This document shows, piece after piece, positions 1 to 64,000 of a stretch of DNA of 64,000 nt. Every line of letters begins with the position of its first letter. Within the stretch, counting starts at the first letter, position 1. Below the pieces are notes generated by a model. That model was not told the origin of the DNA and ran no database searches. It saw nothing but the letters and a program-made list of their open reading frames with translations. The stretch comes from Escherichia phage NRG-P0074: sequence record PQ480333.1. One strand, written 5' to 3'. A program made the position numbers and the translations under genes.

Positions 1-815
1 CAAAACGTTGCAGTATAAGTTGTCTCTTTTTGAATGTGTGATACCATTTCACACACCATTCGATATAATGAACGACCTGCTTCTGGAGCGGATGCGTAGC
101 TCAAGTCAATAAATCCGGTGTCAGTAATTCCAGTAACTTTATAACGTTTCGATACAGTAATTAAAGACTGAAGAATATCTTTATTAATTTCATCAGCCAT
201 TTCAGTAGCAAGCAAATCTTCTAAGAAGTTAGGGGCATCAAATCCATTCGCTTCCAAATCTTGCGCTAATTCAACCGTGAGGCCAGTTTTAAGTTTACGA
301 GATTTGACTGAAGTTTGCCATTTATTAATCTGGAATCTTGCATCAGAAATTTCGCTACCAGAGCTTTCAAATTTGCTTGTTATCGCTGCATCTGAAAATA
401 ACCGTACCTTCAAATGAACGACCGCAATCTGAAGAGCTAATTCTAGATCACTTTCTTGAATATCTGCAAATGGTGTATCTTCTAACACTTTATAGACGAT
501 ATTATTATATTTGAAAAAATCGCCTTTATTTAGTGTGACTTTTGATTCTTCTGTGAGCTCAGTAATTTTTTCTCGGTCTACATATCCAACTTCGCCAGCA
601 TAAGTAGCACCGGTTTTAAATGTGAATTCGTTATCTGGGTTAAGATATTTGATACCATAAAAAGCAGCAACAGGTTGATTAGTTCTTTGTGTTGCTACAA
701 TGTCAGAATATATTAATTTAGTCGTAGCGCGAGTCAAAGCAACGAGATTTGGGCGACCAATTGAGTTGCTAGTAGACGTTGTAGATTCACGCAATAATTT
801 TTGGATTTTACTCAT
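1..815 (-). CDS. 24: Capsid vertex protein gp24 (N-terminal 271 codons; 3' end runs off the window)
   Basis: Reverse translation from 815 gives MSKIQKLLRESTTSTSNSIGRPNLVALTRATTK..., matching remembered T4 gp24 N-terminus; AAGGA ribosome-binding site upstream on minus strand. Confidence 0.9.
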   Translation of the reverse strand, partial: MSKIQKLLRESTTSTSNSIGRPNLVALTRATTKLIYSDIVATQRTNQPVAAFYGIKYLNPDNEFTFKTGATYAGEVGYVDREKITELTEESKVTLNKGDFFKYNNIVYKVLEDTPFADIQESDLELALQIAVVHLKVRLFSDAAITSKFESSGSEISDARFQINKWQTSVKSRKLKTGLTVELAQDLEANGFDAPNFLEDLLATEMADEINKDILQSLITVSKRYKVTGITDTGFIDLSYASAPEAGRSLYRMVCEMVSHIQKETTYTATF

Positions 816-845
816 TGCATTTTTTCCTTATTGAGAATATAATTT

Positions 846-853
846 TATTTATA
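846..853 (-). promoter_or_regulatory. T4-type late promoter TATAAATA, about 30 bp upstream of gene 24
   Basis: Plus strand reads tatttata, i.e. TATAAATA on minus strand, correctly placed before the gene 24 start. Confidence 0.55.
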
Positions 854-859
854 AAAGTG

Positions 860-900
860 GTTTACACACAAAAAGCGTCGTGTTACTATAGACCTATCAA
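860..900 (+). promoter_or_regulatory. Early-type promoter (GTTTAC -35, TACTAT -10) followed by the recurrent tgttactatagacctatc motif
   Basis: gtttac at 860-865; tactat about 18 bp downstream; same cassette motif recurs at about 42238, 49283 and 50761. Confidence 0.5.
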
Positions 901-918
901 AACATGAGGAGATTAAAA

Positions 919-1185
919 ATGAACAAATTAAACTTTATCCGTACCACACTTTCTAACCTTGACAAAGACATCAAAGCTCTGGTAGAAAAATTTGGTACCA
1001 ATCCTAACGGTAATGCAGTTAATGCATTGGTTAAGAAATACGAAGCCCTGGCTTATGAAACTGACTTCTGGTGGAACGGTGAATATTCTACCCATACCAA
1101 AGACAAATCTGGTAACTGGCTGAAAATCCAAGAAAATCGTATTGACTTCCGTGATATCATCAACCGTCGTGTCAAAGCAGCGTAA
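919..1185 (+). CDS. Hypothetical small protein (88 aa), opposite strand to flanking late genes
   Basis: ORF with GAGGAG ribosome-binding site 7 nt upstream of ATG at 919; early promoter upstream; no family recognised. Confidence 0.5.
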   Translation: MNKLNFIRTTLSNLDKDIKALVEKFGTNPNGNAVNALVKKYEALAYETDFWWNGEYSTHTKDKSGNWLKIQENRIDFRDIINRRVKAA

Positions 1186-1188
1186 AAT

Positions 1189-1848
1189 ATGAATTATTTA
1201 ATTTACAAAATAACCAATCTCATTAATAACAAGATTTATGTTGGAGCCCATGCCACTACAGATGTTAACGATTCTTATATGGGTTCCGGGGTTAACATAG
1301 TAAAATCCATAAAGAAATACGGCTTAGAGAATTTTAAAAAGGAAATCCTTTTCAATTTCGAAACATCTGAAGAGATGTATGCTAAGGAAGCCGAACTAGT
1401 TGACGAGGCTTTTGTCATGAGAACAGATACTTATAATGCAGCCTTAGGCGGCAAGGGTAATCCTGTTATAGTAGCTTTACAGGAACCTGGGTATCGTGAG
1501 ATGTTATCCAAAAAGACAAAAGCTGGTATGACTGAAGAAGTTCGGGCCAAAATATCTAAAAAGAAATTAGGTTCTAAAGAATCTAAAGAACATCGAGAAA
1601 ACAAATCTATAGCAAATAAAAAGTTTTATAAAAATAGAGATTCTCATCTTAAAGGTAGAAAACTATCAGAAGAGCATAAAGCAAAAATTAGAAAGAATTC
1701 TAATAAAGGTAAGAAATTTGTATTTGTGGATATTTCTATTAAAGGTCATGAATTTAACCACTACGATTACGCTGCCGAATTCTTTAACGTATCCGCAAAA
1801 ACTATAAGAAATTGGATTAATGAACGCGATGATTGTTTTAAGCTATAG
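1189..1848 (+). CDS. GIY-YIG homing endonuclease (Seg-like) with NUMOD3-like basic repeats
   Basis: N-terminal YLIYKITNLINNKIYVGAH matches the GIY...YIG motif; C-terminal lysine-rich repeats (KGRKLSEEHKAKIRKNS) typical of Seg/I-TevI-like DNA-binding modules; sits between genes 23 and 24 where T4 carries segD. Confidence 0.75.
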   Translation: MNYLIYKITNLINNKIYVGAHATTDVNDSYMGSGVNIVKSIKKYGLENFKKEILFNFETSEEMYAKEAELVDEAFVMRTDTYNAALGGKGNPVIVALQEPGYREMLSKKTKAGMTEEVRAKISKKKLGSKESKEHRENKSIANKKFYKNRDSHLKGRKLSEEHKAKIRKNSNKGKKFVFVDISIKGHEFNHYDYAAEFFNVSAKTIRNWINERDDCFKL

Positions 1849-1858
1849 AAACAAGAAT

Positions 1859-1876
1859 GGGAGACCGGAGTCTCCC
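1859..1876. terminator. Stem-loop between convergent gene 23 and the GIY-YIG gene (candidate bidirectional terminator)
   Basis: gggagac-cgga-gtctccc perfect 7-bp stem immediately after both stop codons; T-rich flank on minus strand. Confidence 0.5.
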
Positions 1877-1905
1877 ATAAGGTTATGTATTTTAACGTTA
1901 AAGCA

Positions 1906-3474
1906 TTAAATTCCTTTAACGTAGACGCGTCTAAAGTAAGCGTTCTTACCAAGGCTGTTCAGGATAGACGGCATACCGGACTGGATGCGAGCACCTGGAG
2001 CCTGCAGGGAACTTTCAGCAAACGGGTTAACACCGATACCGTAACGAGTTTTAAAGCCCATTACCGGCTGGAAGTTCTTAGGATCGGAACCACGCAGTGG
2101 GGTAAGTGCAACGTAAGGAGCATAGTAAATACCTGCATCCATTTCATTAGCGCCTTTGTAACCAACGGTGAAGTAATCCTGTTTAGCATACTGGTCGATG
2201 TATACGCGGTATTTACCACCAAGTACACCGGCAAATACAGACTTAGTAGTGTCGGTATTAAAACCAGAAGCCAGACCCTGTGCAGCGTAAGAAATACCAG
2301 TATCAACTGAAGCCAGTACGTTAACTACGTTACGGGAAGCGATAATGAAGTTACCTTCACCACGACCGGTTTGACGAGCAATTTCAACTGCTTCTTTATC
2401 AATCTGGAACAACAGAGATTTAAAGCTTTCACCGGCCCAACGAGCACCACGGATATCAATCGGGTCCTGGAAGTCAAATACACCAGCTTTAGAACCCGGA
2501 GTCAGGGTCATACCAGATTTACCGACCTGTGCTGAGTAGTTAATCCAATCAACAACTTCACGGTTGATTTCTAGCATAATTTCAGTAGCAAGAATACCGC
2601 TCAGTTCAGCATCAGCATCCATACCGTGTACTGCACGGAGGTCTTGTGCCAATTCGATGGAGTAAGCTGCTTTCAGCTGACGAGATTTAGCTTCGATAAC
2701 TTGTTTATCGATACGGAAGCCCATTTCATTCCATGGGTTATCGGTAGAACCGTTGAAACCTTCCTGGAGTTCAGCGATAGAAGTAGCCATACCTTCAGCG
2801 ATTTCTACCAGTGCACCAGCTTCCATTTGTTTCTTAACTTCGGCATCTAATTTAGCAGCATCAGTCGCACCGGCATCGATTGTTACTTGAACAGAAGCTT
2901 GCAGATATACAGTACCAGTTTCCTGGAAGAAGTGAGTATAGATATCACCTACTGTGGTTTGTGTGCTAGCAGCCAGAGCTGGGAATTTCTTAGCAGCACC
3001 CTGACCAGAGAACATAGCGTCTGGAGCATACATCGGATGGAAAGCTTCTTTAGCGTCAGCAGCGATAGGGTCTTTACCATATACTGCACGGAGAGCAAAT
3101 ACCTGACCGGTCGGGCTGTTCATAGGCTGAACACCACAAATACCAAAAGCAATCAGATTAGGAATAGCACGACGAACCATACCCATAACTGCCGGCCCAA
3201 TTTGGGTTACTGCACCAGAGGTTTGACCTGCTGCGATGTTCTGAGCATTATAACCATGGTCACCACCAATTTCAGCTTCGGTCAAGAAAGAACCAAATGC
3301 CTGAGCGATTTTCTCGTCTTTATATTCAGGGGATACTTCGAAATCTTTTTCCTGGTTTTCGAAGATTTTAGCGATAATAGCCTGCTTGCTATTAGCGATT
3401 TCCGGCAGGCCTTCACCTTCCAGCAGTTCTTTCCATTTGTCTACGAGCTGAGCTTTAGTTTTGATAGTAGTCAT
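1906..3474 (-). CDS. 23: Major capsid protein gp23
   Basis: 522 aa, MTTIKTKAQLVDKWKELLEGEGLPEIANSKQAIIAKIFENQEKDF..., near-identical to remembered T4 gp23 across its length. Confidence 0.97.
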   Translation of the reverse strand: MTTIKTKAQLVDKWKELLEGEGLPEIANSKQAIIAKIFENQEKDFEVSPEYKDEKIAQAFGSFLTEAEIGGDHGYNAQNIAAGQTSGAVTQIGPAVMGMVRRAIPNLIAFGICGVQPMNSPTGQVFALRAVYGKDPIAADAKEAFHPMYAPDAMFSGQGAAKKFPALAASTQTTVGDIYTHFFQETGTVYLQASVQVTIDAGATDAAKLDAEVKKQMEAGALVEIAEGMATSIAELQEGFNGSTDNPWNEMGFRIDKQVIEAKSRQLKAAYSIELAQDLRAVHGMDADAELSGILATEIMLEINREVVDWINYSAQVGKSGMTLTPGSKAGVFDFQDPIDIRGARWAGESFKSLLFQIDKEAVEIARQTGRGEGNFIIASRNVVNVLASVDTGISYAAQGLASGFNTDTTKSVFAGVLGGKYRVYIDQYAKQDYFTVGYKGANEMDAGIYYAPYVALTPLRGSDPKNFQPVMGFKTRYGIGVNPFAESSLQAPGARIQSGMPSILNSLGKNAYFRRVYVKGI

Positions 3475-3491
3475 TTGTGTTAACCTTTAAA

Positions 3492-4304
3492 TTAGAAACG
3501 AGATGCGACTTTCGCATATAAACTTACATTAGAATTCTGTTCTACCTGAGTTGTGGTAGTGTCAACTGCTTCGGCAACAAAATTAAGACCGGCAGCGTCA
3601 TTGTCAACTGTATTTATACTTTCGGTAATAGCGGCTTCTTCTTTAGTAGAACCTTTAACCATTTCTACAATAGCAGTTAACTTAGTACCAAATGCGTCAG
3701 AATAATCCATACCTTCAACCAGGCCAATAACTTTTTCTTTCTGAGATTCAGTCAAGTCTTTTACGCTTTCATTAATAGCGGTTTCACGCTGAACGTAATT
3801 GATATATGCATCACGTTTGGTAACTTCTTCGAACAAACGAGCGGTTTCTTCTTTATGTTCGGCCAGCTCTTCTTCCATTTCTGCTACAACATCTACAGAT
3901 TCTTCTGGAACAACAACGTTATGTTCAACAAACAGTTCTTTCAGACCACCAAGCATGGATTCGAACAAATCAGCTTTAATGCCTTTATCAACTGCGATTT
4001 GGTTTTCTGTGAGCCATTCTTTTGCAAGATGGTCTAGGAATTTAGAAGCTTGTTCAGCCAATTTTTTATCAGCTTTCTCTTCAGCATCTTCTTTAGCCTT
4101 TTCAACTTCTTCTTCGGCTTTTTCGGCGATAGCTTTGATATGAGATTCAGCTAGTTTGACTGCTTCCTGCTTAACGGTGGCTTCGAATACAGTGCTGAAA
4201 TTAGCTTTAACGTCCGGAGACAGTTCTACTGATTCGAAAACACTATTAAGAGCAACTGAAGTCTCGATATTCTGAGCTTCTTTCAAAAGTTGTTCTTTGA
4301 TCAT
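3492..4304 (-). CDS. 22: Prohead core scaffold protein gp22
   Basis: 270 aa acidic, coiled-coil-rich protein between 21 and 23; T4 gene order. Confidence 0.85.
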   Translation of the reverse strand: MIKEQLLKEAQNIETSVALNSVFESVELSPDVKANFSTVFEATVKQEAVKLAESHIKAIAEKAEEEVEKAKEDAEEKADKKLAEQASKFLDHLAKEWLTENQIAVDKGIKADLFESMLGGLKELFVEHNVVVPEESVDVVAEMEEELAEHKEETARLFEEVTKRDAYINYVQRETAINESVKDLTESQKEKVIGLVEGMDYSDAFGTKLTAIVEMVKGSTKEEAAITESINTVDNDAAGLNFVAEAVDTTTTQVEQNSNVSLYAKVASRF

Positions 4305-4337
4305 TTTAGTGTCCTGTGGTTTAGATTACATTATTAT

Positions 4338-4979
4338 TTATAATGCTTTTAAACTCTCTGCGAGAGCTTTAAATGCTTCATCAGCACTGTTTTTGGTGAT
4401 TTCCACCGAATTTTCTGATTCTGATATTTGTTTAGGAGTAACCCAAGCATCTGGAGCAGAAGGTCCCCATACGGCATCTACGCCGACGGTTAATTTAAAT
4501 CCTTCGTTCACGATACGGTACCCTTTATTGGTGTCGGTTAAAGAACCAAGACCACGAGAGGAAACACCTGGAATCCAACCAGCTCGTATATTAGCAGCTA
4601 ATTTATCACCGGGACCATGGTCGCCTTCAATAATTCTAGCGCGTCCATATACATCGTTTCCTTTCCACCACATATCTTCAATAATGATAGCGGCTTGCAT
4701 AGGGTCAACATTTGCGCGAGGTGGATGGTTTAATTCTCCAAGGGCTTGTTTGGTTGCGACTTGTTCTTTAATATAGTCACTTACTGCTTTTTCCAAAACG
4801 CGTTTAGGATATAAACGTTTATTTCGGTTAACAACCTCTGCCTGAAGAAAAATACCTTCTATATAAAGCCCTGGTTTTAAGCCAGAATCTTTTCCATCAT
4901 GAGATTCCAACATTGGAACGCCATCAATAATCTCACCGGGTTGACCCCAAGTTTCAATAAGTAACTCGGGTTTATTCAT
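4338..4979 (-). CDS. 21: Prohead core protease gp21
   Basis: 213 aa, [31 protein letters not shown]... matches remembered T4 gp21. Confidence 0.88.
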   Translation of the reverse strand: MNKPELLIETWGQPGEIIDGVPMLESHDGKDSGLKPGLYIEGIFLQAEVVNRNKRLYPKRVLEKAVSDYIKEQVATKQALGELNHPPRANVDPMQAAIIIEDMWWKGNDVYGRARIIEGDHGPGDKLAANIRAGWIPGVSSRGLGSLTDTNKGYRIVNEGFKLTVGVDAVWGPSAPDAWVTPKQISESENSVEITKNSADEAFKALAESLKAL

Positions 4980-5404
4980 TAGCTTAATCCTAATGCTTTA
5001 CGACGTTTAAGAGCCTTTTTACGCTTACGCAAGCCTTTAACTTGGCCTGAAGGGTTAGCTTTTTTAGCTTTAACGACCTTACGAGCGATTTGTCTACGTT
5101 TTGCTTTAGAAAGACCAGTTGTTTGGAACGCATTACGTTCACGAGTTTTACGGTCTTTAGTGCGGGTGACTTCACCACGAGAAGAAACATGTTTAACGAT
5201 AAACTCATTTAACTGTTCTTCATTAATAATGGAAGCCATTGCAACAGCTAAATCCGTTTCAGTTTCAAGCATGTTCTCGATAATAGTATTTATATCGTCA
5301 ATATCGAGAGCAGAAGACAATGCATCGATTCGGCCCTGTGCTTCAGGAATAAGTGCTTCGACATTTTCGAGTACCAATTCATAAGATTCAGGGATAAGAT
5401 ACAT
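4979..5404 (-). CDS. 68: Prohead core protein gp68
   Basis: 141 aa, position between 67 and 21, basic C-terminus; T4 synteny. Confidence 0.7.
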
Positions 5405-5640
5405 TATTCATCGTCCTCATCATCTTCGTCTTCGTCGTCATCGCCTTCATCAGCGTCGTCTTCCGAAGCTTTAGCTTTCTTTTCTTCTTCAGGTTCTTCG
5501 CCTTCAATCAAAAATTGAGAAGCGATTTCTGCTTTGCGTGCTTCAATCAAACGAACCGTTTTTTCTGCCATTGCACTTTCAAAAAACTTTCGAGTAGCAA
5601 CGAGGTCGTTTGATTTAATAGCTTGAATTAAATCGTCCAT
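5404..5640 (-). CDS. 67: Prohead core protein gp67
   Basis: 78 aa with strongly acidic C-terminal tail ([12 protein letters not shown]), position after gene 20. Confidence 0.7.
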
Positions 5641-7211
5641 TAAAAATCCTCTTGTTCTTGGTCGGGGTCTTGGAAACGAGCCTCTTTCGACTCTTCTTCA
5701 ATTTGCTTAGCCTCTTGTTCAATTTCCTCGTCAGACATCTGAAGAATATCTTTCATAGCTGTTCTGTGAGAAATATATTTACCAATAAATGGTTCGGCCA
5801 TCTGAAGCATATTAATGCGACGCTCCAGAATCTCAGCATCCTTTAATTCCGAGAAATAACTATCCCGATGAAATTTTATCTTAATATTATTTATTTCAAC
5901 ATTCCACTCATCTTCTGTAATAATTCCTTTAAGAATTAAATTAGTTTTAAGCGGGTCTAGGAATATCTCTTCAAATTTATGTTGCAGCTCACGAATAAAT
6001 TTACCAAATGACAATTCATCTCGTGTAATAGAAGTACCAGCATCAAACTGTATACCACCTTGGTCACTTGGAATACGGGTAATAGGAATACGTAAAGCCA
6101 TATAAAGCGCATTACGGAACCAACGTACATCTTCCATATTTCCGGTATTATCTGCACCTGGTAATGTATCAACTTCTGTTACTGCTTTACCGTCACGTCG
6201 TTGTAACCAATAATCCTCGGTCATCGACATAATATGCTGCTGGTTTTTAATCTTGCCTGTAGTAGCATCATATGCAATACGGTTTTTCATCGTATTCATA
6301 ACATGTTGCATATGTTCTGCTGCTTTTCTTGAAGGCATATTACCTGTATCAACGTACCATACACGACGATCAGGAGCACGAGTAATACGATAAATTACGA
6401 CGGCATCTTCAAGAAGTTTTAATTGGTTCGCTGGCTTAATAGCCCGATGCAAATAACCGATGATATTTTTACCACAACAATCAACTAAACCAGAATGGGC
6501 GTAAACAATCGCGGCTTTAGGGATTTTTATTTTTGTGCCCGCTTCATATATGCGACCATCACAAGCATAAGATTCGTGTGATGTGTCATAAATGAAATAT
6601 TCTTTATAACCCTTGACTATTTTAACGCCGGCTTCAGTGGTTGTAATAACTTCACGGACATATTGAACTTGACGTGGGTCTAAACGACGAAGCTCTTTAA
6701 TACCTTCTTTAGGACGTTTAGGGTCAATAATTTTATGGAAGAAAATTCGAGAATCTACATACCAACGCCTAAAATGGTCTGAACCTTTACGTTGGAAAGA
6801 TAAATGATTCAACACTTCGTTAAATTCATCCAACATCATTGATTTTATATTTGGACTAAATTTTGTGTTGTCTAAATTTATAGAAACGACTTCTGTATCA
6901 TCTTCATATACGATAGCATCGGAAACTATTTCAGAGACTGCATTATCCACTTCATAGTTCGTCATCAAATTTCGATACGTATCGATTAATTCACGGGTTG
7001 ATTTGAGCCCTGGTTCTTGACTACCGAACATTCTCTGAAACATAGCATTATATGTTTGCTGTGCTTCATTTTCAGATACTTCGTATTCTTTAGCACCGTC
7101 GTCTAATTTTGGTGCGGTGATAGATTCTAAATTTTCTTTTTCTTGGTCTTTGTAATCACGTTCGTCCATTTTTGCCCATGGAGCAAACAAACTTAAGATA
7201 TTAAATTTCAT
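5640..7211 (-). CDS. 20: Portal vertex protein gp20
   Basis: 523 aa; size, order and sequence character match T4 gp20. Confidence 0.9.
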
Positions 7212-7239
7212 TGTATTCTCCGAATGGGAATTATAGTTA

Positions 7240-7247
7240 TATTTATA
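7240..7247 (-). promoter_or_regulatory. Late promoter TATAAATA upstream of gene 20
   Basis: Plus strand tatttata about 30 bp upstream of the gp20 start at 7211. Confidence 0.5.
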
Positions 7248-7295
7248 TGGACTTCTCCGTCATCACGGGAAGCTGGGGATTTCTCCCCAACCGGA

Positions 7296-7787
7296 TTATT
7301 CCCACCAATCAAGAGCAAGAGTTACTTCGAACGTTTCAATCTCGTTATTGCTGTCCCAGTCAAGAGATACTTCGCCAACGTTAGTAGGCCACAAGCCGAC
7401 AATTTCAACTTCTTTAGTGACCGTTTTAGCATCACGGGCAAATTGACGAACGATAGCAGACTTTTTATATTCAGCAGGTTTACCACCGGTAATTTCATTA
7501 CCTTGTCCTGCTGCAATACCTTGCCAATCAACAAATTTCTGACGAATGCTATGAGCATCATCGTTCATTACTGTAATAGTCCAATCATCGAATGTACGAT
7601 CACCGGCCACGTTAATTTTACGGTTCATATAAGAAACAGGAACCTTTTCAACGATCGCAGCAGGAAGAGCCGTAGCACGACACTGGAAGCTAAAGTTTTG
7701 CCCAAGATAAGAGATTTCTACTTCGAACAGGTTAGGGCGAGCGAAATCACCTGATTCGAAGGCACGAGTTACGTCATCTACAAACAT
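7296..7787 (-). CDS. 19: Tail tube protein gp19
   Basis: 163 aa; T4 order between 18 and 20. Confidence 0.85.
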   Translation of the reverse strand: MFVDDVTRAFESGDFARPNLFEVEISYLGQNFSFQCRATALPAAIVEKVPVSYMNRKINVAGDRTFDDWTITVMNDDAHSIRQKFVDWQGIAAGQGNEITGGKPAEYKKSAIVRQFARDAKTVTKEVEIVGLWPTNVGEVSLDWDSNNEIETFEVTLALDWWE

Positions 7788-7859
7788 ATTAGCCTCTGTA
7801 GTAATATGGGCTTAGGATTAACCGGATGCCCATAGAATTAATTTTTAAACGATATAGTA

Positions 7860-7867
7860 TATTTATA
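7860..7867 (-). promoter_or_regulatory. Late promoter TATAAATA between genes 18 and 19
   Basis: Plus strand tatttata; adjacent hairpin gggcta-ccgaaa-tagccc at 7869-7886 downstream of the gp18 stop. Confidence 0.45.
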
Positions 7868-7899
7868 TGGGCTACCGAAATAGCCCATCAGGCGTCTTA

Positions 7900-9882
7900 T
7901 TAGGCACCTACAGCACCAATTAGTTCGTCGAAATCAGCACCCGTTGCTGTTGCTACAAAGTTCAACGTAATATAATTTATCGATCTCGCAGGTTGTAAGT
8001 AGAAAGTAGCTACAAATTCATTACGGTCGATAACTGCTGGTGTGTTATTGGTAGTATCACAAACAACTTTAAAGTTATATACACCACCAAGAGCTTTAAT
8101 ACCCTGTAGATATTGAGAAGTCTCTGTACGGAAAGAAGAACGGGTAAATGCGTTGTTCAATTCAAACAGGCGATATTTAGATGCTGAACCAATGTTCGTT
8201 TTAACCATATTGAACAAACGACGAACGTTAATACGGTCAAATGGTGAAGGAACAGAAGTGGCAGTTTTATCACCATACAGAACATACCCATCACCACCGG
8301 TACCAGTAACAGGGTTAATAGCTTCCTGGTACAAACGATCACGCTGCGCTTGGCGAGTTTCAATTGCAAGCTTAATAACGTTAAGAATTTGTCCACGGTT
8401 ATAACCGGCTGGAGACATCCAAGGCTGAGAAATATTGTCTGTGCGAGCACAAAGACCAGCAATATCAGCAGCTAATGGAACCCAACGATTCACGTCATTA
8501 TATTTGTCATATTGATATTTATAGTTACCGTCAATAGCAGCGTAAGTAGAACTTACATTAAAGTTATTATCAGTGTAAGTTCCTGACGCAGTACGCCAAT
8601 CAACCAGATTATCAACTGCACGATTAACAGGAATACCGACTATAGTTGCACGTGGTGGTGAGCAAAGAACCAAACAATCTTGGCGAGAATCACCAATTGC
8701 TACAACATGTTTCTGAACTGTAGAAGCAACTTCTAAAGATTCACCTGCACAAGAACCGGCAATAAACAACTGCGCATTAACAGATTCGCGGTCAGCAAAC
8801 AAATCCCAAGCTTCCATTAAATCACCAGCGTCAACCGTTTCATTAGATGATAAGCCGCCGCCCAGTTTGATTACGCCAGAGAAACCTTTTGGCCAACCTT
8901 GTGCAGTAGCGAAAATATAATTGCTTGCGCCTTTAGCAAAGAAATCATCAATAAAGATATTACTACCATAAATATCGCGTTCACCACGTTTAGTAGAAAG
9001 AACTACACTCTGGACTACAGCATCGTTACGACGAACGATAATTGCATATTGGTCATCAGTTTGTGGGCCATACCCAAAGATTGCTTTAGCAGTAGATGCA
9101 CGAGTACCACCATCAGGATAAATTTTTAACTGGGCTGAAGCACCTTTGTCATAGTCTGCTTTAGATACGATTTCAATTTCGAGCTGGTCGCCAAGTTCAC
9201 CAGGATAAAGAGCAACTACGCCTGGGACACCATATTTTTTAATAGATTCTTGGAAAGTTAGAGAAGTAATAGCTTCTTCAGAAGTTTCAACTTCAGTTAA
9301 CAGAATACCCGAATCGGTTACGATAGAACCAATTGTAATAACGCCAGAAAGTCCAGAAGAAGAACTGGCAACTTCGGCGGTCCAGTTAGAACCCAATGCC
9401 GGATATTCATTAATTTCTTTTGCACGAGCAATAATTTTACCGGTTGGGATATAAATGTTAAGAATTTTACCATCGACATCAACTGAAGTGACATAACCAT
9501 CTGCTTCAACAGTTTCAGTCAAATACTTAACGATAATTTTATCACCAACTGCATAGTTACTACCAGTAGCAGAGATTGTGAATTCAATATTGCCTGCTAC
9601 AGGAGATGAGTTCTTAGCAGCATCACGATCAACTGCGCGTACAACACGAAGGTCATTACCATATTGAAGGAAGTTCATAGCAGACATGAAATAATCTGCT
9701 GTATCCGTATTAGGAGTACCAAACATATCAACCAATGCAACTTCATCAGTGATTTGTTTAATCTGGAATGCAGGTCCCCATTGGAATTTTCCAGCCAGGG
9801 CAGCAGTACCAGTGGAGTTATTAACTACAGTACTCTGTACGGTAGTTTCTTTGAGCTCAACGCCCGGAGAGAGAAGTGCCAT
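7900..9882 (-). CDS. 18: Tail sheath protein gp18
   Basis: 660 aa; T4 gp18 size and order. Confidence 0.9.
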   Translation of the reverse strand: MALLSPGVELKETTVQSTVVNNSTGTAALAGKFQWGPAFQIKQITDEVALVDMFGTPNTDTADYFMSAMNFLQYGNDLRVVRAVDRDAAKNSSPVAGNIEFTISATGSNYAVGDKIIVKYLTETVEADGYVTSVDVDGKILNIYIPTGKIIARAKEINEYPALGSNWTAEVASSSSGLSGVITIGSIVTDSGILLTEVETSEEAITSLTFQESIKKYGVPGVVALYPGELGDQLEIEIVSKADYDKGASAQLKIYPDGGTRASTAKAIFGYGPQTDDQYAIIVRRNDAVVQSVVLSTKRGERDIYGSNIFIDDFFAKGASNYIFATAQGWPKGFSGVIKLGGGLSSNETVDAGDLMEAWDLFADRESVNAQLFIAGSCAGESLEVASTVQKHVVAIGDSRQDCLVLCSPPRATIVGIPVNRAVDNLVDWRTASGTYTDNNFNVSSTYAAIDGNYKYQYDKYNDVNRWVPLAADIAGLCARTDNISQPWMSPAGYNRGQILNVIKLAIETRQAQRDRLYQEAINPVTGTGGDGYVLYGDKTATSVPSPFDRINVRRLFNMVKTNIGSASKYRLFELNNAFTRSSFRTETSQYLQGIKALGGVYNFKVVCDTTNNTPAVIDRNEFVATFYLQPARSINYITLNFVATATGADFDELIGAVGA

Positions 9883-9912
9883 TTTAATTCCTCTTAATTT
9901 GCTTTATTTTAT

Positions 9913-12235
<2,323 letters not shown>

Positions 12236-13060
12236 TTATTGTTTTCTAGGACCAGGAGGGGTTGGTGGAGTCGGGATTGGAATATCATGAGTATAAGTTT
12301 GTTCAACTTCACCATTCCAATCTTGTGCTTCAACGTCTCTCGGTTTAATTTCTGTATCAACTGATTCAAAAACACTGGCGGCTGTTTGAAGGTCTCGTTC
12401 ATTAGCATGAAAATCAAGATAAGTCGTTTTAATAAGGCCTTCGGCTGCGCCTACCGGAGGATACATCCATCCATTTACTTCAAATGTTAATGACCACTCT
12501 AAACGTCGACGGGATAAATTATCACCGTCTATTTGTTCATCCATTGCTGCTGCCATCCATACGACTTTAATATCCCTTTCAAATGGAATATCCTGCCCAT
12601 ATTGCTCAATCATAGTCGTATTAAAATGCGGCTGAAAATATGGAATAATTTGCTCAACGATTTGGAACATATCATCTTCATAACGAGTAAAGATGCTCAG
12701 TTCAAAAATCATTTTAATTGGTGATGGGTTGTATTGGTCTACAATATCCTTAGTCGATTTACTCAAAAGAGAGTTATTCAATATATTCGTTTTAAACGTT
12801 GGGTTATAAACGAAATCTACCATTTGGAGATTTATACGTGGTAGAATAGTTTCGACTTTAGCCACATCTTCTTGTGAGTTTATAGAGGTCCATTTATTAA
12901 GTTTCATCATAAAGTGCTCTTTAGATGCATACGTAATAGGAACTCTAATTAATTTATTGCCTGTAGACAATTGACGGTTAACTTGGATATTTGAAAACAA
13001 ATCGCCCATCATTGTGATATATCGCCTGAACGACGAGTTGTAAAAATAGCCAAACATCAT
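12236..13060 (-). CDS. 15: Tail sheath stabiliser / tail completion protein gp15
   Basis: 274 aa, T4 synteny. Confidence 0.8.
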   Translation of the reverse strand: MMFGYFYNSSFRRYITMMGDLFSNIQVNRQLSTGNKLIRVPITYASKEHFMMKLNKWTSINSQEDVAKVETILPRINLQMVDFVYNPTFKTNILNNSLLSKSTKDIVDQYNPSPIKMIFELSIFTRYEDDMFQIVEQIIPYFQPHFNTTMIEQYGQDIPFERDIKVVWMAAAMDEQIDGDNLSRRRLEWSLTFEVNGWMYPPVGAAEGLIKTTYLDFHANERDLQTAASVFESVDTEIKPRDVEAQDWNGEVEQTYTHDIPIPTPPTPPGPRKQ

Positions 13061-13109
13061 TTCTCCTAACCGGCCTTTCGACCGGTGTTTGCTTTATCTT
13101 ATCTATTTA

Positions 13110-13874
13110 TTAATTCATAAACCCATCGTCAAATGGTGAATTTTGTCTACCACGGTTGTTAACTACTACGTACGGTTCAACGTATTCACTTGCCTCTGAA
13201 TTGATTTGCTCAACTTCAGAATATTCATCGATATTAATGTCATGGATACCGTCAAGATTTCTAACAGGGTTAAGTTCCAAGTCACTAAATTCAGGTATAT
13301 TGATACCTTCATTTTTCTGAAGCACCGGATTGATTTCTTCGCCAGAGTAAATAAACTTGCCTGCAGTAATTTTACGAATCGCATTTTTACCTACTTGATA
13401 GAATGGGTCATATGGTTCAACCCAGTTAATCTCAAACAAACTGTTATCCATTGGGAAGTATATTAAATCACCTTCCTTGGGCTCCTGATTGTTGACCTGG
13501 TGTTTGAAAAGACCCGGGTTAATAGATAATGTAACTTCGTCTTGAACTTGCATTCCGAAGTTGCTGAAGAACGATTTCGCTCCTTCATAACCTTCAAAAG
13601 AGTTCAGATATGCAGCAAATTTCCATGCTTTAGTAAATTTATTTTTAAGGTCCTCACCAAAGATAAGGTCCACGGCAACATATTCACGTGGAACATAAAA
13701 ACATTCAATACCGCGCATCTGTATGCTTTCTGCTACTAACACATCAGCTAGGGTTTGACTATTTTCGTATTTGTTGAAGTTCACGTATTTGTTTAAAATC
13801 TCGGTTTCATTAGTTTTAGAATAGCCACCACGATTTTCTAGTTTGGCGAAAAGATTTTTATCATAAGTTGCCAT
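13110..13874 (-). CDS. 14: Neck protein gp14
   Basis: 254 aa, T4 synteny. Confidence 0.8.
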
Positions 13875-13875
13875 A

Positions 13876-14802
13876 TTAACCTACCAAAATACCTGCAGGA
13901 GGGTCCAGTAAATATAACTCTTCTCGTAAAGCTTCTTTCTCTAAACGAGCTTCTTCAATTAATCGAACACCATCAACAGTGACGCCGCCTGGTAACATCA
14001 TACCTTGATGTTTAGCAAGAATTTGTCCATTAAGCTCTTTAGCTAATGCAGTTGCATAATCTTTAACCCAGCGGTTGTTATATGCGCCTTGTTTGGTTGC
14101 AGGATCTTCACCAACTCGGCGTCCGACCAAATTATGGTCTGGATTATCATAACGTTCAGAAATAGTCCATGAATCACGAGGACCAACCTGACCGTACCCT
14201 ACTGTATTTCCTACCATCTTATGGGTCTCGATATAAGAGCGAACGTACGATTCAACGATAATGACATCTTTCTGTCTAAAGTTACCCATTACTTTTAATT
14301 GCTCGTTTGCAGAGTTAAACCAAAAATCTGGAAGAGGAGCAATCATATCTTGAAGCATACCCATATAAGATACTAATTGAGAATAATACCCAAGATCAGC
14401 GCCAAAAGCGTTCGGGCCGTAGAATTTACCACAATTACTACCCATACCACCTGAAACACCAGCCATTCCTAAAAGGAAATCAGTGAACCATGGATAAGTT
14501 GCATTACCATCCATTGAAGTAATAGAGCCAACATTTGTTCTTATAATTCTTGTTACAGCAAATACGTTAGAACCACGCATATCAAATACGCCGTGACGGT
14601 ATTTTTCTTCGTCATCAACAAAAAATACATGGAACCCTTTATTCAACCCGTCAAAATGGTATTCGCCATAAAGTTCTAACGCTCGTGAAATACAATCATA
14701 AATTTGGTCTGTAGTTAATTCAACATTTACAATAGGAGCGCCTAAACGACGTAATATTACGTCCTTTAATTCTTTAGGGTTTTGTGCATTATAACCTGAC
14801 AT
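13876..14802 (-). CDS. 13: Neck protein gp13
   Basis: 308 aa, T4 synteny. Confidence 0.8.
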
Positions 14803-14814
14803 ATAAATCCTTTA

Positions 14815-14828
14815 GGGCCCGAAGGCCC
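14815..14828. other. GC-rich stem-loop between wac and gene 13
   Basis: gggcc-cgaa-ggccc; T-run follows on plus strand only, so its role on the minus-strand late transcript is unclear. Confidence 0.35.
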
Positions 14829-14834
14829 TTTTCA

Positions 14835-16283
14835 TTAAGCTGTAGGAAGTTCAACCCATGCGCCATCTTTGCGAACATAGAATTTACCGTCTGAAGGAGC
14901 ATCTTCAATATATCCAGCGTCCTTAAGAGTTTGGATTTCAGCTTCTGCAGCGGCCAAATCAGTTTCAAGAGTAGCAATTCTAGAAGTTAAACCATTAATT
15001 GTCGTATCATGACTTTTAACTGTAGGCAATATACCGCGTTCTTCAACAGTCGAACCATTTGGGTTGGTGCCATTTATAAGAGTATTTAATGTGTTTACAG
15101 AACCCTTAATTCCTGTGGAATTAGTCCCAACATCAGTTTGAATGTTCTGAATGTCATTACTCAGCCCACTGATAGTTCCTTCGAGCTCTCGAGTACGATA
15201 AAGCAAAGAGCCGTCTGGTTCCGGTTTCCCACCTGAAGCGTCAACACCGACTACGTTATTTAACCATGACACATTAAAACGCAGTCCTGACGAAGAATCA
15301 GAGCCGACAACAGTGTTCAATGCTCCGATAGCATCAGTATTGAGTTTAATACGTCCTTGGATTGTAGTAGGCAAATCATCAGCGCCAATGGCAGTTTCTA
15401 CTGTAGTCAAACGAGGTTTAATACCACCGGATTGATTGAGCTCAAGATTAATGTCGTTTATTGCTGAACTATTCGCATTAGTTGTAGTAATAATAGAAGT
15501 CGTATTAGGATACCCAATAGACTGTTTAATGCCATCCAAGTCAGCATTTTGACGCGACAAAGTTAAATCAATACTGGAAAGACGACTAAACACTGGAGTA
15601 GTGAAAGAAGTACGAGGCCCCATTTCTTCGCGCAAGTGTTCGACTTCAATAGTTAAAGAGCCGACGTCAGAATCAGCAAATTTAGTTTCTAAATCGGTTA
15701 ATCGAACACCGTGGTCAACAATTACGGAGCTATTAGTCATAATACGGCGTTTCATACCAGTGCTATCATTTCCTGGAGTAGGAACCCCATTAATATCTTG
15801 ACCAGTATATTGTCCTAATTCATTTTTAATCCAAAGCAGGTCATTACGAACCGTTCTATAAACTGAATCCGTTTCCTGATTATAAACACCAATATCATCA
15901 GTATTCGCATCAATATGTTCATTCAAATCATTCAATTCACTGGCATGGGTTTGAACTGTGACTTTAATGACATCGATATCTTGGGTGTTCTGACCTATCT
16001 GTGAAAGAGCATCAACATCCCCAGAAACATCTAAAATACCTTGAATAACTTTGATATCTTCATTGGCCGTATTCAAAGAAGATGCTATAGTTTTAATATT
16101 AACATCTAACGCTTCTACGTTACGTTGAACTTCAACAATAGGACGGTTCATTACACCTTCAGAACCGTATTTTGTGTCAGCACCTGTTATTTCTTCATCG
16201 TTTTTAATCCATTCAATACGACTCTGACCCGCGTCTGGCGGGCCGTCAACATATGGTAAATCTACCAGAGTTATATCAGCCAT
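14835..16283 (-). CDS. wac: Fibritin (whisker antigen control, neck whiskers)
   Basis: 482 aa, repetitive coiled-coil-type sequence, position between 13 and 12. Confidence 0.8.
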   Translation of the reverse strand: MADITLVDLPYVDGPPDAGQSRIEWIKNDEEITGADTKYGSEGVMNRPIVEVQRNVEALDVNIKTIASSLNTANEDIKVIQGILDVSGDVDALSQIGQNTQDIDVIKVTVQTHASELNDLNEHIDANTDDIGVYNQETDSVYRTVRNDLLWIKNELGQYTGQDINGVPTPGNDSTGMKRRIMTNSSVIVDHGVRLTDLETKFADSDVGSLTIEVEHLREEMGPRTSFTTPVFSRLSSIDLTLSRQNADLDGIKQSIGYPNTTSIITTTNANSSAINDINLELNQSGGIKPRLTTVETAIGADDLPTTIQGRIKLNTDAIGALNTVVGSDSSSGLRFNVSWLNNVVGVDASGGKPEPDGSLLYRTRELEGTISGLSNDIQNIQTDVGTNSTGIKGSVNTLNTLINGTNPNGSTVEERGILPTVKSHDTTINGLTSRIATLETDLAAAEAEIQTLKDAGYIEDAPSDGKFYVRKDGAWVELPTA

Positions 16284-17866
16284 TATTTTACCTTAATGAT
16301 ATAGTTTAAAGAAATATTCCATGGACGTGTTTCATTTCCAATTAATTCAGGACGATTCATGGTATATTTAGAGTTACGCTGAGACGCTGGATCAATTTCA
16401 TATCCTTCGTTAGTAAAATATGAACGGTTATCCCAGTCAAGTCCTTTACGAGTACCAACAAAGTTTGAACGACGAGTATTACCAAATGCACCGGAATCGT
16501 CATGTTCGCCAAAACCGCCAGCATGCTTATGATATGACATCTGTTGTTTTTGCACTTCACCGACATATCCACCAGTACAACCTACACCTAATCTAGGCTT
16601 ACCAAACTGGTCATTACCATTAACATTTGGATTTGTTAAGTGAGAGCCGCGACCTGAGCCACGAACAAATAATCCACGCATATCAGGCAAGCCTGGGTTA
16701 GAAGAACTACCACCATATCGTGTCCCAATTCTGGAAGCATATACCGGACATTCTGAAGCAGAAACGGTCCCACCGTGACAGAAACGCCAGTCCGAACTCG
16801 GCAAACTATCTGCAGCCCACATTGTAATAGCGCCAACTGGAAGAATTCGGTCTAATTCATTTTGAGTCACAATACGATTGCCTTGAATATAACCACCGGT
16901 CATATTGACATTACCCGTTATATTAGCACCACCAGAACCAACCGTCAACGTATTATTAATGCGAAGCGTGCCATTAATAGTTTGACCGCCTCGTTGGTGG
17001 ATAACATCAGCATTCCAAGCAAGGGCAGAAGAACCATCACCACCTGATTGGCTACCCGCTTGTGTAGTTAAACGAACAACTCCACGTAAAGAAGTTGTAG
17101 CCCCACGCCCGTTTAATGTTGCGCCGGTCACTACAACTGAAGAGTTGTTACTATTTACTTCAGTCTGTGTCCCTAGTTTAACGACACCTTTATTAGTTTC
17201 TGATGCTACTGAATTCATAAAGGTATAAGGTGAAATTGCATAGCCTTCACGCAGGGTGCCTTGTTGTGCTTGAGCAACTGTAGCCAAACGAACAACACCG
17301 GTAATAGATTCGCTGGCGTCACTATTATTTGGAGCAATTTGTGAAATAAGTTTAATTGCTAATTGCTGGGTTTTTAACGGGGTCATTGCCGTTGTATCGT
17401 CAGAACCAGCTAATGCCGCAGCAGAAGTTGAAATTTTAATTACACCATTTGTTGCTTCTGTTGACACTTTTGTCTGAAATACATTGTCTATTTTTTGATT
17501 CAATTTAAGCGGAGTAATTGATGCATCGTCAATAGCTCCGGCTACTGCTTCATCTTCAGTAGCATAACGAGTTAAACCATATTGAGTTTCGGTTGCATTA
17601 GGATATTGTAGACGAGCATTCAGTGATGCCGGAGTAACAGCTTTACTATTATCTAATCCATCAATAACTTCTTGTGGAGTGGCTATTTGAATAATTCCAG
17701 GTGTAGTAGTTGTTGCTTCCGGGACGCCGTTAACACCTGAAGGAGAAATAGCAGCTAATGCGGCTTGGACATTAGTGACTGTATCTGGAAAATTCGACCC
17801 AGTAGGGTCGAATTCAACGTAAATAGATTCATTTGAAACGTGTTGGTATGTATTGTTATTACTCAT
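16283..17866 (-). CDS. 12: Short tail fibre protein gp12
   Basis: 527 aa, T4 size and order. Confidence 0.85.
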
Positions 17867-18522
17867 GAGGCTCTCACAAAGTGGTAGAAAACGGTAGGAG
17901 TATCATGGTTATCAAGAGTAACCGTTTGGGCACCTAATAAATTCCATGTTCCGTATCCGGATTTTGCTTCAGACAAAATTTCTTGCGAAATTGTTACACC
18001 AAACGAAGCATATGTTGGCAACACATGACGTTGGTTATCTAAATATGTCACCTGAAGTTTATTACCTTCGGATGGATGGTCTTTATAAGAAGAAATAGCG
18101 ATTTGATTAGCAATGGCTTCTTGTAAAGCTATACGAACTTGTGCCGTTAATTCGTTATCAGTCATACCGATTGTTGCTTTAACAGCAAGTCCAAATACGT
18201 TAATAACGACTGGCGTTCCAGTGGTCAAAGTATCGTCGAGAACATCACCAGAAAAAGTCCAATAATCAACTTGTGCTGTACCTTCAGGCGATACGCCTGA
18301 AGTGTTTGTGACAACAGTACCAATATCAGCTCGTGCCATATTATGGACATCATTTATTGCAGATTCTACGTTAGCATCATAAAAACCGCGAGCTAACTGA
18401 GAAATAGTCACGGAACCTACAGCTTGGTTGTTTAAAACATCAATTTGAGCTGGATTTTTTCTGTAATTCAAAAAATCAGCATGACGGGAAATAACTCCCG
18501 CCTTTGTATTAAGTACAGTCAT
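17863..18522 (-). CDS. 11: Baseplate wedge protein gp11
   Basis: Start trimmed to [14 protein letters not shown]..., which aligns with remembered T4 gp11 (MSLLNNKAGVISR...); start overlaps the gp10 stop (TAATG). Confidence 0.85.
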
Positions 18523-20327
18523 TATGCAATCCTTACCCAACGGTATACAGTTATAGATGGCTGAATATTAGTTATAGAACGCGCTGGAACATGAGATCCA
18601 TTAGTCTTTGCATGGTCTTCACGATATTTAGTGTAAATAGGACCTTCTTCATCCGGGTCATATTGGCAACCGCCTATAATTACTGTACCATTATCATCAG
18701 AAATAAGAACCTTTTCATCGGTTTGTGTAGCTGGTAAATCAGCATTTTCTAATGTGATGGTTGTTACACCAACGGTACCACCTGCGGTATGAGTAGGGTT
18801 ACCATTGACGTCAAGGTCATTATTATTTAATGCAAAATTAGGATCGGATGCGTCGTCATTCCAACCTGCTAATACTTTGCCTTGTCCCCAAATTTTCCAC
18901 AAACCAAAACCTAAATAAGTTGCCGGATTATTAGGGTTAACCGCATTTTCGTAAATAGTCCCGACAGGATAAATTGTATCAAATATTGCTGAGATAGTCG
19001 AGAATTCACGTTCATACTTAGGAACAGGTTCTACATTAGGCCATCCAATTTTATCGAAATCGGTTAATGCAACGTCACCAGTAATTTCAATGTTAGACCC
19101 TTGAGAAACATATTTCTCATCAGCGACATCAAGGATTTCTTCCATTTCAAGAAGAGTTCCTAAATCGTTATTAAACCATGTGATGGTAATAATGTCTTGG
19201 TCTTCAAATTGACGGTCAAACAGAATTGCGCTAGGGATATTATCAGTATATTCAATCGCATAATCTGTATACGATTGAGTCCATGTCCCACCGAGATTAG
19301 CGCATGACTCTTCAGAATCAGCATCCACACCTTCACAACGGAAAATAGGAGTTCCAACAGTACCAGCTAATTCTTGGAGAATACCATTGAAGCGAACTTC
19401 TAACGAATTAGGGTTAGGTGGTTCCGTAGGATTAATACCAAATGCTGTAAATGGAATAGACCGGAACGTACTCAAATCAGTGACGTAAATACTTCCGTCA
19501 ATAGACTTTTTAGCAGTCAATTTACTATCTAAAATGCGAACTTGGCGACGAGTATATGAACTACGCCACTGAGAAACACCATCTAGGAATGTCTCAATTT
19601 GTACAGTGTCCCCAACATTACACGGTTGGCGTAATCTAATATTAAATCCATCGAGTGCAACCAGTTCACCAGGATTAGCGCCTGGAGAACCAAAATCACT
19701 ATTATCACTGAATACATCACCATAGTACAATTCGTTGCCACGATGTTTTACGCGAATGTTGTTAACATTATAAGAGGTCCCGTTAAAAACATCCATGAAA
19801 TCGGTCTGACCTTGGGTTTCAACCAGATATTCTCTACGAGCAACGTTACTAATGTCAGAGCTAACTATTTTGTCAATTTGTTTGTTCTTGATGTATTCCC
19901 AACGTCCAGGAGCACAATAAACTAATTCTAAATCAGAGAACTGAACGTTAATTTCCACCGGAGATGAAGAACCTTTAATCGTGTCTCCGTTTGCCGGAAT
20001 TAAAGTAACAGGGTTAATGTTCCAAGTTGCAAATACGTCACGGGCACGAATAACTTTATTATAGTCTGCAATTGTCCCTTTAGGAAGATTTACCGAAACT
20101 CGTCCAGAAGTAGTATTAATTGCATAAGATTTACCCCAAGCAGCCTTAAGATTAAGACCATCAGCCGCATCATAAGTCTTCCATGCGCCAGCGGCATAAG
20201 GAACTTCACCGTCACCTAATTCATAATAGATTTCGTCAAAGTTCTCATTTATTTTTTCACCACCTCGACGAAGGTAATCGCCTTGTCCGTCATCAACGAC
20301 GTTACCAATTTTAATATTTTGTTTCAT
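18522..20327 (-). CDS. 10: Baseplate wedge protein gp10
   Basis: 601 aa, T4 synteny. Confidence 0.85.
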
Positions 20328-21199
20328 TATTGAGCGACCCCAATTTTCTGAGTTGAGATAATTTTAACTGCTGAACGTAATCCAATAATATCGGATGTAA
20401 TCGTCATAGTAGCAAAGTTGTTAATAATACTAAAGCTAATATTAGCAATCTCGTCGGTTTCATCTACATTACCAACTCGCATTACTGCAAATTCGGTAGA
20501 AAGAACTTCTGAGTTAATTGTATCTATTAGAATATTTATTTCACATGTTTTTATTTTTCTACCGTCTGCGGATTGGCATGTAACAAGCAATTTAGCCATG
20601 TTATAATCTGTGCGATAAAACAGAGGAATAGAAACTGAGTTTCCTGTAAGACTCCAAGTCCCATCGACAGGAGATTCTTTCTGCCCAAACATGCTATCGG
20701 TAGAATAATTCCATACTGAAGTTGGCCCATTAATTTCAACACAGCGAAGAACAACATGGGTATAAGGGGTTGAAATAACAAGATTATTAAGAACACCTTT
20801 AATCGAACCGTCGGTTACTTGGATACTTAAAGGATTGTTAACAGAAATAGACCCATTAGAGTTTATGAATTCTACAGAGTCACCTAATTCAGGACGGTCA
20901 ATAATAACAATCACACCACCATCAGAAGCATCAATATCATGCATAGTGCCTGGTTTAATAGGAGTTTGATAATCGACCGCCTTTCCTTTTTGATAATAAC
21001 CTGTGGCATGAATAGTTTGACCTGTAGGTCCGGTTCCATCTGCTACGGCCATTTTACGTTGATCGCCAAATGCATTGTAAATAGCGTTGATATCGTCATT
21101 TATTTTATTACCACCGTCGAATAAGATATCACCTGTTGAGGCATTACCAATTTCGCCGGTATCGATTAATTGTTTAGGAGTTTGCTTAAAAAATGCCAT
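20327..21199 (-). CDS. 9: Baseplate wedge / long tail fibre socket protein gp9
   Basis: 290 aa, T4 synteny. Confidence 0.85.
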   Translation of the reverse strand: MAFFKQTPKQLIDTGEIGNASTGDILFDGGNKINDDINAIYNAFGDQRKMAVADGTGPTGQTIHATGYYQKGKAVDYQTPIKPGTMHDIDASDGGVIVIIDRPELGDSVEFINSNGSISVNNPLSIQVTDGSIKGVLNNLVISTPYTHVVLRCVEINGPTSVWNYSTDSMFGQKESPVDGTWSLTGNSVSIPLFYRTDYNMAKLLVTCQSADGRKIKTCEINILIDTINSEVLSTEFAVMRVGNVDETDEIANISFSIINNFATMTITSDIIGLRSAVKIISTQKIGVAQ

Positions 21200-21232
21200 A
21201 ATTCTGCCTTTTGTTGTCCGATATTATATTCT

Positions 21233-21240
21233 ATTTATAG
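21233..21240 (-). promoter_or_regulatory. Late promoter TATAAATA upstream of gene 9
   Basis: Plus strand tatttata, about 35 bp before the gp9 start. Confidence 0.5.
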
Positions 21241-21250
21241 ACACAAAAAT

Positions 21251-21268
21251 GGGAGCCCGAAGGCTCCC
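21251..21268 (-). terminator. Intrinsic terminator-like hairpin after gene 8
   Basis: gggagcc-cgaa-ggctccc followed on minus strand by ATTTTTG. Confidence 0.5.
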
Positions 21269-21271
21269 TAA

Positions 21272-22276
21272 TTAAAACATAAACAAAATGTTAATTTCTT
21301 CTGTTTGGTCCATTGCCATAATAACAGGTGGTCGGTTTTCCATATAAATCATTTCACCAGAATGACGTTGCAGGTCTCTAGGGTCGTAATAATCCTTTTC
21401 TGCTTTAACATTAGGGTCATTTGGATTTTTCTTAGCTTCTAACGGGTTTGCGATAATTGATATCTGTCTAAAACCCTTGTTACCAGGCAAAGCTGCCTCA
21501 GGGAAATAAACAGAATCAAAATATGCTTTAAACCGCATCGTATTAGCTTTAACACGGTAAATCAAACCGTAGTCATCTTGTTGCCAAGTTAAGTTATTTT
21601 CATATCCCCAACGGGTGGGGTCTTCTTTAATTTCTTCGGGCCATGGAACTACAAGATATTCGTTAGTGCAACGGTTAATTGACACATCGGCAGGAATCTC
21701 ATAAAGATATTCCCAAATATATCCATCACCGGTTTCGATAACCCCATTAGCATCGCCTCTGCCTTCAGGAGGAGACATAGAACGAACAGACGGAGTCCAT
21801 TTACCACCTAATTTAAGACATTCATCTTTATTATCTAAAGATTCTATTGAACAGAGCCCTACGTCAGGGACATCTAAACAACGGTAAATTAACCAACCGG
21901 CTCCAACTTCTGTCGCGTTGTACGGAGCAGTATTACATGCGACTATATCGTTAATTCTAAACGTGTAAGGGTCTGGATATCGCACATCTCCCCAATCACG
22001 TCTAGGAATAACAGAATCTAACATTGAAGGTAAAACTTTAACGGTACCCATCATATGGGTCCACATATCAGTAACACCAAGAACAGAATCTGTAGGATAA
22101 GGTGGGGCGAAGCCCACCTCATTTTCATTTGACGCCCAAGGCTCTGAACGTCCAAACGTAATATAAATGGAGTTCTTATCATCTCCATCCCCAACTGAAT
22201 TATAAAAATTCAGCATTTTCTCTGTTCTAAATTTTGATGTAACTATTGCACGATAGATAACACTTGAATCATTCAT
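21272..22276 (-). CDS. 8: Baseplate wedge protein gp8
   Basis: 334 aa, T4 synteny. Confidence 0.85.
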   Translation of the reverse strand: MNDSSVIYRAIVTSKFRTEKMLNFYNSVGDGDDKNSIYITFGRSEPWASNENEVGFAPPYPTDSVLGVTDMWTHMMGTVKVLPSMLDSVIPRRDWGDVRYPDPYTFRINDIVACNTAPYNATEVGAGWLIYRCLDVPDVGLCSIESLDNKDECLKLGGKWTPSVRSMSPPEGRGDANGVIETGDGYIWEYLYEIPADVSINRCTNEYLVVPWPEEIKEDPTRWGYENNLTWQQDDYGLIYRVKANTMRFKAYFDSVYFPEAALPGNKGFRQISIIANPLEAKKNPNDPNVKAEKDYYDPRDLQRHSGEMIYMENRPPVIMAMDQTEEINILFMF

Positions 22277-25200
22277 CTAATTTAACCTGTGGTGGATTCA
22301 CGGGGTCTCTTGGATTTCCTACATTATCGATTAACCGTTGTTCAACCAAATCTCTAAATCTAGAGAATGTTGTTCCGGACGCATCAAATAATGGGCTCAT
22401 CAGTTTACGTCGTTCCGATGGAAGTTGACCTTGAAATATGGAGTTATTGTTTTCAGCGTTATAATCTTCAGGTAATGGATAATCTTGACCAGCCATAGGG
22501 CCTATTTCATATATCGCTTTACCTGTAATAGGGTCAAACTCAACATTTCCTTGTGGGTCTAATTTAGCCACTCGGTCTGCATATTTAGTCGGTAATCCAG
22601 AATCCCACTTATAGTTTTTGTATTTATTAATAATGGTTTCAACATGTTTAAGTGTTAATCCGGTGTTAATAAACATTGTGAGAAGGGTAATTGCGATAAA
22701 TCCAAATCCAACCGGATGAACAAAACGTAATACGTCTGATTTCCAACGAGATGATGGAAGTTTAGATTTAATCTTCATTACGTAGTATGCTCTACCACGA
22801 TTTATGTAATCGATGTTGTTCTGAGAAAGCTCTTTACCTTTAATACCACGAACAATTTCACCTTCAAAACCAGGGAGTCTTTCAGCTTTAACTTCCTGTC
22901 CTTGGATTAAACGTCCTAAGAGGTTGTGAATTGTTACAGTCCATTGTAATTTACCTTTAGAGTAACTTCTCTCGATATACGTCACATTACAACGTCCTGT
23001 CGCGGTGTATATGGTTTGTCCGACCAAATCTTCTGTCAACGAATCAGATTCAATGATGATATCATATTCGGTCCCGGAGCTAGATTCAATTTCAATTTCA
23101 ACATCTTCGTTATAAAGCACTTTAAACAAGAATTTATATGATGCTTCAGTTCCTTTAGTTGAATAGAAGTCATAACTTCTTGATTCAAAGAAACGAGACA
23201 CTAAATCGCGTTTTTCGGCGTTTAAATAAATGTTTCGTTTATAAATCTCGGACCATAAATATTCCCACGCATGTTCTTCTCGCGGATATTGATTTTTAAT
23301 AAGATTCAAAAGGTTGTTATAATGGGTCCCATAACCGTCAGAAAGATACTGAATATAAGCCTCGCAGAATGCTTCGAAGTTTGTATTATCTAAAAGATAA
23401 GACTCCGGCATCATTGTAGTGAGCAATGGTCGTAAATCTGGGTCTGCAATACCATTCTCTTCTACAGGAGTCCATGTGGTATCTTTTTCTTGGTTTTGTA
23501 ACGATGCTGTTAAGAATATATTAGTAGGCTTCCAAATTATAGAAACATTATCTCTAACACGATAACTAAAATCATAATAAGAAATAATCTCACCTGATGA
23601 TTTATAGAAAATCATGCCGGATGCATATTTTTTAAATCCGGTGAAATCTACGTTAGGCATCACTATTGTACAGTCACCGTCCTTCCAATATTCATGAACT
23701 TCACGGTCTGAAGAACTAAGTGGATGATTCTCAATAACCTTAGTGTAAAGTAAATCAGAATAAATTACAACGGCCTTGTCTGAGTTATTAATCCAACATC
23801 GAGTACCAGACTTTCTAGAATAACTAAAGAATGGCTCGGCATAGTATTCCATCGGTTGAGGAGTGAACGATTCCCATTGAGAGTCTTCAGTTGAAATAAA
23901 TGCCATCATATGATAATGTTTATCAGCCAACCATTCGCGAGGATACTCATATTTAACAGCACCGATTAAACCGTACTTGATTTGTGTTTTTGGGTCATTA
24001 ACAATATCTGATTCTAAAAATTTAAAATTACTAGATGAAATAGATAACTCAACACCATCAGTAGACATACTGGTGTACCCAGGTTCAATACGACGGCGTT
24101 CTTCTTCAGTATTACCAAACACACGTTTAAATGTGCCAGCATCATGGTCTAGAACGTAAACACCCTTATCAGCAGAATCAACAATAGGAGTAGTCCTCGG
24201 GTCATCGTTAAGATTAACAACTTCACCGATAATCAGTGCAAATATTTTACCACCGACAGAATCCATTTTATAGCAAACTGCCTTAGGGTTACCTGTGATG
24301 TTAAATGTTTCTTGTTCAAACAAACGTTCGGAATATGTCGGAGATAACGGATCTGAATCAATAGGGGCATTACTAGTTTTAATAAAACGAACTTTATCTC
24401 GAGCAGCAACATATACATAATCGTCATTGCAAACGATAGCTTCTGCAATACGTGATACGTTAGCAGGTAATGATGCGTAGTTACCAAATATTTCTACATC
24501 ATATCCTAAATTTAACTGGTCACCAATTTTAGCAAATGTTATATCTTGAGAACTAAATCTCACATCATCAGCAGACCAACGAACGTCAGTTGATTTACGG
24601 CCGTAAAATAATTTATCATACCCAAGAACATACGTGGTGTAATCTGTCTGGTAATACACTGTTCTTGATACAGGGTACCCTACACGGTCATTAAACAATT
24701 TAACCGATTTCCAGGTTTGTCCCTTATCATTAGAGACTTTAACCACAGGCTGATACCGTTCAAACAAATAAAGAATTCCTTCGGATTCCATCAAATAAAC
24801 ACGGTTTATATCATGACACACCTGTTGAATCGAACCTTGAATTTCATGATACTCATTTTCGCCAATAATGAAATTTTTAATAGATGAAATATCTGCATAA
24901 GCAGGGCTAAATTGGAACGATTCATTCATTAGAGCTGCCATTATAGTGTCGTTATTAAAATCGACATAAGCCATGTTGTTATTTGTAAATTTTTCTCTAA
25001 TAAAAGTGTTAGCCAATTGCATTTCAATCATATGTTGAAATGTATACGCGTTAGTCTGAAATGATTCAAATATTTCGGTATATACCCAATCAGATCTCTC
25101 GAAGCCTTCGGCGGCAGTTGATACACGAATAATATAAGAAGTTAATGGGTCTAAGCTACTTTCGAACCAGTTGCTATTAGGAGTATATCCTAAATTTATC

Positions 25201-25367
25201 CATCTGTAGCTGGCAGGGGGAATTATTTCCCCGTCTGCCGTTTTAGTCTCAGCGATTTCTACGAAATAGTAGAAATTAGCACCAACGTCATCCCAGCGTA
25301 TTTGAACTTGGTTAGCGGACAACTTGGATATTCTGAGACTTGTGACTGCTGGCGCTTTTACTGTCAT
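22269..25367 (-). CDS. 7: Baseplate wedge protein gp7
   Basis: 1032 aa, T4 size and order. Confidence 0.85.
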   Translation of the reverse strand: MTVKAPAVTSLRISKLSANQVQIRWDDVGANFYYFVEIAETKTADGEIIPPASYRWINLGYTPNSNWFESSLDPLTSYIIRVSTAAEGFERSDWVYTEIFESFQTNAYTFQHMIEMQLANTFIREKFTNNNMAYVDFNNDTIMAALMNESFQFSPAYADISSIKNFIIGENEYHEIQGSIQQVCHDINRVYLMESEGILYLFERYQPVVKVSNDKGQTWKSVKLFNDRVGYPVSRTVYYQTDYTTYVLGYDKLFYGRKSTDVRWSADDVRFSSQDITFAKIGDQLNLGYDVEIFGNYASLPANVSRIAEAIVCNDDYVYVAARDKVRFIKTSNAPIDSDPLSPTYSERLFEQETFNITGNPKAVCYKMDSVGGKIFALIIGEVVNLNDDPRTTPIVDSADKGVYVLDHDAGTFKRVFGNTEEERRRIEPGYTSMSTDGVELSISSSNFKFLESDIVNDPKTQIKYGLIGAVKYEYPREWLADKHYHMMAFISTEDSQWESFTPQPMEYYAEPFFSYSRKSGTRCWINNSDKAVVIYSDLLYTKVIENHPLSSSDREVHEYWKDGDCTIVMPNVDFTGFKKYASGMIFYKSSGEIISYYDFSYRVRDNVSIIWKPTNIFLTASLQNQEKDTTWTPVEENGIADPDLRPLLTTMMPESYLLDNTNFEAFCEAYIQYLSDGYGTHYNNLLNLIKNQYPREEHAWEYLWSEIYKRNIYLNAEKRDLVSRFFESRSYDFYSTKGTEASYKFLFKVLYNEDVEIEIESSSGTEYDIIIESDSLTEDLVGQTIYTATGRCNVTYIERSYSKGKLQWTVTIHNLLGRLIQGQEVKAERLPGFEGEIVRGIKGKELSQNNIDYINRGRAYYVMKIKSKLPSSRWKSDVLRFVHPVGFGFIAITLLTMFINTGLTLKHVETIINKYKNYKWDSGLPTKYADRVAKLDPQGNVEFDPITGKAIYEIGPMAGQDYPLPEDYNAENNNSIFQGQLPSERRKLMSPLFDASGTTFSRFRDLVEQRLIDNVGNPRDPVNPPQVKLDE

Positions 25368-27337
25368 TGTGAAATAGGCTCCAAATCTATAGTTAAGTAC
25401 TGAGGACGTAAGTCGTTTTCGAATACGATTAAAGAACCATCCTTTGTAAAAATAATATCATCTGCAGGGTCGGAATAAAGTTCAATTGTTTGAACTTCAA
25501 AACGGTCTGAAGTGAGGTCAATTTTAGCAATGTTCCAATAAATCGAATCGGCAGGATAATTCACTTCACCAATTGAATAGTATTTGTTTCGTCCGTCAGT
25601 AACAGTAAGTTTATTAAAATCATTACCTGTATAAGGTTGTATATTTTCGTTTTCAACAACATCGCCGTCGGCAAATGGACCAATAATAACTTGACCTATG
25701 CCACGGTCATTACGGTCAGAAGATACTATGCGAACACCATATTTAATAGTTTCGTTTGCATTTTCTGGATTAGGTCTGTGCGAATCAAACGAGAATATAT
25801 TAGATTCCAACGATCTATCTTTAATCTGATTATTGTATTTAATACCGGCCTCAGGCGTTTTATAGAAGTTTTGTACTTCGCGAACCATTTGAATAGTAGC
25901 TGAAGAACCAATAATAGAAATATCTGCATCATCGACATAAGTTAGCATTTTAGATTTTGCAAACGATGAGTTAAAAATTTCTACATCTTCAATATAATAA
26001 CGGTCAATTTTATTAATAATCTGCCCTTCAAGATATTGTTCTGATTCTTGGAGTTTATTCAACGCGTATGTAACTTTGATATTCATTTTGATAAACAAAT
26101 AATCAGGCGAAATAACAACAGGTGTAATAGTCCCTAAGTTATAATCATTCAAATAGTTTTTGATATCATCGCGTTGGACAGAAGTCAAATACAATCCAGA
26201 TTTAGGCTTAGCAGCAATATAGGCGTACCCTGGTTTAGATGAATCTGTGAATGTTTGAACCGCTTGAATAATAGAACCAAACCGCTCAGAGACGAATGTG
26301 TCATAGTCGGAAGCGGTTACACAACGTTGTTGAGTTTCGCGTTTAATTGTGCCTAATTCGCGGATACGTTCAATATCTTCAGGGTCACCACCGCCGTCGG
26401 CGCCAACAAAGTCTGGGTTATTGCTAGGGTTCTCGTTAATATCGATTACCGTAATATTAGCTAATGTATCAGCATAAGAAAATCCTACAGCACCGTTAGC
26501 ATCTGCGCCATTAGTAGAAATATACTCAATTACGATTTTAGAACCCTGAACAGGTTTAAGGCCACCAATATAGTTAGATGTTAACGCACCTTCTGATGTG
26601 TTAATAGAGATTTCGCCTTCACCAAAATAAAATTCGGTGTTCCCATCAACTGTTTCACGCATATAATAGATTGTTGACGTAGAACCAGCGTGAACCATCG
26701 ACTTACGAGTCCAGTTAATCCATTCTGCTCCGTCAACATACAACTTAACCAAATTACGGTCAATATTCTTATCACGAATAATGATAGGTTTTAATTTATC
26801 AAATGTTAATTCAGTGCGAACAATACGTCCTTGAGCTAATCGAAGACGTGGAAAATATTGGTTATTTTTGTCTTTAACTACAATGACATCTTCAGTAGAA
26901 ACAAAGTTATACGGGTTAACAGAAGTATCTTTAGCGTATGCTAAGAAACGAGTGCCACGTGGAATGGTGATATAGTTTCTATTTAATGCATCCGTACATG
27001 TGAGCATAATTTCTGTTTGTGCTGCTGATTTAGATGAAGGCAGATATCCGTTATCTTGAGCCGCTTGTACAACAGAACTACGCAAGTTTGCAGTACGCAT
27101 AAAACTTTCATACACTGCACTATTACTGAACTGTTGGATGTAAAGAGTGTTATATGCTAAAAGGTCGCACAATACGTTTAAGCGTGAACCTTCAAAATCA
27201 TAATCAAGAAATTCATTCTGTCCATTGAGCCATTCGATAATGTTCTGTTTGATTTCGGCAAATGTGCCCCCGATAAAAATCTCGGGAATAGCATTCGCTG
27301 TTCGGGTTAATTGATAATTTACAGGAGTGTTTGCCAT
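25364..27337 (-). CDS. 6: Baseplate wedge protein gp6
   Basis: Start trimmed to MANTPVNYQLTRTANAIPEIF..., matching the remembered T4 gp6 N-terminus; the upstream in-frame extension in the ORF track is rejected. Confidence 0.9.
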   Translation of the reverse strand: MANTPVNYQLTRTANAIPEIFIGGTFAEIKQNIIEWLNGQNEFLDYDFEGSRLNVLCDLLAYNTLYIQQFSNSAVYESFMRTANLRSSVVQAAQDNGYLPSSKSAAQTEIMLTCTDALNRNYITIPRGTRFLAYAKDTSVNPYNFVSTEDVIVVKDKNNQYFPRLRLAQGRIVRTELTFDKLKPIIIRDKNIDRNLVKLYVDGAEWINWTRKSMVHAGSTSTIYYMRETVDGNTEFYFGEGEISINTSEGALTSNYIGGLKPVQGSKIVIEYISTNGADANGAVGFSYADTLANITVIDINENPSNNPDFVGADGGGDPEDIERIRELGTIKRETQQRCVTASDYDTFVSERFGSIIQAVQTFTDSSKPGYAYIAAKPKSGLYLTSVQRDDIKNYLNDYNLGTITPVVISPDYLFIKMNIKVTYALNKLQESEQYLEGQIINKIDRYYIEDVEIFNSSFAKSKMLTYVDDADISIIGSSATIQMVREVQNFYKTPEAGIKYNNQIKDRSLESNIFSFDSHRPNPENANETIKYGVRIVSSDRNDRGIGQVIIGPFADGDVVENENIQPYTGNDFNKLTVTDGRNKYYSIGEVNYPADSIYWNIAKIDLTSDRFEVQTIELYSDPADDIIFTKDGSLIVFENDLRPQYLTIDLEPISQ

Positions 27338-27345
27338 TTTAATTC

Positions 27346-27639
27346 CTATTTTATAAAGACTTTTGACGAGGCCTGAGAAACAGTATCCCCGCATGAAATT
27401 GGGTCAGCCATTTGAACGGCCTTTTTACCGGTGACGTATACTTTAGATGTACGAGGTTCAGTAACACCTCCATGAGTCTCGTATGGTTTTTTAATTTCTG
27501 TATGAGGTGTTATTTGGTCTCCTGCTACAAGAACAGGAATACCGCCGGTGAACACTTTAGATTGGGAAGCATTTATTACAGTAGGAGGCCATGCTTCATG
27601 ACCTGTTGTAACGCACTTGTCGTAACTTAAGCCAGACAT
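27346..27639 (-). CDS. 5.4: Baseplate spike tip (PAAR-like) protein gp5.4
   Basis: Trimmed to [21 protein letters not shown]..., matching remembered T4 gp5.4 (97 aa). Confidence 0.85.
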
Positions 27640-27641
27640 TT

Positions 27642-28157
27642 TCACGGCCTCACATAAACATAGTTTCGTAATTGATGAGCCCATTTGCTCCAATTTCCTA
27701 CTATAGTTTTTGTATAAACCTTAGTAAGAGTTTTTTGTACTGGAGCCGGTGGAGGTTCTGTACCAGAGTCACTTCTAGAACCGCCTGATGAACTTTCTTC
27801 TTGGTAGTTATAAATCATTTCAACCGTATAACTAAACACTTTACGAAGATTCTGAGGAGCTCTCCACAAATATAACTGTGTGGACTCATCTTTTGGTAAA
27901 TCATCCCATGAAGATGCGGTTTCAAAATCATCATTTAATCGGTATTTCAATGCGTCCGAAGAAAAGCTAAACACACTTTCATATGTTCCATATAAACGAT
28001 TACCGTCTACCGTAATGCCTTGTGTCGGTTCATAATCTGTTATATTTATTGACACTAAAGTTTCGGTTGTTTCTAACTGTGGAGTAAAAAGGACGTCAAT
28101 AGACGCCCCTTCCATGTCTTCTCCTAAGTCGGTATTTAAAGGAAGTATTTGTGCCAT
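27642..28157 (-). CDS. 5.1: Probable gp5.1 (baseplate-associated hypothetical protein)
   Basis: 171 aa ORF between 5 and 5.4; call rests on synteny only. Confidence 0.55.
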
Positions 28158-28160
28158 ATA

Positions 28161-29894
28161 TTACCCAATATCAATACGAGATCCGTCAACAGTGTATTGT
28201 CCTGAAGCTACTGAGCTCATTGTAGACATTGTTTCTGCCCAATCCCCGGCAACAGTCATATCAACATTACCATTAACAGTCCATTTAACGTTTCCGTTGA
28301 CGGTGTAATCATGATTCCCTTCGACCTGAGTTTTAGCATCACCTTTAACAAGAATATCTGCATTTCCGTCAACAACTATTTTGATATTACCCTTAACGTA
28401 AAGAGTTCCATCGCCTTCAACAGTTTTAGATTGGTTACCACGAATAAAGATTGTGTCATTGCCGTCTATTTGATGGAGGCGGTCTGCCATGTTATAATAT
28501 ATTTCATTAGCACCAACGTTAACAAGCTTATCACCAGAAATCAAGAAGTTCCCATCACCATTAGTGATGTCAAAAAGGTCTTCTACAGTTTTACGAGTAC
28601 GACGCCCAGACGGAGAAACTTCCTCATATGACCCTGTTGGATGAACTAAGCGATAACGTTCATTACCTGGAGTATCGTCAAATTCTTGGATATGACCACT
28701 TTCTGTTTCCATAGCATGAACGTATGGATACTCACCACGATAACTTGATTCCGGTTCTTTAAAAAGGATGCGTGAATCTAATGGAATAGGAGGACCAGCC
28801 GGGTCTTCTGAATCGGTATTTCTAGTAACTAAATCGGCACCAACTCCTGGTGAAGGCGGTGTTTTAACAGGAACACCGTATGATTCCATGTTACCGGTTA
28901 AAATAATTGTTGTTACACGTGAAGCGCGTCCTTTAGTCTGTTGGAACCATAATGAATCGCGCCCAGATTTGTATGCAGTTTTCCAATCACCTTCGGCCAT
29001 TGCTTTAAGCATAGTATTGAATTTTGCTACACCACCAACGCCCATTTGGAAGCACATGTTTTCTAATGCCATTTGGCGAGATCTGTTCATTTTAGCATAA
29101 ACAGGACCTACTTTAGAATTAGAACGAATGTCTTTCTGCATCTTAGCAAGGTCCTTCTCAAATAACGCTGTTGCTTCTTCTAATGTAATAGTTCCCGGAT
29201 TTCCTGTTACTTCACGCCCTACTTGATCAGATAACAATTTATTAATTCGAGACATATCTCGGGTCTTTTCCATTACGATAAGGTGTCCAATACCTACTGT
29301 AGGATACCCGAGATGGTCCCAATACACTTTATCACGAAGACCTTCGTCACGACGTAACATTTCTGTTATTGTAAAATTAGGGTCGTCATCTTCTGGAATA
29401 TTTGCTAAATCTGTATCGTCTGGGTTTATACCATAATCTAAGTTGTTATCTTGAATTACGTTAGAGTTCGAATAATAACCAGCTTCACCACCTTGGTTTA
29501 ATACGTTCGTATCATTACCTAAACGTCGTGGATACTGGCCCGTCGGGTCTGAAAAACCTTCAAGTCTATTAGGCTTTTCACGTACGATTCCGCCATATGT
29601 ACCAAGTACAATACCGTTTGTTTTCCATTTGTCTAAGAAATGACCATATACTCGAGTTCCTTCAACAGGACCTGTAACAGAACCACCAATACCTGACATT
29701 GATGCAGACGTAATAGGTTGAATAACAGTCATCCATGGAAGTTTTTCTGTAGGAATACCCTGCACATCGCCTTGTACTCTCTGTGCGGTATGAAGCCCAA
29801 CTACTCGCACTCGAACTCGCCCTTGTTTTAATGGGTCCATTCTGTCCTCGACAACACCCACGAACCAATTAAGGCTACTGCTAATCATTTCCAT
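28161..29894 (-). CDS. 5: Baseplate hub plus tail lysozyme gp5
   Basis: 577 aa; central lysozyme domain and C-terminal VxGxxxxxV beta-helix repeats (VKGNIKIVVDGNADILVKGDAKTQVEGN...). Confidence 0.9.
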   Translation of the reverse strand: MEMISSSLNWFVGVVEDRMDPLKQGRVRVRVVGLHTAQRVQGDVQGIPTEKLPWMTVIQPITSASMSGIGGSVTGPVEGTRVYGHFLDKWKTNGIVLGTYGGIVREKPNRLEGFSDPTGQYPRRLGNDTNVLNQGGEAGYYSNSNVIQDNNLDYGINPDDTDLANIPEDDDPNFTITEMLRRDEGLRDKVYWDHLGYPTVGIGHLIVMEKTRDMSRINKLLSDQVGREVTGNPGTITLEEATALFEKDLAKMQKDIRSNSKVGPVYAKMNRSRQMALENMCFQMGVGGVAKFNTMLKAMAEGDWKTAYKSGRDSLWFQQTKGRASRVTTIILTGNMESYGVPVKTPPSPGVGADLVTRNTDSEDPAGPPIPLDSRILFKEPESSYRGEYPYVHAMETESGHIQEFDDTPGNERYRLVHPTGSYEEVSPSGRRTRKTVEDLFDITNGDGNFLISGDKLVNVGANEIYYNMADRLHQIDGNDTIFIRGNQSKTVEGDGTLYVKGNIKIVVDGNADILVKGDAKTQVEGNHDYTVNGNVKWTVNGNVDMTVAGDWAETMSTMSSVASGQYTVDGSRIDIG

Positions 29895-30469
29895 TATGCA
29901 ATCTCCATCTCACGAATCAAATCAGTAATAAACGAGTTTATATCTTCTTTTGCAACAATTTTTATTTTACGAAGTTTTTCATTATCTAATACTGCCGCTT
30001 CATAAGTATCTACTGCAGCTAAAGGTCCTTTATATTGCGGATACTTACGAGCTTCATCACCTTTATCGTACCACACTAAAGGCTCGTCTGGATATGAAAC
30101 CAAATTGTAAAATTTCTCACGGTTCTCGTTAATATGATAAAGAATTTGGTCTCCGCCGGCATTTGCATATTTCTGAATAGAAGCTTGATACGCTGCTTCC
30201 TGAGATGTAATCCAACCATAATACGGATCATAGTTGTCATTACACATCAAAAGGACCCAGTATAATTGAGGGTTGCCATAAATTATGTTTGCTAGTTCTT
30301 CAGGACGTGGAGAGCCTTTAATGTAATAAGAACGTAATCTATAATTGGCAGCCACACGCTTAAAGTACTCTTTATAATTACGAAATATGTCCGTCATAGG
30401 AATAGTAGGTGCGTTCTTATTAACTGTTTTAGCACTATATCCTATCGGGTCGAAGAATGTAAATAACAA
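29894..30469 (-). CDS. 53: Baseplate wedge protein gp53
   Basis: 191 aa, T4 synteny upstream of gene 5. Confidence 0.8.
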   Translation of the reverse strand: MLFTFFDPIGYSAKTVNKNAPTIPMTDIFRNYKEYFKRVAANYRLRSYYIKGSPRPEELANIIYGNPQLYWVLLMCNDNYDPYYGWITSQEAAYQASIQKYANAGGDQILYHINENREKFYNLVSYPDEPLVWYDKGDEARKYPQYKGPLAAVDTYEAAVLDNEKLRKIKIVAKEDINSFITDLIREMEIA

Positions 30470-30496
30470 GATAGTCTCCTTCCAATATGAAATTGG

Positions 30497-30519
30497 TATA
30501 AATAATAATACTATTTATA
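30497..30519. promoter_or_regulatory. Divergent late promoters: TATAAATA on plus strand (30497-30504, for gene 4) and on minus strand (30512-30519, for gene 53)
   Basis: Both octamers read directly; the plus-strand copy lies about 25 bp before the AAGGAGG ribosome-binding site of gene 4. Confidence 0.5.
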
Positions 30520-30530
30520 AGGAGGACAAC

Positions 30531-30980
30531 ATGGCCTACTCTGGTAAATGGGTCCCAAAAAATTTAAAAAAATACCGTGGAGACCATACCAAAATAACGT
30601 ATCGTTCAAACTGGGAAAAATTCTTTTTCGAATGGTTAGATAAAAATCCAGAAATTATTGCATGGGGTAGTGAAACAGCAGTAATTCCATATTTCTGTAA
30701 CGCAGAAGGTAAGAAACGTCGATACTATATGGACATATGGATGAAAGATGCATCAGGTCAAGAGTTCTTTGTAGAAATAAAACCAAAGAAAGAAACTCAA
30801 CCACCTATTAAGCCTGCAAATCTTACGACTGCAGCAAAGAAACGTTATATGAACGAGATCTACGTGTGGTCTGTGAACTGTGATAAATGGAAAGCCGCCT
30901 CAGCTGTTGCTGAAAAGAGAAATATAAAATTTCGAGTTCTAACCGAAGATGGTCTTAGAAAACTCGGATACAAGGGGTAA
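30531..30980 (+). CDS. 4: Head completion protein gp4
   Basis: 150 aa, [48 protein letters not shown]... matches remembered T4 gp4. Confidence 0.85.
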
Positions 30981-30982
30981 TT

Positions 30983-31804
30983 ATGAGCATATTCCAAATT
31001 ATATCTGAAGGCGTACAAGCCCCTAAGATTGCTCAGTCTATGAATGAAAGAAAATGGATTGAGATAGGATTAGAATACAAGAAAGCTAAAGAGAAAGGAA
31101 TCACTGCAAAAGCATTTGCAGAATCAAAAGGAATAAAATACTCGTCGTTTACATCTGCAATGTCTAGATATGCATCATCTATTAAGACTGCACAGAAAAT
31201 TGAAACGCTTGAATCTAAACCTAAAAATAAACTCAATAAGCAAGAACGTCAACTTCTGATGATAAACTCGTTTCGCAGTTCAATACGAGAAAAGATTAGA
31301 AATGAAGGCGCAGCAGTAAACAACAAATCATCTAAGTGGTTTGTTGAAACAATTAAGAAAAGTGTAAAAGGTCATAAAGTAGTCAAGCCTACGCCAGGCA
31401 AAATTTATACTTACATGTATGATGCTAAACATAAAGATACTCTGCCATATTGGGACAGATATCCTTTGATTATTTATTTAGGATTAGGTAAACATAATTT
31501 GATGTACGGGTTAAACTTGCACTATATCCCACCTAAAGCACGTCAACAGTTTCTTGAAGAATTGCTGAAGCAATATGCTAGCACAACTACTATTACTAAT
31601 AACACAAAGTTGAAGATAGACTGGAGCAAGGTGAAAGGATTTCAAGGTGCTGACAAAATGATTAAAGCATACCTGCCAGACCACATTAGAGGAACAATAA
31701 CAGAAATAGCTCCTAAAGACTGGGCTAACATAATCATGTTACCTACTCAGCAGTTTATGTCAAAAGGAAAACGTTTCTCTGCGAATACTGTTTGGAAATC
31801 TTAA
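30983..31804 (+). CDS. 2: DNA end protector protein gp2
   Basis: 273 aa, T4 size and order. Confidence 0.85.
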
Positions 31805-31906
31805 TTCTATTCTCTTCCGTTCTTCTGATATTCTGTTGAACCAGATTAATGGAAGAGACCTAAAACCATTATACTGCATTTTTATTAAAGCGTTTTTGAG
31901 GTGCTT

Positions 31907-32491
31907 ATGACTCGTCCAACGAGACAGATTTTTAACCAAACGAATATAACAAACTTTGTTGTGGATATCCCAGATAGTACACGAACTTCAGGTTTTGTGC
32001 TCAATGCCCAAACGGCGCCGTTGCCAGGTGTGAGAATTCCTGTTGTTGAAACTGTGACAGGCACAATGGGGTTAGGACGTGCAATGCGTGCAGGCACCAC
32101 ATTTGAATATGACCCTTTTGTTGTACGATTTATAGTTGATGAAGACATGACGTCCTGGATGAACATGTATAAATGGATGCTCAGCACTAATAACTATATA
32201 ACCGGACATAATACGGCCCACTCCGATGGTCCTGAGTTTGTTACTTTGCACATTTTAAACAACAATAAGACTGAAGTAGTTTTGACGGCAAATTTCTATA
32301 AACCATGGATTTCCGATCTGAGCGAAATTGAATTTAGTTACACTGAAGATTCTGACCCTGCCGTTACGTGCGTAGCAACTATTCACTATGCGTATATGAC
32401 GATAGAAAAGGATGGTGAAGTCATTGTATCTCAACAACCGCGTCAAGCGGTCGAATCTAAATCCATTTCTAGACACCCTTCCTTGCGTTAA
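31907..32491 (+). CDS. 3: Tail completion / sheath stabiliser protein gp3
   Basis: ATG at 31907 preferred over the GTG at 31901 listed in the track; T4 synteny. Confidence 0.75.
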   Translation: MTRPTRQIFNQTNITNFVVDIPDSTRTSGFVLNAQTAPLPGVRIPVVETVTGTMGLGRAMRAGTTFEYDPFVVRFIVDEDMTSWMNMYKWMLSTNNYITGHNTAHSDGPEFVTLHILNNNKTEVVLTANFYKPWISDLSEIEFSYTEDSDPAVTCVATIHYAYMTIEKDGEVIVSQQPRQAVESKSISRHPSLR

Positions 32492-32544
32492 TCGCTTCTA
32501 GCTCCGTATGTTATAATCACTCATAAATTATATGAGGAAAACCT

Positions 32545-33279
32545 ATGGAGCTAATCTTTTTAAGTGGCATCAAACGTAGTGGTAAAGACACTACTGCTGA
32601 TTACATCAATTCAAACTTTAAATCCGTAAAATACCAATTGGCATATCCGATTAAAGACGCTCTAGCAATAGCCTGGGGACGTAAACATGCTGAAAACCCT
32701 GATGTATTCACAGAGTTGAAATACGAATACTTTGAAGGTGTCGGATATGACCGTGAAACACCATTAAATCTCAATAAGTTGGATGTTATTGAATTAATGG
32801 AAGAAGCGCTAATTTATTTACAAAGTCAATATTTACCAATTAATAATGTTAAAGTATTATCATCATTAGAAGGTGGATATTCATATCTAGATATTAAACC
32901 ATATGAAGCCCTGCGTGAAGCTATAAATAATATCAACGACACATGGTCAATCCGCCGTCTTATGCAAGCCCTCGGTACGGATGTTGTCGTTAATTTATTT
33001 GACCGTATGTATTGGGTTAAACTTTTTGCATTAAACTATATGGATTATATTGGAAGTGATTTCGATTACTATGTTGTAACCGATACACGCCAAGTCCATG
33101 AAATGGAAACCGCCAGAGCGATGGGTGCTACAGTTATTCATGTGGTTCGCTCTGGTACGGAATCCACTGATAAACATATTACAGAAGCTGGGTTGCCTAT
33201 TGAAGAAGGCGATTTAGTTATTACAAACAACGGCTCTTTAGAAGAGCTTTATTCTAAAATTGAAACAATCTTAAGGTAA
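32545..33279 (+). CDS. 1: Deoxynucleoside monophosphate kinase gp1
   Basis: 244 aa, P-loop GIKRSGKDTTAD; close match to remembered T4 gp1. Confidence 0.9.
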   Translation: MELIFLSGIKRSGKDTTADYINSNFKSVKYQLAYPIKDALAIAWGRKHAENPDVFTELKYEYFEGVGYDRETPLNLNKLDVIELMEEALIYLQSQYLPINNVKVLSSLEGGYSYLDIKPYEALREAINNINDTWSIRRLMQALGTDVVVNLFDRMYWVKLFALNYMDYIGSDFDYYVVTDTRQVHEMETARAMGATVIHVVRSGTESTDKHITEAGLPIEEGDLVITNNGSLEELYSKIETILR

Positions 33280-33283
33280 TAAA

Positions 33284-33969
<686 letters not shown>

Positions 33970-33982
33970 TTTTCACAAAACA

Positions 33983-34018
33983 GTTTACATAAGGATGATG
34001 GTGTGATACTATCATCCT
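33983..34018 (+). promoter_or_regulatory. Early promoter with flanking inverted repeat (PeSL-like) upstream of first internal-protein gene
   Basis: gtttac -35; arms aggatgat / atcatcct bracket gatactat. Confidence 0.5.
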
Positions 34019-34046
34019 ATCAAATAAACAACCTCAAGGAAATAAA

Positions 34047-34334
34047 ATGAAATCCTATAAAGAATTTATATCACCTGTTGCTAACGTTTCTACTCTGACC
34101 GAAGCAACCCTTACTTCTGAAGTTATTAAAGCAAATAAAGGACGTGAGGGTAAACCAATGATTAGTCTGGTTGACGGCGAAGAAGTAAAAGGTACTGTTT
34201 ACTTAGGGGATGGATGGTCTGCTAAGAAAGATGGCGCTACTATTGTTATCTCTCCGGCTGAAGAGACTGCACTGTTTAAAGCTAAGCATATTTCTGTAGC
34301 TCAGCTTAAAATTATTGCAAAAACTCTTCTGTAA
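34047..34334 (+). CDS. Internal protein (Ip) with capsid targeting sequence; positional equivalent of T4 ipI
   Basis: N-terminus MKSYKEFIS... resembles the T4 internal-protein targeting sequence MKTYQEFIAE; 95 aa; located just after 57B. Confidence 0.65.
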   Translation: MKSYKEFISPVANVSTLTEATLTSEVIKANKGREGKPMISLVDGEEVKGTVYLGDGWSAKKDGATIVISPAEETALFKAKHISVAQLKIIAKTLL

Positions 34335-34337
34335 GTA

Positions 34338-34375
34338 GTTTACATGCTGATAGGACTATGTTATAGTAGTCCTAT
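34338..34375 (+). promoter_or_regulatory. PeSL-like early promoter cassette (copy A of ataggactatgttatagtagtcctat)
   Basis: gtttac then 9-bp arms ataggacta / tagtcctat around the -10. Confidence 0.5.
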
Positions 34376-34395
34376 CAAATTAAATGGAGTCCACA

Positions 34396-34635
34396 ATGAT
34401 TTATTACGAAAGTATCGGAACTAAAGTGGTTGCTAAAACCATTACTCGTGAAAAGTTTGCAAAGATATTCGATATGCGTTATAAAAAATCTGAACACAAA
34501 GGCATCCGATTCGAAGATGCGCACTGTACAATTTGCCCTTATAATGAAGACATAAACGGTACAATCGTTCCATTGGTAGAAGCTTCACATGATGACCTCT
34601 GGGATGAATATAATATCGCATGTCGTGAAATTTAA
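34396..34635 (+). CDS. Hypothetical protein (79 aa)
   Basis: ORF with GGAG ribosome-binding site; start taken at the second ATG (MIYYES...). Confidence 0.45.
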   Translation: MIYYESIGTKVVAKTITREKFAKIFDMRYKKSEHKGIRFEDAHCTICPYNEDINGTIVPLVEASHDDLWDEYNIACREI

Positions 34636-34663
34636 GTTAATGAATTAATCCGAGGAAAATATT

Positions 34664-35620
34664 ATGATGTTAGTTATTGGTTCTCGTGCACTTCACTATC
34701 ATGGTCTTATTGATTCTAGCGCTATCAAAAATAGCGATTGGGACTTTATTGCGGACCAAGGTTCTTGGAATGCATTCAAAAATCAAATGATGGGTGTATA
34801 TGTTCACCAAGATAACCCTGATGTTCAAGTTTTCAAATGCTTACATAATGGATGCGAAACTCATTTTGAAGCATATATTGTTCCGGCAATCACTAATGTC
34901 CGTGAATTAGTCGGTGAACTCACTCCTGAAGATTTCACGTCTTCTTATGACCTTTTAAAATACGCCAAGAAAAATTTGACTAAAGACTGTTTGAACGGGT
35001 TTTACTGGGCAACTCCTGAGATATGTCTTGCAATTAAGATGTCTCATCGTTTCAAGAAAAATAATCCATTCTTTTTAAAGACTATGAACCATATTCAGTA
35101 TCTTCGTGGTAAAGGTGTTACACTGAACGATGAACTTACTGAAATTATGCTGAAACGCCAGAAAGAAACCTTGAACTATGCTCACCCGGTTCTTGACACT
35201 TCTAAAAGTGCGTTCTTTAAAGATGACATCTATACATATGACCACGATACTATTCATGAAGCCATTGCACTAACAGACCGTCCAGCTTATACATTTTACA
35301 TGAAAGATGGTTCTGAAGTCATGACCTCACGTGAGAAGTTCGAATCATTACCAGAAATGGTCAAATTGGCTGGTGTATACGAAGAATCATGTGTACTAGC
35401 ATTAGAACGTTCTCAAATTCCTAATGACTTTAAAATTAACCCTGAAGCCAGTTTCATGATGGCATTAGAAAAAGTCTGCACAAGCATCACCTCCGGTTGG
35501 TTCCGTGAATACGCCTGGGAAAACTACAGCAAAGTAGTAAGTATGTACCAAAGCTTAGGACATGACGATTACGTCAAACGTTTCAAACAAAATTTCCATA
35601 TGGTAAAACCTTTCAAATAA
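34664..35620 (+). CDS. Hypothetical protein (318 aa), weak nucleotidyltransferase-like N-terminal motif
   Basis: IGSRALHYHGLIDSSAIKNSDWDF resembles a GS...DxD motif but spacing is atypical; function not established. Confidence 0.5.
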   Translation: MMLVIGSRALHYHGLIDSSAIKNSDWDFIADQGSWNAFKNQMMGVYVHQDNPDVQVFKCLHNGCETHFEAYIVPAITNVRELVGELTPEDFTSSYDLLKYAKKNLTKDCLNGFYWATPEICLAIKMSHRFKKNNPFFLKTMNHIQYLRGKGVTLNDELTEIMLKRQKETLNYAHPVLDTSKSAFFKDDIYTYDHDTIHEAIALTDRPAYTFYMKDGSEVMTSREKFESLPEMVKLAGVYEESCVLALERSQIPNDFKINPEASFMMALEKVCTSITSGWFREYAWENYSKVVSMYQSLGHDDYVKRFKQNFHMVKPFK

Positions 35621-35632
35621 TTTCGCAAAACT

Positions 35633-35670
35633 GTTTACACAATTATAGGACTATGTTACAGTAGTCCTAT
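35633..35670 (+). promoter_or_regulatory. PeSL-like early promoter cassette (copy B, ataggactatgttacagtagtcctat)
   Basis: Near-identical to the copy at 34350. Confidence 0.5.
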
Positions 35671-35690
35671 TAAAACATGAGGAGAATATT

Positions 35691-35996
35691 ATGAAATTAG
35701 GCGAAACCAACCGAATTGGTCTTTTAACAATATTTGCATCACTTTTTTACGCAGCTCTTTCTGTTGCAGTATTACAAAAGGCTTACAGTATGGATGGTGT
35801 TCCTGGTTTTGTATTCTTATCACCATTTTTGCTATTCGTTGGAGCTTTGTTATTATATGCCACGACTAGTTTCGACCATAATGTCTGGGTCAATTATAAA
35901 CGTAAATTGTCCGAAGAAGAACACGCAGAAGCTCGTAAAAAAGCTATTGAATCTACCAATCTAGAAAATTTCATTAAAGAATGTCGAGGAAAATAA
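35691..35996 (+). CDS. Small membrane protein (101 aa, two predicted transmembrane helices)
   Basis: Hydrophobic segments LLTIFASLFYAALSVAVL and FVFLSPFLLFVGALLLYA. Confidence 0.5.
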   Translation: MKLGETNRIGLLTIFASLFYAALSVAVLQKAYSMDGVPGFVFLSPFLLFVGALLLYATTSFDHNVWVNYKRKLSEEEHAEARKKAIESTNLENFIKECRGK

Positions 35997-35997
35997 T

Positions 35998-36684
35998 ATG
36001 AATAGTTCTAAAGTGTTTAATAGTCAAGCTCGTGCAGTAGGTGGTTTTGCTCATGCGATTAAAAACGACCAGATTAAAAACGAGCCTATGTTCTTTAACT
36101 GCGATTTGAATTTTGCTTTTGATAATGGCGGCCCAATTACTCGTAGCTTTATCCAAAATCTTCCTGACGATTGGAAAGACTCGGATGTAGTATTTGATTC
36201 ACGAGTTCACATGCTGATGCCTGGTTGGTACCCTGCTATTCCTGGATATCACCATGACGATGTTCCACGCCCTGATATTCCAACAGGACAACATTTTATT
36301 ACTGCAGGACAACCTGACTATGACAACCCTCGTTACCATTCTGAACATATTCTTGGTCTTGTTAACGCTGATGTGTGTCCTACTCATTTTGCAACAGGAA
36401 CTGCAGAGTTCAGTCAGATTCCTGATGGCGAACTTATCTATCGCCAGTGGCACAAAGAAGTCCTAGAAAAAATCGAAAAAGGCGAACTAGAGAAATGGGA
36501 AGCTCCAGATCGTACTCTTCTTCAGTTTGATTGGCAAACATGGCACACTGGTTCTCGTGCAATTAGTAACGGATGGCGTTGGTTCGGACGTGTATCTCGT
36601 AATACAGACCGAGTTAAAAAGATTACCAATGAAATTCGTGTCAATGCCCAAGTTTATCTGGAATTCCCTATGGAAGGTTGGTAA
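35998..36684 (+). CDS. Hypothetical protein (228 aa), His/Asp-rich
   Basis: ORF with ribosome-binding site AGGAAAA; no confident family. Confidence 0.5.
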   Translation: MNSSKVFNSQARAVGGFAHAIKNDQIKNEPMFFNCDLNFAFDNGGPITRSFIQNLPDDWKDSDVVFDSRVHMLMPGWYPAIPGYHHDDVPRPDIPTGQHFITAGQPDYDNPRYHSEHILGLVNADVCPTHFATGTAEFSQIPDGELIYRQWHKEVLEKIEKGELEKWEAPDRTLLQFDWQTWHTGSRAISNGWRWFGRVSRNTDRVKKITNEIRVNAQVYLEFPMEGW

Positions 36685-37175
36685 TGATTAACAAAACATA
36701 TTGGTCTAATATAGACGATGGCGACGAAGGTATTTCGTATTATTCGGTAGATTGGACAGGATGTCCATCCTACTTAGTGAAACATATTTGCCAAGAATTT
36801 AAAATCGACCAGCCAGCAGGTATTATCGTGAACAGATACATTAATGGATATCAACCTATCGATGAAGTAATACGAACAACTCAAGCTGAGCTTGAAAAGT
36901 TTTTCAATAAGTGCCAATGGATAACAGGATGGATTATATTTGTACCGTCAGTATGGTTTTTTAGTACTAAAGTAAGTGCCTTTGCTATACTAGATATTAT
37001 CGCTATCTTATTAGCATCTACTATCGTAAGTATTATTGGTGGTATTATTGGTGGAGGTACTGTAGGCATCATTATTAATCTTGTTAAAAGTAGTTTACAA
37101 GAACATAAAGACAAGATAAAAGCCAAGAATAATGAAGTTGAACGTTTTATTACCGAATGCAGGAATTTGAGATGA
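36684..37175 (+). CDS. Membrane protein (163 aa)
   Basis: ATG start overlapping previous stop; C-terminal hydrophobic and glycine-rich segment (IIGGIIGGGTVGIIINLV). Confidence 0.5.
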   Translation: MINKTYWSNIDDGDEGISYYSVDWTGCPSYLVKHICQEFKIDQPAGIIVNRYINGYQPIDEVIRTTQAELEKFFNKCQWITGWIIFVPSVWFFSTKVSAFAILDIIAILLASTIVSIIGGIIGGGTVGIIINLVKSSLQEHKDKIKAKNNEVERFITECRNLR

Positions 37176-37408
37176 GTATAGCAATTTACATTAAATCAGA
37201 ATCATGTGATAGTTATCTGTACACATACGATAAAGATGTGTCAGAAGAAAAAATCAAAGACGATCTTAATATGGACCTTGATATGTTCTGTCCTATTGCA
37301 GATTACAAACTTGCGGTCTCTAATAGTGAAAGTCCATCTAAAGAAACGCGCATCGAAGAATTTATGTCCGAATTAATGGCCAAATCATGGGGCCGAGATG
37401 ATGAGTAA
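37172..37408 (+). CDS. Hypothetical protein (78 aa)
   Basis: ATGA overlap with preceding gene; ribosome-binding site AGGAAT. Confidence 0.4.
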   Translation: MSIAIYIKSESCDSYLYTYDKDVSEEKIKDDLNMDLDMFCPIADYKLAVSNSESPSKETRIEEFMSELMAKSWGRDDE

Positions 37409-37856
37409 GAAAAATAAAGTGAAAGAACTATCAGCCGGTATTATTTTCCTTACCGAAGATAAAGAATTATTCATGGGGCGTGTAACTGGTTCTCGTCCTA
37501 AAGGTTCTTTAGCTCATCGGTGGGATATTCCTAAAGGCCGTGTCGAACCTGGCGAATCTCCTATTGAAGCCGCTATTCGTGAATGCGAAGAAGAAACTGG
37601 GTTTACACAATATGACCCTGCCTTCCTGAAAGACCTAGGTGAACATCATTACTCAGACAATAAGAATATTCATCTGTTCTTATATACCATCCCTGTAGAG
37701 CACGAGCAATTCAGAAATAGTGTTTGTAATTCCTATCATACATTCCCAGACGGACGTCAGATTCCTGAATTTGATGCATTCGCTTTAATTAAACCTTCTC
37801 AATGGGAATATGTAATGGGCAAATCATTATATAAGGTGCTCACTACCCTCCTATAA
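37398..37856 (+). CDS. nudE: Nudix hydrolase
   Basis: Nudix box GRVEPGESPIEAAIRECEEETG; lies immediately upstream of lysozyme as in T4. Confidence 0.85.
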   Translation: MMSKKNKVKELSAGIIFLTEDKELFMGRVTGSRPKGSLAHRWDIPKGRVEPGESPIEAAIRECEEETGFTQYDPAFLKDLGEHHYSDNKNIHLFLYTIPVEHEQFRNSVCNSYHTFPDGRQIPEFDAFALIKPSQWEYVMGKSLYKVLTTLL

Positions 37857-37864
37857 GTAATAAA

Positions 37865-37888
37865 TACCTCCTATAAACGTGGGAGGTA
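37865..37888 (+). promoter_or_regulatory. Hairpin sequestering the ribosome-binding site of gene e
   Basis: tacctcc ... gggaggta inverted repeat; the right arm is the GGGAGG ribosome-binding site; the same arrangement is documented for T4 gene e. Confidence 0.6.
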
Positions 37889-37890
37889 TT

Positions 37891-38379
37891 ATGAATATAT
37901 TTGAAATGCTTCGTAATGACGAAGGTCTTAGACTGACTTTATACAAAGACACTGAAGGCTTTTGGACGATTGGCATAGGCCATTTAGTAACAAAGAACCC
38001 GTCTTTAGCCGTAGCTAAAGCTGAACTTGACAGAATGATCGGACGTAAATGCAACGGTACAATTACCCTTGATGAGGCTGAAAAGCTATTTAATGAAGAC
38101 GTTGATAAAGCCGTTCGCGGAATCTTGGGTAATGCTAAACTTAAACCGGTATATGATTCTTTAGATGCAGTTCGTCGGTGTGCATTGGTCAATATGGTCT
38201 TCCAAATGGGTGTAGCAGGAGTCGCCGGTTTTACTAATTCTCTTCGTATGCTTCAACAGAAACGTTGGGATGAAGCGGCAGTAAATCTAGCCCAATCTAA
38301 ATGGTATCGTCAGACACCTAATCGCGCGAAACGCGTAATCTCAACATTTAAAACAGGAACTTGGAAAGCGTATATATGA
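37891..38379 (+). CDS. e: Endolysin (T4 lysozyme)
   Basis: [32 protein letters not shown]... near-identical to T4 lysozyme. Confidence 0.97.
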
Positions 38380-38657
38380 AAACATATAGTGAATTTTTAT
38401 CAGAATCTATTCTTAACGAAGCTACTGACACATTTGCAACTAAGCTAGGTGCAGCTTTGGTTGAAGCTGAAAGTCTATTAGCACGTATTTCTGAACTTGC
38501 TAGTAAGATAGATACTCGCAAATTTGAACGTACCAGCGATATCGCTAAGCTTGAAGCTTTGTTACGTATGTGCGATAAACCGGAAGAAATCGCTAAGAAC
38601 GGCTCGTTAATGAAACAACGTCTTGAAAAATATATTTCAGGCGCTTCAGAAAAATAG
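38376..38657 (+). CDS. Internal protein (Ip) with capsid targeting sequence
   Basis: ATG overlaps the e stop (ATGA); N-terminus [16 protein letters not shown]... Confidence 0.6.
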
Positions 38658-38711
38658 TGTTTACTTCCTCCAAGGACTTTGATACTATACATTCATCAAC
38701 TACTTGGAGGA
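38658..38711 (+). promoter_or_regulatory. Early promoter with inverted repeat whose right arm contains the denV ribosome-binding site
   Basis: gtttac; arms ttcctccaag / cttggaggaa. Confidence 0.45.
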
Positions 38712-38715
38712 AATT

Positions 38716-39129
38716 ATGACTCGTATCAATTTAACACTTGTTTCTGAACTGTCCGACCAACATCTTATGGCTGAGTATCGTGAATTACCACGCGTATTTG
38801 GTGCAGTCCGTAAACATGTTCAAAACGGTAAACGTGTAAAGGATTTTAAAATCTCTCCAACATTTATCTTAGGCACAGGTCACGTAACATTCTTTTACGA
38901 CAAACTCGAATTTTTACGTTTACGTCAAATCGAGCTAATCGCTGAATGTTTGAAACGTGGTTTCAAAATCAAGGACACGACAGTCCAGGATATTTCCGAC
39001 ATCCCTGCCGAATTTCGTAATAATTATGTCCCGTCCGAAGCGTCCATTGCGATAAGTCAAGCACGCTTAGATGAAAAAATTGCTCAACGTCCGACTTGGT
39101 ACAAATACTATGGTAAATCAATTTACTAA
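38716..39129 (+). CDS. denV: Endonuclease V (pyrimidine dimer DNA glycosylase)
   Basis: [35 protein letters not shown]... near-identical to T4 DenV. Confidence 0.95.
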
Positions 39130-39135
39130 GGAAAA

Positions 39136-39396
39136 ATGAAAATGTATCAAGAATTTATCATTGAAGCAGATGCCAAAGGTCCTAAATTTAAAGTTAAAGC
39201 TTTCATTGGTGATGCGGAAGACTTTGGCTCATTAAAACGTAATGGGTATTCTTTCTTAGGTGGCGATGGTAAAGAAATCAACACCTATGCAAAACGTAGT
39301 GAAATTGCTTATGTTGTAGCAAGTCCTAAAGTAGATGTTGACGATATTGGATATGATTTTAACAACTTCGGAATTATTTCTGGCGGTAAAGCTTAA
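39136..39396 (+). CDS. Internal protein (Ip) with capsid targeting sequence
   Basis: N-terminus MKMYQEFIIEA; 86 aa. Confidence 0.6.
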   Translation: MKMYQEFIIEADAKGPKFKVKAFIGDAEDFGSLKRNGYSFLGGDGKEINTYAKRSEIAYVVASPKVDVDDIGYDFNNFGIISGGKA

Positions 39397-39399
39397 ATT

Positions 39400-39429
39400 G
39401 TTTACGCTTAAGTATTAATATGGTATAAT
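39400..39429 (+). promoter_or_regulatory. Early promoter (GTTTAC, TGgTATAAT)
   Basis: gtttac at 39400-39405, extended -10 tggtataat. Confidence 0.5.
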
Positions 39430-39459
39430 TACTCTATCAAAACAAACAAGGAAACAAAA

Positions 39460-39777
39460 ATGAAAACGTATAAAGAATTTATTGCAGAATCCGCCAACCA
39501 ACGCGTTGAAGGTGGTTATATTTGGATTGAACAAGTTGAGCCACCGAGCCGCACTTCTACAGGTAAATGGAAAATTACTGTTGACGGTCCTGGTGGTAAA
39601 CGTAGGACTCTTAAAGAAATTAATGGGTACTATGAAGAAGCTCTTTCGGATGCAGGAACTTACATGATGCAAATCATGATTAAAAACCCTGAAAACCGTT
39701 TTGCAGCTAAAGTCTTCCGTCGTATTGGTAATAAACTTTATGATGCATACTCTAAAAACTTCCCTAAAGAATAACAT
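39460..39777 (+). CDS. Internal protein (Ip) with capsid targeting sequence
   Basis: N-terminus MKTYKEFIAES; 105 aa. Confidence 0.65.
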
Positions 39778-39799
39778 AAATTAAAACAATAGGAACAAA

Positions 39800-40129
39800 A
39801 TGAAAACATATCAGGAGTTTATCACTGAAGTTACATTATCTGCGGAACAGAAAGCTGCTATCGAAGAAGGTAAAAATCCCAAAGTAACATACAAAGTAAA
39901 TAGTAAAGGCGTTTTTGATGGCTTGGTTCAAGACCCTGAATTGAAAAAAGCTCTTTCTAAAACTAATGCGTACTTTGCTCCTAAATTTAACACAGCCGGT
40001 GTACTTATTGGATTGGATGTATTCAACTCTAAAGGTGTTCTATCTAATGCCTTTGGTTATGCCGCTAACAAAATTACCAAAGCCGCATGGGAATCCAATA
40101 CCAAACAAGCTCAAAAGCCTAGAGTATAA
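39800..40129 (+). CDS. Internal protein (Ip) with capsid targeting sequence
   Basis: N-terminus MKTYQEFITEV; 109 aa. Confidence 0.65.
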   Translation: MKTYQEFITEVTLSAEQKAAIEEGKNPKVTYKVNSKGVFDGLVQDPELKKALSKTNAYFAPKFNTAGVLIGLDVFNSKGVLSNAFGYAANKITKAAWESNTKQAQKPRV

Positions 40130-40302
40130 TTCTTGCCTAATAAAGGGAAACGCAACCTCTCCTCATGAACGTCGAGTCCTCTGAGTGATGTACCTTTTCC
40201 AACCTGTAATAAGGTCGAGCGCAATGCGGTAATGGGTTTACATAGCGAGTCGAAGGACCTAACATGTGCCACGGAATGGCCCCAACCTAAAAGAGAAACT
40301 AA

Positions 40303-40842
40303 ATGAGAACATTTTTAACTGGACCTTATCTATCCCTGATGAATGCTTTTACACACCATTCTGATGCTAGAGTAGAAGAAATTTGTAAGAACGGTTATAT
40401 CCCACCGTTTGAAGACGTACTCAAGCAGTACTGTACACTTCGTTTAGACGGCGGCAGACAATCAGGTAAATCGACCGCAGTAACTAATTTTGCTGCTAAT
40501 TGGCTGTATGATGGTGGAACAGTTATTGTTCTTTCTAATACTTCAGCTTATGCTAAAATTTCTGCTGGCAACATTGAAAAAGAATTTTCTCGTTATTCTA
40601 GCGATGATATTCGATTCCGTTTATTTACTGATTCTGTTCGTAGTTTTATTGGCAATGAAGGTTCTAAATTCCGTGGATTAACGCTTTCTCGTATTCTGTA
40701 TATAATTGACGAGCCTATTAAAGCTCCTGATATGGATAAGATTTACAATGTCCACATTAAAACAGTACAGCACTGCTGCAAAAGCAAATATTGCATCGGC
40801 GGTAATGCTCGTCCTCAATTTTTTGTGATTGGAATGCAATGA
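40303..40842 (+). CDS. Small P-loop NTPase (179 aa)
   Basis: Walker A GGRQSGKST and Walker B-like ILYIIDEP; weak ribosome-binding site. Confidence 0.5.
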   Translation: MRTFLTGPYLSLMNAFTHHSDARVEEICKNGYIPPFEDVLKQYCTLRLDGGRQSGKSTAVTNFAANWLYDGGTVIVLSNTSAYAKISAGNIEKEFSRYSSDDIRFRLFTDSVRSFIGNEGSKFRGLTLSRILYIIDEPIKAPDMDKIYNVHIKTVQHCCKSKYCIGGNARPQFFVIGMQ

Positions 40843-41147
40843 TGACCACTATTGAAGTTTTTGAGTATTGTTATAACAGCCCAGTATGCAATAAAAGGGC
40901 TCTTGTAGAAAATTACGAGATTTACCATTTTAAACCTAAACGATATCGTTTGACTAAAGGTCCGTTCGCAGGGCAGCAGGTTCTTTGTACTGCTCCTAAT
41001 GCACGGTTGATGACTAGTATTCCGCATTTCAAAATGGAATTTATTGATGGGCCATTTAAGGGATTAATCACTCAAAGTTTAATGGCGTTTAATTCCGACC
41101 CATTTTTGATTAAAGAAAAATCTTGGATAAATTTATTTTCTAATTGA
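40839..41147 (+). CDS. Hypothetical protein (102 aa)
   Basis: ORF overlapping the previous stop. Confidence 0.4.
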   Translation: MMTTIEVFEYCYNSPVCNKRALVENYEIYHFKPKRYRLTKGPFAGQQVLCTAPNARLMTSIPHFKMEFIDGPFKGLITQSLMAFNSDPFLIKEKSWINLFSN

Positions 41148-41153
41148 GGTTAT

Positions 41154-41516
41154 ATGAAAGCATATCAAATTCTTGAAGGTGCACATAAAGGCACTATTTA
41201 TTTTGAAGACGGTACTCAAGCCCGGATTATTGTCTCTAAGACTTTTAAAGAAGACACTATTGTAGACCCGGAAATTTTCTACGGTTTGCATGCCCGTGAA
41301 ATTGAAATTGAACATCAACCTAAAGTTAAAATTGAAGGTGGTCAACATCTGAACGTTAACGTTCTGCGTCGCGAAACTCTGGAAGATGCAGTTAAACATC
41401 CGGAAAAATATCCGCAGCTGACCATCCGTGTATCTGGTTATGCAGTTCGCTTTAACTCTCTGACTCCGGAACAGCAGCGCGACGTTATCGCTCGTACCTT
41501 TACTGAGAGTCTATAA
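41154..41516 (+). CDS. Autonomous glycyl radical cofactor (GrcA/YfiD-like; T4 Y06I-like)
   Basis: C-terminus ...[60 protein letters not shown] carries the glycyl-radical motif RVSGYAV and matches the remembered E. coli GrcA C-terminus. Confidence 0.8.
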
Positions 41517-41740
41517 TGGCTAAATTGATTATAGAAGGGTCTGAAGATGTTTTAAAATGTTTTGCCGCCTGGTTTAGTTGCTCAGGCGAGCAATCATTCA
41601 TTGAAGCATTTAGAATGGGTGATATTACTGGAAACTATCCGACAACTGATATCACTGTACATGGATATGGTATTAATGAGCCTATCCAATTGGTCGAATA
41701 TGACCTTGCCACTGATGAGGAAATTCCTTATGTCGATTGA
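41516..41740 (+). CDS. Hypothetical protein (74 aa)
   Basis: ORF with overlapping start. Confidence 0.4.
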   Translation: MAKLIIEGSEDVLKCFAAWFSCSGEQSFIEAFRMGDITGNYPTTDITVHGYGINEPIQLVEYDLATDEEIPYVD

Positions 41741-41996
41741 AGACATCAAAGGCTACAAGCCACATACCGACGATAAAATCAGTAAAGTGAACGCTATTAA
41801 AGATGCAGAAGTCCGTCTTGGATTGATGTTTGATGCTCTGATTGAAGAAGCATATATCTTGAAAGAAAATGAAACAGAGCAACAAACCAAAGAAGATATG
41901 GATGCAGTGCAGGCTCTTAAGTATGCTAAGCAACATCTAAAAGAAGCCAGCATGTGGGCGTGTCGTGCAGTATTTCGACCTGAGGAAAAATACTAA
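41730..41996 (+). CDS. Hypothetical protein (88 aa)
   Basis: Start moved to ATG 41730 (ribosome-binding site GATGAGG) to avoid out-of-frame overlap in the 144-aa track ORF. Confidence 0.4.
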   Translation: MSIEDIKGYKPHTDDKISKVNAIKDAEVRLGLMFDALIEEAYILKENETEQQTKEDMDAVQALKYAKQHLKEASMWACRAVFRPEEKY

Positions 41997-42211
41997 TGGC
42001 TTCTACTATTACTGGGTTATTGGACTTCCAAGAAAAGGTCAACAAAATTTGTAGTGAATACTTAAAGTATCTTGAAGAAGACCTTGAAGATTGTAAGGAA
42101 GAAGGCGAAGAAGACTATGCTGACCAGCGTCGCCGCCAAATCGAAGAGATGAGGCATTTCGCCAATATGGTATCTAAAGAATCTTGGGCTTTAACTCCGT
42201 TTTATCAATAA
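41996..42211 (+). CDS. Hypothetical acidic protein (71 aa)
   Basis: ORF with TAATG overlap. Confidence 0.4.
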   Translation: MASTITGLLDFQEKVNKICSEYLKYLEEDLEDCKEEGEEDYADQRRRQIEEMRHFANMVSKESWALTPFYQ

Positions 42212-42215
42212 AGTA

Positions 42216-42265
42216 GTTTACTTCTCCTCTAGTTGTGTTACTATAGACCTGTCAACTAGAGGAGA
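42216..42265 (+). promoter_or_regulatory. PeSL-like early promoter upstream of regB (13-bp inverted repeat)
   Basis: gtttac; arms tctcctctagttg / caactagaggaga flank tgttactatagacctgt; right arm contains the ribosome-binding site. Confidence 0.55.
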
Positions 42266-42272
42266 AATCAAA

Positions 42273-42731
42273 ATGACTATCAATTCGGAAGTTTTTATCC
42301 GCCGTAATAAACTCCGTCGAATCTTTGAAACGGAGTTCCGCAAAATAAATGCCAGTATAAAAGACGCTGCAAAGTCTCTTGGACTACCAGGCTTTCATAT
42401 CAAGTATTCTCAACATCTCTTAGATCGTGCTATCCAGAGAGAAATAGATGAGAATTACGTTTTTGAATTATTTCGTAAAGTAAAAAATCATGTTAAAGAA
42501 GTTGCAGAATTTTTATCAATGCCGGCACGTCCAGATGTTGATGAAGATTTTGTCGAAGGTGTCGAATATCGCCCAGGACGTTTAGAAATAACTGATGGAA
42601 ATCTTTGGTTAGGACTTACAGTTTGTCGCGAAAATCCAGCATTCAAAATGAAGACTCTTCAATGCAGAATGGCTATTATTAACAGTAAACGACTACCAGG
42701 AAAAGCTTCTAAAGCAGTGATTAAAATCTAG
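42273..42731 (+). CDS. regB: RegB site-specific endoribonuclease
   Basis: MTINSEVFIRRNKLRRIFETEFRKIN...GRLEITDGNLWLG... matches remembered T4 RegB. Confidence 0.85.
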   Translation: MTINSEVFIRRNKLRRIFETEFRKINASIKDAAKSLGLPGFHIKYSQHLLDRAIQREIDENYVFELFRKVKNHVKEVAEFLSMPARPDVDEDFVEGVEYRPGRLEITDGNLWLGLTVCRENPAFKMKTLQCRMAIINSKRLPGKASKAVIKI

Positions 42732-42739
42732 AGGTAAAC

Positions 42740-43282
42740 ATGAGAAAAGCACTACTCGCTGGTCTATTTGCTCTTTCATTATCAGCACATAGCTCCGAGC
42801 ATACTTTTAGTAATGTCCAACTCGATAACTTGAATTATGCTTATCAGTTTGGGGAACAGTTTTCTAAGGACGGAAAATTTAAAACGCATGAAAATATGCA
42901 TAAGAAAGGACTTGGATACATAATGGCCGCAATACTATGGCAGGAATCATCTGCCGGTATTAATCTTAAAGATAAGAAAGGTCACCATGCGTATGGAATG
43001 TTCCAAAATTATCTACCAACAATGAGGGCAAGAATTAACCAGCTTGGTTATAATATGACTGATGCCCAAATTAAGAAAATGCTATCTAAGCGGTCTAATT
43101 CAACCAGATGGGCTTATATCGAATTTTCTTATTGGTTAAATATACATAACGGGGATATAAGAAAAGCTATATCCTCATATAATGCGGGATGGAAGACAAG
43201 TGCTGGAAGTAAATATGCTTCTGAAGTCCTAGAAAAGGCTAATTACCTTAAATCAAATAAACTACTGGAAATAAAAGAATGA
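42740..43282 (+). CDS. Secreted/periplasmic protein (180 aa; possibly T4 vs.1-like)
   Basis: N-terminal signal peptide MRKALLAGLFALSLSAHS; position after regB. Confidence 0.5.
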   Translation: MRKALLAGLFALSLSAHSSEHTFSNVQLDNLNYAYQFGEQFSKDGKFKTHENMHKKGLGYIMAAILWQESSAGINLKDKKGHHAYGMFQNYLPTMRARINQLGYNMTDAQIKKMLSKRSNSTRWAYIEFSYWLNIHNGDIRKAISSYNAGWKTSAGSKYASEVLEKANYLKSNKLLEIKE

Positions 43283-43626
43283 CCAAAATGTTGGCTTTAA
43301 TAGTTGGCTTGGTTTCATTTAACGCTCTTGCTAATACAACATATACTGATGTAACGGAGTATACAAACAGAACGGCGTCTGATTATTGTGGTAAAAGTCA
43401 AGAGTGTAAAGTAGATTTTTCACAAAAATTGTTATATGCGTATAAAGACGGAGAAAAAGATGGGGCGTCTAGTAGGTTCAAGGCGTCTACCTTAATTAAA
43501 AGATACTATAAAAAATGGCAAATATTAGAATGCTCTGTGGCGGAACCTAAAGATAAGGCAGCATGCAATTCTATGGTGGACCGTCTAGTTGACTCTTATA
43601 CTAGAGGACTTGCAGCAAGTGATTAA
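43279..43626 (+). CDS. Secreted protein (115 aa; possibly T4 vs-like)
   Basis: Signal peptide MTKMLALIVGLVSFNALA; 115 aa equals T4 Vs length; identity not verified. Confidence 0.4.
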   Translation: MTKMLALIVGLVSFNALANTTYTDVTEYTNRTASDYCGKSQECKVDFSQKLLYAYKDGEKDGASSRFKASTLIKRYYKKWQILECSVAEPKDKAACNSMVDRLVDSYTRGLAASD

Positions 43627-44083
43627 AAACTATATCAAGGGCGATATTGTCGCCCTGTTTTCTAAAGGTAATAATATTGCTCATGGGTGTAATTGTTTTC
43701 ATACAATGGGCGCTGGTGTGGCAGGACAATTAGCAAAGGCTTATCCAAAAATTCTGGAAGCCGATAAACTTCAAACCGAATTCGGAGACAAGTCTAAACT
43801 CGGGACTTATTCGGTTTATGAAAAATATTTTAAGACCCATAAAGCTTATTGCTTTAATCTTTATACACAGTTTGAGCCGGGACCTAATTTTGAGTACTCT
43901 GCTTTAATGAATTGTATAATAGAATTAAATGAATTCGGAAAGAATAAGATAATAAAGCCTGTAATTTATATGCCTAGAATTGGTGCAGGTATTGGTGGTG
44001 GAAACTGGGATATCATCGAAGAGATTTTAGATACGTATTCCACTAAACTAGAAATTGTGATTGTTGATTGGGAACCTAAATGA
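43589..44083 (+). CDS. Macro-domain protein, TARG1/DarG-like (ADP-ribose-removing hydrolase family)
   Basis: KGDIVALF...IAHGCNCFHTMGAGVAGQLAKAYP and PRIGAGIGGGNWDIIEEIL resemble remembered TARG1 motifs (KGDLFAC...LAHCISEDCRMGAGIA, PRIGCGLDRLQW); start codon uncertain (TTG 43589 or GTG 43619). Confidence 0.65.
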   Translation: MTLILEDLQQVIKNYIKGDIVALFSKGNNIAHGCNCFHTMGAGVAGQLAKAYPKILEADKLQTEFGDKSKLGTYSVYEKYFKTHKAYCFNLYTQFEPGPNFEYSALMNCIIELNEFGKNKIIKPVIYMPRIGAGIGGGNWDIIEEILDTYSTKLEIVIVDWEPK

Positions 44084-44262
44084 AATTAACTAAAGAAGAG
44101 AAAGCTAAATTGTTCGAACTTATCCATGACCTATTGGATGAGCAAGCAGCCACCAATGCGTATGATGAATATGCTCCTTTGACGGATGAAGAATATCACG
44201 CATTGATGGAATCATTTGACAGGAAAGAACAAGAACTCATTGACTACGTGAATTCACTATAA
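44080..44262 (+). CDS. Hypothetical acidic protein (60 aa)
   Basis: ORF with ATGA overlap. Confidence 0.4.
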   Translation: MKLTKEEKAKLFELIHDLLDEQAATNAYDEYAPLTDEEYHALMESFDRKEQELIDYVNSL

Positions 44263-44271
44263 GGGACTCTT

Positions 44272-44853
44272 ATGGCTAGTTTAATTTTTACCTATGCCGC
44301 TATGAACGCTGGTAAGTCTGCTTCATTACTTACTGCCGCACATAACTATAAAGAACGTGGCATGGGTGTATTAGTTCTTAAACCGGCTATTGATACTCGC
44401 GATTCAAAAGGTGAAATAGTCTCTCGTATTGGTATTCGTCAGGACGCCAATATAATTACAAAAGACATGGATATCTTTGAATTCTATAAATGGGCTGCAG
44501 CACAAAAGGATATTCACTGCGTATTTGTTGACGAAGCTCAGTTCTTAACTACTGAAAAGGTGTATCAACTTAGTCGTATTGTTGACGTATACAATGTGCC
44601 GGTAATGGCATATGGACTACGAACAGATTTTAAAGGTAATCTATTTGAAGGTTCTCAAGCATTAATGGCTATTGCCGATAAGCTTGTTGAACTTAAAGGT
44701 GTCTGTCATTGTGGTAAAAAGGCCACAATGGTAGCTAGAGTCACGGAAGACGGACTTCCAATTACAGATGGCAGTCAAATTGAAATTGGTGATACCGATA
44801 GATATGTGTCATTATGCCGGAAGCATTGGAACGATTTGACAGGGTTGTTATAA
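44272..44853 (+). CDS. tk: Thymidine kinase
   Basis: 193 aa, P-loop MNAGKSASLL, Zn-finger CHCGKKA...CRKH; matches T4 Tk. Confidence 0.9.
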   Translation: MASLIFTYAAMNAGKSASLLTAAHNYKERGMGVLVLKPAIDTRDSKGEIVSRIGIRQDANIITKDMDIFEFYKWAAAQKDIHCVFVDEAQFLTTEKVYQLSRIVDVYNVPVMAYGLRTDFKGNLFEGSQALMAIADKLVELKGVCHCGKKATMVARVTEDGLPITDGSQIEIGDTDRYVSLCRKHWNDLTGLL

Positions 44854-44880
44854 ATACTAATATCTAACCAAGAGGTATAT

Positions 44881-45093
44881 ATGCAGCAATTAAACGAAAG
44901 ACAACTTCGTAATCTTACTGTAACCCAATTGGATGAAATCCGAAGAGAATTAGGACATTCTATTTCTCATTTAAACGAGGATATCCGTCAAACTGGTTCT
45001 AAAGCTGATTATACACGCAAGCGCAAGCTGGAAAAATACCTCACAGATGTTAAGGCCGTCCAAAGGCGAAAAATAAATACTGGCCAAAATTAA
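44881..45093 (+). CDS. Hypothetical protein (70 aa)
   Basis: ORF with ribosome-binding site GAGG. Confidence 0.4.
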
Positions 45094-45105
45094 CAGGAGG
45101 CCTAT

Positions 45106-45408
45106 ATGGCCTTAAGAGCGATAGCTGTCATGGCGATGCTGGGGTTTTTTGCAGCAACAACTCCTATCGTTGGTACTGCATATATCGACCCATATTTTGA
45201 TAACTTTATGGAATCAGGGATTAAAAACGTATATACTTTGTTTGAAATTCAAAATGTCGAGAATTCTGAAAAATTCTATAAGTATATGGCAAAGCATTAC
45301 AAAAATAGCCCCTGTGATGATGCATTTGAATGTCACGAACAAGGCATAAAAACTGCCAGACAATTTGCCGAGTTCATGAAAATAAAATTAGAGCCTACAT
45401 CTATCTAA
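45106..45408 (+). CDS. Secreted hypothetical protein (100 aa)
   Basis: Signal-peptide-like N-terminus MALRAIAVMAMLGFFAATTPIVGTA. Confidence 0.45.
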   Translation: MALRAIAVMAMLGFFAATTPIVGTAYIDPYFDNFMESGIKNVYTLFEIQNVENSEKFYKYMAKHYKNSPCDDAFECHEQGIKTARQFAEFMKIKLEPTSI

Positions 45409-45414
45409 TTTACT

Positions 45415-45443
45415 AGCCCCTTCCGAAAGGTTGGGGCTTTTTG
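45415..45443 (+). terminator. Rho-independent terminator
   Basis: agcccc-ttccgaaaggtt-ggggct followed by TTTTT. Confidence 0.7.
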
Positions 45444-45453
45444 GCATCTATCA

Positions 45454-45504
45454 GTTTACTTCTCCTCAGGTTGTGTTATAGTAAACCTTACTTACTAGAG
45501 GAGA
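45454..45504 (+). promoter_or_regulatory. PeSL-like early promoter
   Basis: gtttac; arms tctcctc / gaggaga around gtgttatagt. Confidence 0.5.
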
Positions 45505-45509
45505 ACGTT

Positions 45510-45689
45510 ATGACACGTAAAGAAAAAATTTCTAAGTTAATGTTTTTGATTGAAGAGTACGCTAATGCGGTATCTGATTGGGAAAATGCTCATGGTTGCG
45601 AAGATGGAGACATCGACATTAACAGAGCTATGAAAAAGATGGCTGATGCCCACACCGAATTGCAAATGTATGTTAACGAGATTATGTGA
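45510..45689 (+). CDS. Hypothetical protein (59 aa)
   Basis: Start at ATG 45510 after ribosome-binding site GAGGAG. Confidence 0.4.
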   Translation: MTRKEKISKLMFLIEEYANAVSDWENAHGCEDGDIDINRAMKKMADAHTELQMYVNEIM

Positions 45690-45696
45690 GGATATT

Positions 45697-45903
45697 ATGC
45701 TTTACGATTATACTGGAAAATCTGAAGACGGTGTACTTGAACTTTTACCTGAAAGCGCTGAAGATGATGATATGGTGGCGATGTTTTGTAAAAATGGCCC
45801 TGGGGATAAGGGATGGATTTATCTTCGTCAAGAAAATGACTTAATTGTTTTGGACCCTAAACAAGTTGAAGAACTTTATCAACATTTAAAACACAATCGG
45901 TAG
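45697..45903 (+). CDS. Hypothetical acidic protein (68 aa)
   Basis: ATG 45697 with ribosome-binding site GTGAGGA. Confidence 0.4.
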   Translation: MLYDYTGKSEDGVLELLPESAEDDDMVAMFCKNGPGDKGWIYLRQENDLIVLDPKQVEELYQHLKHNR

Positions 45904-45941
45904 TTTACAACTTGGTAGGACTATGTTATAGTAGTCCTACC
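45903..45941 (+). promoter_or_regulatory. PeSL-like early promoter cassette (copy C, ggtaggactatgttatagtagtcctacc)
   Basis: Near-identical to the cassettes at 34350 and 35645. Confidence 0.5.
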
Positions 45942-45960
45942 AAAACAAATGGAGAACAAA

Positions 45961-46071
45961 ATGAAACTTTTGCTTATCGCTTATGTTGTAGTACAATACA
46001 ATTATCCGATGTTTACGTATAACATGGTAAATGGTGTAATGAATCTTATTGAAGCGAGTATGGTAAAATGA
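45961..46071 (+). CDS. Possible micro-ORF (36 aa, hydrophobic)
   Basis: MKLLLIAYVVVQYNYPMF... with ribosome-binding site GGAGAA; below the ORF-track cutoff. Confidence 0.25.
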   Translation: MKLLLIAYVVVQYNYPMFTYNMVNGVMNLIEASMVK

Positions 46072-46168
46072 CCTGTGAAATGGATCTTATTTAATTTTTA
46101 TAGAAATCAGGTTGATGCTCGTCAGAATGATTTGGTGAATTTTGTTGAAACTTTAATTGGTGAATAAT

Positions 46169-46699
46169 ATGAAAACTGTAATTGAAACGACTGAGTTGTT
46201 TGGTGATTTATGTATCGAAAAACGTGGTTATGCGTACGTTCTGACGCAAGAAGATGATGTTGTTACTATTCTTCCTATGGAACTAGACAAGATTTTGAAA
46301 CTCAATCCACCAGGTCATGCATCTGTAATTAACATTGATGAAGACCTCCAAGTTCGTTTTTATCACGGACTTTATAGTGGGGTTAATATCGAAACCGAAG
46401 ACGAATGTTTTTCTATTAATAATTGGAAAACATTTGTCACTAAGGTGAAAGAATTCATGGAATCTGAAACAGCCAAAAAGGCCAAACTTCAATGGGCTAA
46501 ATGCCGTAATGCTTTTATTACAAATCAGGACCGCCCTGACTATACAACAGTCCTAGGCGTTAATCCTTCTTATGAAGATGGTGATGTCGTAGTTATTCGC
46601 CAAATTGATGACCTTCGTCAACATATCATTACATTAGACAAAGATGAAGCAGTTGCTCTTAAAGCTTATCTCGATTCTATTATCCCAACTTTGAAATAA
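46169..46699 (+). CDS. Hypothetical protein (176 aa)
   Basis: ORF; start at ATG 46169. Confidence 0.45.
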   Translation: MKTVIETTELFGDLCIEKRGYAYVLTQEDDVVTILPMELDKILKLNPPGHASVINIDEDLQVRFYHGLYSGVNIETEDECFSINNWKTFVTKVKEFMESETAKKAKLQWAKCRNAFITNQDRPDYTTVLGVNPSYEDGDVVVIRQIDDLRQHIITLDKDEAVALKAYLDSIIPTLK

Positions 46700-46708
46700 G
46701 GAATTATT

Positions 46709-47185
46709 ATGATTATCAATGAAAACTCTTGGCACTTTAAAATTTATGCCGCGTTCAATAGTACATGGAATCGTCCGAAAACGTTATGTGCTTATTTTTG
46801 GAAAACGTTTCTCCCGGTATTGGCTGCTTCAATTATTGGATTTGCGATTTTAGCAGCAGTCACAATCATTGGCCAGGAAATTTTAACTAAATTCTTTGTT
46901 TTTAGCAGTCTATGGACATTAGTTCTGGCTTCAATTGGTGTAGGCATTTTAATGGTAGCAGTCATGGCTTTTATTGCTACCGGGTTGGTAATTGGTCCGT
47001 CTTGGTTGTTAGACAAATATAACGACAGAAAATATTATAAAGAAATTGAGCTCATTGCACAAAACCAAGAACGAATTAAAAATGGACTTGAGCCTATTGA
47101 ACGTAAGAAATCGATTATCGTTGAATTTTTAAAAGCTCGTAAAGCTAAAGTGTGTCCTACTCTTGAATACAAGCCAGGCAAATGA
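46709..47185 (+). CDS. Membrane protein (158 aa)
   Basis: Two to three hydrophobic helices (LAASIIGFAILAAVTIIG, LVLASIGVGILMVAVMAFIATGLVIG). Confidence 0.5.
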   Translation: MIINENSWHFKIYAAFNSTWNRPKTLCAYFWKTFLPVLAASIIGFAILAAVTIIGQEILTKFFVFSSLWTLVLASIGVGILMVAVMAFIATGLVIGPSWLLDKYNDRKYYKEIELIAQNQERIKNGLEPIERKKSIIVEFLKARKAKVCPTLEYKPGK

Positions 47186-47964
47186 ATTATATCAAATGTT
47201 ATGATGCAATAATTCAACGAGGAAAACTTAGAGGCAGTGATAAGTCTGAGTTGAATTATTATACTGAATCCCATCACATAATCCCTTCATGTATTGGAGG
47301 GAGTGATGACCCGAGTAATAAAGTTTTATTGACTGCCAGGGAACATTTTATCGCTCATTGGTTATTATCAAAAATTCACCCAAACTCTGAAGGATTGATT
47401 TACGCTTACTGGGCGTTCTATAATTTAGGCGAAGATGCTTTAGGACGAAATCTTAAATTAACCTCAAGAGGCTATAAAGACGTAAGGGAAAAGTTTTCAG
47501 AAATTCACTCTAATAGAATGAAAGATATATGGGAATCACAAGAATATCGTGATAAGCGTTCAGCGACCATGAGCCTCCCTGAGATAAAGGCTAAAATGTC
47601 AGATTCTCAAATAGAGGCACAGAATAGACCTGAAGTTAAAGCAAAAATATCTACTGCTATCAAAGAGGCCTTTAAGAGAGATGATGTTAAAGAACGGCAT
47701 TCAAGAGCTGTTAAAAAGGCCCTAGATAATCCAGAAACTAAAAAGAGACAGTCTGAAGCGTCTAAAGCTAGACAACGAACTGGTAAACACTGGGAAGATT
47801 ATGATATGCTTTACGAACTTTGGATTAAATTGAATCGACCTAAGCGTGGGGCTTTCGGAACCTATATTAGTAAAATGGGTTATCCTAAATCAAATTACCA
47901 ACGCTTAATATTACAGTTCATTGAAGATTATGAAAGGAAAGTGAATAATGAAAACGATTGTTAA
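47182..47964 (+). CDS. HNH homing endonuclease (Mob-like)
   Basis: HNH motif ESHHIIPSCIGGSDDPSNKVLLTAREHFIAH; C-terminal basic repeats. Confidence 0.75.
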   Translation: MNYIKCYDAIIQRGKLRGSDKSELNYYTESHHIIPSCIGGSDDPSNKVLLTAREHFIAHWLLSKIHPNSEGLIYAYWAFYNLGEDALGRNLKLTSRGYKDVREKFSEIHSNRMKDIWESQEYRDKRSATMSLPEIKAKMSDSQIEAQNRPEVKAKISTAIKEAFKRDDVKERHSRAVKKALDNPETKKRQSEASKARQRTGKHWEDYDMLYELWIKLNRPKRGAFGTYISKMGYPKSNYQRLILQFIEDYERKVNNENDC

Positions 47965-48934
47965 GGCTTACTTTGGTAGCCACCTTTATGGAACGTCTAC
48001 TCCTGAATCTGACGTCGATTTTAAAGAAATTTATGTCCCTCATGCTCGTGATATTTTGACCGGTAACGTTAAAGAACATATGAGCAAGAACACGAATAAC
48101 ACATCTTCTAAGAACACAAAAGACGACGTGGACCATGAGTTATATAGTCTCAAATATTTCTTTAAACTAGCTGCAGATGGTGAAACTGTCGCATTAGATA
48201 TGCTTCACACTCCACCAAGTCTAGTAGTTAAATCTGATTTGCCTGATGTATGGAAGTATATTCAAGATAACAGGTCTCGTTTCTATACCACTAACATGAA
48301 ATCTTATTTAGGGTATGTCCGTAAGCAAGCTTCTAAATACGGTGTCAAGGGTTCTCGACTGGCTGTTCTTCGTCAAGCCCTTAAACGTTCTAATGAATGG
48401 GGACAATACTTTGATAATGGTGCAGTAATTCGTTTATCACATATGAAGAATGTTCTGCCTGTAGGTGAATTTGCTTCATGGGTTGAAACCGAAAACGAGA
48501 AAACAGGTAAGCAAACATTCTATAATCTGTTAGACCGTAAATTCCAAGACACGTTAACCAATAAAGAGTTCAATGCCGTCCTGGTTAAACTTGAAGAGAA
48601 CTATGGTGAACGTGCTCGTAAGGCAGAAGCCAACGAAGGTATTGACTGGAAAGCATTGAGTCATGCATGTCGTGGTGGACTTCAACTATTGGAAATTTAC
48701 AAAACCGGCGACCTGGTTTACCCGCTTCAGGATGCTCCATTTATTCTCGATGTTAAGCTTGGTAAACATACGTTTAAAACCGTACAGGAATTCCTAGAAG
48801 ATATCGTTGACCAAGTTGAACATGCAGCAGAACAAGCTGCTAAGAACGGTATGCAACAAAAAGTAGATATGAGTTTCTGGGATGACTTCCTTGAACAAGT
48901 CTACTTAGAAAACCACAATTCGTACTATAAATGA
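47948..48934 (+). CDS. Pol-beta-superfamily nucleotidyltransferase (328 aa)
   Basis: Classic motif FGSHLYGTSTPESDVDF (GS-x10-DxD). Confidence 0.6.
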   Translation: MKTIVKAYFGSHLYGTSTPESDVDFKEIYVPHARDILTGNVKEHMSKNTNNTSSKNTKDDVDHELYSLKYFFKLAADGETVALDMLHTPPSLVVKSDLPDVWKYIQDNRSRFYTTNMKSYLGYVRKQASKYGVKGSRLAVLRQALKRSNEWGQYFDNGAVIRLSHMKNVLPVGEFASWVETENEKTGKQTFYNLLDRKFQDTLTNKEFNAVLVKLEENYGERARKAEANEGIDWKALSHACRGGLQLLEIYKTGDLVYPLQDAPFILDVKLGKHTFKTVQEFLEDIVDQVEHAAEQAAKNGMQQKVDMSFWDDFLEQVYLENHNSYYK

Positions 48935-48937
48935 TAA

Positions 48938-48954
48938 GGGCCTTCGGGCCCTTT
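48938..48954 (+). terminator. Terminator-like hairpin
   Basis: gggcc-ttcg-ggccc followed by TTT. Confidence 0.45.
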
Positions 48955-48982
48955 AGGGGGTCAAAATATTTTTAAAAAGTAG

Positions 48983-49018
48983 TGTACATGCTTTTAGGAT
49001 ATGTTATTATAGACCTAT
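48983..49018 (+). promoter_or_regulatory. Early promoter (GTGTAC -35 variant) with tgttattatagacctatc motif
   Basis: Motif shared with the cassettes at 881 and 49283. Confidence 0.45.
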
Positions 49019-49040
49019 CAAAACAAGAGGAGAAAACAAA

Positions 49041-49259
49041 ATGAAAACCAAAATGTTAGAAATGATTCGTGAAGCTGGTGATAAAGGTCTTATGGTTAAC
49101 ACTCGTGATGCAGACCAACGTCAAGCATTCGGTGAACTGAAAGCTAAAGGTCTAGTTAAAGCATCCTTAGGAATCGGTAATGCATTACGAGTCACCTTAA
49201 CCCCAGCCGGTAAAGCAGTGTTCTTTCAACCTCTTACCAAAAAATCTCGTCGCAAATAA
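49041..49259 (+). CDS. Hypothetical small basic protein (72 aa)
   Basis: Ribosome-binding site GAGGAG. Confidence 0.45.
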   Translation: MKTKMLEMIREAGDKGLMVNTRDADQRQAFGELKAKGLVKASLGIGNALRVTLTPAGKAVFFQPLTKKSRRK

Positions 49260-49261
49260 TT

Positions 49262-49299
49262 GTTTACTTTTGCTTTAAACATGTTATTATAGACCTATC
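49262..49299 (+). promoter_or_regulatory. Early promoter with an overlapping MotA-box-like TGCTTTA
   Basis: gtttac 49262-49267; tgcttta 49271-49277; tgttattatagacctatc. Confidence 0.45.
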
Positions 49300-49329
49300 G
49301 AAACGAAATGAGTAAATTTGGAGAATAAA

Positions 49330-50310
49330 ATGTTCAACGTTCAAATCAAAAAAGGTATCTATCGTAATAACGAAATCTCTGGTTCTTATGTTGCCACAAA
49401 GACATGGTTCCCGGCAAAGCTTAATCCTGAATGTTCCCACTTAGGTGACGGTAAAATTTTCGTTATGATTGATGGTTCTGAACGTGGAGTATGGGTCTTC
49501 AAACCAGACATCGTAATGGAAGGAGTTGAGACATCACCAGTTGCAGTTGTTGAAAGCACTGAAGATATGAAAACTCGTATCAACAAACGCTTTAAAGTAA
49601 TGAACATGATGACGAATGGTATTATCGATGGCAAAATTCGTTCACTCATTATTTCAGGTGCAGCCGGTATTGGTAAGACGTATTCTCTGGATAAAGCACT
49701 TAATAATGCTAATGATAATGGTTTCATCAAATACAAAAGCATTAATGGTAAAATCTCTGGTATTGGCCTTTACGAACAACTTTGGCTCAACCGTGATGCA
49801 TACAGCGTTCTCTTAATCGACGACGTTGATGTATTCTCAGATATGGACATCTTGAACCTTCTTAAAGCAGCATTAGATACCGGAGATAAACGCAAAGTTT
49901 GTTGGAGCACTGCGTCATCTTATCTCGATGATAAGGGTATTGATAAAGAATTTGAGTTTGAAGGTACTATCGTTTTCATTACAAACGTTGATATCGATAA
50001 AGAGTTAGAACGCGGTTCGAAACTTGCTCCGCACCTTCAAGCTTTAGTATCTCGTTCAGTGTATTTGGACCTTGGAGTACACTCTAATGAAGAGATTATG
50101 GTTCGAGTTGAAGATGTAATATTATCTACTGACATGATGCAGAAACGTGGCCTGACGGATGCAGAAACGTATAAAGCATTGTCCTGGATGAAGGCTAACG
50201 TATCTCGTCTTCGCAATGTATCATTACGTACGGCTCTTTATGTAGCAGATTTTATTTCAACTGATAAAGATGGTTGGGAGGAAATCTCTGAAGTAACTTT
50301 ACTGAAATAA
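49330..50310 (+). CDS. AAA+ family ATPase (327 aa)
   Basis: Walker A GAAGIGKT and Walker B LLIDDVD; ATG 49330 preferred over the TTG in the track. Confidence 0.6.
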   Translation: MFNVQIKKGIYRNNEISGSYVATKTWFPAKLNPECSHLGDGKIFVMIDGSERGVWVFKPDIVMEGVETSPVAVVESTEDMKTRINKRFKVMNMMTNGIIDGKIRSLIISGAAGIGKTYSLDKALNNANDNGFIKYKSINGKISGIGLYEQLWLNRDAYSVLLIDDVDVFSDMDILNLLKAALDTGDKRKVCWSTASSYLDDKGIDKEFEFEGTIVFITNVDIDKELERGSKLAPHLQALVSRSVYLDLGVHSNEEIMVRVEDVILSTDMMQKRGLTDAETYKALSWMKANVSRLRNVSLRTALYVADFISTDKDGWEEISEVTLLK

Positions 50311-50448
50311 GCTTATAGGAAGTTCTGAGGTAACAAAAGCCATAAAGATGAATAATCATATGGCTTACCTCAAAGAAGGACACCAGGAACCTACTGAGGG
50401 CATAGAAATATTTAAAAATAATGGTGTACAAATCAAAGAGGATATGTT

Positions 50449-50736
50449 ATGGATTTTATGCAAAAAATTAAAGCCGCAGTCGAACTGTATGCTCATCGTA
50501 TGGTTAGTTCTACGATGCAATATAGCGAGGAGGTTCGCCAGGACTCTTCCTTGAAAGGAAAAACTAAAGCCTTAATTACCTTAGACCGTCTACAAAAGAA
50601 TGCCCTAGAGTTGTTCCAGTACGACAAGGATGCATATAAGAAAGAACAGGAAGAGAAACTTAAATCTGAAAAATTACAAAAAATACCGAAGTCTGTTTGG
50701 TTCAGTGGAAAAAATACCGAAAAAAGTTTCTTTTAG
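50449..50736 (+). CDS. Hypothetical protein (95 aa)
   Basis: Ribosome-binding site AAGAGGA 6 nt upstream. Confidence 0.4.
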   Translation: MDFMQKIKAAVELYAHRMVSSTMQYSEEVRQDSSLKGKTKALITLDRLQKNALELFQYDKDAYKKEQEEKLKSEKLQKIPKSVWFSGKNTEKSFF

Positions 50737-50738
50737 TT

Positions 50739-50774
50739 GTTTACACAGGTCTATGGACATGTTACTATAGACCT
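50739..50774 (+). promoter_or_regulatory. PeSL-like early promoter
   Basis: gtttac; arms aggtctat / atagacct around gttactat. Confidence 0.5.
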
Positions 50775-50795
50775 ATCAACTACTAGAGGTAAAAC

Positions 50796-51320
50796 ATGAA
50801 CGCTAAAGATATTTTCAACCTGGTAAATTACAATGACGGTAAATTCAAATCTGAAGCACAAAGCAAGTTCTTTAATGAAGTAGCATGCGGTAACGAGATT
50901 ACCGTTTCTGGAGGAGAGATTTACAAAAGCCGTTGGAACTGGATTGTTATCATCGATTCAGTCGGGATTTTGGAAGTCTATAAAAACACTAACAAAAAAC
51001 GTACTCTTCACTGGAGTCGTGCTACAAACGCAGAGTATCAGGCAAAACGTAAAGCACGTAACATGCCTACTGAGTCTGATATCCAAAACATTAAATCAGA
51101 TATCGAATACTACAACAATCTGATTGCAGAACAACAAGCAGTTATTGACAAGTTCGACGAAATCAAAGCTTGTCGTGAGATTCCTGATTTTATGAAGGAA
51201 TCGGTAAACGAACAATATGCCCTCACTTCAGGTCGTATTAAAACTTATACGGAACAACGAGCAGAACGCCAAGCACTTCTTCGGAAATTTGAAGAACGTT
51301 TAAAGACGGTTCACGCATAA
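50796..51320 (+). CDS. Hypothetical protein (174 aa)
   Basis: Ribosome-binding site AGAGG. Confidence 0.45.
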   Translation: MNAKDIFNLVNYNDGKFKSEAQSKFFNEVACGNEITVSGGEIYKSRWNWIVIIDSVGILEVYKNTNKKRTLHWSRATNAEYQAKRKARNMPTESDIQNIKSDIEYYNNLIAEQQAVIDKFDEIKACREIPDFMKESVNEQYALTSGRIKTYTEQRAERQALLRKFEERLKTVHA

Positions 51321-51382
51321 ACGCTTTACCCAAGGACGGGTTATAATGGTTTTGAGTTCCAATTCAATCTGAGGAAATAGTT

Positions 51383-52378
51383 ATGAGCATTACATCTGAT
51401 GCGGTAAAACATGAAATTAACGGTTTATGTGCTTCACAGATTAAAGTGTGGTTTAAAGACCATAATGATCGCAGAGCACTTAATTATGAACAAATTGCTA
51501 TCCAAGTTCATCAATTACTGGTTAGTAAATTTGATTTTCATATGCCGTCTGAAATCTATACTAATCTACCGCGAGCGCTTATTAAAGCATGTAAAGGTTA
51601 CGGAAAATCAATGGCCGATGGAATCTTCAGCGCGCTGAATAAACTTAACGTTCTGTCGATGATTAACTCTAACAATATCCTGCGTAATTTAGGACGTACT
51701 GATTTGTTCGGTCGTGAACAGGGTAAAATGCCTTTGAAATGGATTGTTGCTCATCTTAACGAGAACCAAACACGTTTTCTGGCCGTATCAGCACGTTTAC
51801 AAATGGGCTTAGATCGTCAGATGAACTTTAAAACTCATCCACGTTATTCAGGTTCAACAGACTTTTATAAATGTGAGCTTCAAAAGGTCAGTGGCAAAAC
51901 CGTCTTAGTAGTTCGTGTAACGTTTGAAGGACGACGTCAAGGATATTTTAACCTAATCGGCTCTGGTCTTAAACATTGTGGATTTATCGACGAAGTTGAT
52001 ATCAAGCGAGACGGCACTGGATATCGTATTGGATATGTTTGTACTCTTAAAGAAGAGATTTTAGGACCAGCTCCAGGACTAAAAGACGTTAGATATAAAG
52101 ACGAGCTCGTTGAAGAAATAAAAGAAGTTGAATATGATATCAACCAAGAAGATGCTCTTAAAGACCTTATTGATGAACTGAATCAAGACGTTATTCCGGT
52201 TCAGAAATTTGAATCAAAACATGCTGAGCAAATCAAATACTTTGAAGCTTTGATTAACGAACTTAATGTAACTATTCAACAGACTGACGATGAAATCTCA
52301 CGATTAGCAGGCTTAAACGGTAAAAATAAAACAGAACGAGCTAATCTTATTCAAGTAGTAAAACTTCTTAAGGAATGA
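51383..52378 (+). CDS. Hypothetical protein (331 aa) with C-terminal coiled coil
   Basis: First of three tandem similarly sized ORFs; C-terminal heptad-like region. Confidence 0.5.
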   Translation: MSITSDAVKHEINGLCASQIKVWFKDHNDRRALNYEQIAIQVHQLLVSKFDFHMPSEIYTNLPRALIKACKGYGKSMADGIFSALNKLNVLSMINSNNILRNLGRTDLFGREQGKMPLKWIVAHLNENQTRFLAVSARLQMGLDRQMNFKTHPRYSGSTDFYKCELQKVSGKTVLVVRVTFEGRRQGYFNLIGSGLKHCGFIDEVDIKRDGTGYRIGYVCTLKEEILGPAPGLKDVRYKDELVEEIKEVEYDINQEDALKDLIDELNQDVIPVQKFESKHAEQIKYFEALINELNVTIQQTDDEISRLAGLNGKNKTERANLIQVVKLLKE

Positions 52379-52408
52379 TGTACAACCAAGGATGGTTGGA
52401 GTATAATA
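52378..52408 (+). promoter_or_regulatory. Early promoter cassette caaccaaggatggttggagtataat (copy 1)
   Basis: Inverted repeat caacca / tggttg followed by gaGTATAAT. Confidence 0.5.
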
Positions 52409-52433
52409 AATTTTTCAACATGAGGAATATAAA

Positions 52434-53393
52434 ATGGCTTTTATTACACGTAGAGAACTTATCAAAGAATTTACCTCGAACGCATATACTCCAGGACCTA
52501 ATCCTATCCGTATGCCTGTAAAGACTCCTGAAGAGATTGAGGAAATCTGTTCATATTATGGGATTACTTCTCGTAAGTTTACTCAATTTGAATGCGTTAC
52601 TAACACACCCGTTAAAGAGTTCATTAAAAATGGTGAGTTCAGCCGTTTATTAGCCAAACAGAAACTTCGTAATTTTTGTATTGGTGGTGAAGGACAATAT
52701 TTCGCTAAGCAGTTCCGGAATAACCTTAACAATCTGATGGCCATTGCTTCTCGTATTCGTCCTCAAGCAATTAACATGAAACATTTGAAATATACTTACG
52801 ATAAGTTAGAAATCATGGTTATCAGTGAGAACGAGTTCACTCTTACGTATAAACCTAAGAATGATAACGTTGCTCGTGTATTCCACCAAGCGTTGGAAGT
52901 TTTAGGTGATAATATCCACCAGATTAAAGCAATTTATTCTCGTGAGCTTAATATTATCGACCCTATCAAGAATAAGGGCCATATCGCTATCCAGGCTCGT
53001 GTATCTATTGGTAAAAAGGTTCCTGCGCCATGGTGGCACAAAGACTCTGAATACTATCAAAATCTTAAAAAGGAAAATGCATTGTTTGAAGCATCGCTTA
53101 CTGGGACCCCAATTGAACAGGCCGAAGTCCTAAGTGCTTATTCTACTTCGGGTAAATCAATGTTTAAAGGTTTGCCAAATGTGTGCAAACTGTCTGCAGT
53201 AAAACTAAATGTTTCTAATGACCTTCTTCCGGCCGAAGATTACCGTTACAATCAAATCAAGGCCACTATGGACCAACTGTCTGTTGAACTTGACAAAGCA
53301 CAAGCTAAGCTTCGTGATGCTCAAAGTGTTGTAACGAATCTCCAGTTGCAGTATTCTAAACTTTTTAACGCAATGAATGCGTTAAAATCATAA
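52434..53393 (+). CDS. Hypothetical protein (319 aa) with C-terminal coiled coil
   Basis: Ribosome-binding site GAGGAA. Confidence 0.5.
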   Translation: MAFITRRELIKEFTSNAYTPGPNPIRMPVKTPEEIEEICSYYGITSRKFTQFECVTNTPVKEFIKNGEFSRLLAKQKLRNFCIGGEGQYFAKQFRNNLNNLMAIASRIRPQAINMKHLKYTYDKLEIMVISENEFTLTYKPKNDNVARVFHQALEVLGDNIHQIKAIYSRELNIIDPIKNKGHIAIQARVSIGKKVPAPWWHKDSEYYQNLKKENALFEASLTGTPIEQAEVLSAYSTSGKSMFKGLPNVCKLSAVKLNVSNDLLPAEDYRYNQIKATMDQLSVELDKAQAKLRDAQSVVTNLQLQYSKLFNAMNALKS

Positions 53394-53397
53394 AATA

Positions 53398-53428
53398 GTT
53401 TACAACCAAGGATGGTTGGAGTATAATG
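53398..53428 (+). promoter_or_regulatory. Early promoter cassette caaccaaggatggttggagtataat (copy 2)
   Basis: About 30 bp identical to the cassette at 52381. Confidence 0.5.
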
Positions 53429-53455
53429 AATCTATCTTAACGAGAGGAAAATATT

Positions 53456-54406
53456 ATGACACGTTCACATTACATTGAATACTTTGCAGGTCTTATCGCT
53501 AACGTTCATGCCCAACGTGCTTCTGGTGCACTAGGATTTGATGTTCCACACCGAGATGTAGTAAGTGGTATTCTTCGCGATTTTGGTACATACATAGGCC
53601 AAGAAAATCATATCTGTAAAGATACTCAAAATGCGTATTCTCATTCGTTAGGGACGTTGCTTCAATGGTTCAAACGTTCTCGTTTATTATCTTCTACTGT
53701 AGCTCGCGATAACATTAAAAACTTTATGAAGCCGAGCTTTATTAAATCTGTGACATCTAAAACCGATTTGGTTGAATTCACTATTGTTAATGATGTTAAA
53801 AAGACTCATTTGGCTGATTGGTTAACTACCATTCCTGAAACTAAATTTGCTGATAAATTTGCTTGTGAATTCAATAACCAAGTGAATATGCTTTTTAAAC
53901 ATTCTCGTAAATTATTCACAGGCGGCGATGATCGTACAAATACAGTTCATGCTAAAGATTGGGTTACTGCAGTGTTCAAACCAACCGGTAATGGTACCGC
54001 ATCATTATCAATTGATATTCAGGTTCCTTATTATTACTCACGTAATCTCGGCACCATGAAAGCTGAAGAAATTAAGAAGCACAATAAAACCATTCGTTCG
54101 CTGTCTTATAAACTTCGCATGATGTTAAGAATCATGGACGTGGTAGAAATGTATGATGAAACCGAAGATAATGGTTCAATGTTATACAGTTCTCGCATTC
54201 AAATTAAGTTGAAGAACCCTAACGAGTATAAGCCTAAGCCTATTAAAGAGCCTAAAGCAGAAAAAGTTGATAACTTAAGAGAAGAACGCGAATATCTCAA
54301 ATCTCGTCTGAAAGAAGTCGAAGCCCAGATTGCAGAACAAACTAAATCGTTAAAAGCTCTGAATGCGAAAGCGGATGGTTTACGAAATGCCATTGAGGTG
54401 TTATAA
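53456..54406 (+). CDS. Hypothetical protein (316 aa) with C-terminal coiled coil
   Basis: Ribosome-binding site GAGAGGAAAA. Confidence 0.5.
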   Translation: MTRSHYIEYFAGLIANVHAQRASGALGFDVPHRDVVSGILRDFGTYIGQENHICKDTQNAYSHSLGTLLQWFKRSRLLSSTVARDNIKNFMKPSFIKSVTSKTDLVEFTIVNDVKKTHLADWLTTIPETKFADKFACEFNNQVNMLFKHSRKLFTGGDDRTNTVHAKDWVTAVFKPTGNGTASLSIDIQVPYYYSRNLGTMKAEEIKKHNKTIRSLSYKLRMMLRIMDVVEMYDETEDNGSMLYSSRIQIKLKNPNEYKPKPIKEPKAEKVDNLREEREYLKSRLKEVEAQIAEQTKSLKALNAKADGLRNAIEVL

Positions 54407-54711
54407 TGAAACTACGCCTTTTAGAGGATATTGATATGAGCACTAATCACCGCTTGGTTAAGTTTATTGACAATAGTTCAAAGATTGAATTTGTTCAGCG
54501 AGATAAAATCCACGGTGAAGAAGAGTTCGTTCCTCCGGCATGGAACGAAATAATGAAAATGGTTGAACGACGTGAAAATGCTGCCAAATCGGCAGCAAAA
54601 CATCCATGCCCGGAATGTGGAACTATCCAAGTCCAACTGGTTAACTGGACCACTGATAACTTGAAATTGAAATGCCGTAAATGCTTCCACAAATTTGAGA
54701 GAACATTATAA
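54406..54711 (+). CDS. Zinc-ribbon protein (101 aa)
   Basis: CPEC ... CRKC pair. Confidence 0.45.
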   Translation: MKLRLLEDIDMSTNHRLVKFIDNSSKIEFVQRDKIHGEEEFVPPAWNEIMKMVERRENAAKSAAKHPCPECGTIQVQLVNWTTDNLKLKCRKCFHKFERTL

Positions 54712-55124
54712 TGAGATATAGCCTTCGTTGTTTTATTGCAGCTTTAGTTTTTGCCATCATTCCATTCATTTGGAACAGCCAGAATACTTACATGGAAACT
54801 AAAGTAATTCCTGTGGAGGTAGTGGAATTAATTTCAGGTCAATCTACAGGAAAATATTCTAAATTAGAATTTATTGCAGTCTATAAAGATGAGCAAGGAC
54901 GAGTTTTTGACAGGCATGTATCACCTTCGTTTTATACGCTTCTGAATAAAGGTGATACGATAGCTATAGAAATTCGTGAGATGGATATCAAACAAACTAC
55001 TAAAGATAACCTGATTTGGTTCTTTGGTACAGTGTTGTTGGTTTCTATCTGTATCACAGGTTTTATTACATGTATTGTATTTGGCATTGCATATTTAATC
55101 GATGAAAGGAAAAATAATGTTTAA
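54711..55124 (+). CDS. Membrane protein (137 aa)
   Basis: N- and C-terminal hydrophobic helices. Confidence 0.45.
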   Translation: MRYSLRCFIAALVFAIIPFIWNSQNTYMETKVIPVEVVELISGQSTGKYSKLEFIAVYKDEQGRVFDRHVSPSFYTLLNKGDTIAIEIREMDIKQTTKDNLIWFFGTVLLVSICITGFITCIVFGIAYLIDERKNNV

Positions 55125-55380
55125 AGTGTACGGGTATGACTCTACTATTCATAAATGCATTTATTGTGATAATGCGAAACGATTGCTGACTGTTAAGAAA
55201 CAGCCGTTCGAATTCATTAATGTTATGCCAGAAAAAGGTGTTTTTGATGATGAGAAAATTGCTGAGCTTCTGGCTAAGCTTGGACGTGAATCACATGTTG
55301 GATTGACGATGCCTCAGGTGTTTGCTCCTGATGGAACTTCGATCGGTGGCTTTGACCAACTGCGAGAATATTTTAAATGA
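55117..55380 (+). CDS. nrdC: Thioredoxin/glutaredoxin NrdC
   Basis: MFKVYGYDSTIHKCIYCDNAKRLLTVKKQPFEFINVMPEKG... near-identical to remembered T4 NrdC. Confidence 0.9.
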   Translation: MFKVYGYDSTIHKCIYCDNAKRLLTVKKQPFEFINVMPEKGVFDDEKIAELLAKLGRESHVGLTMPQVFAPDGTSIGGFDQLREYFK

Positions 55381-55733
55381 CATATTCATTAAATCTTAAA
55401 GATTTCCAAGATGTATACGAAGTTTGTGCCAATGAACTTGGTCCTGATGCTCCAACTATTATTGAAGTTTTAAATGTGCTCCCTTCATCATTAGCTTACG
55501 AAGCCAAATCATGGGGTTGGAACGACACTGTCGTTCGTGATGACCTTTACGTCCTGATGAACGATATGATGGTTAAAAAGGCAGAACCGGTTGCACCAAT
55601 GGTTACCATTACCGTTGAAGAATATAATCGCCTGCAAGCCATTGAAGAGCTTCTGTGGAACATTGAATGTGACCTGCCGTCAGGGCTAGAATCCTGGATT
55701 GATTATGAAGAGCTCAATAAACTCCGCGGTTAA
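55377..55733 (+). CDS. Hypothetical protein (118 aa)
   Basis: ATGA overlap with nrdC. Confidence 0.45.
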   Translation: MTYSLNLKDFQDVYEVCANELGPDAPTIIEVLNVLPSSLAYEAKSWGWNDTVVRDDLYVLMNDMMVKKAEPVAPMVTITVEEYNRLQAIEELLWNIECDLPSGLESWIDYEELNKLRG

Positions 55734-55861
55734 ACCGTGGTATTCGGCTCGATGGGAGACGGTCGAGCCAGACGTCGAAACAGTTTACAACGACGAAGAA
55801 ACGTGTTATGATGGACCTACAGTAAACGATATGATTGATTTGGAAATGGGAAGAGATTATT

Positions 55862-56032
55862 ATGCAAGTTAAATTGTTATACCGTTTATTAAAAAGTGGC
55901 GAACACGATTGGTATGTGTTGATTAAAACTGAACCAAATTTTTTCTCCGGACGACCATTTACGGTTCGACCAACTAAACGTCAGCTTCGCAAAGCGAAAC
56001 GCACGCATCGCAACTTTTATAGAGGATATTGA
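55862..56032 (+). CDS. Small basic protein (56 aa)
   Basis: ATG 55862; the track ORF starts at an upstream TTG. Confidence 0.3.
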   Translation: MQVKLLYRLLKSGEHDWYVLIKTEPNFFSGRPFTVRPTKRQLRKAKRTHRNFYRGY

Positions 56033-56033
56033 T

Positions 56034-56459
56034 ATGAATATTTCTGACACACGTGGTAAGTGGTTCAAGATTGTTAAAGATGACGAAGAACTCCAAGATA
56101 AGTTTCCTGAATTAAAGAAAGATACAATCATCAAGGTAATTGGTACTACGACCGAAGATGGTTATGGCGACCATGGCATTATTGAAGTGATGTTGAACAC
56201 TGGTGAGAAACTTTGCATCTATGACCGTGATACTTCTCTTTGGTGCTTCTGGGAATCACATTCAATAGATGAACTTGAAGAAATTGATTCGGCTGATATT
56301 TCGGATGTGCTAGGTAGTAAACTTGGTGAATTCGAAGGTGAACGAATTTCTTATGCATTAGCTAAATTAGCCGGACAAGAAAATAACGACGGCTATGAAG
56401 GTAACCTGATGCAAGCAGCCGCAGAATACATTGAATATTTAGAAAGACGTTTAAGTTAA
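56034..56459 (+). CDS. Hypothetical acidic protein (141 aa)
   Basis: ORF; synteny upstream of gene 49. Confidence 0.45.
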   Translation: MNISDTRGKWFKIVKDDEELQDKFPELKKDTIIKVIGTTTEDGYGDHGIIEVMLNTGEKLCIYDRDTSLWCFWESHSIDELEEIDSADISDVLGSKLGEFEGERISYALAKLAGQENNDGYEGNLMQAAAEYIEYLERRLS

Positions 56460-56494
56460 TAAATACCCTTATCTATTTAAGGTAAGGGTTTATC

Positions 56495-56968
56495 ATGTTA
56501 TTATCAGGCGCAAAATATAAAGAAGAAAAACAAAAATTTTATGATGCACAGAATGGTAAGTGTCCTATTTGCCACCGTGAATTAGACCCTGATGTTCAAG
56601 GTAACCATCTTGACCACGACCACGAATTAAACGGGCCAAAAGCCGGTAGAGTTCGTGGATTACTCTGTAATCTGTGCAACGCAGCAGAAGGTCAAATGAA
56701 GCATAAGTTCAACCGTTCCGGTCTTAAAGGACGTGATGTTGACTACCTCGAATGGCTTGAAGCTCTTCTTGCTTATTTGAAACAAGATTATTCTGATAAT
56801 AATATCCATCCTAATTTTGTTCCAGACAAAACTAAAGAGTTCTCAAGACTAGGTAAAGAGGAAATGATGGCTGAGATGCTTCAAAGAGGATTTGAATATA
56901 ATGAATCTGACACCAAAACACAGTTAATAGCTTCATTTAAGAAGCAACTTAGAAAGAGTTTAAAATGA
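56495..56968 (+). CDS. 49: Endonuclease VII (Holliday junction resolvase)
   Basis: MLLSGAKYKEEKQKFYDAQNGKCPICHRELDPDVQGNHLDHDHELNGPKAG... near-identical to T4 gp49. Confidence 0.95.
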   Translation: MLLSGAKYKEEKQKFYDAQNGKCPICHRELDPDVQGNHLDHDHELNGPKAGRVRGLLCNLCNAAEGQMKHKFNRSGLKGRDVDYLEWLEALLAYLKQDYSDNNIHPNFVPDKTKEFSRLGKEEMMAEMLQRGFEYNESDTKTQLIASFKKQLRKSLK

Positions 56969-58782
56969 AAATTGAAAAAGAAATTGAAGGATTAATTTAT
57001 AAAACTAATAAAGATCTTTTGAACGAGAATGCTAATAAAGATTCTCGTGTTTTTCCAACTCAACGGGACCTTATGGCTGGTATTGTGTCTAAGCACATTG
57101 CCAAAAATATGGTCCCGTCTTTTATTATGAATGCGCATGAAAGCGGAATCATTCACATGCATGATATTGATTATTCTCCTGCTCTTCCGTTTACCAATTG
57201 CTGTTTAGTCGATTTAAAGGGGATGCTTGAGAATGGATTTAAGCTAGGTAATGCACAGATTGAAACTCCTAAATCAATTGGCGTTGCTACTGCAATTATG
57301 GCACAAATTACCGCACAGGTTGCTTCACACCAGTATGGCGGAACTACATTTGCGAATGTAGATAAAGTACTTTCTCCTTATGTTAAACGCACCTATGCAA
57401 AACATATTGAGGATGCAGAAAAATGGCAAATCGCTGATGCGTTGAATTATGCTCAATCCAAAACAGAAAAAGATGTCTATGACGCATTTCAAGCTTATGA
57501 GTATGAAGTAAATACTCTCTTTAGTTCAAACGGACAAACTCCTTTTGTAACAATTACATTTGGTACGGGAACTGACTGGACTGAACGAATGATTCAGAAA
57601 GCAATTCTGAAAAATCGTATTAAAGGTCTTGGTCGTGATGGGATAACTCCTATTTTCCCTAAGCTTGTTATGTTCATTGAAGAAGGTGTTAATCTTTATA
57701 AAGACGATCCAAACTATGATATTAAACAACTTGCGTTAGAATGTGCAAGCAAAAGAATGTATCCTGACGTTATTTCGGTTAAGAATAATAAAGCTATTAC
57801 CGGTTCTTCAGTTCCAGTTTCTCCAATGGGCTGCCGTAGTTTCTTGAGTGTATGGAAAGATTCAACCGGTAATGAAATTCTTGATGGACGTAATAATCTC
57901 GGTGTTGTAACACTGAATCTTCCTCGCATCGCGTTAGATTCTTATATTGGAACACAGTTCAATGAACAGAAATTTGTTGAATTATTCAATGAACGAATGG
58001 ATCTGTGTTTTGAAGCCTTGATGTGTAGAATTAGTTCCTTAAAAGGAGTTAAAGCAACTGTTGCTCCTATTCTTTACCAAGAAGGTGCATTCGGGGTTCG
58101 TCTTAAACCTGATGACGATATAATTGAGTTATTTAAAAACGGTAGAAGTTCAGTGTCCCTAGGATACATTGGTATTCACGAATTGAATATTCTTGTCGGT
58201 CGTGATATTGGACAGGAAATTTTAACTAAAATGAATGCTCGTCTTAAGCAGTGGACCGAAAGAACCGGTTTTGCTTTTAGTTTATATTCTACTCCTGCCG
58301 AAAACTTGTGTTATCGTTTCTGTAAACTCGACACAGAAAAATATGGAAGTATAAAGGATGTCACTGATAAAGGCTGGTACACTAATAGTTTCCATGTTTC
58401 AGTAGAAGAAAATATTACTCCGTTTGAAAAGATTTCTCGTGAAGCGCCATATCATTTCATAGCGACCGGCGGTCATATTTCTTATGTTGAACTTCCTGAT
58501 ATGAAAAATAACTTAAAAGGACTTGAGGCTGTATGGGATTATGCTGCACAACATTTAGATTATTTTGGTGTTAATATGCCAGTAGATAAATGTTTTACAT
58601 GCGGAAGTACCCATGAAATGACTCCTACTGAAAACGGATTTGTTTGTTCAGTTTGTGGAGAAACTGATCCTAAAAAGATGAACACAATAAGAAGAACGTG
58701 TGGTTATTTGGGAAATCCGAACGAGCGCGGATTTAATCTAGGCAAAAATAAAGAAATCATGCATAGGGTTAAACACCAATGA
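56965..58782 (+). CDS. nrdD: Anaerobic ribonucleoside-triphosphate reductase NrdD (605 aa, uninterrupted)
   Basis: Full-length continuous ORF; C-terminal glycyl-radical region and Zn-ribbon CxxC...CxxC. Confidence 0.92.
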   Translation: MKIEKEIEGLIYKTNKDLLNENANKDSRVFPTQRDLMAGIVSKHIAKNMVPSFIMNAHESGIIHMHDIDYSPALPFTNCCLVDLKGMLENGFKLGNAQIETPKSIGVATAIMAQITAQVASHQYGGTTFANVDKVLSPYVKRTYAKHIEDAEKWQIADALNYAQSKTEKDVYDAFQAYEYEVNTLFSSNGQTPFVTITFGTGTDWTERMIQKAILKNRIKGLGRDGITPIFPKLVMFIEEGVNLYKDDPNYDIKQLALECASKRMYPDVISVKNNKAITGSSVPVSPMGCRSFLSVWKDSTGNEILDGRNNLGVVTLNLPRIALDSYIGTQFNEQKFVELFNERMDLCFEALMCRISSLKGVKATVAPILYQEGAFGVRLKPDDDIIELFKNGRSSVSLGYIGIHELNILVGRDIGQEILTKMNARLKQWTERTGFAFSLYSTPAENLCYRFCKLDTEKYGSIKDVTDKGWYTNSFHVSVEENITPFEKISREAPYHFIATGGHISYVELPDMKNNLKGLEAVWDYAAQHLDYFGVNMPVDKCFTCGSTHEMTPTENGFVCSVCGETDPKKMNTIRRTCGYLGNPNERGFNLGKNKEIMHRVKHQ

Positions 58783-59249
58783 ATTATGATAGATTTTATC
58801 CTTGCGGTTTTGTGAATGGCCCTGGTTGCAGGGTCGTTCTTTTCGTTACAGGGTGTTTGCATAAATGCGAAGGGTGTTATAATAAATCAACATGGAATGC
58901 TAGAAATGGTATTCCATTCACTGGTGAAACACTAGAACAATTAATTGAATGTTTGAATAATGATTATATAGAAGGATTAACTATAACTGGAGGAGACCCT
59001 CTCTATCCTGATAACAGAGATGTGATTCACTCTGTGGTTCAAACTATTAAAAATCTTTATCCCAATAAAAGCATTTGGTTGTGGACAGGATATAAGTTTG
59101 AAGATATTAAACAGCTAGAAATGCTTAAATATGTTGATGTTATTATTGATGGGAAGTATGAGAAAAATCTTCCGACTAAAAAGCTGTGGCGAGGATCAGA
59201 TAATCAGCGACTTTGGTCAAATACCGATGGGGTGTGGAAACATGATTAA
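58779..59249 (+). CDS. nrdG: Anaerobic ribonucleotide reductase activating protein NrdG (radical SAM)
   Basis: CLHKCEGCYN radical-SAM cysteine motif. Confidence 0.88.
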   Translation: MNYDRFYPCGFVNGPGCRVVLFVTGCLHKCEGCYNKSTWNARNGIPFTGETLEQLIECLNNDYIEGLTITGGDPLYPDNRDVIHSVVQTIKNLYPNKSIWLWTGYKFEDIKQLEMLKYVDVIIDGKYEKNLPTKKLWRGSDNQRLWSNTDGVWKHD

Positions 59250-59359
59250 ATTGAATTACATTATGGATACTATAAATGATATGATTTTTCGTTTTGGTCC
59301 AGAATTTTATTCGCAATATAGTTTAGTGCTTATCAATGCTTAGTTAATTAAGGGTAAAT

Positions 59360-59572
59360 ATGTATAAATTTCGTAAAGGTTTAGCTGATTTTCTTACAAC
59401 TGTAACATTCTTTTTGTTTATGGCAGTTGGAGCTATTTTTCTTATTCCTTTTACTGCTGTATTTTTCGTGATTAGTTTAATTTCTCCGGAAAAGGGTTTA
59501 TCCTCCAGCGAATTCAATGAACGTTTGGACAAAATTACTAATAAACTGAATTCTGTTCTTGGCAAGGAATAA
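59360..59572 (+). CDS. Small membrane protein (70 aa)
   Basis: Hydrophobic core TTVTFFLFMAVGAIFLIPFTAVFFVISLI. Confidence 0.45.
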   Translation: MYKFRKGLADFLTTVTFFLFMAVGAIFLIPFTAVFFVISLISPEKGLSSSEFNERLDKITNKLNSVLGKE

Positions 59573-59574
59573 TT

Positions 59575-59883
59575 GTGGAACACAACAAGATTGAAATTTA
59601 TGGCATCCCTGAAGAAGTAGGACGTTGTCCAGGATGTTATACTGTTACAAAACTTTTAAAGGAGCTCAATGCTCCTTATACATTTTATAAAGTCCTCACT
59701 AATAATGGTAAGATTGAATATGACCGTCCTTTAATCGTATCTCTTGCTAAACGTGCAGGATTCACTTCACTTAATATTCGTTATCCTGTCATATTTTTAA
59801 ATGATAAGAAACAAAAGAATATTGCAGAGTTTAAAAAGTCCTTGATTTCATTAGGATACGACTCTGATATCATAGAAGATTGA
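59575..59883 (+). CDS. nrdH: Glutaredoxin-like protein NrdH (GTG start)
   Basis: CPGC redox motif; position after nrdG; ribosome-binding site AAGGA 6 nt before GTG. Confidence 0.65.
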   Translation: MEHNKIEIYGIPEEVGRCPGCYTVTKLLKELNAPYTFYKVLTNNGKIEYDRPLIVSLAKRAGFTSLNIRYPVIFLNDKKQKNIAEFKKSLISLGYDSDIIED

Positions 59884-59907
59884 CCAGGTGCCGCCTGGTC
59901 TTCTTTA
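59882..59907 (+). terminator. Rho-independent terminator
   Basis: gaccagg-tgccg-cctggtc followed by TTCTTT. Confidence 0.65.
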
Positions 59908-59991
59908 TCCCATTTCTAATATAATCCATTGGAATCTTCACTTCACTATCTCCTTGTGCCCCTCTCAAATCGAAAATATTTTCATAAAACA

Positions 59992-60020
59992 GTTTACATC
60001 CTCAATAGACGTGTTAAGAT
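59992..60020 (+). promoter_or_regulatory. Early promoter
   Basis: gtttac -35 and gtgttaagat -10 region. Confidence 0.4.
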
Positions 60021-60049
60021 TAAACCATCTACTATAGAGGAAAATAAAA

Positions 60050-60231
60050 TGACAATTGAAGATAAAGAAATTAAGGTTGACCAGTACTATTCCGTCAACG
60101 GTAATGTAGTACAGATAACCAGAGTTTCAAGCCTGGATGTTTGGTACCGTTCAATCAAATATCCAGAAATTGGCGAAATGCTTTGTGACCGTGGTATCTT
60201 CTGTTCAATTGCGAAGGAAATTAAGCCATGA
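60050..60231 (+). CDS. Hypothetical protein (60 aa)
   Basis: Ribosome-binding site AGAGGAAAA. Confidence 0.4.
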
Positions 60232-60476
60232 TTAGTTTAGATTCAAAGAAAGTTGTTCTAACCCTTAAAGTTAATGACGAGCGACCGGTATTCGTTACCA
60301 TTTCCGATTTGCATGTTGAAATTGCTAATGGCGTCCGTACTTATCAAACGTCTAAAACACATTGGGACTATATCCCGATGTTGACGCTTACTCAGTGTTT
60401 AGAATCAATCGGTCTTAAAGACCTTTCAGTAAGTGAAGTGAATTTTATCAAACGCATTGTATCAATCAACCTCTGA
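60228..60476 (+). CDS. Hypothetical protein (82 aa)
   Basis: ORF with overlapping start. Confidence 0.4.
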   Translation: MISLDSKKVVLTLKVNDERPVFVTISDLHVEIANGVRTYQTSKTHWDYIPMLTLTQCLESIGLKDLSVSEVNFIKRIVSINL

Positions 60477-60483
60477 GGTACTT

Positions 60484-60777
60484 ATGGGTAAAACATATCG
60501 TCGTAAAGATTTGAAAGTTCGCGATTACGACTATTTTGGTAAGCGTAAAGCTCCTGACGGTGTTAGCCACAAAGACATGGTTGAAAACATTTTCCGCTCA
60601 GATAAATGGAAACGTATGAAAGGCGTTGATTCTGAAGTCAAGAATGAAATGAATCGACAACTCCGCAAAGAAGTTCGTAAGTTGAAAAAAGATGTTTACA
60701 GTAAAGAAGATTATGATTATAATACTTCTCATACTGAAGCCAAACGTAAAGCTAACGAATGTTATCGTTACAGTTGA
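60484..60777 (+). CDS. Hypothetical basic protein (97 aa)
   Basis: Ribosome-binding site TGAGGT. Confidence 0.4.
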   Translation: MGKTYRRKDLKVRDYDYFGKRKAPDGVSHKDMVENIFRSDKWKRMKGVDSEVKNEMNRQLRKEVRKLKKDVYSKEDYDYNTSHTEAKRKANECYRYS

Positions 60778-60784
60778 GGAAATT

Positions 60785-60919
60785 ATGAATATCAAACGAA
60801 TGCTTTTTAAGCAGGGATTATATACTTTAAATGTTAATCCAAAGGGTGACACAACTAAATGGTCTGTAAATGACTGGATTAAGTTCATCGATGAAAATGG
60901 GGCGTGGAACACAAAATGA
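60785..60919 (+). CDS. Hypothetical protein (44 aa)
   Basis: Ribosome-binding site TGAGGAAA. Confidence 0.3.
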   Translation: MNIKRMLFKQGLYTLNVNPKGDTTKWSVNDWIKFIDENGAWNTK

Positions 60920-61116
60920 ATCCTGAATCTATGTTATCGCAAAAGCTTCGTGAAGAACGTGCCGAATTCTTTGCCAACATGAAACTCAATGGTGTTGAGG
61001 ACGAAGACTTCTTACGCTGGTTCTGGATTTACAAATACAAAGAATGCCAGCACGCTGTACTACTGACTTGTGCAGTTATGTACGAAGGCTGGAAAGGCGC
61101 TAAAAAGTTCGGTTAA
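60916..61116 (+). CDS. Hypothetical protein (66 aa)
   Basis: ATGA overlap. Confidence 0.4.
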   Translation: MNPESMLSQKLREERAEFFANMKLNGVEDEDFLRWFWIYKYKECQHAVLLTCAVMYEGWKGAKKFG

Positions 61117-61118
61117 TA

Positions 61119-61158
61119 ATGTACAACGATAGGAAGACATGTTATTATCTTCCTATCG
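61119..61158 (+). promoter_or_regulatory. PeSL-like early promoter (11-bp inverted repeat)
   Basis: atgtac -35 variant; arms cgataggaaga / tcttcctatcg around catgttattat. Confidence 0.5.
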
Positions 61159-61179
61159 TCTTAAAATGAGGAAAATATC

Positions 61180-61419
61180 GTGGCCCAAGAATTAGATTTT
61201 ATCAAATTCAAAAAACACCTCGACGTTAAAATTGGGGATTCAATTGTTAGGATTGAGTATGACATTTTAACAGATGCTATTACTGTTAGTTGTGATGGAA
61301 ATAGTTTCAGCTTCGATACAACCGAAAACAAATACCCAATCTATAAAGGCATCTTTGATATGGGTGTTGATATTACTCCACGTGATACAAATTACTTACT
61401 TTTCATGCTTAAAAAATAG
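61180..61419 (+). CDS. Hypothetical protein (79 aa, GTG start)
   Basis: Ribosome-binding site TGAGGAAAA 7 nt before GTG. Confidence 0.4.
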   Translation: MAQELDFIKFKKHLDVKIGDSIVRIEYDILTDAITVSCDGNSFSFDTTENKYPIYKGIFDMGVDITPRDTNYLLFMLKK

Positions 61420-61427
61420 TATACAAA

Positions 61428-61462
61428 CTCTTGAGAGATGAGTATAATTCTCTCGTTGGATA
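61428..61462 (+). promoter_or_regulatory. Early promoter with short inverted repeat
   Basis: gtatac -35 variant; gaGTATAAT -10 between gagag and ctctc arms. Confidence 0.45.
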
Positions 61463-61485
61463 ATAAAATAACCGAGGAAAATAAT

Positions 61486-61818
61486 ATGTCTACTAAAATC
61501 AAAAACGTAGTTAATTCTTTCGCTTTCGATAAAGTTGTTGCTCTTCTGGAATCTGGCAATATTGTTACTCCTCAAGTTCTTGACGCGTGGGAATTCCGTC
61601 TTTATGAAATCATGCAAAAACACGGCCAGAAAATTGGACGTAATTCTATTCGTGAAATTCTAGTACAATATATTCTTTCTGAATTTGACGTTGCTGCATT
61701 TGGTGTTGAATCTAAAGCTTATCAGAAACATGAAATCTCTGAAAAGACTATCCGTCGTATGAAAAATCAACGTAAGAAAAAATTCGTTGACCTGAAAATT
61801 GTTAAGGCGGTAAAATGA
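61486..61818 (+). CDS. Hypothetical protein (110 aa)
   Basis: Ribosome-binding site GAGGAAAA. Confidence 0.45.
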   Translation: MSTKIKNVVNSFAFDKVVALLESGNIVTPQVLDAWEFRLYEIMQKHGQKIGRNSIREILVQYILSEFDVAAFGVESKAYQKHEISEKTIRRMKNQRKKKFVDLKIVKAVK

Positions 61819-62042
61819 GCGTATTAACAGAAACTTTGATTAATGACCTGCGTCTAGCTGGTTACGAAGTTGGTACAAATAGCCTAGGTCTTCCTCAGAT
61901 TGAAGGGCCTGGATTTATCCTAGAATATGAATTCAAACAATGGTGGTTATATGCTACGGTTGACGATGCGTTGAATATTGATTTCGTTGACCAATTTGAT
62001 TCGCTGGATGCTGCTCTTGAAGCAGCAAAGGAACTAGAATGA
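61815..62042 (+). CDS. Hypothetical protein (75 aa)
   Basis: ATGA overlap. Confidence 0.4.
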   Translation: MSVLTETLINDLRLAGYEVGTNSLGLPQIEGPGFILEYEFKQWWLYATVDDALNIDFVDQFDSLDAALEAAKELE

Positions 62043-62308
62043 AATTAACTCGAATCAGTATAACTGAAGAAAAGCTGGGCGAATTTTATGTTGACGAATA
62101 CATGAAAGTCACGTATTTTCCATTCGTTAAAGGTGTTGGTTTTTGGGAAACTCATGTATCTCAATTAAACGAAGGCGACTATAACGAAACACATGAGAAC
62201 TTTTTAGATTTTCTTTATAATGCCGGTCTTACTGAGCTTTATATCGATATCCATGAGTTCAAACGTTTAATGGAAAAAGTGTTTCAGGCTTATTGTTTGC
62301 TCCGATAG
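62039..62308 (+). CDS. Hypothetical protein (89 aa)
   Basis: ATGA overlap. Confidence 0.4.
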   Translation: MKLTRISITEEKLGEFYVDEYMKVTYFPFVKGVGFWETHVSQLNEGDYNETHENFLDFLYNAGLTELYIDIHEFKRLMEKVFQAYCLLR

Positions 62309-62315
62309 TATCTCG

Positions 62316-62359
62316 TGCTTTAAGATAGGTCTCTAAATATTATGATATAATAGACCTAT
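62316..62359 (+). promoter_or_regulatory. Promoter region upstream of gene 55: MotA-box-like TGCTTTA plus inverted repeat ataggtct / agacctat around gaTATAAT
   Basis: tgcttta at 62316-62322; tataat at 62346-62351; spacing does not fit a simple middle promoter, so the architecture is uncertain. Confidence 0.4.
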
Positions 62360-62380
62360 GAATTGAGCTAAGAGGTACTT

Positions 62381-62938
62381 ATGACTGAACAAAAACCTAA
62401 AAATAACTATGTGAATAATAAAGAGCTTCTCGCCGCTATAATCGAGTGGAAAAAGGAGCTCTTAAATAATAAAGACCCAAACAAAATTATTCGTCAGAAT
62501 GATACCATCGGTTTAGCAATTATGCTTATCGCCGAAGGCCTGTCCAAACGTTTCAACTTTTCAGGATATACCCAGTCTTGGAAGCAGGAGATGATTGCAG
62601 ATGGGATTGAAGCCTCTATTAAGGGACTTCATAATTTCGACGAAACTAAGTACAATAACCCACATGCATACATAACTCGAGCTTGTTTTAATGCTTTTGT
62701 CCAACGTATCAAAAAAGAACGTAAGGAAGTTGCAAAGAAATATAGTTACTTCGTTCATAATGTCTACGACAGTCATGACGATGATATGGTAGCGTTGGTA
62801 GATGAAACGTTTATTCAAGACATCTACGATAAAATGACGCATTATGAAGAATCCGCTTATAAAGCTCCTGGGGCTGAAAAGAAGGAAGTTGTTAGCGATT
62901 CGCCTAGTTTGGATTTTTTATATGAGGATGACAATTGA
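62381..62938 (+). CDS. 55: Late-transcription sigma factor gp55
   Basis: 185 aa, [79 protein letters not shown]... near-identical to T4 gp55. Confidence 0.95.
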
Positions 62939-63137
62939 CATCTCTAACTACTTAGAAGAACCTTTTGACGAAGCAATCCCTTATTTGGTAAAACTGTTGG
63001 GTCGTGAATTTAAAATTAATTTTGACATCGACCCTTTGAACCCACATGACGTGTCATTTTCGATAAATGGGACTCCGGTTGAGTATGAGTTCTGTATTGA
63101 AGAGGATGGACGTTTTTATTTTAATTTAATGAGATAA
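62920..63137 (+). CDS. Hypothetical protein (about 72 aa)
   Basis: ORF overlapping the 3' end of gene 55; start ambiguous (62920 or 62926). Confidence 0.35.
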
Positions 63138-63138
63138 T

Positions 63139-63462
63139 ATGACTACCGAGATTATTGAAAATAAAGAAGCAGAAGATGCAGTAGCTAAAATGCTACAAGA
63201 AATCCAAAAGAAAAATGAAGCTGAAGCACGTAAAAAATCCGAAAAGATTCTTAAAAAGAATCGTTTTGAACTAAACCGTCTTTATGCACATGCTCAAGAA
63301 GCAGCAATTCAAAACAACTTCGAAGCTTACGAATATGCTATTAAGAAATCTCGGGATATTCTACGACAACCATATAATGACAAGTTAATTAAAATCCAGT
63401 GGGTTACTACTCGTCAGGCTATTGAGGACATCATTAATGGCGCTAGTTCAAACAAAGTTTAA
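63139..63462 (+). CDS. Hypothetical protein (107 aa)
   Basis: ORF. Confidence 0.45.
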   Translation: MTTEIIENKEAEDAVAKMLQEIQKKNEAEARKKSEKILKKNRFELNRLYAHAQEAAIQNNFEAYEYAIKKSRDILRQPYNDKLIKIQWVTTRQAIEDIINGASSNKV

Positions 63463-63643
63463 ACGTCTGAAGCTGAACGCAGGGTTCACCCTTAAATTGG
63501 GAGGTCCTCTTTGTGTTAAAATTTCTGAAAAGGAATATCACGACGGTTCTATTACAGAAATTTGTCCGCCTATTGTAAAGGCAGACCCAAAACAACTCGT
63601 GTGGGCCGATTCATTTCAAGTTAAGAAATGGTGGAAACGATGA
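63440..63643 (+). CDS. Hypothetical protein (67 aa)
   Basis: ATG 63440 chosen inside the 73-aa track ORF. Confidence 0.35.
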   Translation, partial: ALVQTKFKRLKLNAGFTLKLGGPLCVKISEKEYHDGSITEICPPIVKADPKQLVWADSFQVKKWWKR

Positions 63644-63680
63644 GAGAAATTGATTTAGGCATTTTCTGAGAGGTGCTTAT

Positions 63681-63854
63681 GCATGACGAACGACCTGACC
63701 TCTGAAAATTTCGATAAAATCCGTAAAGGCAAAGCAGAAAGAATGAGACGTTTTAAAGAGTCTTATGATAAAGCTAAAGCCGAAGGAACTATTACATACA
63801 AGCCCATTAGATTTAAAAGTTCAAATGAGCCTCTGTACGGTGTACTATGTGGAT
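63681..63854 (+). CDS. Hypothetical protein (57 aa)
   Basis: Ribosome-binding site GAGGTG 8 nt upstream; followed by a terminator. Confidence 0.35.
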
Positions 63855-63855
63855 A

Positions 63856-63880
63856 GGAACTCTTCGGAGTTCCTTTTTTT
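63856..63880 (+). terminator. Rho-independent terminator
   Basis: ggaactc-ttcg-gagttcc followed by TTTTTTT. Confidence 0.75.
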
Positions 63881-63926
63881 GCTTTATAAACGGATGATAG
63901 AATGAATTAACTAATGAGGAAATAAT

Positions 63927-64000
63927 ATGAAAATTTTGCACTTAGGCGACTTCCATATCGGAGTCAAACAAGACGACCCATGGGTCCAAGATATTCAACG
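63927..64000 (+). CDS. 47: Recombination endonuclease subunit gp47 (Mre11/SbcD-like), 5' end only
   Basis: MKILHLGDFHIGVKQDDPWVQDIQ... matches the metallophosphatase motif I and remembered T4 gp47 N-terminus; ribosome-binding site TGAGGAAA. Confidence 0.8.
   Translation, partial: MKILHLGDFHIGVKQDDPWVQDIQ

What the first reader, a model, noticed from the sequence alone, without database searches (positions are those of the whole stretch)
47182..50310. HNH endonuclease, pol-beta nucleotidyltransferase and AAA+ ATPase in one accessory block
A free-standing HNH homing endonuclease (47182-47964) overlaps by 17 nt the start of a 328-aa protein with a textbook nucleotidyltransferase motif (GS-x10-DVD). 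After a terminator and a tiny basic ORF comes a 327-aa AAA+ ATPase (Walker A GAAGIGKT, Walker B LLIDDVD). Phage nucleotidyltransferases may act in tRNA end repair or nucleotide signalling interference, and AAA+ ATPases may act as remodelers or anti-defence factors, but the roles here are unknown. The abutting homing endonuclease suggests the block arrived or is maintained by endonuclease-driven mobility.
Basis: partly seen in the sequence, partly recalled or inferred. Interest (0 to 1): 0.5.

Follow-up and report, generated by a model that had tools for sequence, protein, structure and literature searches.

The report
T4 mobD–nrdC.11–nrdC.10 genes, RB69-type phage
This stretch is the RB69-type (Mosigvirus) copy of three already named but still uncharacterised phage T4 genes: the selfish endonuclease gene mobD, a probable RNA-end-repair enzyme (nrdC.11) and an orphan AAA+ ATPase (nrdC.10). 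Only the endonuclease gene shows signs of having moved in.

Summary
The window comes from a Mosigvirus (RB69-like T4-type coliphage), and the region is 97-99% identical to phages a20 and BEU50.

- **HNH gene:** it is the ortholog of T4 MobD (75% aa identity). It sits in the same slot and has the same 17-nt overlap with the next gene as in T4.
- **Nucleotidyltransferase:** it is T4 NrdC.11, a divergent long-form member of Pfam RlaP (PF10127). Bacterial RlaP enzymes were recently shown to add 1-2 nucleotides to RNA 3'-OH ends. It is not like cGAS or a CCA-adding enzyme.
- **ATPase:** it is T4 NrdC.10, an orphan AAA+ family with no specific relative.
- **Not one block:** NrdC.11 is in about 1500 phage records and NrdC.10 in about 1300, with or without MobD. 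A conserved hairpin and a separate promoter lie between them. They are adjacent only in enterobacterial T4-likes.
- **MobD alone looks mobile:** it occurs in 53 records across three genera, always at this site. Only 2 of about 146 Mosigvirus-type records carry it. A patch of about 50 nt on its left is identical to a Tequatrovirus allele.

Best guess for NrdC.11 is restoration of trimmed tRNA ends ahead of phage Pnkp/Rnl1 repair. This is untested and has already been proposed in the literature. Novelty is low.

The parts
46709..47185 (+). Upstream flank gene: RB69 ORF104c-type membrane protein (158 aa). Its stop codon overlaps the mobD start codon (ATGA).
   Evidence: ORF; phrog_944 membrane protein at 2e-52; annotated as similar to RB69ORF104c in PhAPEC2.
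47104..47175 (+). Mosaic patch next to mobD. Positions 47104-47158 are identical to Tequatrovirus a48 (98% to T2). The same stretch differs from mobD-less Mosigvirus at 14-16 sites between 47113 and 47174. It looks like a co-conversion tract or an altered target site.
   Evidence: Identity to four mobD-less Mosigvirus phages is 82-85% in the 100-bp block next to the junction (70-72% in the 40-nt patch 47109-47148) and 95-100% further upstream. T2 and a48 rise from 45-65% upstream to 98-100% in that 40-nt patch. This flank variant is 100% identical only in a20 and BEU50 among 587 records.
47182..47964 (+). mobD: free-standing HNH homing-endonuclease gene (260 aa).
   Evidence: 74.8% aa identity to T4 MobD and 99.6% to a20/BEU50. 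phrog_655 homing endonuclease at 1e-55. HNH residues are invariant in three lineages. dN/dS against T4 is 0.076. The gene is absent from PhAPEC2, F27, moha and AV109 at the same junction.
47948..48934 (+). nrdC.11: long-form RlaP-family Pol-beta nucleotidyltransferase (328 aa).
48936..48953 (+). UUCG-tetraloop hairpin after nrdC.11. It is probably a terminator or an RNA-stabilising element, though the T tract is weak here.
   Evidence: dG -13.4. The T4 homolog has compensatory stem changes and a T6 run.
48983..49019 (+). Promoter-like element upstream of the 72-aa ORF (TGTACA, 16 nt, TATTAT, followed by AGACCTATC).
   Evidence: Consensus scan. The 19-mer ATGTTATTATAGACCTATC is exact at 49001 and 49281, with near-copies at 50759 and 880 and 0 matches expected by chance.
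49041..49259 (+). Small basic ORF (72 aa), equivalent to RB69 ORF102c. It is an optional cargo gene in a variable slot.
   Evidence: phrog_6001 at 1e-42. 98.6% identity to PhAPEC2. Absent from T4. Replaced by an 88-aa ORF in a20, and both ORFs are present in F27 and moha.
49262..49299 (+). T4 early-promoter-like element for nrdC.10 (GTTTAC, 17 nt, TATTAT, then AGACCTATC), with a TTGCTTTA MotA-box-like motif in the spacer.
   Evidence: T4 has GTTTACA...TACTATACAACTATC at the homologous position.
49330..50310 (+). nrdC.10: orphan AAA+ ATPase (326 aa). It has an N-terminal beta domain (residues 1-64), a linker, and an AAA+ core with lid (residues 77-326).
   Evidence: phrog_1250 at 1e-160. 78% aa identity to T4 NrdC.10. 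Walker A, Walker B, N219, R242 (within an SRS motif) and R300 are invariant in 121 sequences. AF2 model pLDDT 91. Foldseek hits ORC1, Cdc6, NSF, RuvB, Hda and RFC at 1e-5 to 1e-6. Only sub-threshold generic AAA Pfam hits.

Best explanation
The segment is the Mosigvirus counterpart of T4 mobD-nrdC.11-nrdC.10. It contains three functionally independent elements that are neighbours by lineage-specific synteny.

1. **mobD** is a selfish, free-standing HNH homing-endonuclease gene. It has inserted precisely between the ORF104c-type membrane-protein gene and nrdC.11. It brought its own Shine-Dalgarno sequence for nrdC.11 and a short tract of donor flank. By analogy with other T4 Mob/Seg enzymes, it is inferred to cut the mobD-less allele near this junction during mixed infections and to be copied in by recombinational repair.

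2. **nrdC.11** encodes a long-form RlaP nucleotidyltransferase. Its most likely activity is Mn2+-dependent, untemplated addition of one or two NMPs to the 3'-OH of broken RNAs, above all tRNAs cut and trimmed by host anticodon nucleases of the RloC type. The phage's own Pnkp and Rnl1 could then reseal a full-length anticodon loop. That would make it a counter-defence RNA-repair accessory.

3. **nrdC.10** encodes an orphan AAA+ ATPase transcribed from its own promoter. It has full ATP-hydrolysis motifs, including an RFC-like SRS arginine and a sensor-2 arginine. It is most likely an oligomeric, nucleic-acid-associated loader or remodeller. Its substrate is unknown.

**What is shown:** gene identities, motifs, folds, distributions and the mosaic junction. 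**What is inferred:** every biochemical activity.
For: **Gene identity**
- The region is 96.5-96.8% identical over 95% of its length to phages a20 and BEU50, both Mosigvirus.
- T4 has the same gene order and the same 17-nt mobD/nrdC.11 overlap. PhAPEC2 notes name NrdC.11 and NrdC.10.

**MobD**
- Only 53 phage records carry it at E<1e-60, in T4-type Tequatrovirus, Gaprivervirus VR26 and relatives (E33, TH40), and two Mosigvirus. It is directly upstream of nrdC.11 in all three genera examined in detail.
- NrdC.11 alleles at 95% identity or more occur in 146 records.
- The HNH residues are invariant and dN/dS is 0.076.
- The insertion is exact relative to four mobD-less relatives.
- The left flank is mosaic and Tequatrovirus-like.

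**NrdC.11**
- It scores above the Pfam RlaP gathering score and its catalytic residues are invariant.
- Bacterial RlaP adds 1-2 NMPs to RNA 3'-OH, prefers cleaved-tRNA mimics, and partly restores aminoacylation of a tRNA lacking one nucleotide. That paper places T4 NrdC.11 in the family (PMC12776372).
- Aravind's group predicted the same role in phages, with a distribution that mirrors RNA ligases (PMC7824862).
- RloC excises the wobble nucleotide (PMC2610378).
- Distant members of the NrdC.11 clade sit next to RNA-end enzymes:
  - HD or metallophosphatase genes lie immediately downstream.
  - Seven of the 23 most distant viral loci have an HD, Pnkp-like, Rnl1 or metallophosphatase neighbour.
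  - RtcB lies within 5 kb in 6 of 57 cellular loci, and a Pnkp-like kinase in 2.
- Rnl1 is present in Mosigvirus phages that carry this NrdC.11. Genus-level record counts for Rnl1 and NrdC.11 are almost identical.

**NrdC.10**
- Motif conservation, a confident AAA+ model and AAA+ fold hits.
- It has its own promoter-like element, which is conserved in T4.
Against: - No activity has been measured for MobD, NrdC.11 or NrdC.10. A review lists MobD's activity as 'ND' and its target as unknown (PMC2988022).
- NrdC.11 matches only the N-terminal 130 residues of the RlaP model. A profile-profile comparison with canonical RlaP aligns only 33 columns. In 15 of 57 bacterial loci a canonical RlaP lies immediately downstream of the NrdC.11-like gene. 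This suggests the two forms are not redundant, so transferring PfRlaP biochemistry to NrdC.11 is uncertain.
- No RNA ligase, Pnkp or tRNA gene lies near nrdC.11 in the window.
- The co-occurrence of Rnl1 and NrdC.11 across phages may only reflect shared ancestry.
- nrdC.11-mobD.3 can be deleted from T4 in the laboratory (PMC9825161). That fits an accessory role but gives no phenotype.
- mobD here is as diverged from T4 mobD as the neighbouring genes are, so no recent transfer event is documented.
- The right-flank polymorphism is not exclusive to mobD-positive phages.
- NrdC.10's neighbours in distant phages are heterogeneous.
Confidence: 0.6

Rival explanations
1. The nucleotidyltransferase and the AAA+ ATPase form one two-component module, for example an ATPase that delivers or remodels the NTase's substrate.
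For: The two genes are adjacent and on the same strand in 33 of 40 viral loci whose RlaP is at least 60% identical to the query. The same order is seen in T4 and in a more distant T4-like contig, L107.
Against: - A conserved hairpin and a separate promoter-like element lie between them.
- One or two unrelated small ORFs come and go in the gap.
- VR26 and several other T4-likes have nrdC.11 without nrdC.10 within 5 kb.
- None of the 40 more distant viral loci has them adjacent.
- NrdC.10 homologs in Vibrio phages D504 and VH7D, Aeromonas phage phiA8-29 and Klebsiella phage RaK2 have no RlaP within 6 kb.
- NrdC.10 is absent from all 57 cellular RlaP loci.
Confidence: 0.1
2. NrdC.11 is not an RNA-repair enzyme. 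Instead it nucleotidylates a protein or small molecule, in the manner of MNT or kanamycin nucleotidyltransferase. For example, it might AMPylate and neutralise a host HEPN ribonuclease toxin.
Against: - The NCBIfam MntA hit is insignificant (E 0.058, 13 bits against a cut-off of 60).
- The N-terminal domain passes the RlaP threshold.
- Bacterial RlaP labelled RNA but not proteins or DNA (PMC12776372).
- Neighbours of clade members are RNA-end enzymes, not HEPN toxins.
Confidence: 0.1
3. NrdC.11 synthesises an oligonucleotide or nucleotide signal that interferes with host immunity. One possibility is a HalB-like oligo-dA product that keeps a Hailong-type channel closed.
Against: - The similarity is at the level of the minimal NTase fold. 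The TM-scores are low: 0.24-0.27 normalised to the query and 0.34-0.38 to HalB.
- There are no PADLOC hits.
- There are no cGAS/CD-NTase hits in either fold search.
- The family neighbourhoods point to RNA end repair.
Confidence: 0.05
4. mobD here is a resident or domesticated gene that is no longer mobile. On this reading it was inherited vertically and lost from most Mosigvirus phages, and the flanking differences are ordinary polymorphism.
For: - mobD diverges from T4 mobD about as much as nrdC.11, nrdC.10 and tk diverge from their T4 counterparts (dN 0.18 against 0.13-0.18).
- Endonuclease activity has never been shown.
- The right-flank allele also occurs in mobD-less AV109.
Against: - Only 2 of about 146 Mosigvirus-type records carry it.
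- The same site is occupied in three genera.
- The catalytic residues are intact and under strong purifying selection.
- The 55-nt left flank is identical to a Tequatrovirus allele, while the rest of that gene is 98-100% Mosigvirus and only 45-65% Tequatrovirus. This is hard to explain without recombination at the junction.
Confidence: 0.2

Closest known systems
Phage T4 MobD (free-standing HNH homing endonuclease, Mob family; the characterised relative is MobE)
   Same: 75% aa identity, and the same length to within 1 residue. It has the same insertion site directly upstream of nrdC.11 and the same 17-nt overlap. The HNH residues are invariant.
   Different: Here it lies in a Mosigvirus backbone behind an ORF104c-type membrane-protein gene that T4 lacks. 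It is about 25% diverged, so it did not come recently from T4 itself. As with T4 MobD, activity and target site are undetermined.
Phage T4 NrdC.11 / RlaP family (PF10127; characterised members are Pseudomonas fluorescens and P. aeruginosa RlaP)
   Same: It is the ortholog of T4 NrdC.11 (79-80% aa identity). Its N-terminal Pol-beta NTase domain passes the RlaP gathering score, and the GS...DxD...D residues are conserved. It has an NTase domain plus a helical C-terminal domain. T4 NrdC.11 is listed as RlaP cluster 5 in PMC12776372.
   Different: It is about 70 residues longer than canonical RlaP. The C-terminal 190 residues are not alignable to canonical RlaP by profile comparison. A three-stranded beta insertion (residues 176-200) lies in the C-terminal part of the model, a region the RlaP profile match (residues 6-137) does not cover. 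The gene is not next to an RNA ligase in this genome. In bacteria this long form often sits in tandem with a canonical RlaP. No biochemistry exists for this clade.
Phage T4 NrdC.10 (phrog_1250), an uncharacterised AAA+ ATPase
   Same: 78% aa identity, the same length, and the same position after nrdC.11 with its own promoter.
   Different: None of substance. In this window a 72-aa ORF lies between nrdC.11 and nrdC.10, and T4 lacks it.
Initiator and clamp-loader AAA+ proteins (ORC1, Cdc6, Hda, RFC, Rad24)
   Same: It has the AAA+ fold with Walker A, Walker B, sensor 1, an SRS/SRC-like arginine and a sensor-2 arginine. These proteins are among the top Foldseek hits.
   Different: E-values are only 1e-5 to 1e-6 and TM-scores 0.2-0.45. 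NSF, RuvB, NtrC-type and dynein AAA modules score equally well. It has no collar or winged-helix domain, and it has a unique N-terminal beta domain. No Pfam family is passed.
Hailong HalB and kanamycin nucleotidyltransferase/ANT(4') (minimal NTase plus helical domain)
   Different: Identity is 8-16%. Their substrates differ (protein-primed dATP polymerisation; aminoglycosides). There is no sequence-family relationship.

Membership tests
RlaP (Pfam PF10127, RNA-ligase-associated Pol-beta NTase) | The sequence matches the family HMM above the curated gathering score. | tested here: met
   48.6 bits against a cut-off of 23, E 1.1e-12. Only residues 6-137 align, to profile positions 23-145 of 249. 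All 240 listed homologs carry PF10127.
RlaP (Pfam PF10127, RNA-ligase-associated Pol-beta NTase) | Pol-beta NTase catalytic signature: hG[GS], 9-13 residues, DxD, plus a third carboxylate. | tested here: met
   G10, S11, D22 and D24 are present, and D60/D62 lie at the start of the next strand. D84 is also conserved. These residues are invariant or nearly so in alignments of 134 and 122 sequences.
RlaP (Pfam PF10127, RNA-ligase-associated Pol-beta NTase) | Homology to canonical RlaP over the C-terminal helical (substrate-binding) domain. | tested here: not met
   hhalign of the NrdC.11-clade profile (A2) against nine canonical RlaPs (A7) aligns only 33 columns around the GS...DxD motif, at probability 4%. 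BLASTP shows the same. The AF2 model does have a helical C-terminal domain. The PfRlaP coordinates are not in the PDB copy searched, so a fold-level comparison was not possible.
RlaP (Pfam PF10127, RNA-ligase-associated Pol-beta NTase) | Genomic association with RNA ligase or RNA-end-healing genes. | tested here: inconclusive
   Not adjacent in the window: there is no rnlA, pseT or tRNA gene. Rnl1 is encoded elsewhere in Mosigvirus genomes. Among distant clade members, 7 of 23 viral loci have an HD, Pnkp-like, Rnl1 or metallophosphatase neighbour, and 9 of 57 cellular loci have an RtcB, Pnkp-like or HD neighbour.
RlaP (Pfam PF10127, RNA-ligase-associated Pol-beta NTase) | Adds 1-2 NMPs to RNA 3'-OH ends. 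| not testable with these tools
   This has been shown only for the Pseudomonas enzymes (PMC12776372).
Free-standing HNH homing endonuclease (T4 Mob family) | HNH catalytic motif. | tested here: met
   H31, H32, N46, H55 and H59 are invariant in the Mosigvirus, T4 and VR26 copies. phrog_655 scores 1e-55. The Pfam HNH hit itself is below threshold (16.9 bits against 21.4).
Free-standing HNH homing endonuclease (T4 Mob family) | Sporadic presence or absence among otherwise collinear relatives, always at one insertion site. | tested here: met
   There are 53 records with MobD against 1509 with NrdC.11. The junction is precise against four mobD-less Mosigvirus phages. The same site is used in T4, VR26 and this window.
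Free-standing HNH homing endonuclease (T4 Mob family) | Co-converted or diverged flanking sequence at the insertion site. | tested here: met
   The left flank 47104-47158 is identical to Tequatrovirus a48, within a gene that is otherwise 98-100% Mosigvirus. This variant is found only in the two other mobD-positive Mosigvirus records. The right flank is ambiguous.
Free-standing HNH homing endonuclease (T4 Mob family) | Cleaves the endonuclease-lacking allele and is inherited at super-Mendelian frequency. | not testable with these tools
   The review table lists MobD's activity as 'ND' and its target as unknown (PMC2988022).
AAA+ ATPase superfamily | Walker A, Walker B, sensor 1, arginine finger and sensor 2 within an AAA+ alpha-beta-alpha core plus helical lid. 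| tested here: met
   G113, G115, K116, D164, D165, N219, R242 and R300 are invariant in 121 sequences. The AF2 model has pLDDT 91. There are 142 PDB matches at E<=1e-3, and the top 50 listed are AAA+ proteins.
Clamp-loader or initiator AAA+ clades (RFC, gp44, ORC, Cdc6, DnaA) | Specific clade membership: best reciprocal similarity plus accessory collar or winged-helix domains. | tested here: inconclusive
   ORC1, Cdc6, Hda and RFC are among the top hits, but NSF, RuvB, NtrC-type and dynein modules score similarly. The profile search of PDB sequences finds only P-loop-level hits at E>=0.01. PHROG clamp-loader hits are at 2e-4 to 1e-3. There is no extra C-terminal domain.
cGAS/DncV-like (CD-NTase) signalling enzymes and CCA-adding enzymes | Fold-level or HMM-level similarity to these NTase classes. 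| tested here: not met

The most novel reading that the evidence does not exclude
The NrdC.11-type 'long RlaP' is a functionally distinct enzyme and not merely a divergent copy of canonical RlaP. In Desulfobacterota, Nitrospirota and other bacteria it sits in tandem with a canonical RlaP, and its C-terminal domain is unrelated by sequence. It may therefore recognise a different damaged end or substrate. T4-type phages would have captured only this half as a dedicated counter-measure to nucleotide-excising anticodon nucleases. Alternatively, it may make a HalB-like oligonucleotide decoy.
Probability: 0.15. Interest if true: 0.55.

Novelty: already known. Interest (0 to 1): 0.25.

Why it matters
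- **What was settled:** a candidate 'anti-defence block' turns out to be the well-known T4 mobD/nrdC.11/nrdC.10 segment, so it should not be counted as a discovery.
- **The open biology is NrdC.11:** if it restores nucleotides removed from tRNA by RloC-type nucleases, it would complete the classic T4 Pnkp/Rnl1 tRNA-repair counter-defence. It would also explain why RlaP tracks RNA ligases in phages. The experiment is simple, and the idea is already in the literature.
- **MobD:** the mosaic junction offers a defined pair of natural alleles (mobD-positive and mobD-negative Mosigvirus). These could be used to map the target of a T4 homing endonuclease whose activity has never been shown.
- **NrdC.10:** it remains one of the most widespread AAA+ ATPases of T4-like phages with no assigned function.

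Tried and rejected
- **Sequence searches of PDB chains** with single proteins and with family profiles found nothing useful for either protein. The PfRlaP crystal structure described in PMC12776372 is not in the PDB copies searched.
- **PADLOC and NCBIfam** gave no significant hits for any of the four proteins.
- **First homolog search:** the run with the window NTase returned only 98-100% identical sequences. I therefore re-queried with profiles of distant members to obtain diverse alignments for structure prediction.
- **hhalign between the NrdC.11 clade and canonical RlaP** essentially failed.
- **An AAA ATPase upstream of the long RlaP in locus L119:** I checked whether it could be an NrdC.10 counterpart. 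It is a classical PF00004 AAA protein, it occurs in only 2 of 57 loci, and tblastn with NrdC.10 detected nothing in any of the 57 cellular loci. Rejected.
- **The three ~320-aa ORFs downstream (51383-54406):** I checked whether they are paralogs of each other. No similarity was found. Rejected.
- **The two repeated elements before the 72-aa ORF and nrdC.10:** I first read them as MotA middle promoters. Comparison with T4 shows they are better described as T4 early-promoter-type elements, one of which has a MotA-box-like motif.
- **Right-flank polymorphism at the start of nrdC.11:** I examined it as a possible MobD target or immunity allele, but it is also present in mobD-less AV109. Not decisive.
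- **tRNA, rnlA and pseT genes in the window:** none found.

Full report
**1. What is there**

The ORF list confirms every coordinate in the finding.
- A 260-aa ORF lies at 47182-47964.
- A 328-aa ORF lies at 47948-48934 and overlaps the first by 17 nt.
- A 72-aa basic ORF lies at 49041-49259.
- An AAA+ ORF ends at 50310. Its real start is ATG 49330, which has GGAG 8 nt upstream and matches the start annotated in a20 and T4. That gives 326 aa.

The quoted motifs are all present: GS-x10-DVD (G10, S11, D22-D24), Walker A GAAGIGKT and Walker B LLIDDVD. Base composition is flat across the region at 34-40% GC, so nothing marks it as compositionally foreign.

**2. Where it comes from**

Megablast against phage genomes finds 804 records sharing this region.
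- The best two are Escherichia phages BEU50 and a20 (genus Mosigvirus, the RB69-like T4-type phages). They are 96.5-96.8% identical over 95% of the query.
- The next-best records cover only 84-86%, because they lack the first ORF.
- The RefSeq record of Mosigvirus PhAPEC2 labels the orthologs 'similar to NrdC.11' and 'similar to NrdC.10' of T4, and labels the small ORF as RB69ORF102c.
- In T4 the order is mobD.1, mobD, nrdC.11, nrdC.10. The mobD stop and nrdC.11 start overlap by the same 17 nt.

The finding is therefore the Mosigvirus version of T4 mobD-nrdC.11-nrdC.10. The domain content of the two nrdC genes (AAA ATPase; COG3541 nucleotidyltransferase) was already reported in 2006 (PMC1524935).

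**3. The endonuclease**

The protein is 74.8% identical to T4 MobD, 78-81% to the MobD of Gaprivervirus VR26 and relatives (E33, TH40), and 99.6% to those of a20 and BEU50.
- **Family and motif:** PHROGs places it in the homing-endonuclease family phrog_655 at 1e-55. The Pfam HNH hit is below threshold. The HNH residues H31/H32, N46, H55 and H59 are invariant in the three lineages.
- **Selection:** against T4, dN/dS is 0.076, comparable to tk at 0.096. The protein is therefore maintained by selection.
- **Distribution:** it is sporadic. Only 53 phage records carry a MobD ortholog (E<1e-60), whereas 1509 carry NrdC.11. Of the roughly 146 records with a Mosigvirus-type NrdC.11 allele (at least 95% identity), only two have MobD.
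- **Insertion site:** in all three genera the gene lies directly upstream of nrdC.11.

Alignment with four mobD-less Mosigvirus phages (PhAPEC2, F27, moha, AV109) shows a clean insertion. About 770 bp replaces 4 bp at the ATGA stop/start overlap of ORF104c and nrdC.11.

The flank gives the strongest evidence for recombination.
- In the last 60-70 nt of ORF104c the window differs from the mobD-less Mosigvirus phages at 14-16 sites. Upstream of that it is 95-100% identical to them.
- Positions 47104-47158 are identical to the homologous gene of Tequatrovirus a48 and 98% identical to T2. Those two are only 45-65% identical to the window further upstream.
- Among 587 records with this sequence, only a20 and BEU50 carry the same flank variant.

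This is what a short co-conversion tract from a donor with a Tequatrovirus-type flank would look like. It could equally be a target site altered to escape self-cleavage.

The first 25 nt of nrdC.11 are also polymorphic. The window's allele is shared with mobD-less AV109, so that side is uninformative.

MobD's activity and target have never been determined (PMC2988022).

**4. The nucleotidyltransferase**

Pfam assigns the protein to RlaP (PF10127, 'RNA repair pathway DNA polymerase beta family') at 48.6 bits against a cut-off of 23. Only residues 6-137 align. PHROGs gives phrog_388 'nucleotidyltransferase' at 6e-126.
- **Family size:** an exhaustive search of 1.84 billion cluster representatives finds 3243 relatives at E<=1e-3. 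The best 150 are mostly full-length proteins of about 320 aa at 35-56% identity.
- **Conserved residues:** in alignments of 134 and 122 sequences, G10, S11, D22, D24, D60, D62 and D84 are invariant or nearly so, as are several basic residues (K26, R137, R222, R242). The catalytic residues are therefore intact.
- **Model:** an AlphaFold2 model built on 122 diverse sequences is confident (pLDDT 89.5). It shows an N-terminal alpha/beta NTase domain, a largely helical C-terminal part that contains a three-stranded beta insertion (residues 176-200), and a long terminal helix.
- **Foldseek against the PDB:** only weak hits, to the NTase-like protein 3c18, to kanamycin nucleotidyltransferase/ANT(4') and to Hailong HalB.
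- **Excluded classes:** no cGAS/DncV-like or CCA-adding enzyme appears. PADLOC and NCBIfam are silent.

Structurally it belongs with the 'minimal NTase plus HEPN-like helical domain' enzymes.

**5. What RlaP enzymes do**

A December 2025 preprint (PMC12776372) characterised two Pseudomonas RlaPs encoded between rtcB and rtcA.
- They label RNA, but not DNA or protein.
- They add one or two NMPs (or dNMPs) to RNA 3'-OH ends and prefer Mn2+.
- They favour the broken anticodon-loop end of a cleaved-tRNA mimic.
- They partly restore aminoacylation of a repaired tRNA that had lost one nucleotide.

The authors place T4 NrdC.11 in the family (their cluster 5) as 'of unknown function'. Aravind's group had predicted that phage RlaPs restore nucleotides removed by nucleases such as RloC before ligation, and that their distribution mirrors RNA ligases (PMC7824862). 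RloC excises the wobble nucleotide, a lesion expected to frustrate the T4 Pnkp/Rnl1 repair pathway (PMC2610378).

RlaP products carry a 3'-OH. By established enzymology, that is what the 5'-phosphate ligase Rnl1 needs.

**6. Tests of that reading here**

- **(a) No repair genes nearby.** The window has no rnlA, pseT or tRNA gene. T4 Rnl1 homologs are present at 67% identity in Mosigvirus phages AV110, AV118 and SA35RD, which also carry a NrdC.11 at least 98% identical to the window's. Record counts per host genus for Rnl1 (1545 records) and NrdC.11 (1509 records) are nearly identical. This may be no more than shared ancestry.
- **(b) Viral neighbourhoods.** In 80 viral loci carrying an NrdC.11-like gene, the 23 most distant (below 47% identity) include 5 with an HD-domain gene immediately downstream, 2 with a Pnkp-like kinase, and 1 with Rnl1 plus a metallophosphatase. 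Three further metagenomic contigs have HD directly downstream, and one contig type has a metallophosphatase (Pfam confirmed). HD and metallophosphatase enzymes are the usual 3'-end 'healing' activities, and they would produce the 3'-OH that RlaP needs.
- **(c) Cellular neighbourhoods.** In 57 cellular or MAG loci, mainly Desulfobacterota and Nitrospirota at 32-52% full-length identity, RtcB lies within 5 kb in 6, a Pnkp-like kinase in 2, and HD in 2.

These neighbourhoods support RNA-end repair for the clade.

There is a caveat. In 15 of those 57 loci a canonical short RlaP (255-271 aa, a full-length PF10127 match at 255-268 bits) lies immediately downstream of the NrdC.11-like gene. A profile-profile comparison of the two forms aligns only the 33 columns around the GS...DxD motif. 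The long form is therefore a distinct subfamily that coexists with the canonical one. Its exact substrate may differ.

**7. The ATPase**

PHROGs places it in phrog_1250 (unknown function) at 1e-160. Pfam gives only sub-threshold generic hits (AAA_22, AAA_16), both for the window protein and for 121 family members.
- **Motifs:** Walker A, Walker B (DD), a sensor-1 Asn (N219), an Arg within an 'SRS' motif reminiscent of the RFC 'SRC' box (R242), and a sensor-2 Arg (R300) are all invariant.
- **Model:** pLDDT is 91. It shows an N-terminal all-beta domain (residues 1-64), a disordered linker, and an AAA+ core plus lid. The RaK2-type homologs, at about 256 aa, lack the N-terminal domain.
- **Fold search:** Foldseek hits ORC1, Cdc6, NSF/Sec18, RuvB, Hda, RFC/Rad24, NtrC-type activators and dynein modules at 1e-5 to 1e-6. 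The fold is certain and the clade is not.
- **Distribution:** it occurs in 1311 phage records, including phages that are not T4-like.
- **Neighbours in distant phages:** these vary.
  - dUTPase, clamp loader and helicases in Vibrio phage D504.
  - nrdAB-glutaredoxin and topoisomerase in VH7D.
  - denV, UvsY and UvsW in Aeromonas phage phiA8-29 and a related contig.
  - denV in RaK2.
  - DNA ligase and PARP in one contig, and RtcB with DNA ligase in another.

The loose theme is DNA metabolism and repair, but there is no consistent partner. My best guess is an oligomeric loader or remodeller that acts on nucleic acid. Confidence in this is low.

**8. Are the genes one block?**

No.
- **Transcription units:** nrdC.11 is followed by a UUCG hairpin that is conserved, with compensatory changes, in T4, where it has a T6 tail. 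Both the 72-aa ORF and nrdC.10 are preceded by copies of a promoter-like element. Its 19-mer core occurs four times in the window, against none expected by chance. It corresponds to the T4 early promoter upstream of nrdC.10.
- **A variable gap:** the space between the two genes is a variable cargo slot in Mosigvirus. The window, PhAPEC2 and AV109 have the 72-aa ORF. Phage a20 has an 88-aa ORF instead. F27 and moha have both.
- **Separable genes:** VR26 has mobD and nrdC.11 but no nrdC.10 in that stretch.
- **Adjacency is lineage-specific:** NrdC.10 lies within 5 kb of the RlaP gene in 33 of 40 loci whose RlaP is at least 60% identical. It does so in 0 of 17 loci at 47-60% identity and 0 of 23 below 47%. 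No RlaP lies within 6 kb of NrdC.10 in four distant phages.
- **Dispensability:** nrdC.11-mobD.3 is dispensable in T4 (PMC9825161).

**9. Verdict**

- **Observation:** confirmed.
- **Interpretation:** partly supported. The domain calls are right, and endonuclease mobility is supported for mobD itself. The 'single mobile accessory block' and the nucleotide-signalling ideas are not supported.
- **Novelty:** these are known, named T4 genes with near-identical copies in GenBank. Their functions remain untested. The most plausible role of NrdC.11, restoring trimmed tRNA 3' ends ahead of Pnkp/Rnl1 repair, has already been proposed in the literature.
- **Possibly new, though minor:**
  - the Tequatrovirus-type mosaic patch beside mobD;
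  - the HD or metallophosphatase gene downstream of NrdC.11-like genes in distant phages;
  - the tandem long-plus-canonical RlaP cassette in bacteria.

Noticed in passing
window 880-898, 49001-49019, 49281-49299, 50759-50777 (all + strand): The 19-mer ATGTTATTATAGACCTATC occurs four times (0-2 mismatches), against 0 expected by chance. The three copies examined (49001, 49281, 50759) lie just upstream of a gene start: the 72-aa ORF, nrdC.10 and the nrdC.8-like ORF. The motif looks like the conserved -10/+1 part of T4-type early promoters. The copy at 49262-49299 also has GTTTAC at -35 and a MotA-box-like TTGCTTTA in the spacer.
   Followed up: partly
window 48935-49329; loci L001 4436-4850, L009 3685-4393, L010 3670-4364: The gap between nrdC.11 and nrdC.10 is a variable cargo slot within Mosigvirus. 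It holds a 72-aa ORF in the window, PhAPEC2 and AV109. It holds an 88-aa ORF in a20. It holds both in F27 and moha. T4 has neither. In the window, a promoter-like element precedes both the 72-aa ORF and nrdC.10.
   Followed up: partly
L119 5001-6699, L128 4908-6708, L159 4962-6765 and 12 other cellular loci (L112, L115, L127, L129, L131, L135, L140, L141, L142, L151, L157, L164): In Desulfobacterota, Nitrospirota and other bacterial MAGs or genomes, the NrdC.11-like 'long RlaP' is immediately followed by, and often overlaps, a canonical short RlaP. The short form gives a full-length PF10127 match at about 260 bits. This tandem cassette was seen in 15 of 57 cellular loci and in none of 80 viral loci.
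   Followed up: partly
L021 1913-2371, L022 2479-2910, L023 7924-8325, L090, L096, L097, L102, L103, L114; L019 7960-8481: In distant phage-like contigs a small HD-domain protein (133-152 aa), or a metallophosphatase, lies directly downstream of the NrdC.11-like gene. This suggests a pair that heals the 3' end and then adds nucleotides.
   Followed up: partly
GenBank records listed: Many phage records label NrdC.11, NrdC.10 and other nrdC.x genes as 'thioredoxin'. NrdC.10 is sometimes labelled 'clamp loader' and a small neighbouring ORF 'helicase loader'. The 'thioredoxin' label appears to be a propagated annotation error derived from the nrdC locus name.
   Followed up: no
window 47948-47975: Codons 3-8 of nrdC.11 are unusually polymorphic among close relatives. 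The window, mobD-less AV109 and, in part, T4 share GTTAAG(G/T)CT. PhAPEC2, F27, T2 and a48 have ATGAAA(G/A)GC. This could relate to the MobD recognition site, but the correlation with mobD presence is imperfect.
   Followed up: partly
window 43589-44083: An ORF upstream of tk corresponds in position to T4 tk.4, which T4 records annotate as containing an A1pp (macro-domain) phosphatase motif. PMC1524935 reports the A1pp match for 4 of 6 tk.4 orthologs. I did not test it here.
   Followed up: no
L006 5974-6744 (RaK2) and proteins P0403, P0406, P0479, P0486: A subset of NrdC.10 homologs in jumbo phages (RaK2, 121Q and G17 types) are only about 256 aa and lack the N-terminal beta domain. That domain is therefore an optional add-on to the AAA+ core.
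   Followed up: no

What the first reader, a model, noticed from the sequence alone, without database searches (positions are those of the whole stretch)
51383..54406. Three tandem ~320-aa proteins with C-terminal coiled coils, each behind its own promoter cassette
ORFs of 331, 319 and 316 aa lie head-to-tail. Each has a ~260-aa N-terminal region followed by a ~50-aa heptad-like coiled coil, and the second and third are preceded by the identical promoter cassette caaccaaggatggttggagtataat. By eye the N-terminal regions are not obviously similar, which would fit highly diverged paralogs or cassette-wise replacement of different cargo at repeated promoter sites. The array architecture is reminiscent of diversified effector or immunity families.
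Basis: inference. Interest (0 to 1): 0.5.

Follow-up and report, generated by a model that had tools for sequence, protein, structure and literature searches.

The report
Diverged anti-defence paralog array in T4-like phage
Three neighbouring early genes of a T4-like phage are very old copies of one gene family, one member of which is known to switch off a bacterial immune protein; two identical promoter cassettes in the array let a whole gene be gained or lost.

Summary
ORFs of 331, 319 and 316 aa lie head to tail, and an exact 25-mer (27 nt in all) precedes ORF2 and ORF3. ORF1 has only a related cassette with an 11-nt spacer, which is not a canonical promoter. The window is a Mosigvirus (RB69-like). 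The genes are homologues of T4 nrdC.6, nrdC.5 (Pfam DUF7235) and nrdC.3. BLASTP sees no similarity among them. Profile searches, a colinear merged alignment and bridging proteins show one Straboviridae-restricted superfamily, which also includes T4 nrdC.4. Only 31 representatives were found among 1.84 billion proteins. Each protein has a helical N-domain, a small alpha/beta domain, a disordered linker and a C-terminal coiled coil. The coiled coil is strong in ORF2 and ORF3 and weaker in ORF1. No solved fold matches. T4 NrdC.5 is published as counteracting the Dsr1 defence, and neighbouring genes counter Druantia III, Septu and OLD. The array is therefore most likely a set of diversified anti-defence proteins. 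This function is inferred, not shown, for these three genes. The cassette carries a covarying hairpin with an AAGGAY loop in the promoter spacer. Phage AV115 lacks exactly the ORF2 unit between the two identical cassettes. This is a known gene neighbourhood with a new unifying reading.

The parts
50796..51320 (+). Upstream neighbour: nrdC.8 homologue (174 aa, Pfam PF26901 family). Context for the anti-defence island.
   Evidence: 73% identical to bas37_0203 of phage KarlGJung. A preprint reports bas37_0203 as an inhibitor of Druantia type III. phrog_2274.
51325..51347 (+). Cassette 1: TTTACC, hairpin ACCC-AAGGAC-GGGT (51328-51341), TATAAT (51342-51347). The spacer is only 11 nt, so this is not a canonical sigma-70 promoter.
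   Evidence: Sequence. Not listed by the promoter scan. One of only three AAGGAY sites in the window with perfect 4-bp flanking stems.
51383..52378 (+). ORF1, 331 aa: NrdC.6-family protein (Pfam PF26899 Phage_T4_Y05B; phrog_2257).
   Evidence: phmmer E=1.4e-20 to T4 nrdC.6 and 2e-34 to the 295-aa T-even versions. Homologues carry PF26899. AF2 model has pLDDT 71: helical domain 1-141, alpha/beta 162-221, disordered 224-277, helix 281-330.
52223..52372 (+). ORF1 C-terminal long helix (aa 281-330). The heptad pattern is imperfect.
   Evidence: AF2 helix H281-330, pLDDT 70-81. Heptad score p about 0.1.
52379..52407 (+). Cassette 2: -35-like TGTACA, hairpin CAACC-AAGGAT-GGTTG (52383-52398), GGAG, -10 TATAAT (52402-52407).
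52434..53393 (+). ORF2, 319 aa: NrdC.5-family protein (Pfam DUF7235).
   Evidence: DUF7235 full length, E=3.4e-123, 411 bits against a cut-off of 30. T4 NrdC.5 hits the same model at 420 bits. 29-30% identity to T4-type NrdC.5.
53232..53387 (+). ORF2 C-terminal coiled coil (aa 267-318).
   Evidence: 12/12 a/d positions hydrophobic, 0/200 shuffles as good. AF2 helix 267-318, pLDDT 77-90.
53399..53427 (+). Cassette 3: -35 TTTACA, hairpin CAACC-AAGGAT-GGTTG (53403-53418), GGAG, -10 TATAAT (53422-53427). Identical over 27 nt to cassette 2.
   Evidence: A promoter is annotated at the equivalent place in phage NBG1.
53456..54406 (+). ORF3, 316 aa: NrdC.3-family protein (Pfam PF26897 Phage_T4_Y04OP, which also covers T4 nrdC.4).
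   Evidence: 57% identical to T4 nrdC.3 and 25% to T4 nrdC.4 over the full length. Homologues carry PF26897. phrog_1435.
54263..54403 (+). ORF3 C-terminal coiled coil (aa 270-316).
   Evidence: 10/12 a/d positions hydrophobic, 0/200 shuffles as good. Regular 3-4 spacing is visible in the sequence.

Best explanation
The three genes are anciently diverged tandem paralogues of one protein superfamily restricted to T4-like phages (Straboviridae). In T4 the superfamily is represented by nrdC.6, nrdC.5, nrdC.4 and nrdC.3.

Each member shares the same layout:
- a variable helical N-terminal domain that carries two conserved helix motifs;
- a small alpha/beta domain;
- a disordered linker that ends in a conserved Pro-x-x-Glu segment;
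- a C-terminal coiled-coil helix.

The genes sit in the early-expressed hyperplastic region between nrdC.10 and nrdC, where several anti-defence genes have been mapped experimentally.

Most likely mechanism (inferred): the proteins are made early in infection and oligomerise through the coiled coil. Their diversified N-terminal modules bind and neutralise different host immune proteins. The published case is T4 NrdC.5 acting against the SIR2-type Dsr1 system. Paralogue number and identity vary between phages as part of the arms race.

ORF2 and ORF3 each have their own early promoter. Because these two cassettes are identical over 27 nt, homologous recombination between them can excise or insert the ORF2 unit, as phage AV115 shows.

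What is shown: gene identities, superfamily membership, architecture, synteny and the indel. What is inferred: anti-defence function for ORF1 and ORF3, conservation of the Dsr1 target for ORF2, and oligomerisation.
For: Identity. The window is 98-99% identical to Mosigvirus genomes. ORF1, ORF2 and ORF3 correspond to nrdC.6, nrdC.5 and nrdC.3.

Superfamily.
- hhalign gives nrdC.4-nrdC.3 E=4e-6 over 241 columns, nrdC.5-nrdC.3 E=3.5e-4 over 229 colinear columns, nrdC.5-nrdC.4 E=1.5e-3, and nrdC.6-nrdC.5 E=5.7e-3, the last on the two conserved N-terminal motifs.
- With the last 75 aa removed, the nrdC.5 profile still ranks nearly all members of the other three families above 233 unrelated ORFs.
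- The merged alignment is colinear.
- A profile of that alignment retrieves only 31 representatives at E<=1e-3 from 1.84 billion. All named members are Straboviridae proteins of about 285-355 aa.
- With the coiled coil removed, bridging proteins are hit by several family profiles. P0221 scores 8e-8 with the nrdC.6 profile and 8e-5 with nrdC.5. P0233 scores 2e-9 with nrdC.5, 9e-4 with nrdC.3 and 1e-3 with nrdC.6.
- Foldseek with the ORF1 model finds full-length matches (E 1e-7 to 1e-4, 11-16% identity) to uncharacterised proteins of about 300-375 aa from other T4-like phages. One of them, fHe-Yen9-01 gp111, is closest by sequence to the nrdC.5 profile.

Synteny. The same gene order occurs in T4, Bas45, Bas37, JS10, VR7 and a metagenome contig. 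A single copy sits at the same place in Moon, EcS1, Kpn 17-11 and X20.

Function.
- T4 nrdC.5 restores infection of cells carrying Dsr1 (PMC9391042).
- The nrdC.8 homologue inhibits Druantia III and nrdC.1 inhibits Septu (bioRxiv 10.1101/2025.11.20.689424).
- gp49.2 inhibits OLD (PMC13096335).

Cassette recombination. AV115 carries one chimeric cassette and no ORF2.
Against: - No experiment bears on these three proteins or on T4 nrdC.3, nrdC.4 or nrdC.6.
- ORF2 is only about 25-30% identical to T4 NrdC.5 and has a different N-terminus, so the Dsr1 target may not be conserved.
- Individual cross-family E-values are marginal (1e-3 to 1e-2). The case rests on consistency, colinearity and bridging sequences.
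- A direct fold comparison of all three proteins was not possible. The ORF2 model was poor (pLDDT 45) and ORF3 was not modelled.
- The ORF1 coiled coil is weak.
- Oligomerisation was not tested.
Confidence: 0.6

Rival explanations
1. The three genes are unrelated cargo that was slotted independently behind repeated promoter cassettes (PeSL-like modular shuffling). The shared C-terminal coiled coil is convergent or compositional.
For: BLASTP finds nothing between the three proteins. Cassette-mediated gain or loss of ORF2 is real. DNA homology to Tequatrovirus stops at the ORF1 start codon, where T4 has nrdC.7 instead. PeSL-mediated shuffling is documented in T4-like hyperplastic regions (PMC2839356, PMC4122927).
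Against: Homology signals persist after the coiled coil is removed. They map to the same two N-terminal motifs in the same order. Bridging proteins link the families. The gene order is conserved across genera.
Confidence: 0.1
2. The proteins are diverged paralogues but not anti-defence factors. They would be early host-takeover or regulatory proteins, for example coiled-coil adaptors acting on host transcription, nucleoid or nucleotide metabolism. The Dsr1 effect of T4 NrdC.5 would then be indirect.
For: The genes are early and non-essential, like many T4 host-takeover genes. The Dsr1 result is a single overexpression rescue. No fold-based clue to a mechanism exists. Many GenBank records label them 'thioredoxin'.
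Against: The 'thioredoxin' label is not supported. There is no thioredoxin or any other enzymatic Pfam or NCBIfam hit, and the label is also applied to every neighbouring gene. The variable copy number, rapid divergence and location among three other experimentally mapped anti-defence genes fit counter-defence better.
Confidence: 0.25

Closest known systems
T4 NrdC.5 (Pfam DUF7235, PF23882), reported to counteract the Dsr1 defence of E. coli ECOR17
   Same: ORF2 matches the same Pfam model over its full length (411 bits; T4 NrdC.5 scores 420 bits). It has the same position in the array and the same C-terminal coiled coil ending ...KL.NA.NAL.
   Different: Only about 25-30% identity. ORF2 has a 29-aa N-terminal extension and lacks two insertions of the T4 protein. 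In T4, nrdC.5 follows nrdC.6 without a promoter cassette, whereas here it has its own. Activity against Dsr1 is untested.
T4 nrdC.3 / nrdC.4 (Pfam PF26897 Phage_T4_Y04OP) and nrdC.6 (PF26899 Phage_T4_Y05B): uncharacterised early proteins
   Same: ORF3 is 57% identical to nrdC.3. ORF1 is 34-38% identical to nrdC.6 homologues. Gene order is the same.
   Different: The window has no nrdC.4. Its nrdC.7 homologue sits downstream, between nrdC.2 and nrdC, instead of between nrdC.8 and nrdC.6. T4's own nrdC.6 is C-terminally truncated and lacks the terminal helix that ORF1 and other T-even versions have. Pfam keeps the three families separate; here they are linked.
PeSLs (promoter-early stem-loops) of T4-like phages (Arbiol 2010; Comeau 2014)
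   Same: Short repeated early-promoter cassettes in hyperplastic regions that flank non-essential genes and serve as recombination sites. The AV115 indel is what the PeSL mini-circle model predicts.
   Different: PeSL stem-loops are GC-rich terminators placed upstream of the -35 and its AT-rich region. Here a 4-7-bp hairpin with a constant AAGGAY loop lies inside the -35/-10 spacer.
T-even internal protein (IP) locus
   Same: A variable set of early or injected counter-defence proteins that share one conserved terminal module and have diversified bodies, shuffled between related phages. The comparison is partly from my own knowledge; it is also mentioned in PMC4122927 and in the HIDEN-SEQ preprint.
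   Different: IPs share an N-terminal capsid-targeting signal and are packaged. These proteins share a C-terminal coiled coil and show no such signal.

Membership tests
DUF7235 / NrdC.5 family (ORF2) | Full-length match to Pfam PF23882 above the gathering score | tested here: met
   411.4 bits against a cut-off of 30, covering residues 15-318 and profile positions 1-307.
DUF7235 / NrdC.5 family (ORF2) | Neutralises the Dsr1 (SIR2) defence | not testable with these tools
   Known only for the T4 protein (PMC9391042).
PF26897 Phage_T4_Y04OP (ORF3) | Homology to T4 nrdC.3/nrdC.4 over the full length | tested here: met
   57% identity to nrdC.3 and 25% to nrdC.4. All close homologues carry PF26897 in the precomputed table. 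The model is absent from the local Pfam copy.
PF26899 Phage_T4_Y05B (ORF1) | Homology to T4 nrdC.6 | tested here: met
   phmmer E=1.4e-20. Homologues carry PF26899.
Single NrdC.3-6 superfamily (proposed here) | Significant, colinear profile-level similarity outside the coiled coil | tested here: met
Single NrdC.3-6 superfamily (proposed here) | Shared three-dimensional fold of the N-terminal domains | tested here: inconclusive
   Only ORF1 gave a usable model. It matches other T4-like phage proteins of this size class, one of which is nrdC.5-like by sequence. The ORF2 model was too poor. ORF3 was not modelled.
Coiled-coil proteins | Heptad a/d hydrophobic periodicity over at least 5 heptads in a predicted continuous helix | tested here: met
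   Met for ORF2 and ORF3 (helix predicted for ORF2). Weak for ORF1 (p about 0.1). The profile matches GCN4 and Spc42. Oligomeric state was not tested.
PeSL (promoter-early stem-loop) | Sigma-70-type early promoter with a spacer of about 17 nt | tested here: met
   Met for cassettes 2 and 3. Cassette 1 has an 11-nt spacer.
PeSL (promoter-early stem-loop) | Stable GC-rich terminator stem-loop upstream of the -35 region | tested here: not met
   The hairpin has 4-5 bp and lies between -35 and -10.
PeSL (promoter-early stem-loop) | Serves as a crossover point for gene indels between close relatives | tested here: met
   The AV115 junction lies inside the 27-nt repeat.
Thioredoxin (GenBank label on homologues) | Thioredoxin fold and family match | tested here: not met
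   No thioredoxin or glutaredoxin hit in Pfam or NCBIfam for any of the three proteins.

The most novel reading that the evidence does not exclude
NrdC.3, NrdC.4, NrdC.5 and NrdC.6 form one coiled-coil-tailed anti-defence superfamily of T4-like phages. A conserved C-terminal oligomerisation or linker module carries interchangeable N-terminal modules, each aimed at a different bacterial immune system. The units are also marked by a previously undescribed promoter-embedded hairpin (covarying stem, AAGGAY loop). That hairpin would act in read-through RNA or as a recombination site to regulate and mobilise single genes.
Probability: 0.3. Interest if true: 0.7.

Novelty: new member of a known kind. 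Interest (0 to 1): 0.55.

Why it matters
Only one of the four T4 genes in this array (nrdC.5) has a published function. If all four families are one superfamily, then nrdC.3, nrdC.4, nrdC.6 and their many relatives become ready-made candidates for inhibitors of other bacterial defence systems. The family would also be a natural experiment in how one scaffold is retargeted. The AV115 indel gives a clean natural example of promoter-cassette-mediated gene gain or loss in a T-even phage. The covarying hairpin inside early promoters is a small regulatory element that can be tested directly with compensatory mutations.

Tried and rejected
- Pairwise BLASTP among the three ORFs found nothing.
- hhalign on thin profiles of 5-9 sequences supported only nrdC.4-nrdC.3. 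Richer profiles were needed.
- The AlphaFold2 model of ORF2 from 18 sequences was poor (pLDDT 45). Its BFVD search recovered only its own family.
- NCBIfam, PADLOC and Rfam gave nothing meaningful.
- I considered whether nrdC.8 (174 aa) is a truncated member, because it appears among the top 'unrelated' hits (E 0.04-0.07). With the C-terminus removed the signal disappears, so I did not include it.
- P0033 looked like a recombinant between paralogues. It is a microhomology deletion that fuses nrdC.5 residues 146-272 to nrdC.3 residue 143 onward, not a crossover at homologous positions.
It was usable only after filtering for stems.
- A tblastn attempt to classify those contigs with window proteins was uninformative.
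- A 'direct repeat / StbAB' annotation in phage ATK48 lies inside ORF1 and is unrelated to the cassette.
- Literature searches found no paper on nrdC.3, nrdC.4 or nrdC.6 function, or on DUF7235.
Full report
**What is there**

The window comes from a T4-like phage of the genus Mosigvirus. The 3.1-kb region is 98-99% identical to phages BEU50, a20, NBG1 and others. The region lies in the early 'hyperplastic' stretch upstream of nrdC, gene 49 and nrdD.

The 25-mer CAACCAAGGATGGTTGGAGTATAAT occurs exactly twice in 64 kb, in front of ORF2 and ORF3. None occurred in 100 shuffles. The identity extends to 27 nt.

**Gene identities**

- ORF1 is a homologue of T4 nrdC.6. phmmer gives E=1.4e-20 to T4 and 2e-34 to the 295-aa versions of other T-evens. 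Its relatives carry Pfam PF26899.
- ORF2 is a full-length member of Pfam DUF7235 at 411 bits. T4 NrdC.5 belongs to the same family at 420 bits. The two proteins are only about 25-30% identical.
- ORF3 is 57% identical to T4 nrdC.3 and 25% to T4 nrdC.4 over the full length. Pfam puts nrdC.3 and nrdC.4 in one family, PF26897 'Phage_T4_Y04OP'.

T4 has the order nrdC.8-nrdC.7-nrdC.6-nrdC.5-nrdC.4-nrdC.3. The window has nrdC.8-nrdC.6-nrdC.5-nrdC.3, no nrdC.4, and a nrdC.7-like membrane protein displaced to 54711-55124.

**Are the three proteins related?**

BLASTP says no. By eye, however, all four T4-type families share two motifs: 'F.K...hS..h.A...L.NF' and 'F...F......LLA.ASRL'.

With family profiles built from database homologues, hhalign gives the following:

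| Pair | E-value | Columns |
|---|---|---|
| nrdC.4-nrdC.3 | 4e-6 | 241 |
| nrdC.5-nrdC.3 | 3.5e-4 | 229, colinear |
| nrdC.5-nrdC.4 | 1.5e-3 | 126 |
| nrdC.6-nrdC.5 | 5.7e-3 | 63, aligned exactly on those motifs |

To exclude the coiled coil as the source of the signal, I removed the last 75 residues from every sequence. The nrdC.5 N-terminal profile still ranks 5/5 nrdC.4, 105/117 nrdC.6 and 32/41 nrdC.3 proteins above every one of 233 unrelated phage ORFs.

A merged alignment is colinear from the N-terminal 'M(K)TR' through both motifs, an 'F(K/T)P' strand and a conserved 'KPV..E' at the end of the linker, to the C-terminal 'L.NA...LK'.

A profile of that alignment, searched against 1.84 billion representative proteins, finds only 31 at E<=1e-3. 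The named ones all come from Straboviridae: Klebsiella, Citrobacter, Salmonella and Escherichia T4-like phages.

Several of these proteins bridge the families even without the coiled coil:
- P0221 is hit by the nrdC.6 profile (8e-8) and the nrdC.5 profile (8e-5).
- P0233 is hit by nrdC.5 (2e-9), nrdC.3 (9e-4) and nrdC.6 (1e-3).

I conclude that the three ORFs are anciently diverged paralogues. Cross-family identity is 13-21%.

**Structure**

AlphaFold2 gave a usable model for ORF1 (pLDDT 71):
- a confident helical domain at residues 1-141, which holds both conserved motifs;
- a beta-beta-alpha-beta-beta unit at 162-221;
- a disordered linker at 224-277;
- one long helix at 281-330.

ORF2 modelled poorly (pLDDT 45), but it shows the same order of elements and a confident C-terminal helix at 267-318.

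Foldseek of the ORF1 model against predicted viral structures returns its own family. It then returns ten uncharacterised proteins of about 300-375 aa from Acinetobacter, Pectobacterium, Enterobacter, Klebsiella, Erwinia and Yersinia T4-like phages (E 1e-7 to 1e-4, 11-16% identity). One of these, fHe-Yen9-01 gp111, is closest by sequence to the nrdC.5 profile.

Heptad analysis supports a coiled coil strongly for ORF2 (12/12 a/d positions hydrophobic) and ORF3 (10/12). In both, 0/200 shuffles do as well. Support is weak for ORF1.

**Function**

No enzyme or other known domain is detected. The frequent GenBank label 'thioredoxin' is a carry-over from the gene names.

The literature held here gives one direct clue. 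Expression of T4 nrdC.5 restores infection by a T4 deletion mutant of cells that carry the SIR2-type Dsr1 defence of E. coli ECOR17 (PMC9391042).

The neighbourhood is an anti-defence island:
- bas37_0203 inhibits Druantia type III. I identified it as the nrdC.8 homologue, 73% identical to the ORF at 50796-51320.
- nrdC.1 inhibits Septu.
- gp49.2 inhibits OLD.

I therefore favour the reading that the array encodes diversified counter-defence proteins that oligomerise through the C-terminal helix. This is an inference for ORF1 and ORF3, and for the target of ORF2.

**The cassettes**

Cassettes 2 and 3 are good sigma-70-type early promoters (TGTACA/TTTACA-17-TATAAT). A promoter is annotated at the second site in phage NBG1.

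The element before ORF1 is TTTACC-N11-TATAAT. It has neither a usable -35 nor an extended -10. ORF1 is therefore probably read mainly from the nrdC.8 promoter.

All three cassettes contain a short hairpin with the loop AAGGAY between the TTTAC and TATAAT boxes. The same element precedes nrdC.7, nrdC.4 and nrdC.3 in T4, and the equivalent genes in JS10, VR7 and a metagenomic contig, each with different but complementary stems:
- CAACC/GGTTG
- ACCC/GGGT
- TTATACC/GGTATAA
- CCAC/GTGG
- AGCC/GGCT
- CATCC/GGATG
- CTTCC/GGAGG, with a U.G pair
- CACC/GGTG

On 11 distinct sequences, 90.9% of cells pair, against 62% in shuffles. Four of five pairs change on both sides, and the covariation score is 0.68 against 0.15 (0/500 shuffles).

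Counts of AAGGAY sites with a stem of at least 4 bp:
- In the window, 3 of 58 sites have one (0.23 expected), and all three are in the array.
- In T4 coordinates 1-80 kb, 4 of 87 have one (0.34 expected). Three are in the array and one lies upstream of rIIA.1.

Further instances occur upstream of other genes in Mosigvirus, Tegunavirus and metagenomic contigs. The more distant genera (Moon, EcS1, Kpn 17-11, X20) lack it.

The hairpin lies upstream of the transcription start of its own promoter, so it can be present only in read-through RNA. Its role is unexplained. It is not a PeSL as defined by Arbiol and Comeau, whose stem-loops are GC-rich terminators upstream of the -35.

**Gain and loss**

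Mosigvirus AV115 aligns to window 50700-52407 and to 53401-54800, with the 27-nt cassette as the overlap. It carries one chimeric cassette and no ORF2. This is the product expected from recombination between the two identical cassettes, or the reverse insertion.

DNA similarity of Tequatrovirus genomes to the nrdC.8 side ends at about the ORF1 start codon. The upstream sequences show that nrdC.8 and its cassette are kept while the downstream gene differs.

**Verdict**

The interpretation 'highly diverged paralogues, reminiscent of effector or immunity families' is supported, and the alternative 'cassette-wise replacement' is also partly true.

The genes themselves are known T4-type genes. What is new is their unification into one superfamily, the implied candidate function for the uncharacterised members, the promoter-embedded covarying hairpin, and the natural cassette-to-cassette indel.

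Noticed in passing
window 51328-51341, 52383-52398, 53403-53418; L001 (T4) upstream of nrdC.7, nrdC.4, nrdC.3; T4 coordinate 2449 (L142): A short hairpin with a constant AAGGAY loop and covarying 4-7-bp stems sits inside the -35/-10 spacer of early-promoter cassettes. At least 8 distinct stems were seen in the nrdC array, and more elsewhere (covariation 0.68 against 0.15 in shuffles). A near-identical 31-nt copy of the T4 nrdC.4 cassette lies upstream of rIIA.1. The function is unknown. The hairpin would be transcribed only in read-through RNA.
   Followed up: partly
L020 (Escherichia phage AV115, OR352945.1) 1984-2010, against window 52381-52407 and 53401-53427: AV115 lacks exactly the 1,020-bp ORF2 unit and has one chimeric cassette. 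This is a natural indel between the two identical 27-nt cassettes.
   Followed up: yes
window 50796-51320: This 174-aa ORF is the nrdC.8 homologue, 73% identical to bas37_0203. A 2025 preprint reports bas37_0203 as an inhibitor of Druantia type III. Its promoter region holds a different inverted repeat (AGGTCTAT...ATAGACCT) that spans the spacer and the -10.
   Followed up: partly
window 54711-55124 and 54406-54711: A nrdC.7-like membrane protein (137 aa) sits between the nrdC.2-like zinc-ribbon protein and nrdC. In T4, nrdC.7 lies between nrdC.8 and nrdC.6. No nrdC.1 (the anti-Septu gene of T4) is seen at the T4 position.
   Followed up: no
L001 9070-9894 (T4 nrdC.6) against L006-L009: T4's own nrdC.6 (275 aa) diverges at its C-terminus and lacks the terminal helix present in the 295-aa versions of other T-even phages and in ORF1. 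This looks like a frameshift or truncation in T4.
   Followed up: no
protein P0033 (299 aa; on contigs up to 167 kb): A natural fusion of nrdC.5 residues 146-272 to nrdC.3 from residue about 143, joined at the microhomology FN(K/DQ)VN. This phage has lost nrdC.4 and parts of both neighbouring genes.
   Followed up: partly
L006 8910-9942 and 9948-9961: In this Tequatrovirus contig, nrdC.4 is split into two ORFs (193 and 158 aa). The downstream nrdC.3 cassette has a broken loop-closing pair and a degraded -10 (TACAAA).
   Followed up: no
L086 1328-2440 and L088 (Mosigvirus contigs, outside this window): The same CAACC-AAGGAT-GGTTG cassette, and a CATCC variant, precede two tandem genes of 164 and 165 aa. 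These genes share a C-terminal 'DQW(V/I)EDG...GDF.VV' motif. This looks like a second small paralogue pair that uses the same promoter cassette.
   Followed up: no
L015 (Moon) 5900-6000; L016/L018 (EcS1, X20) about 5900-6000: In distant genera the single family member is preceded by a different arrangement: long inverted repeats that enclose the TATAAT box (for example GAGAATCCGTG-TTATAATGGTTT-CACGGATTCTC in Moon).
   Followed up: no
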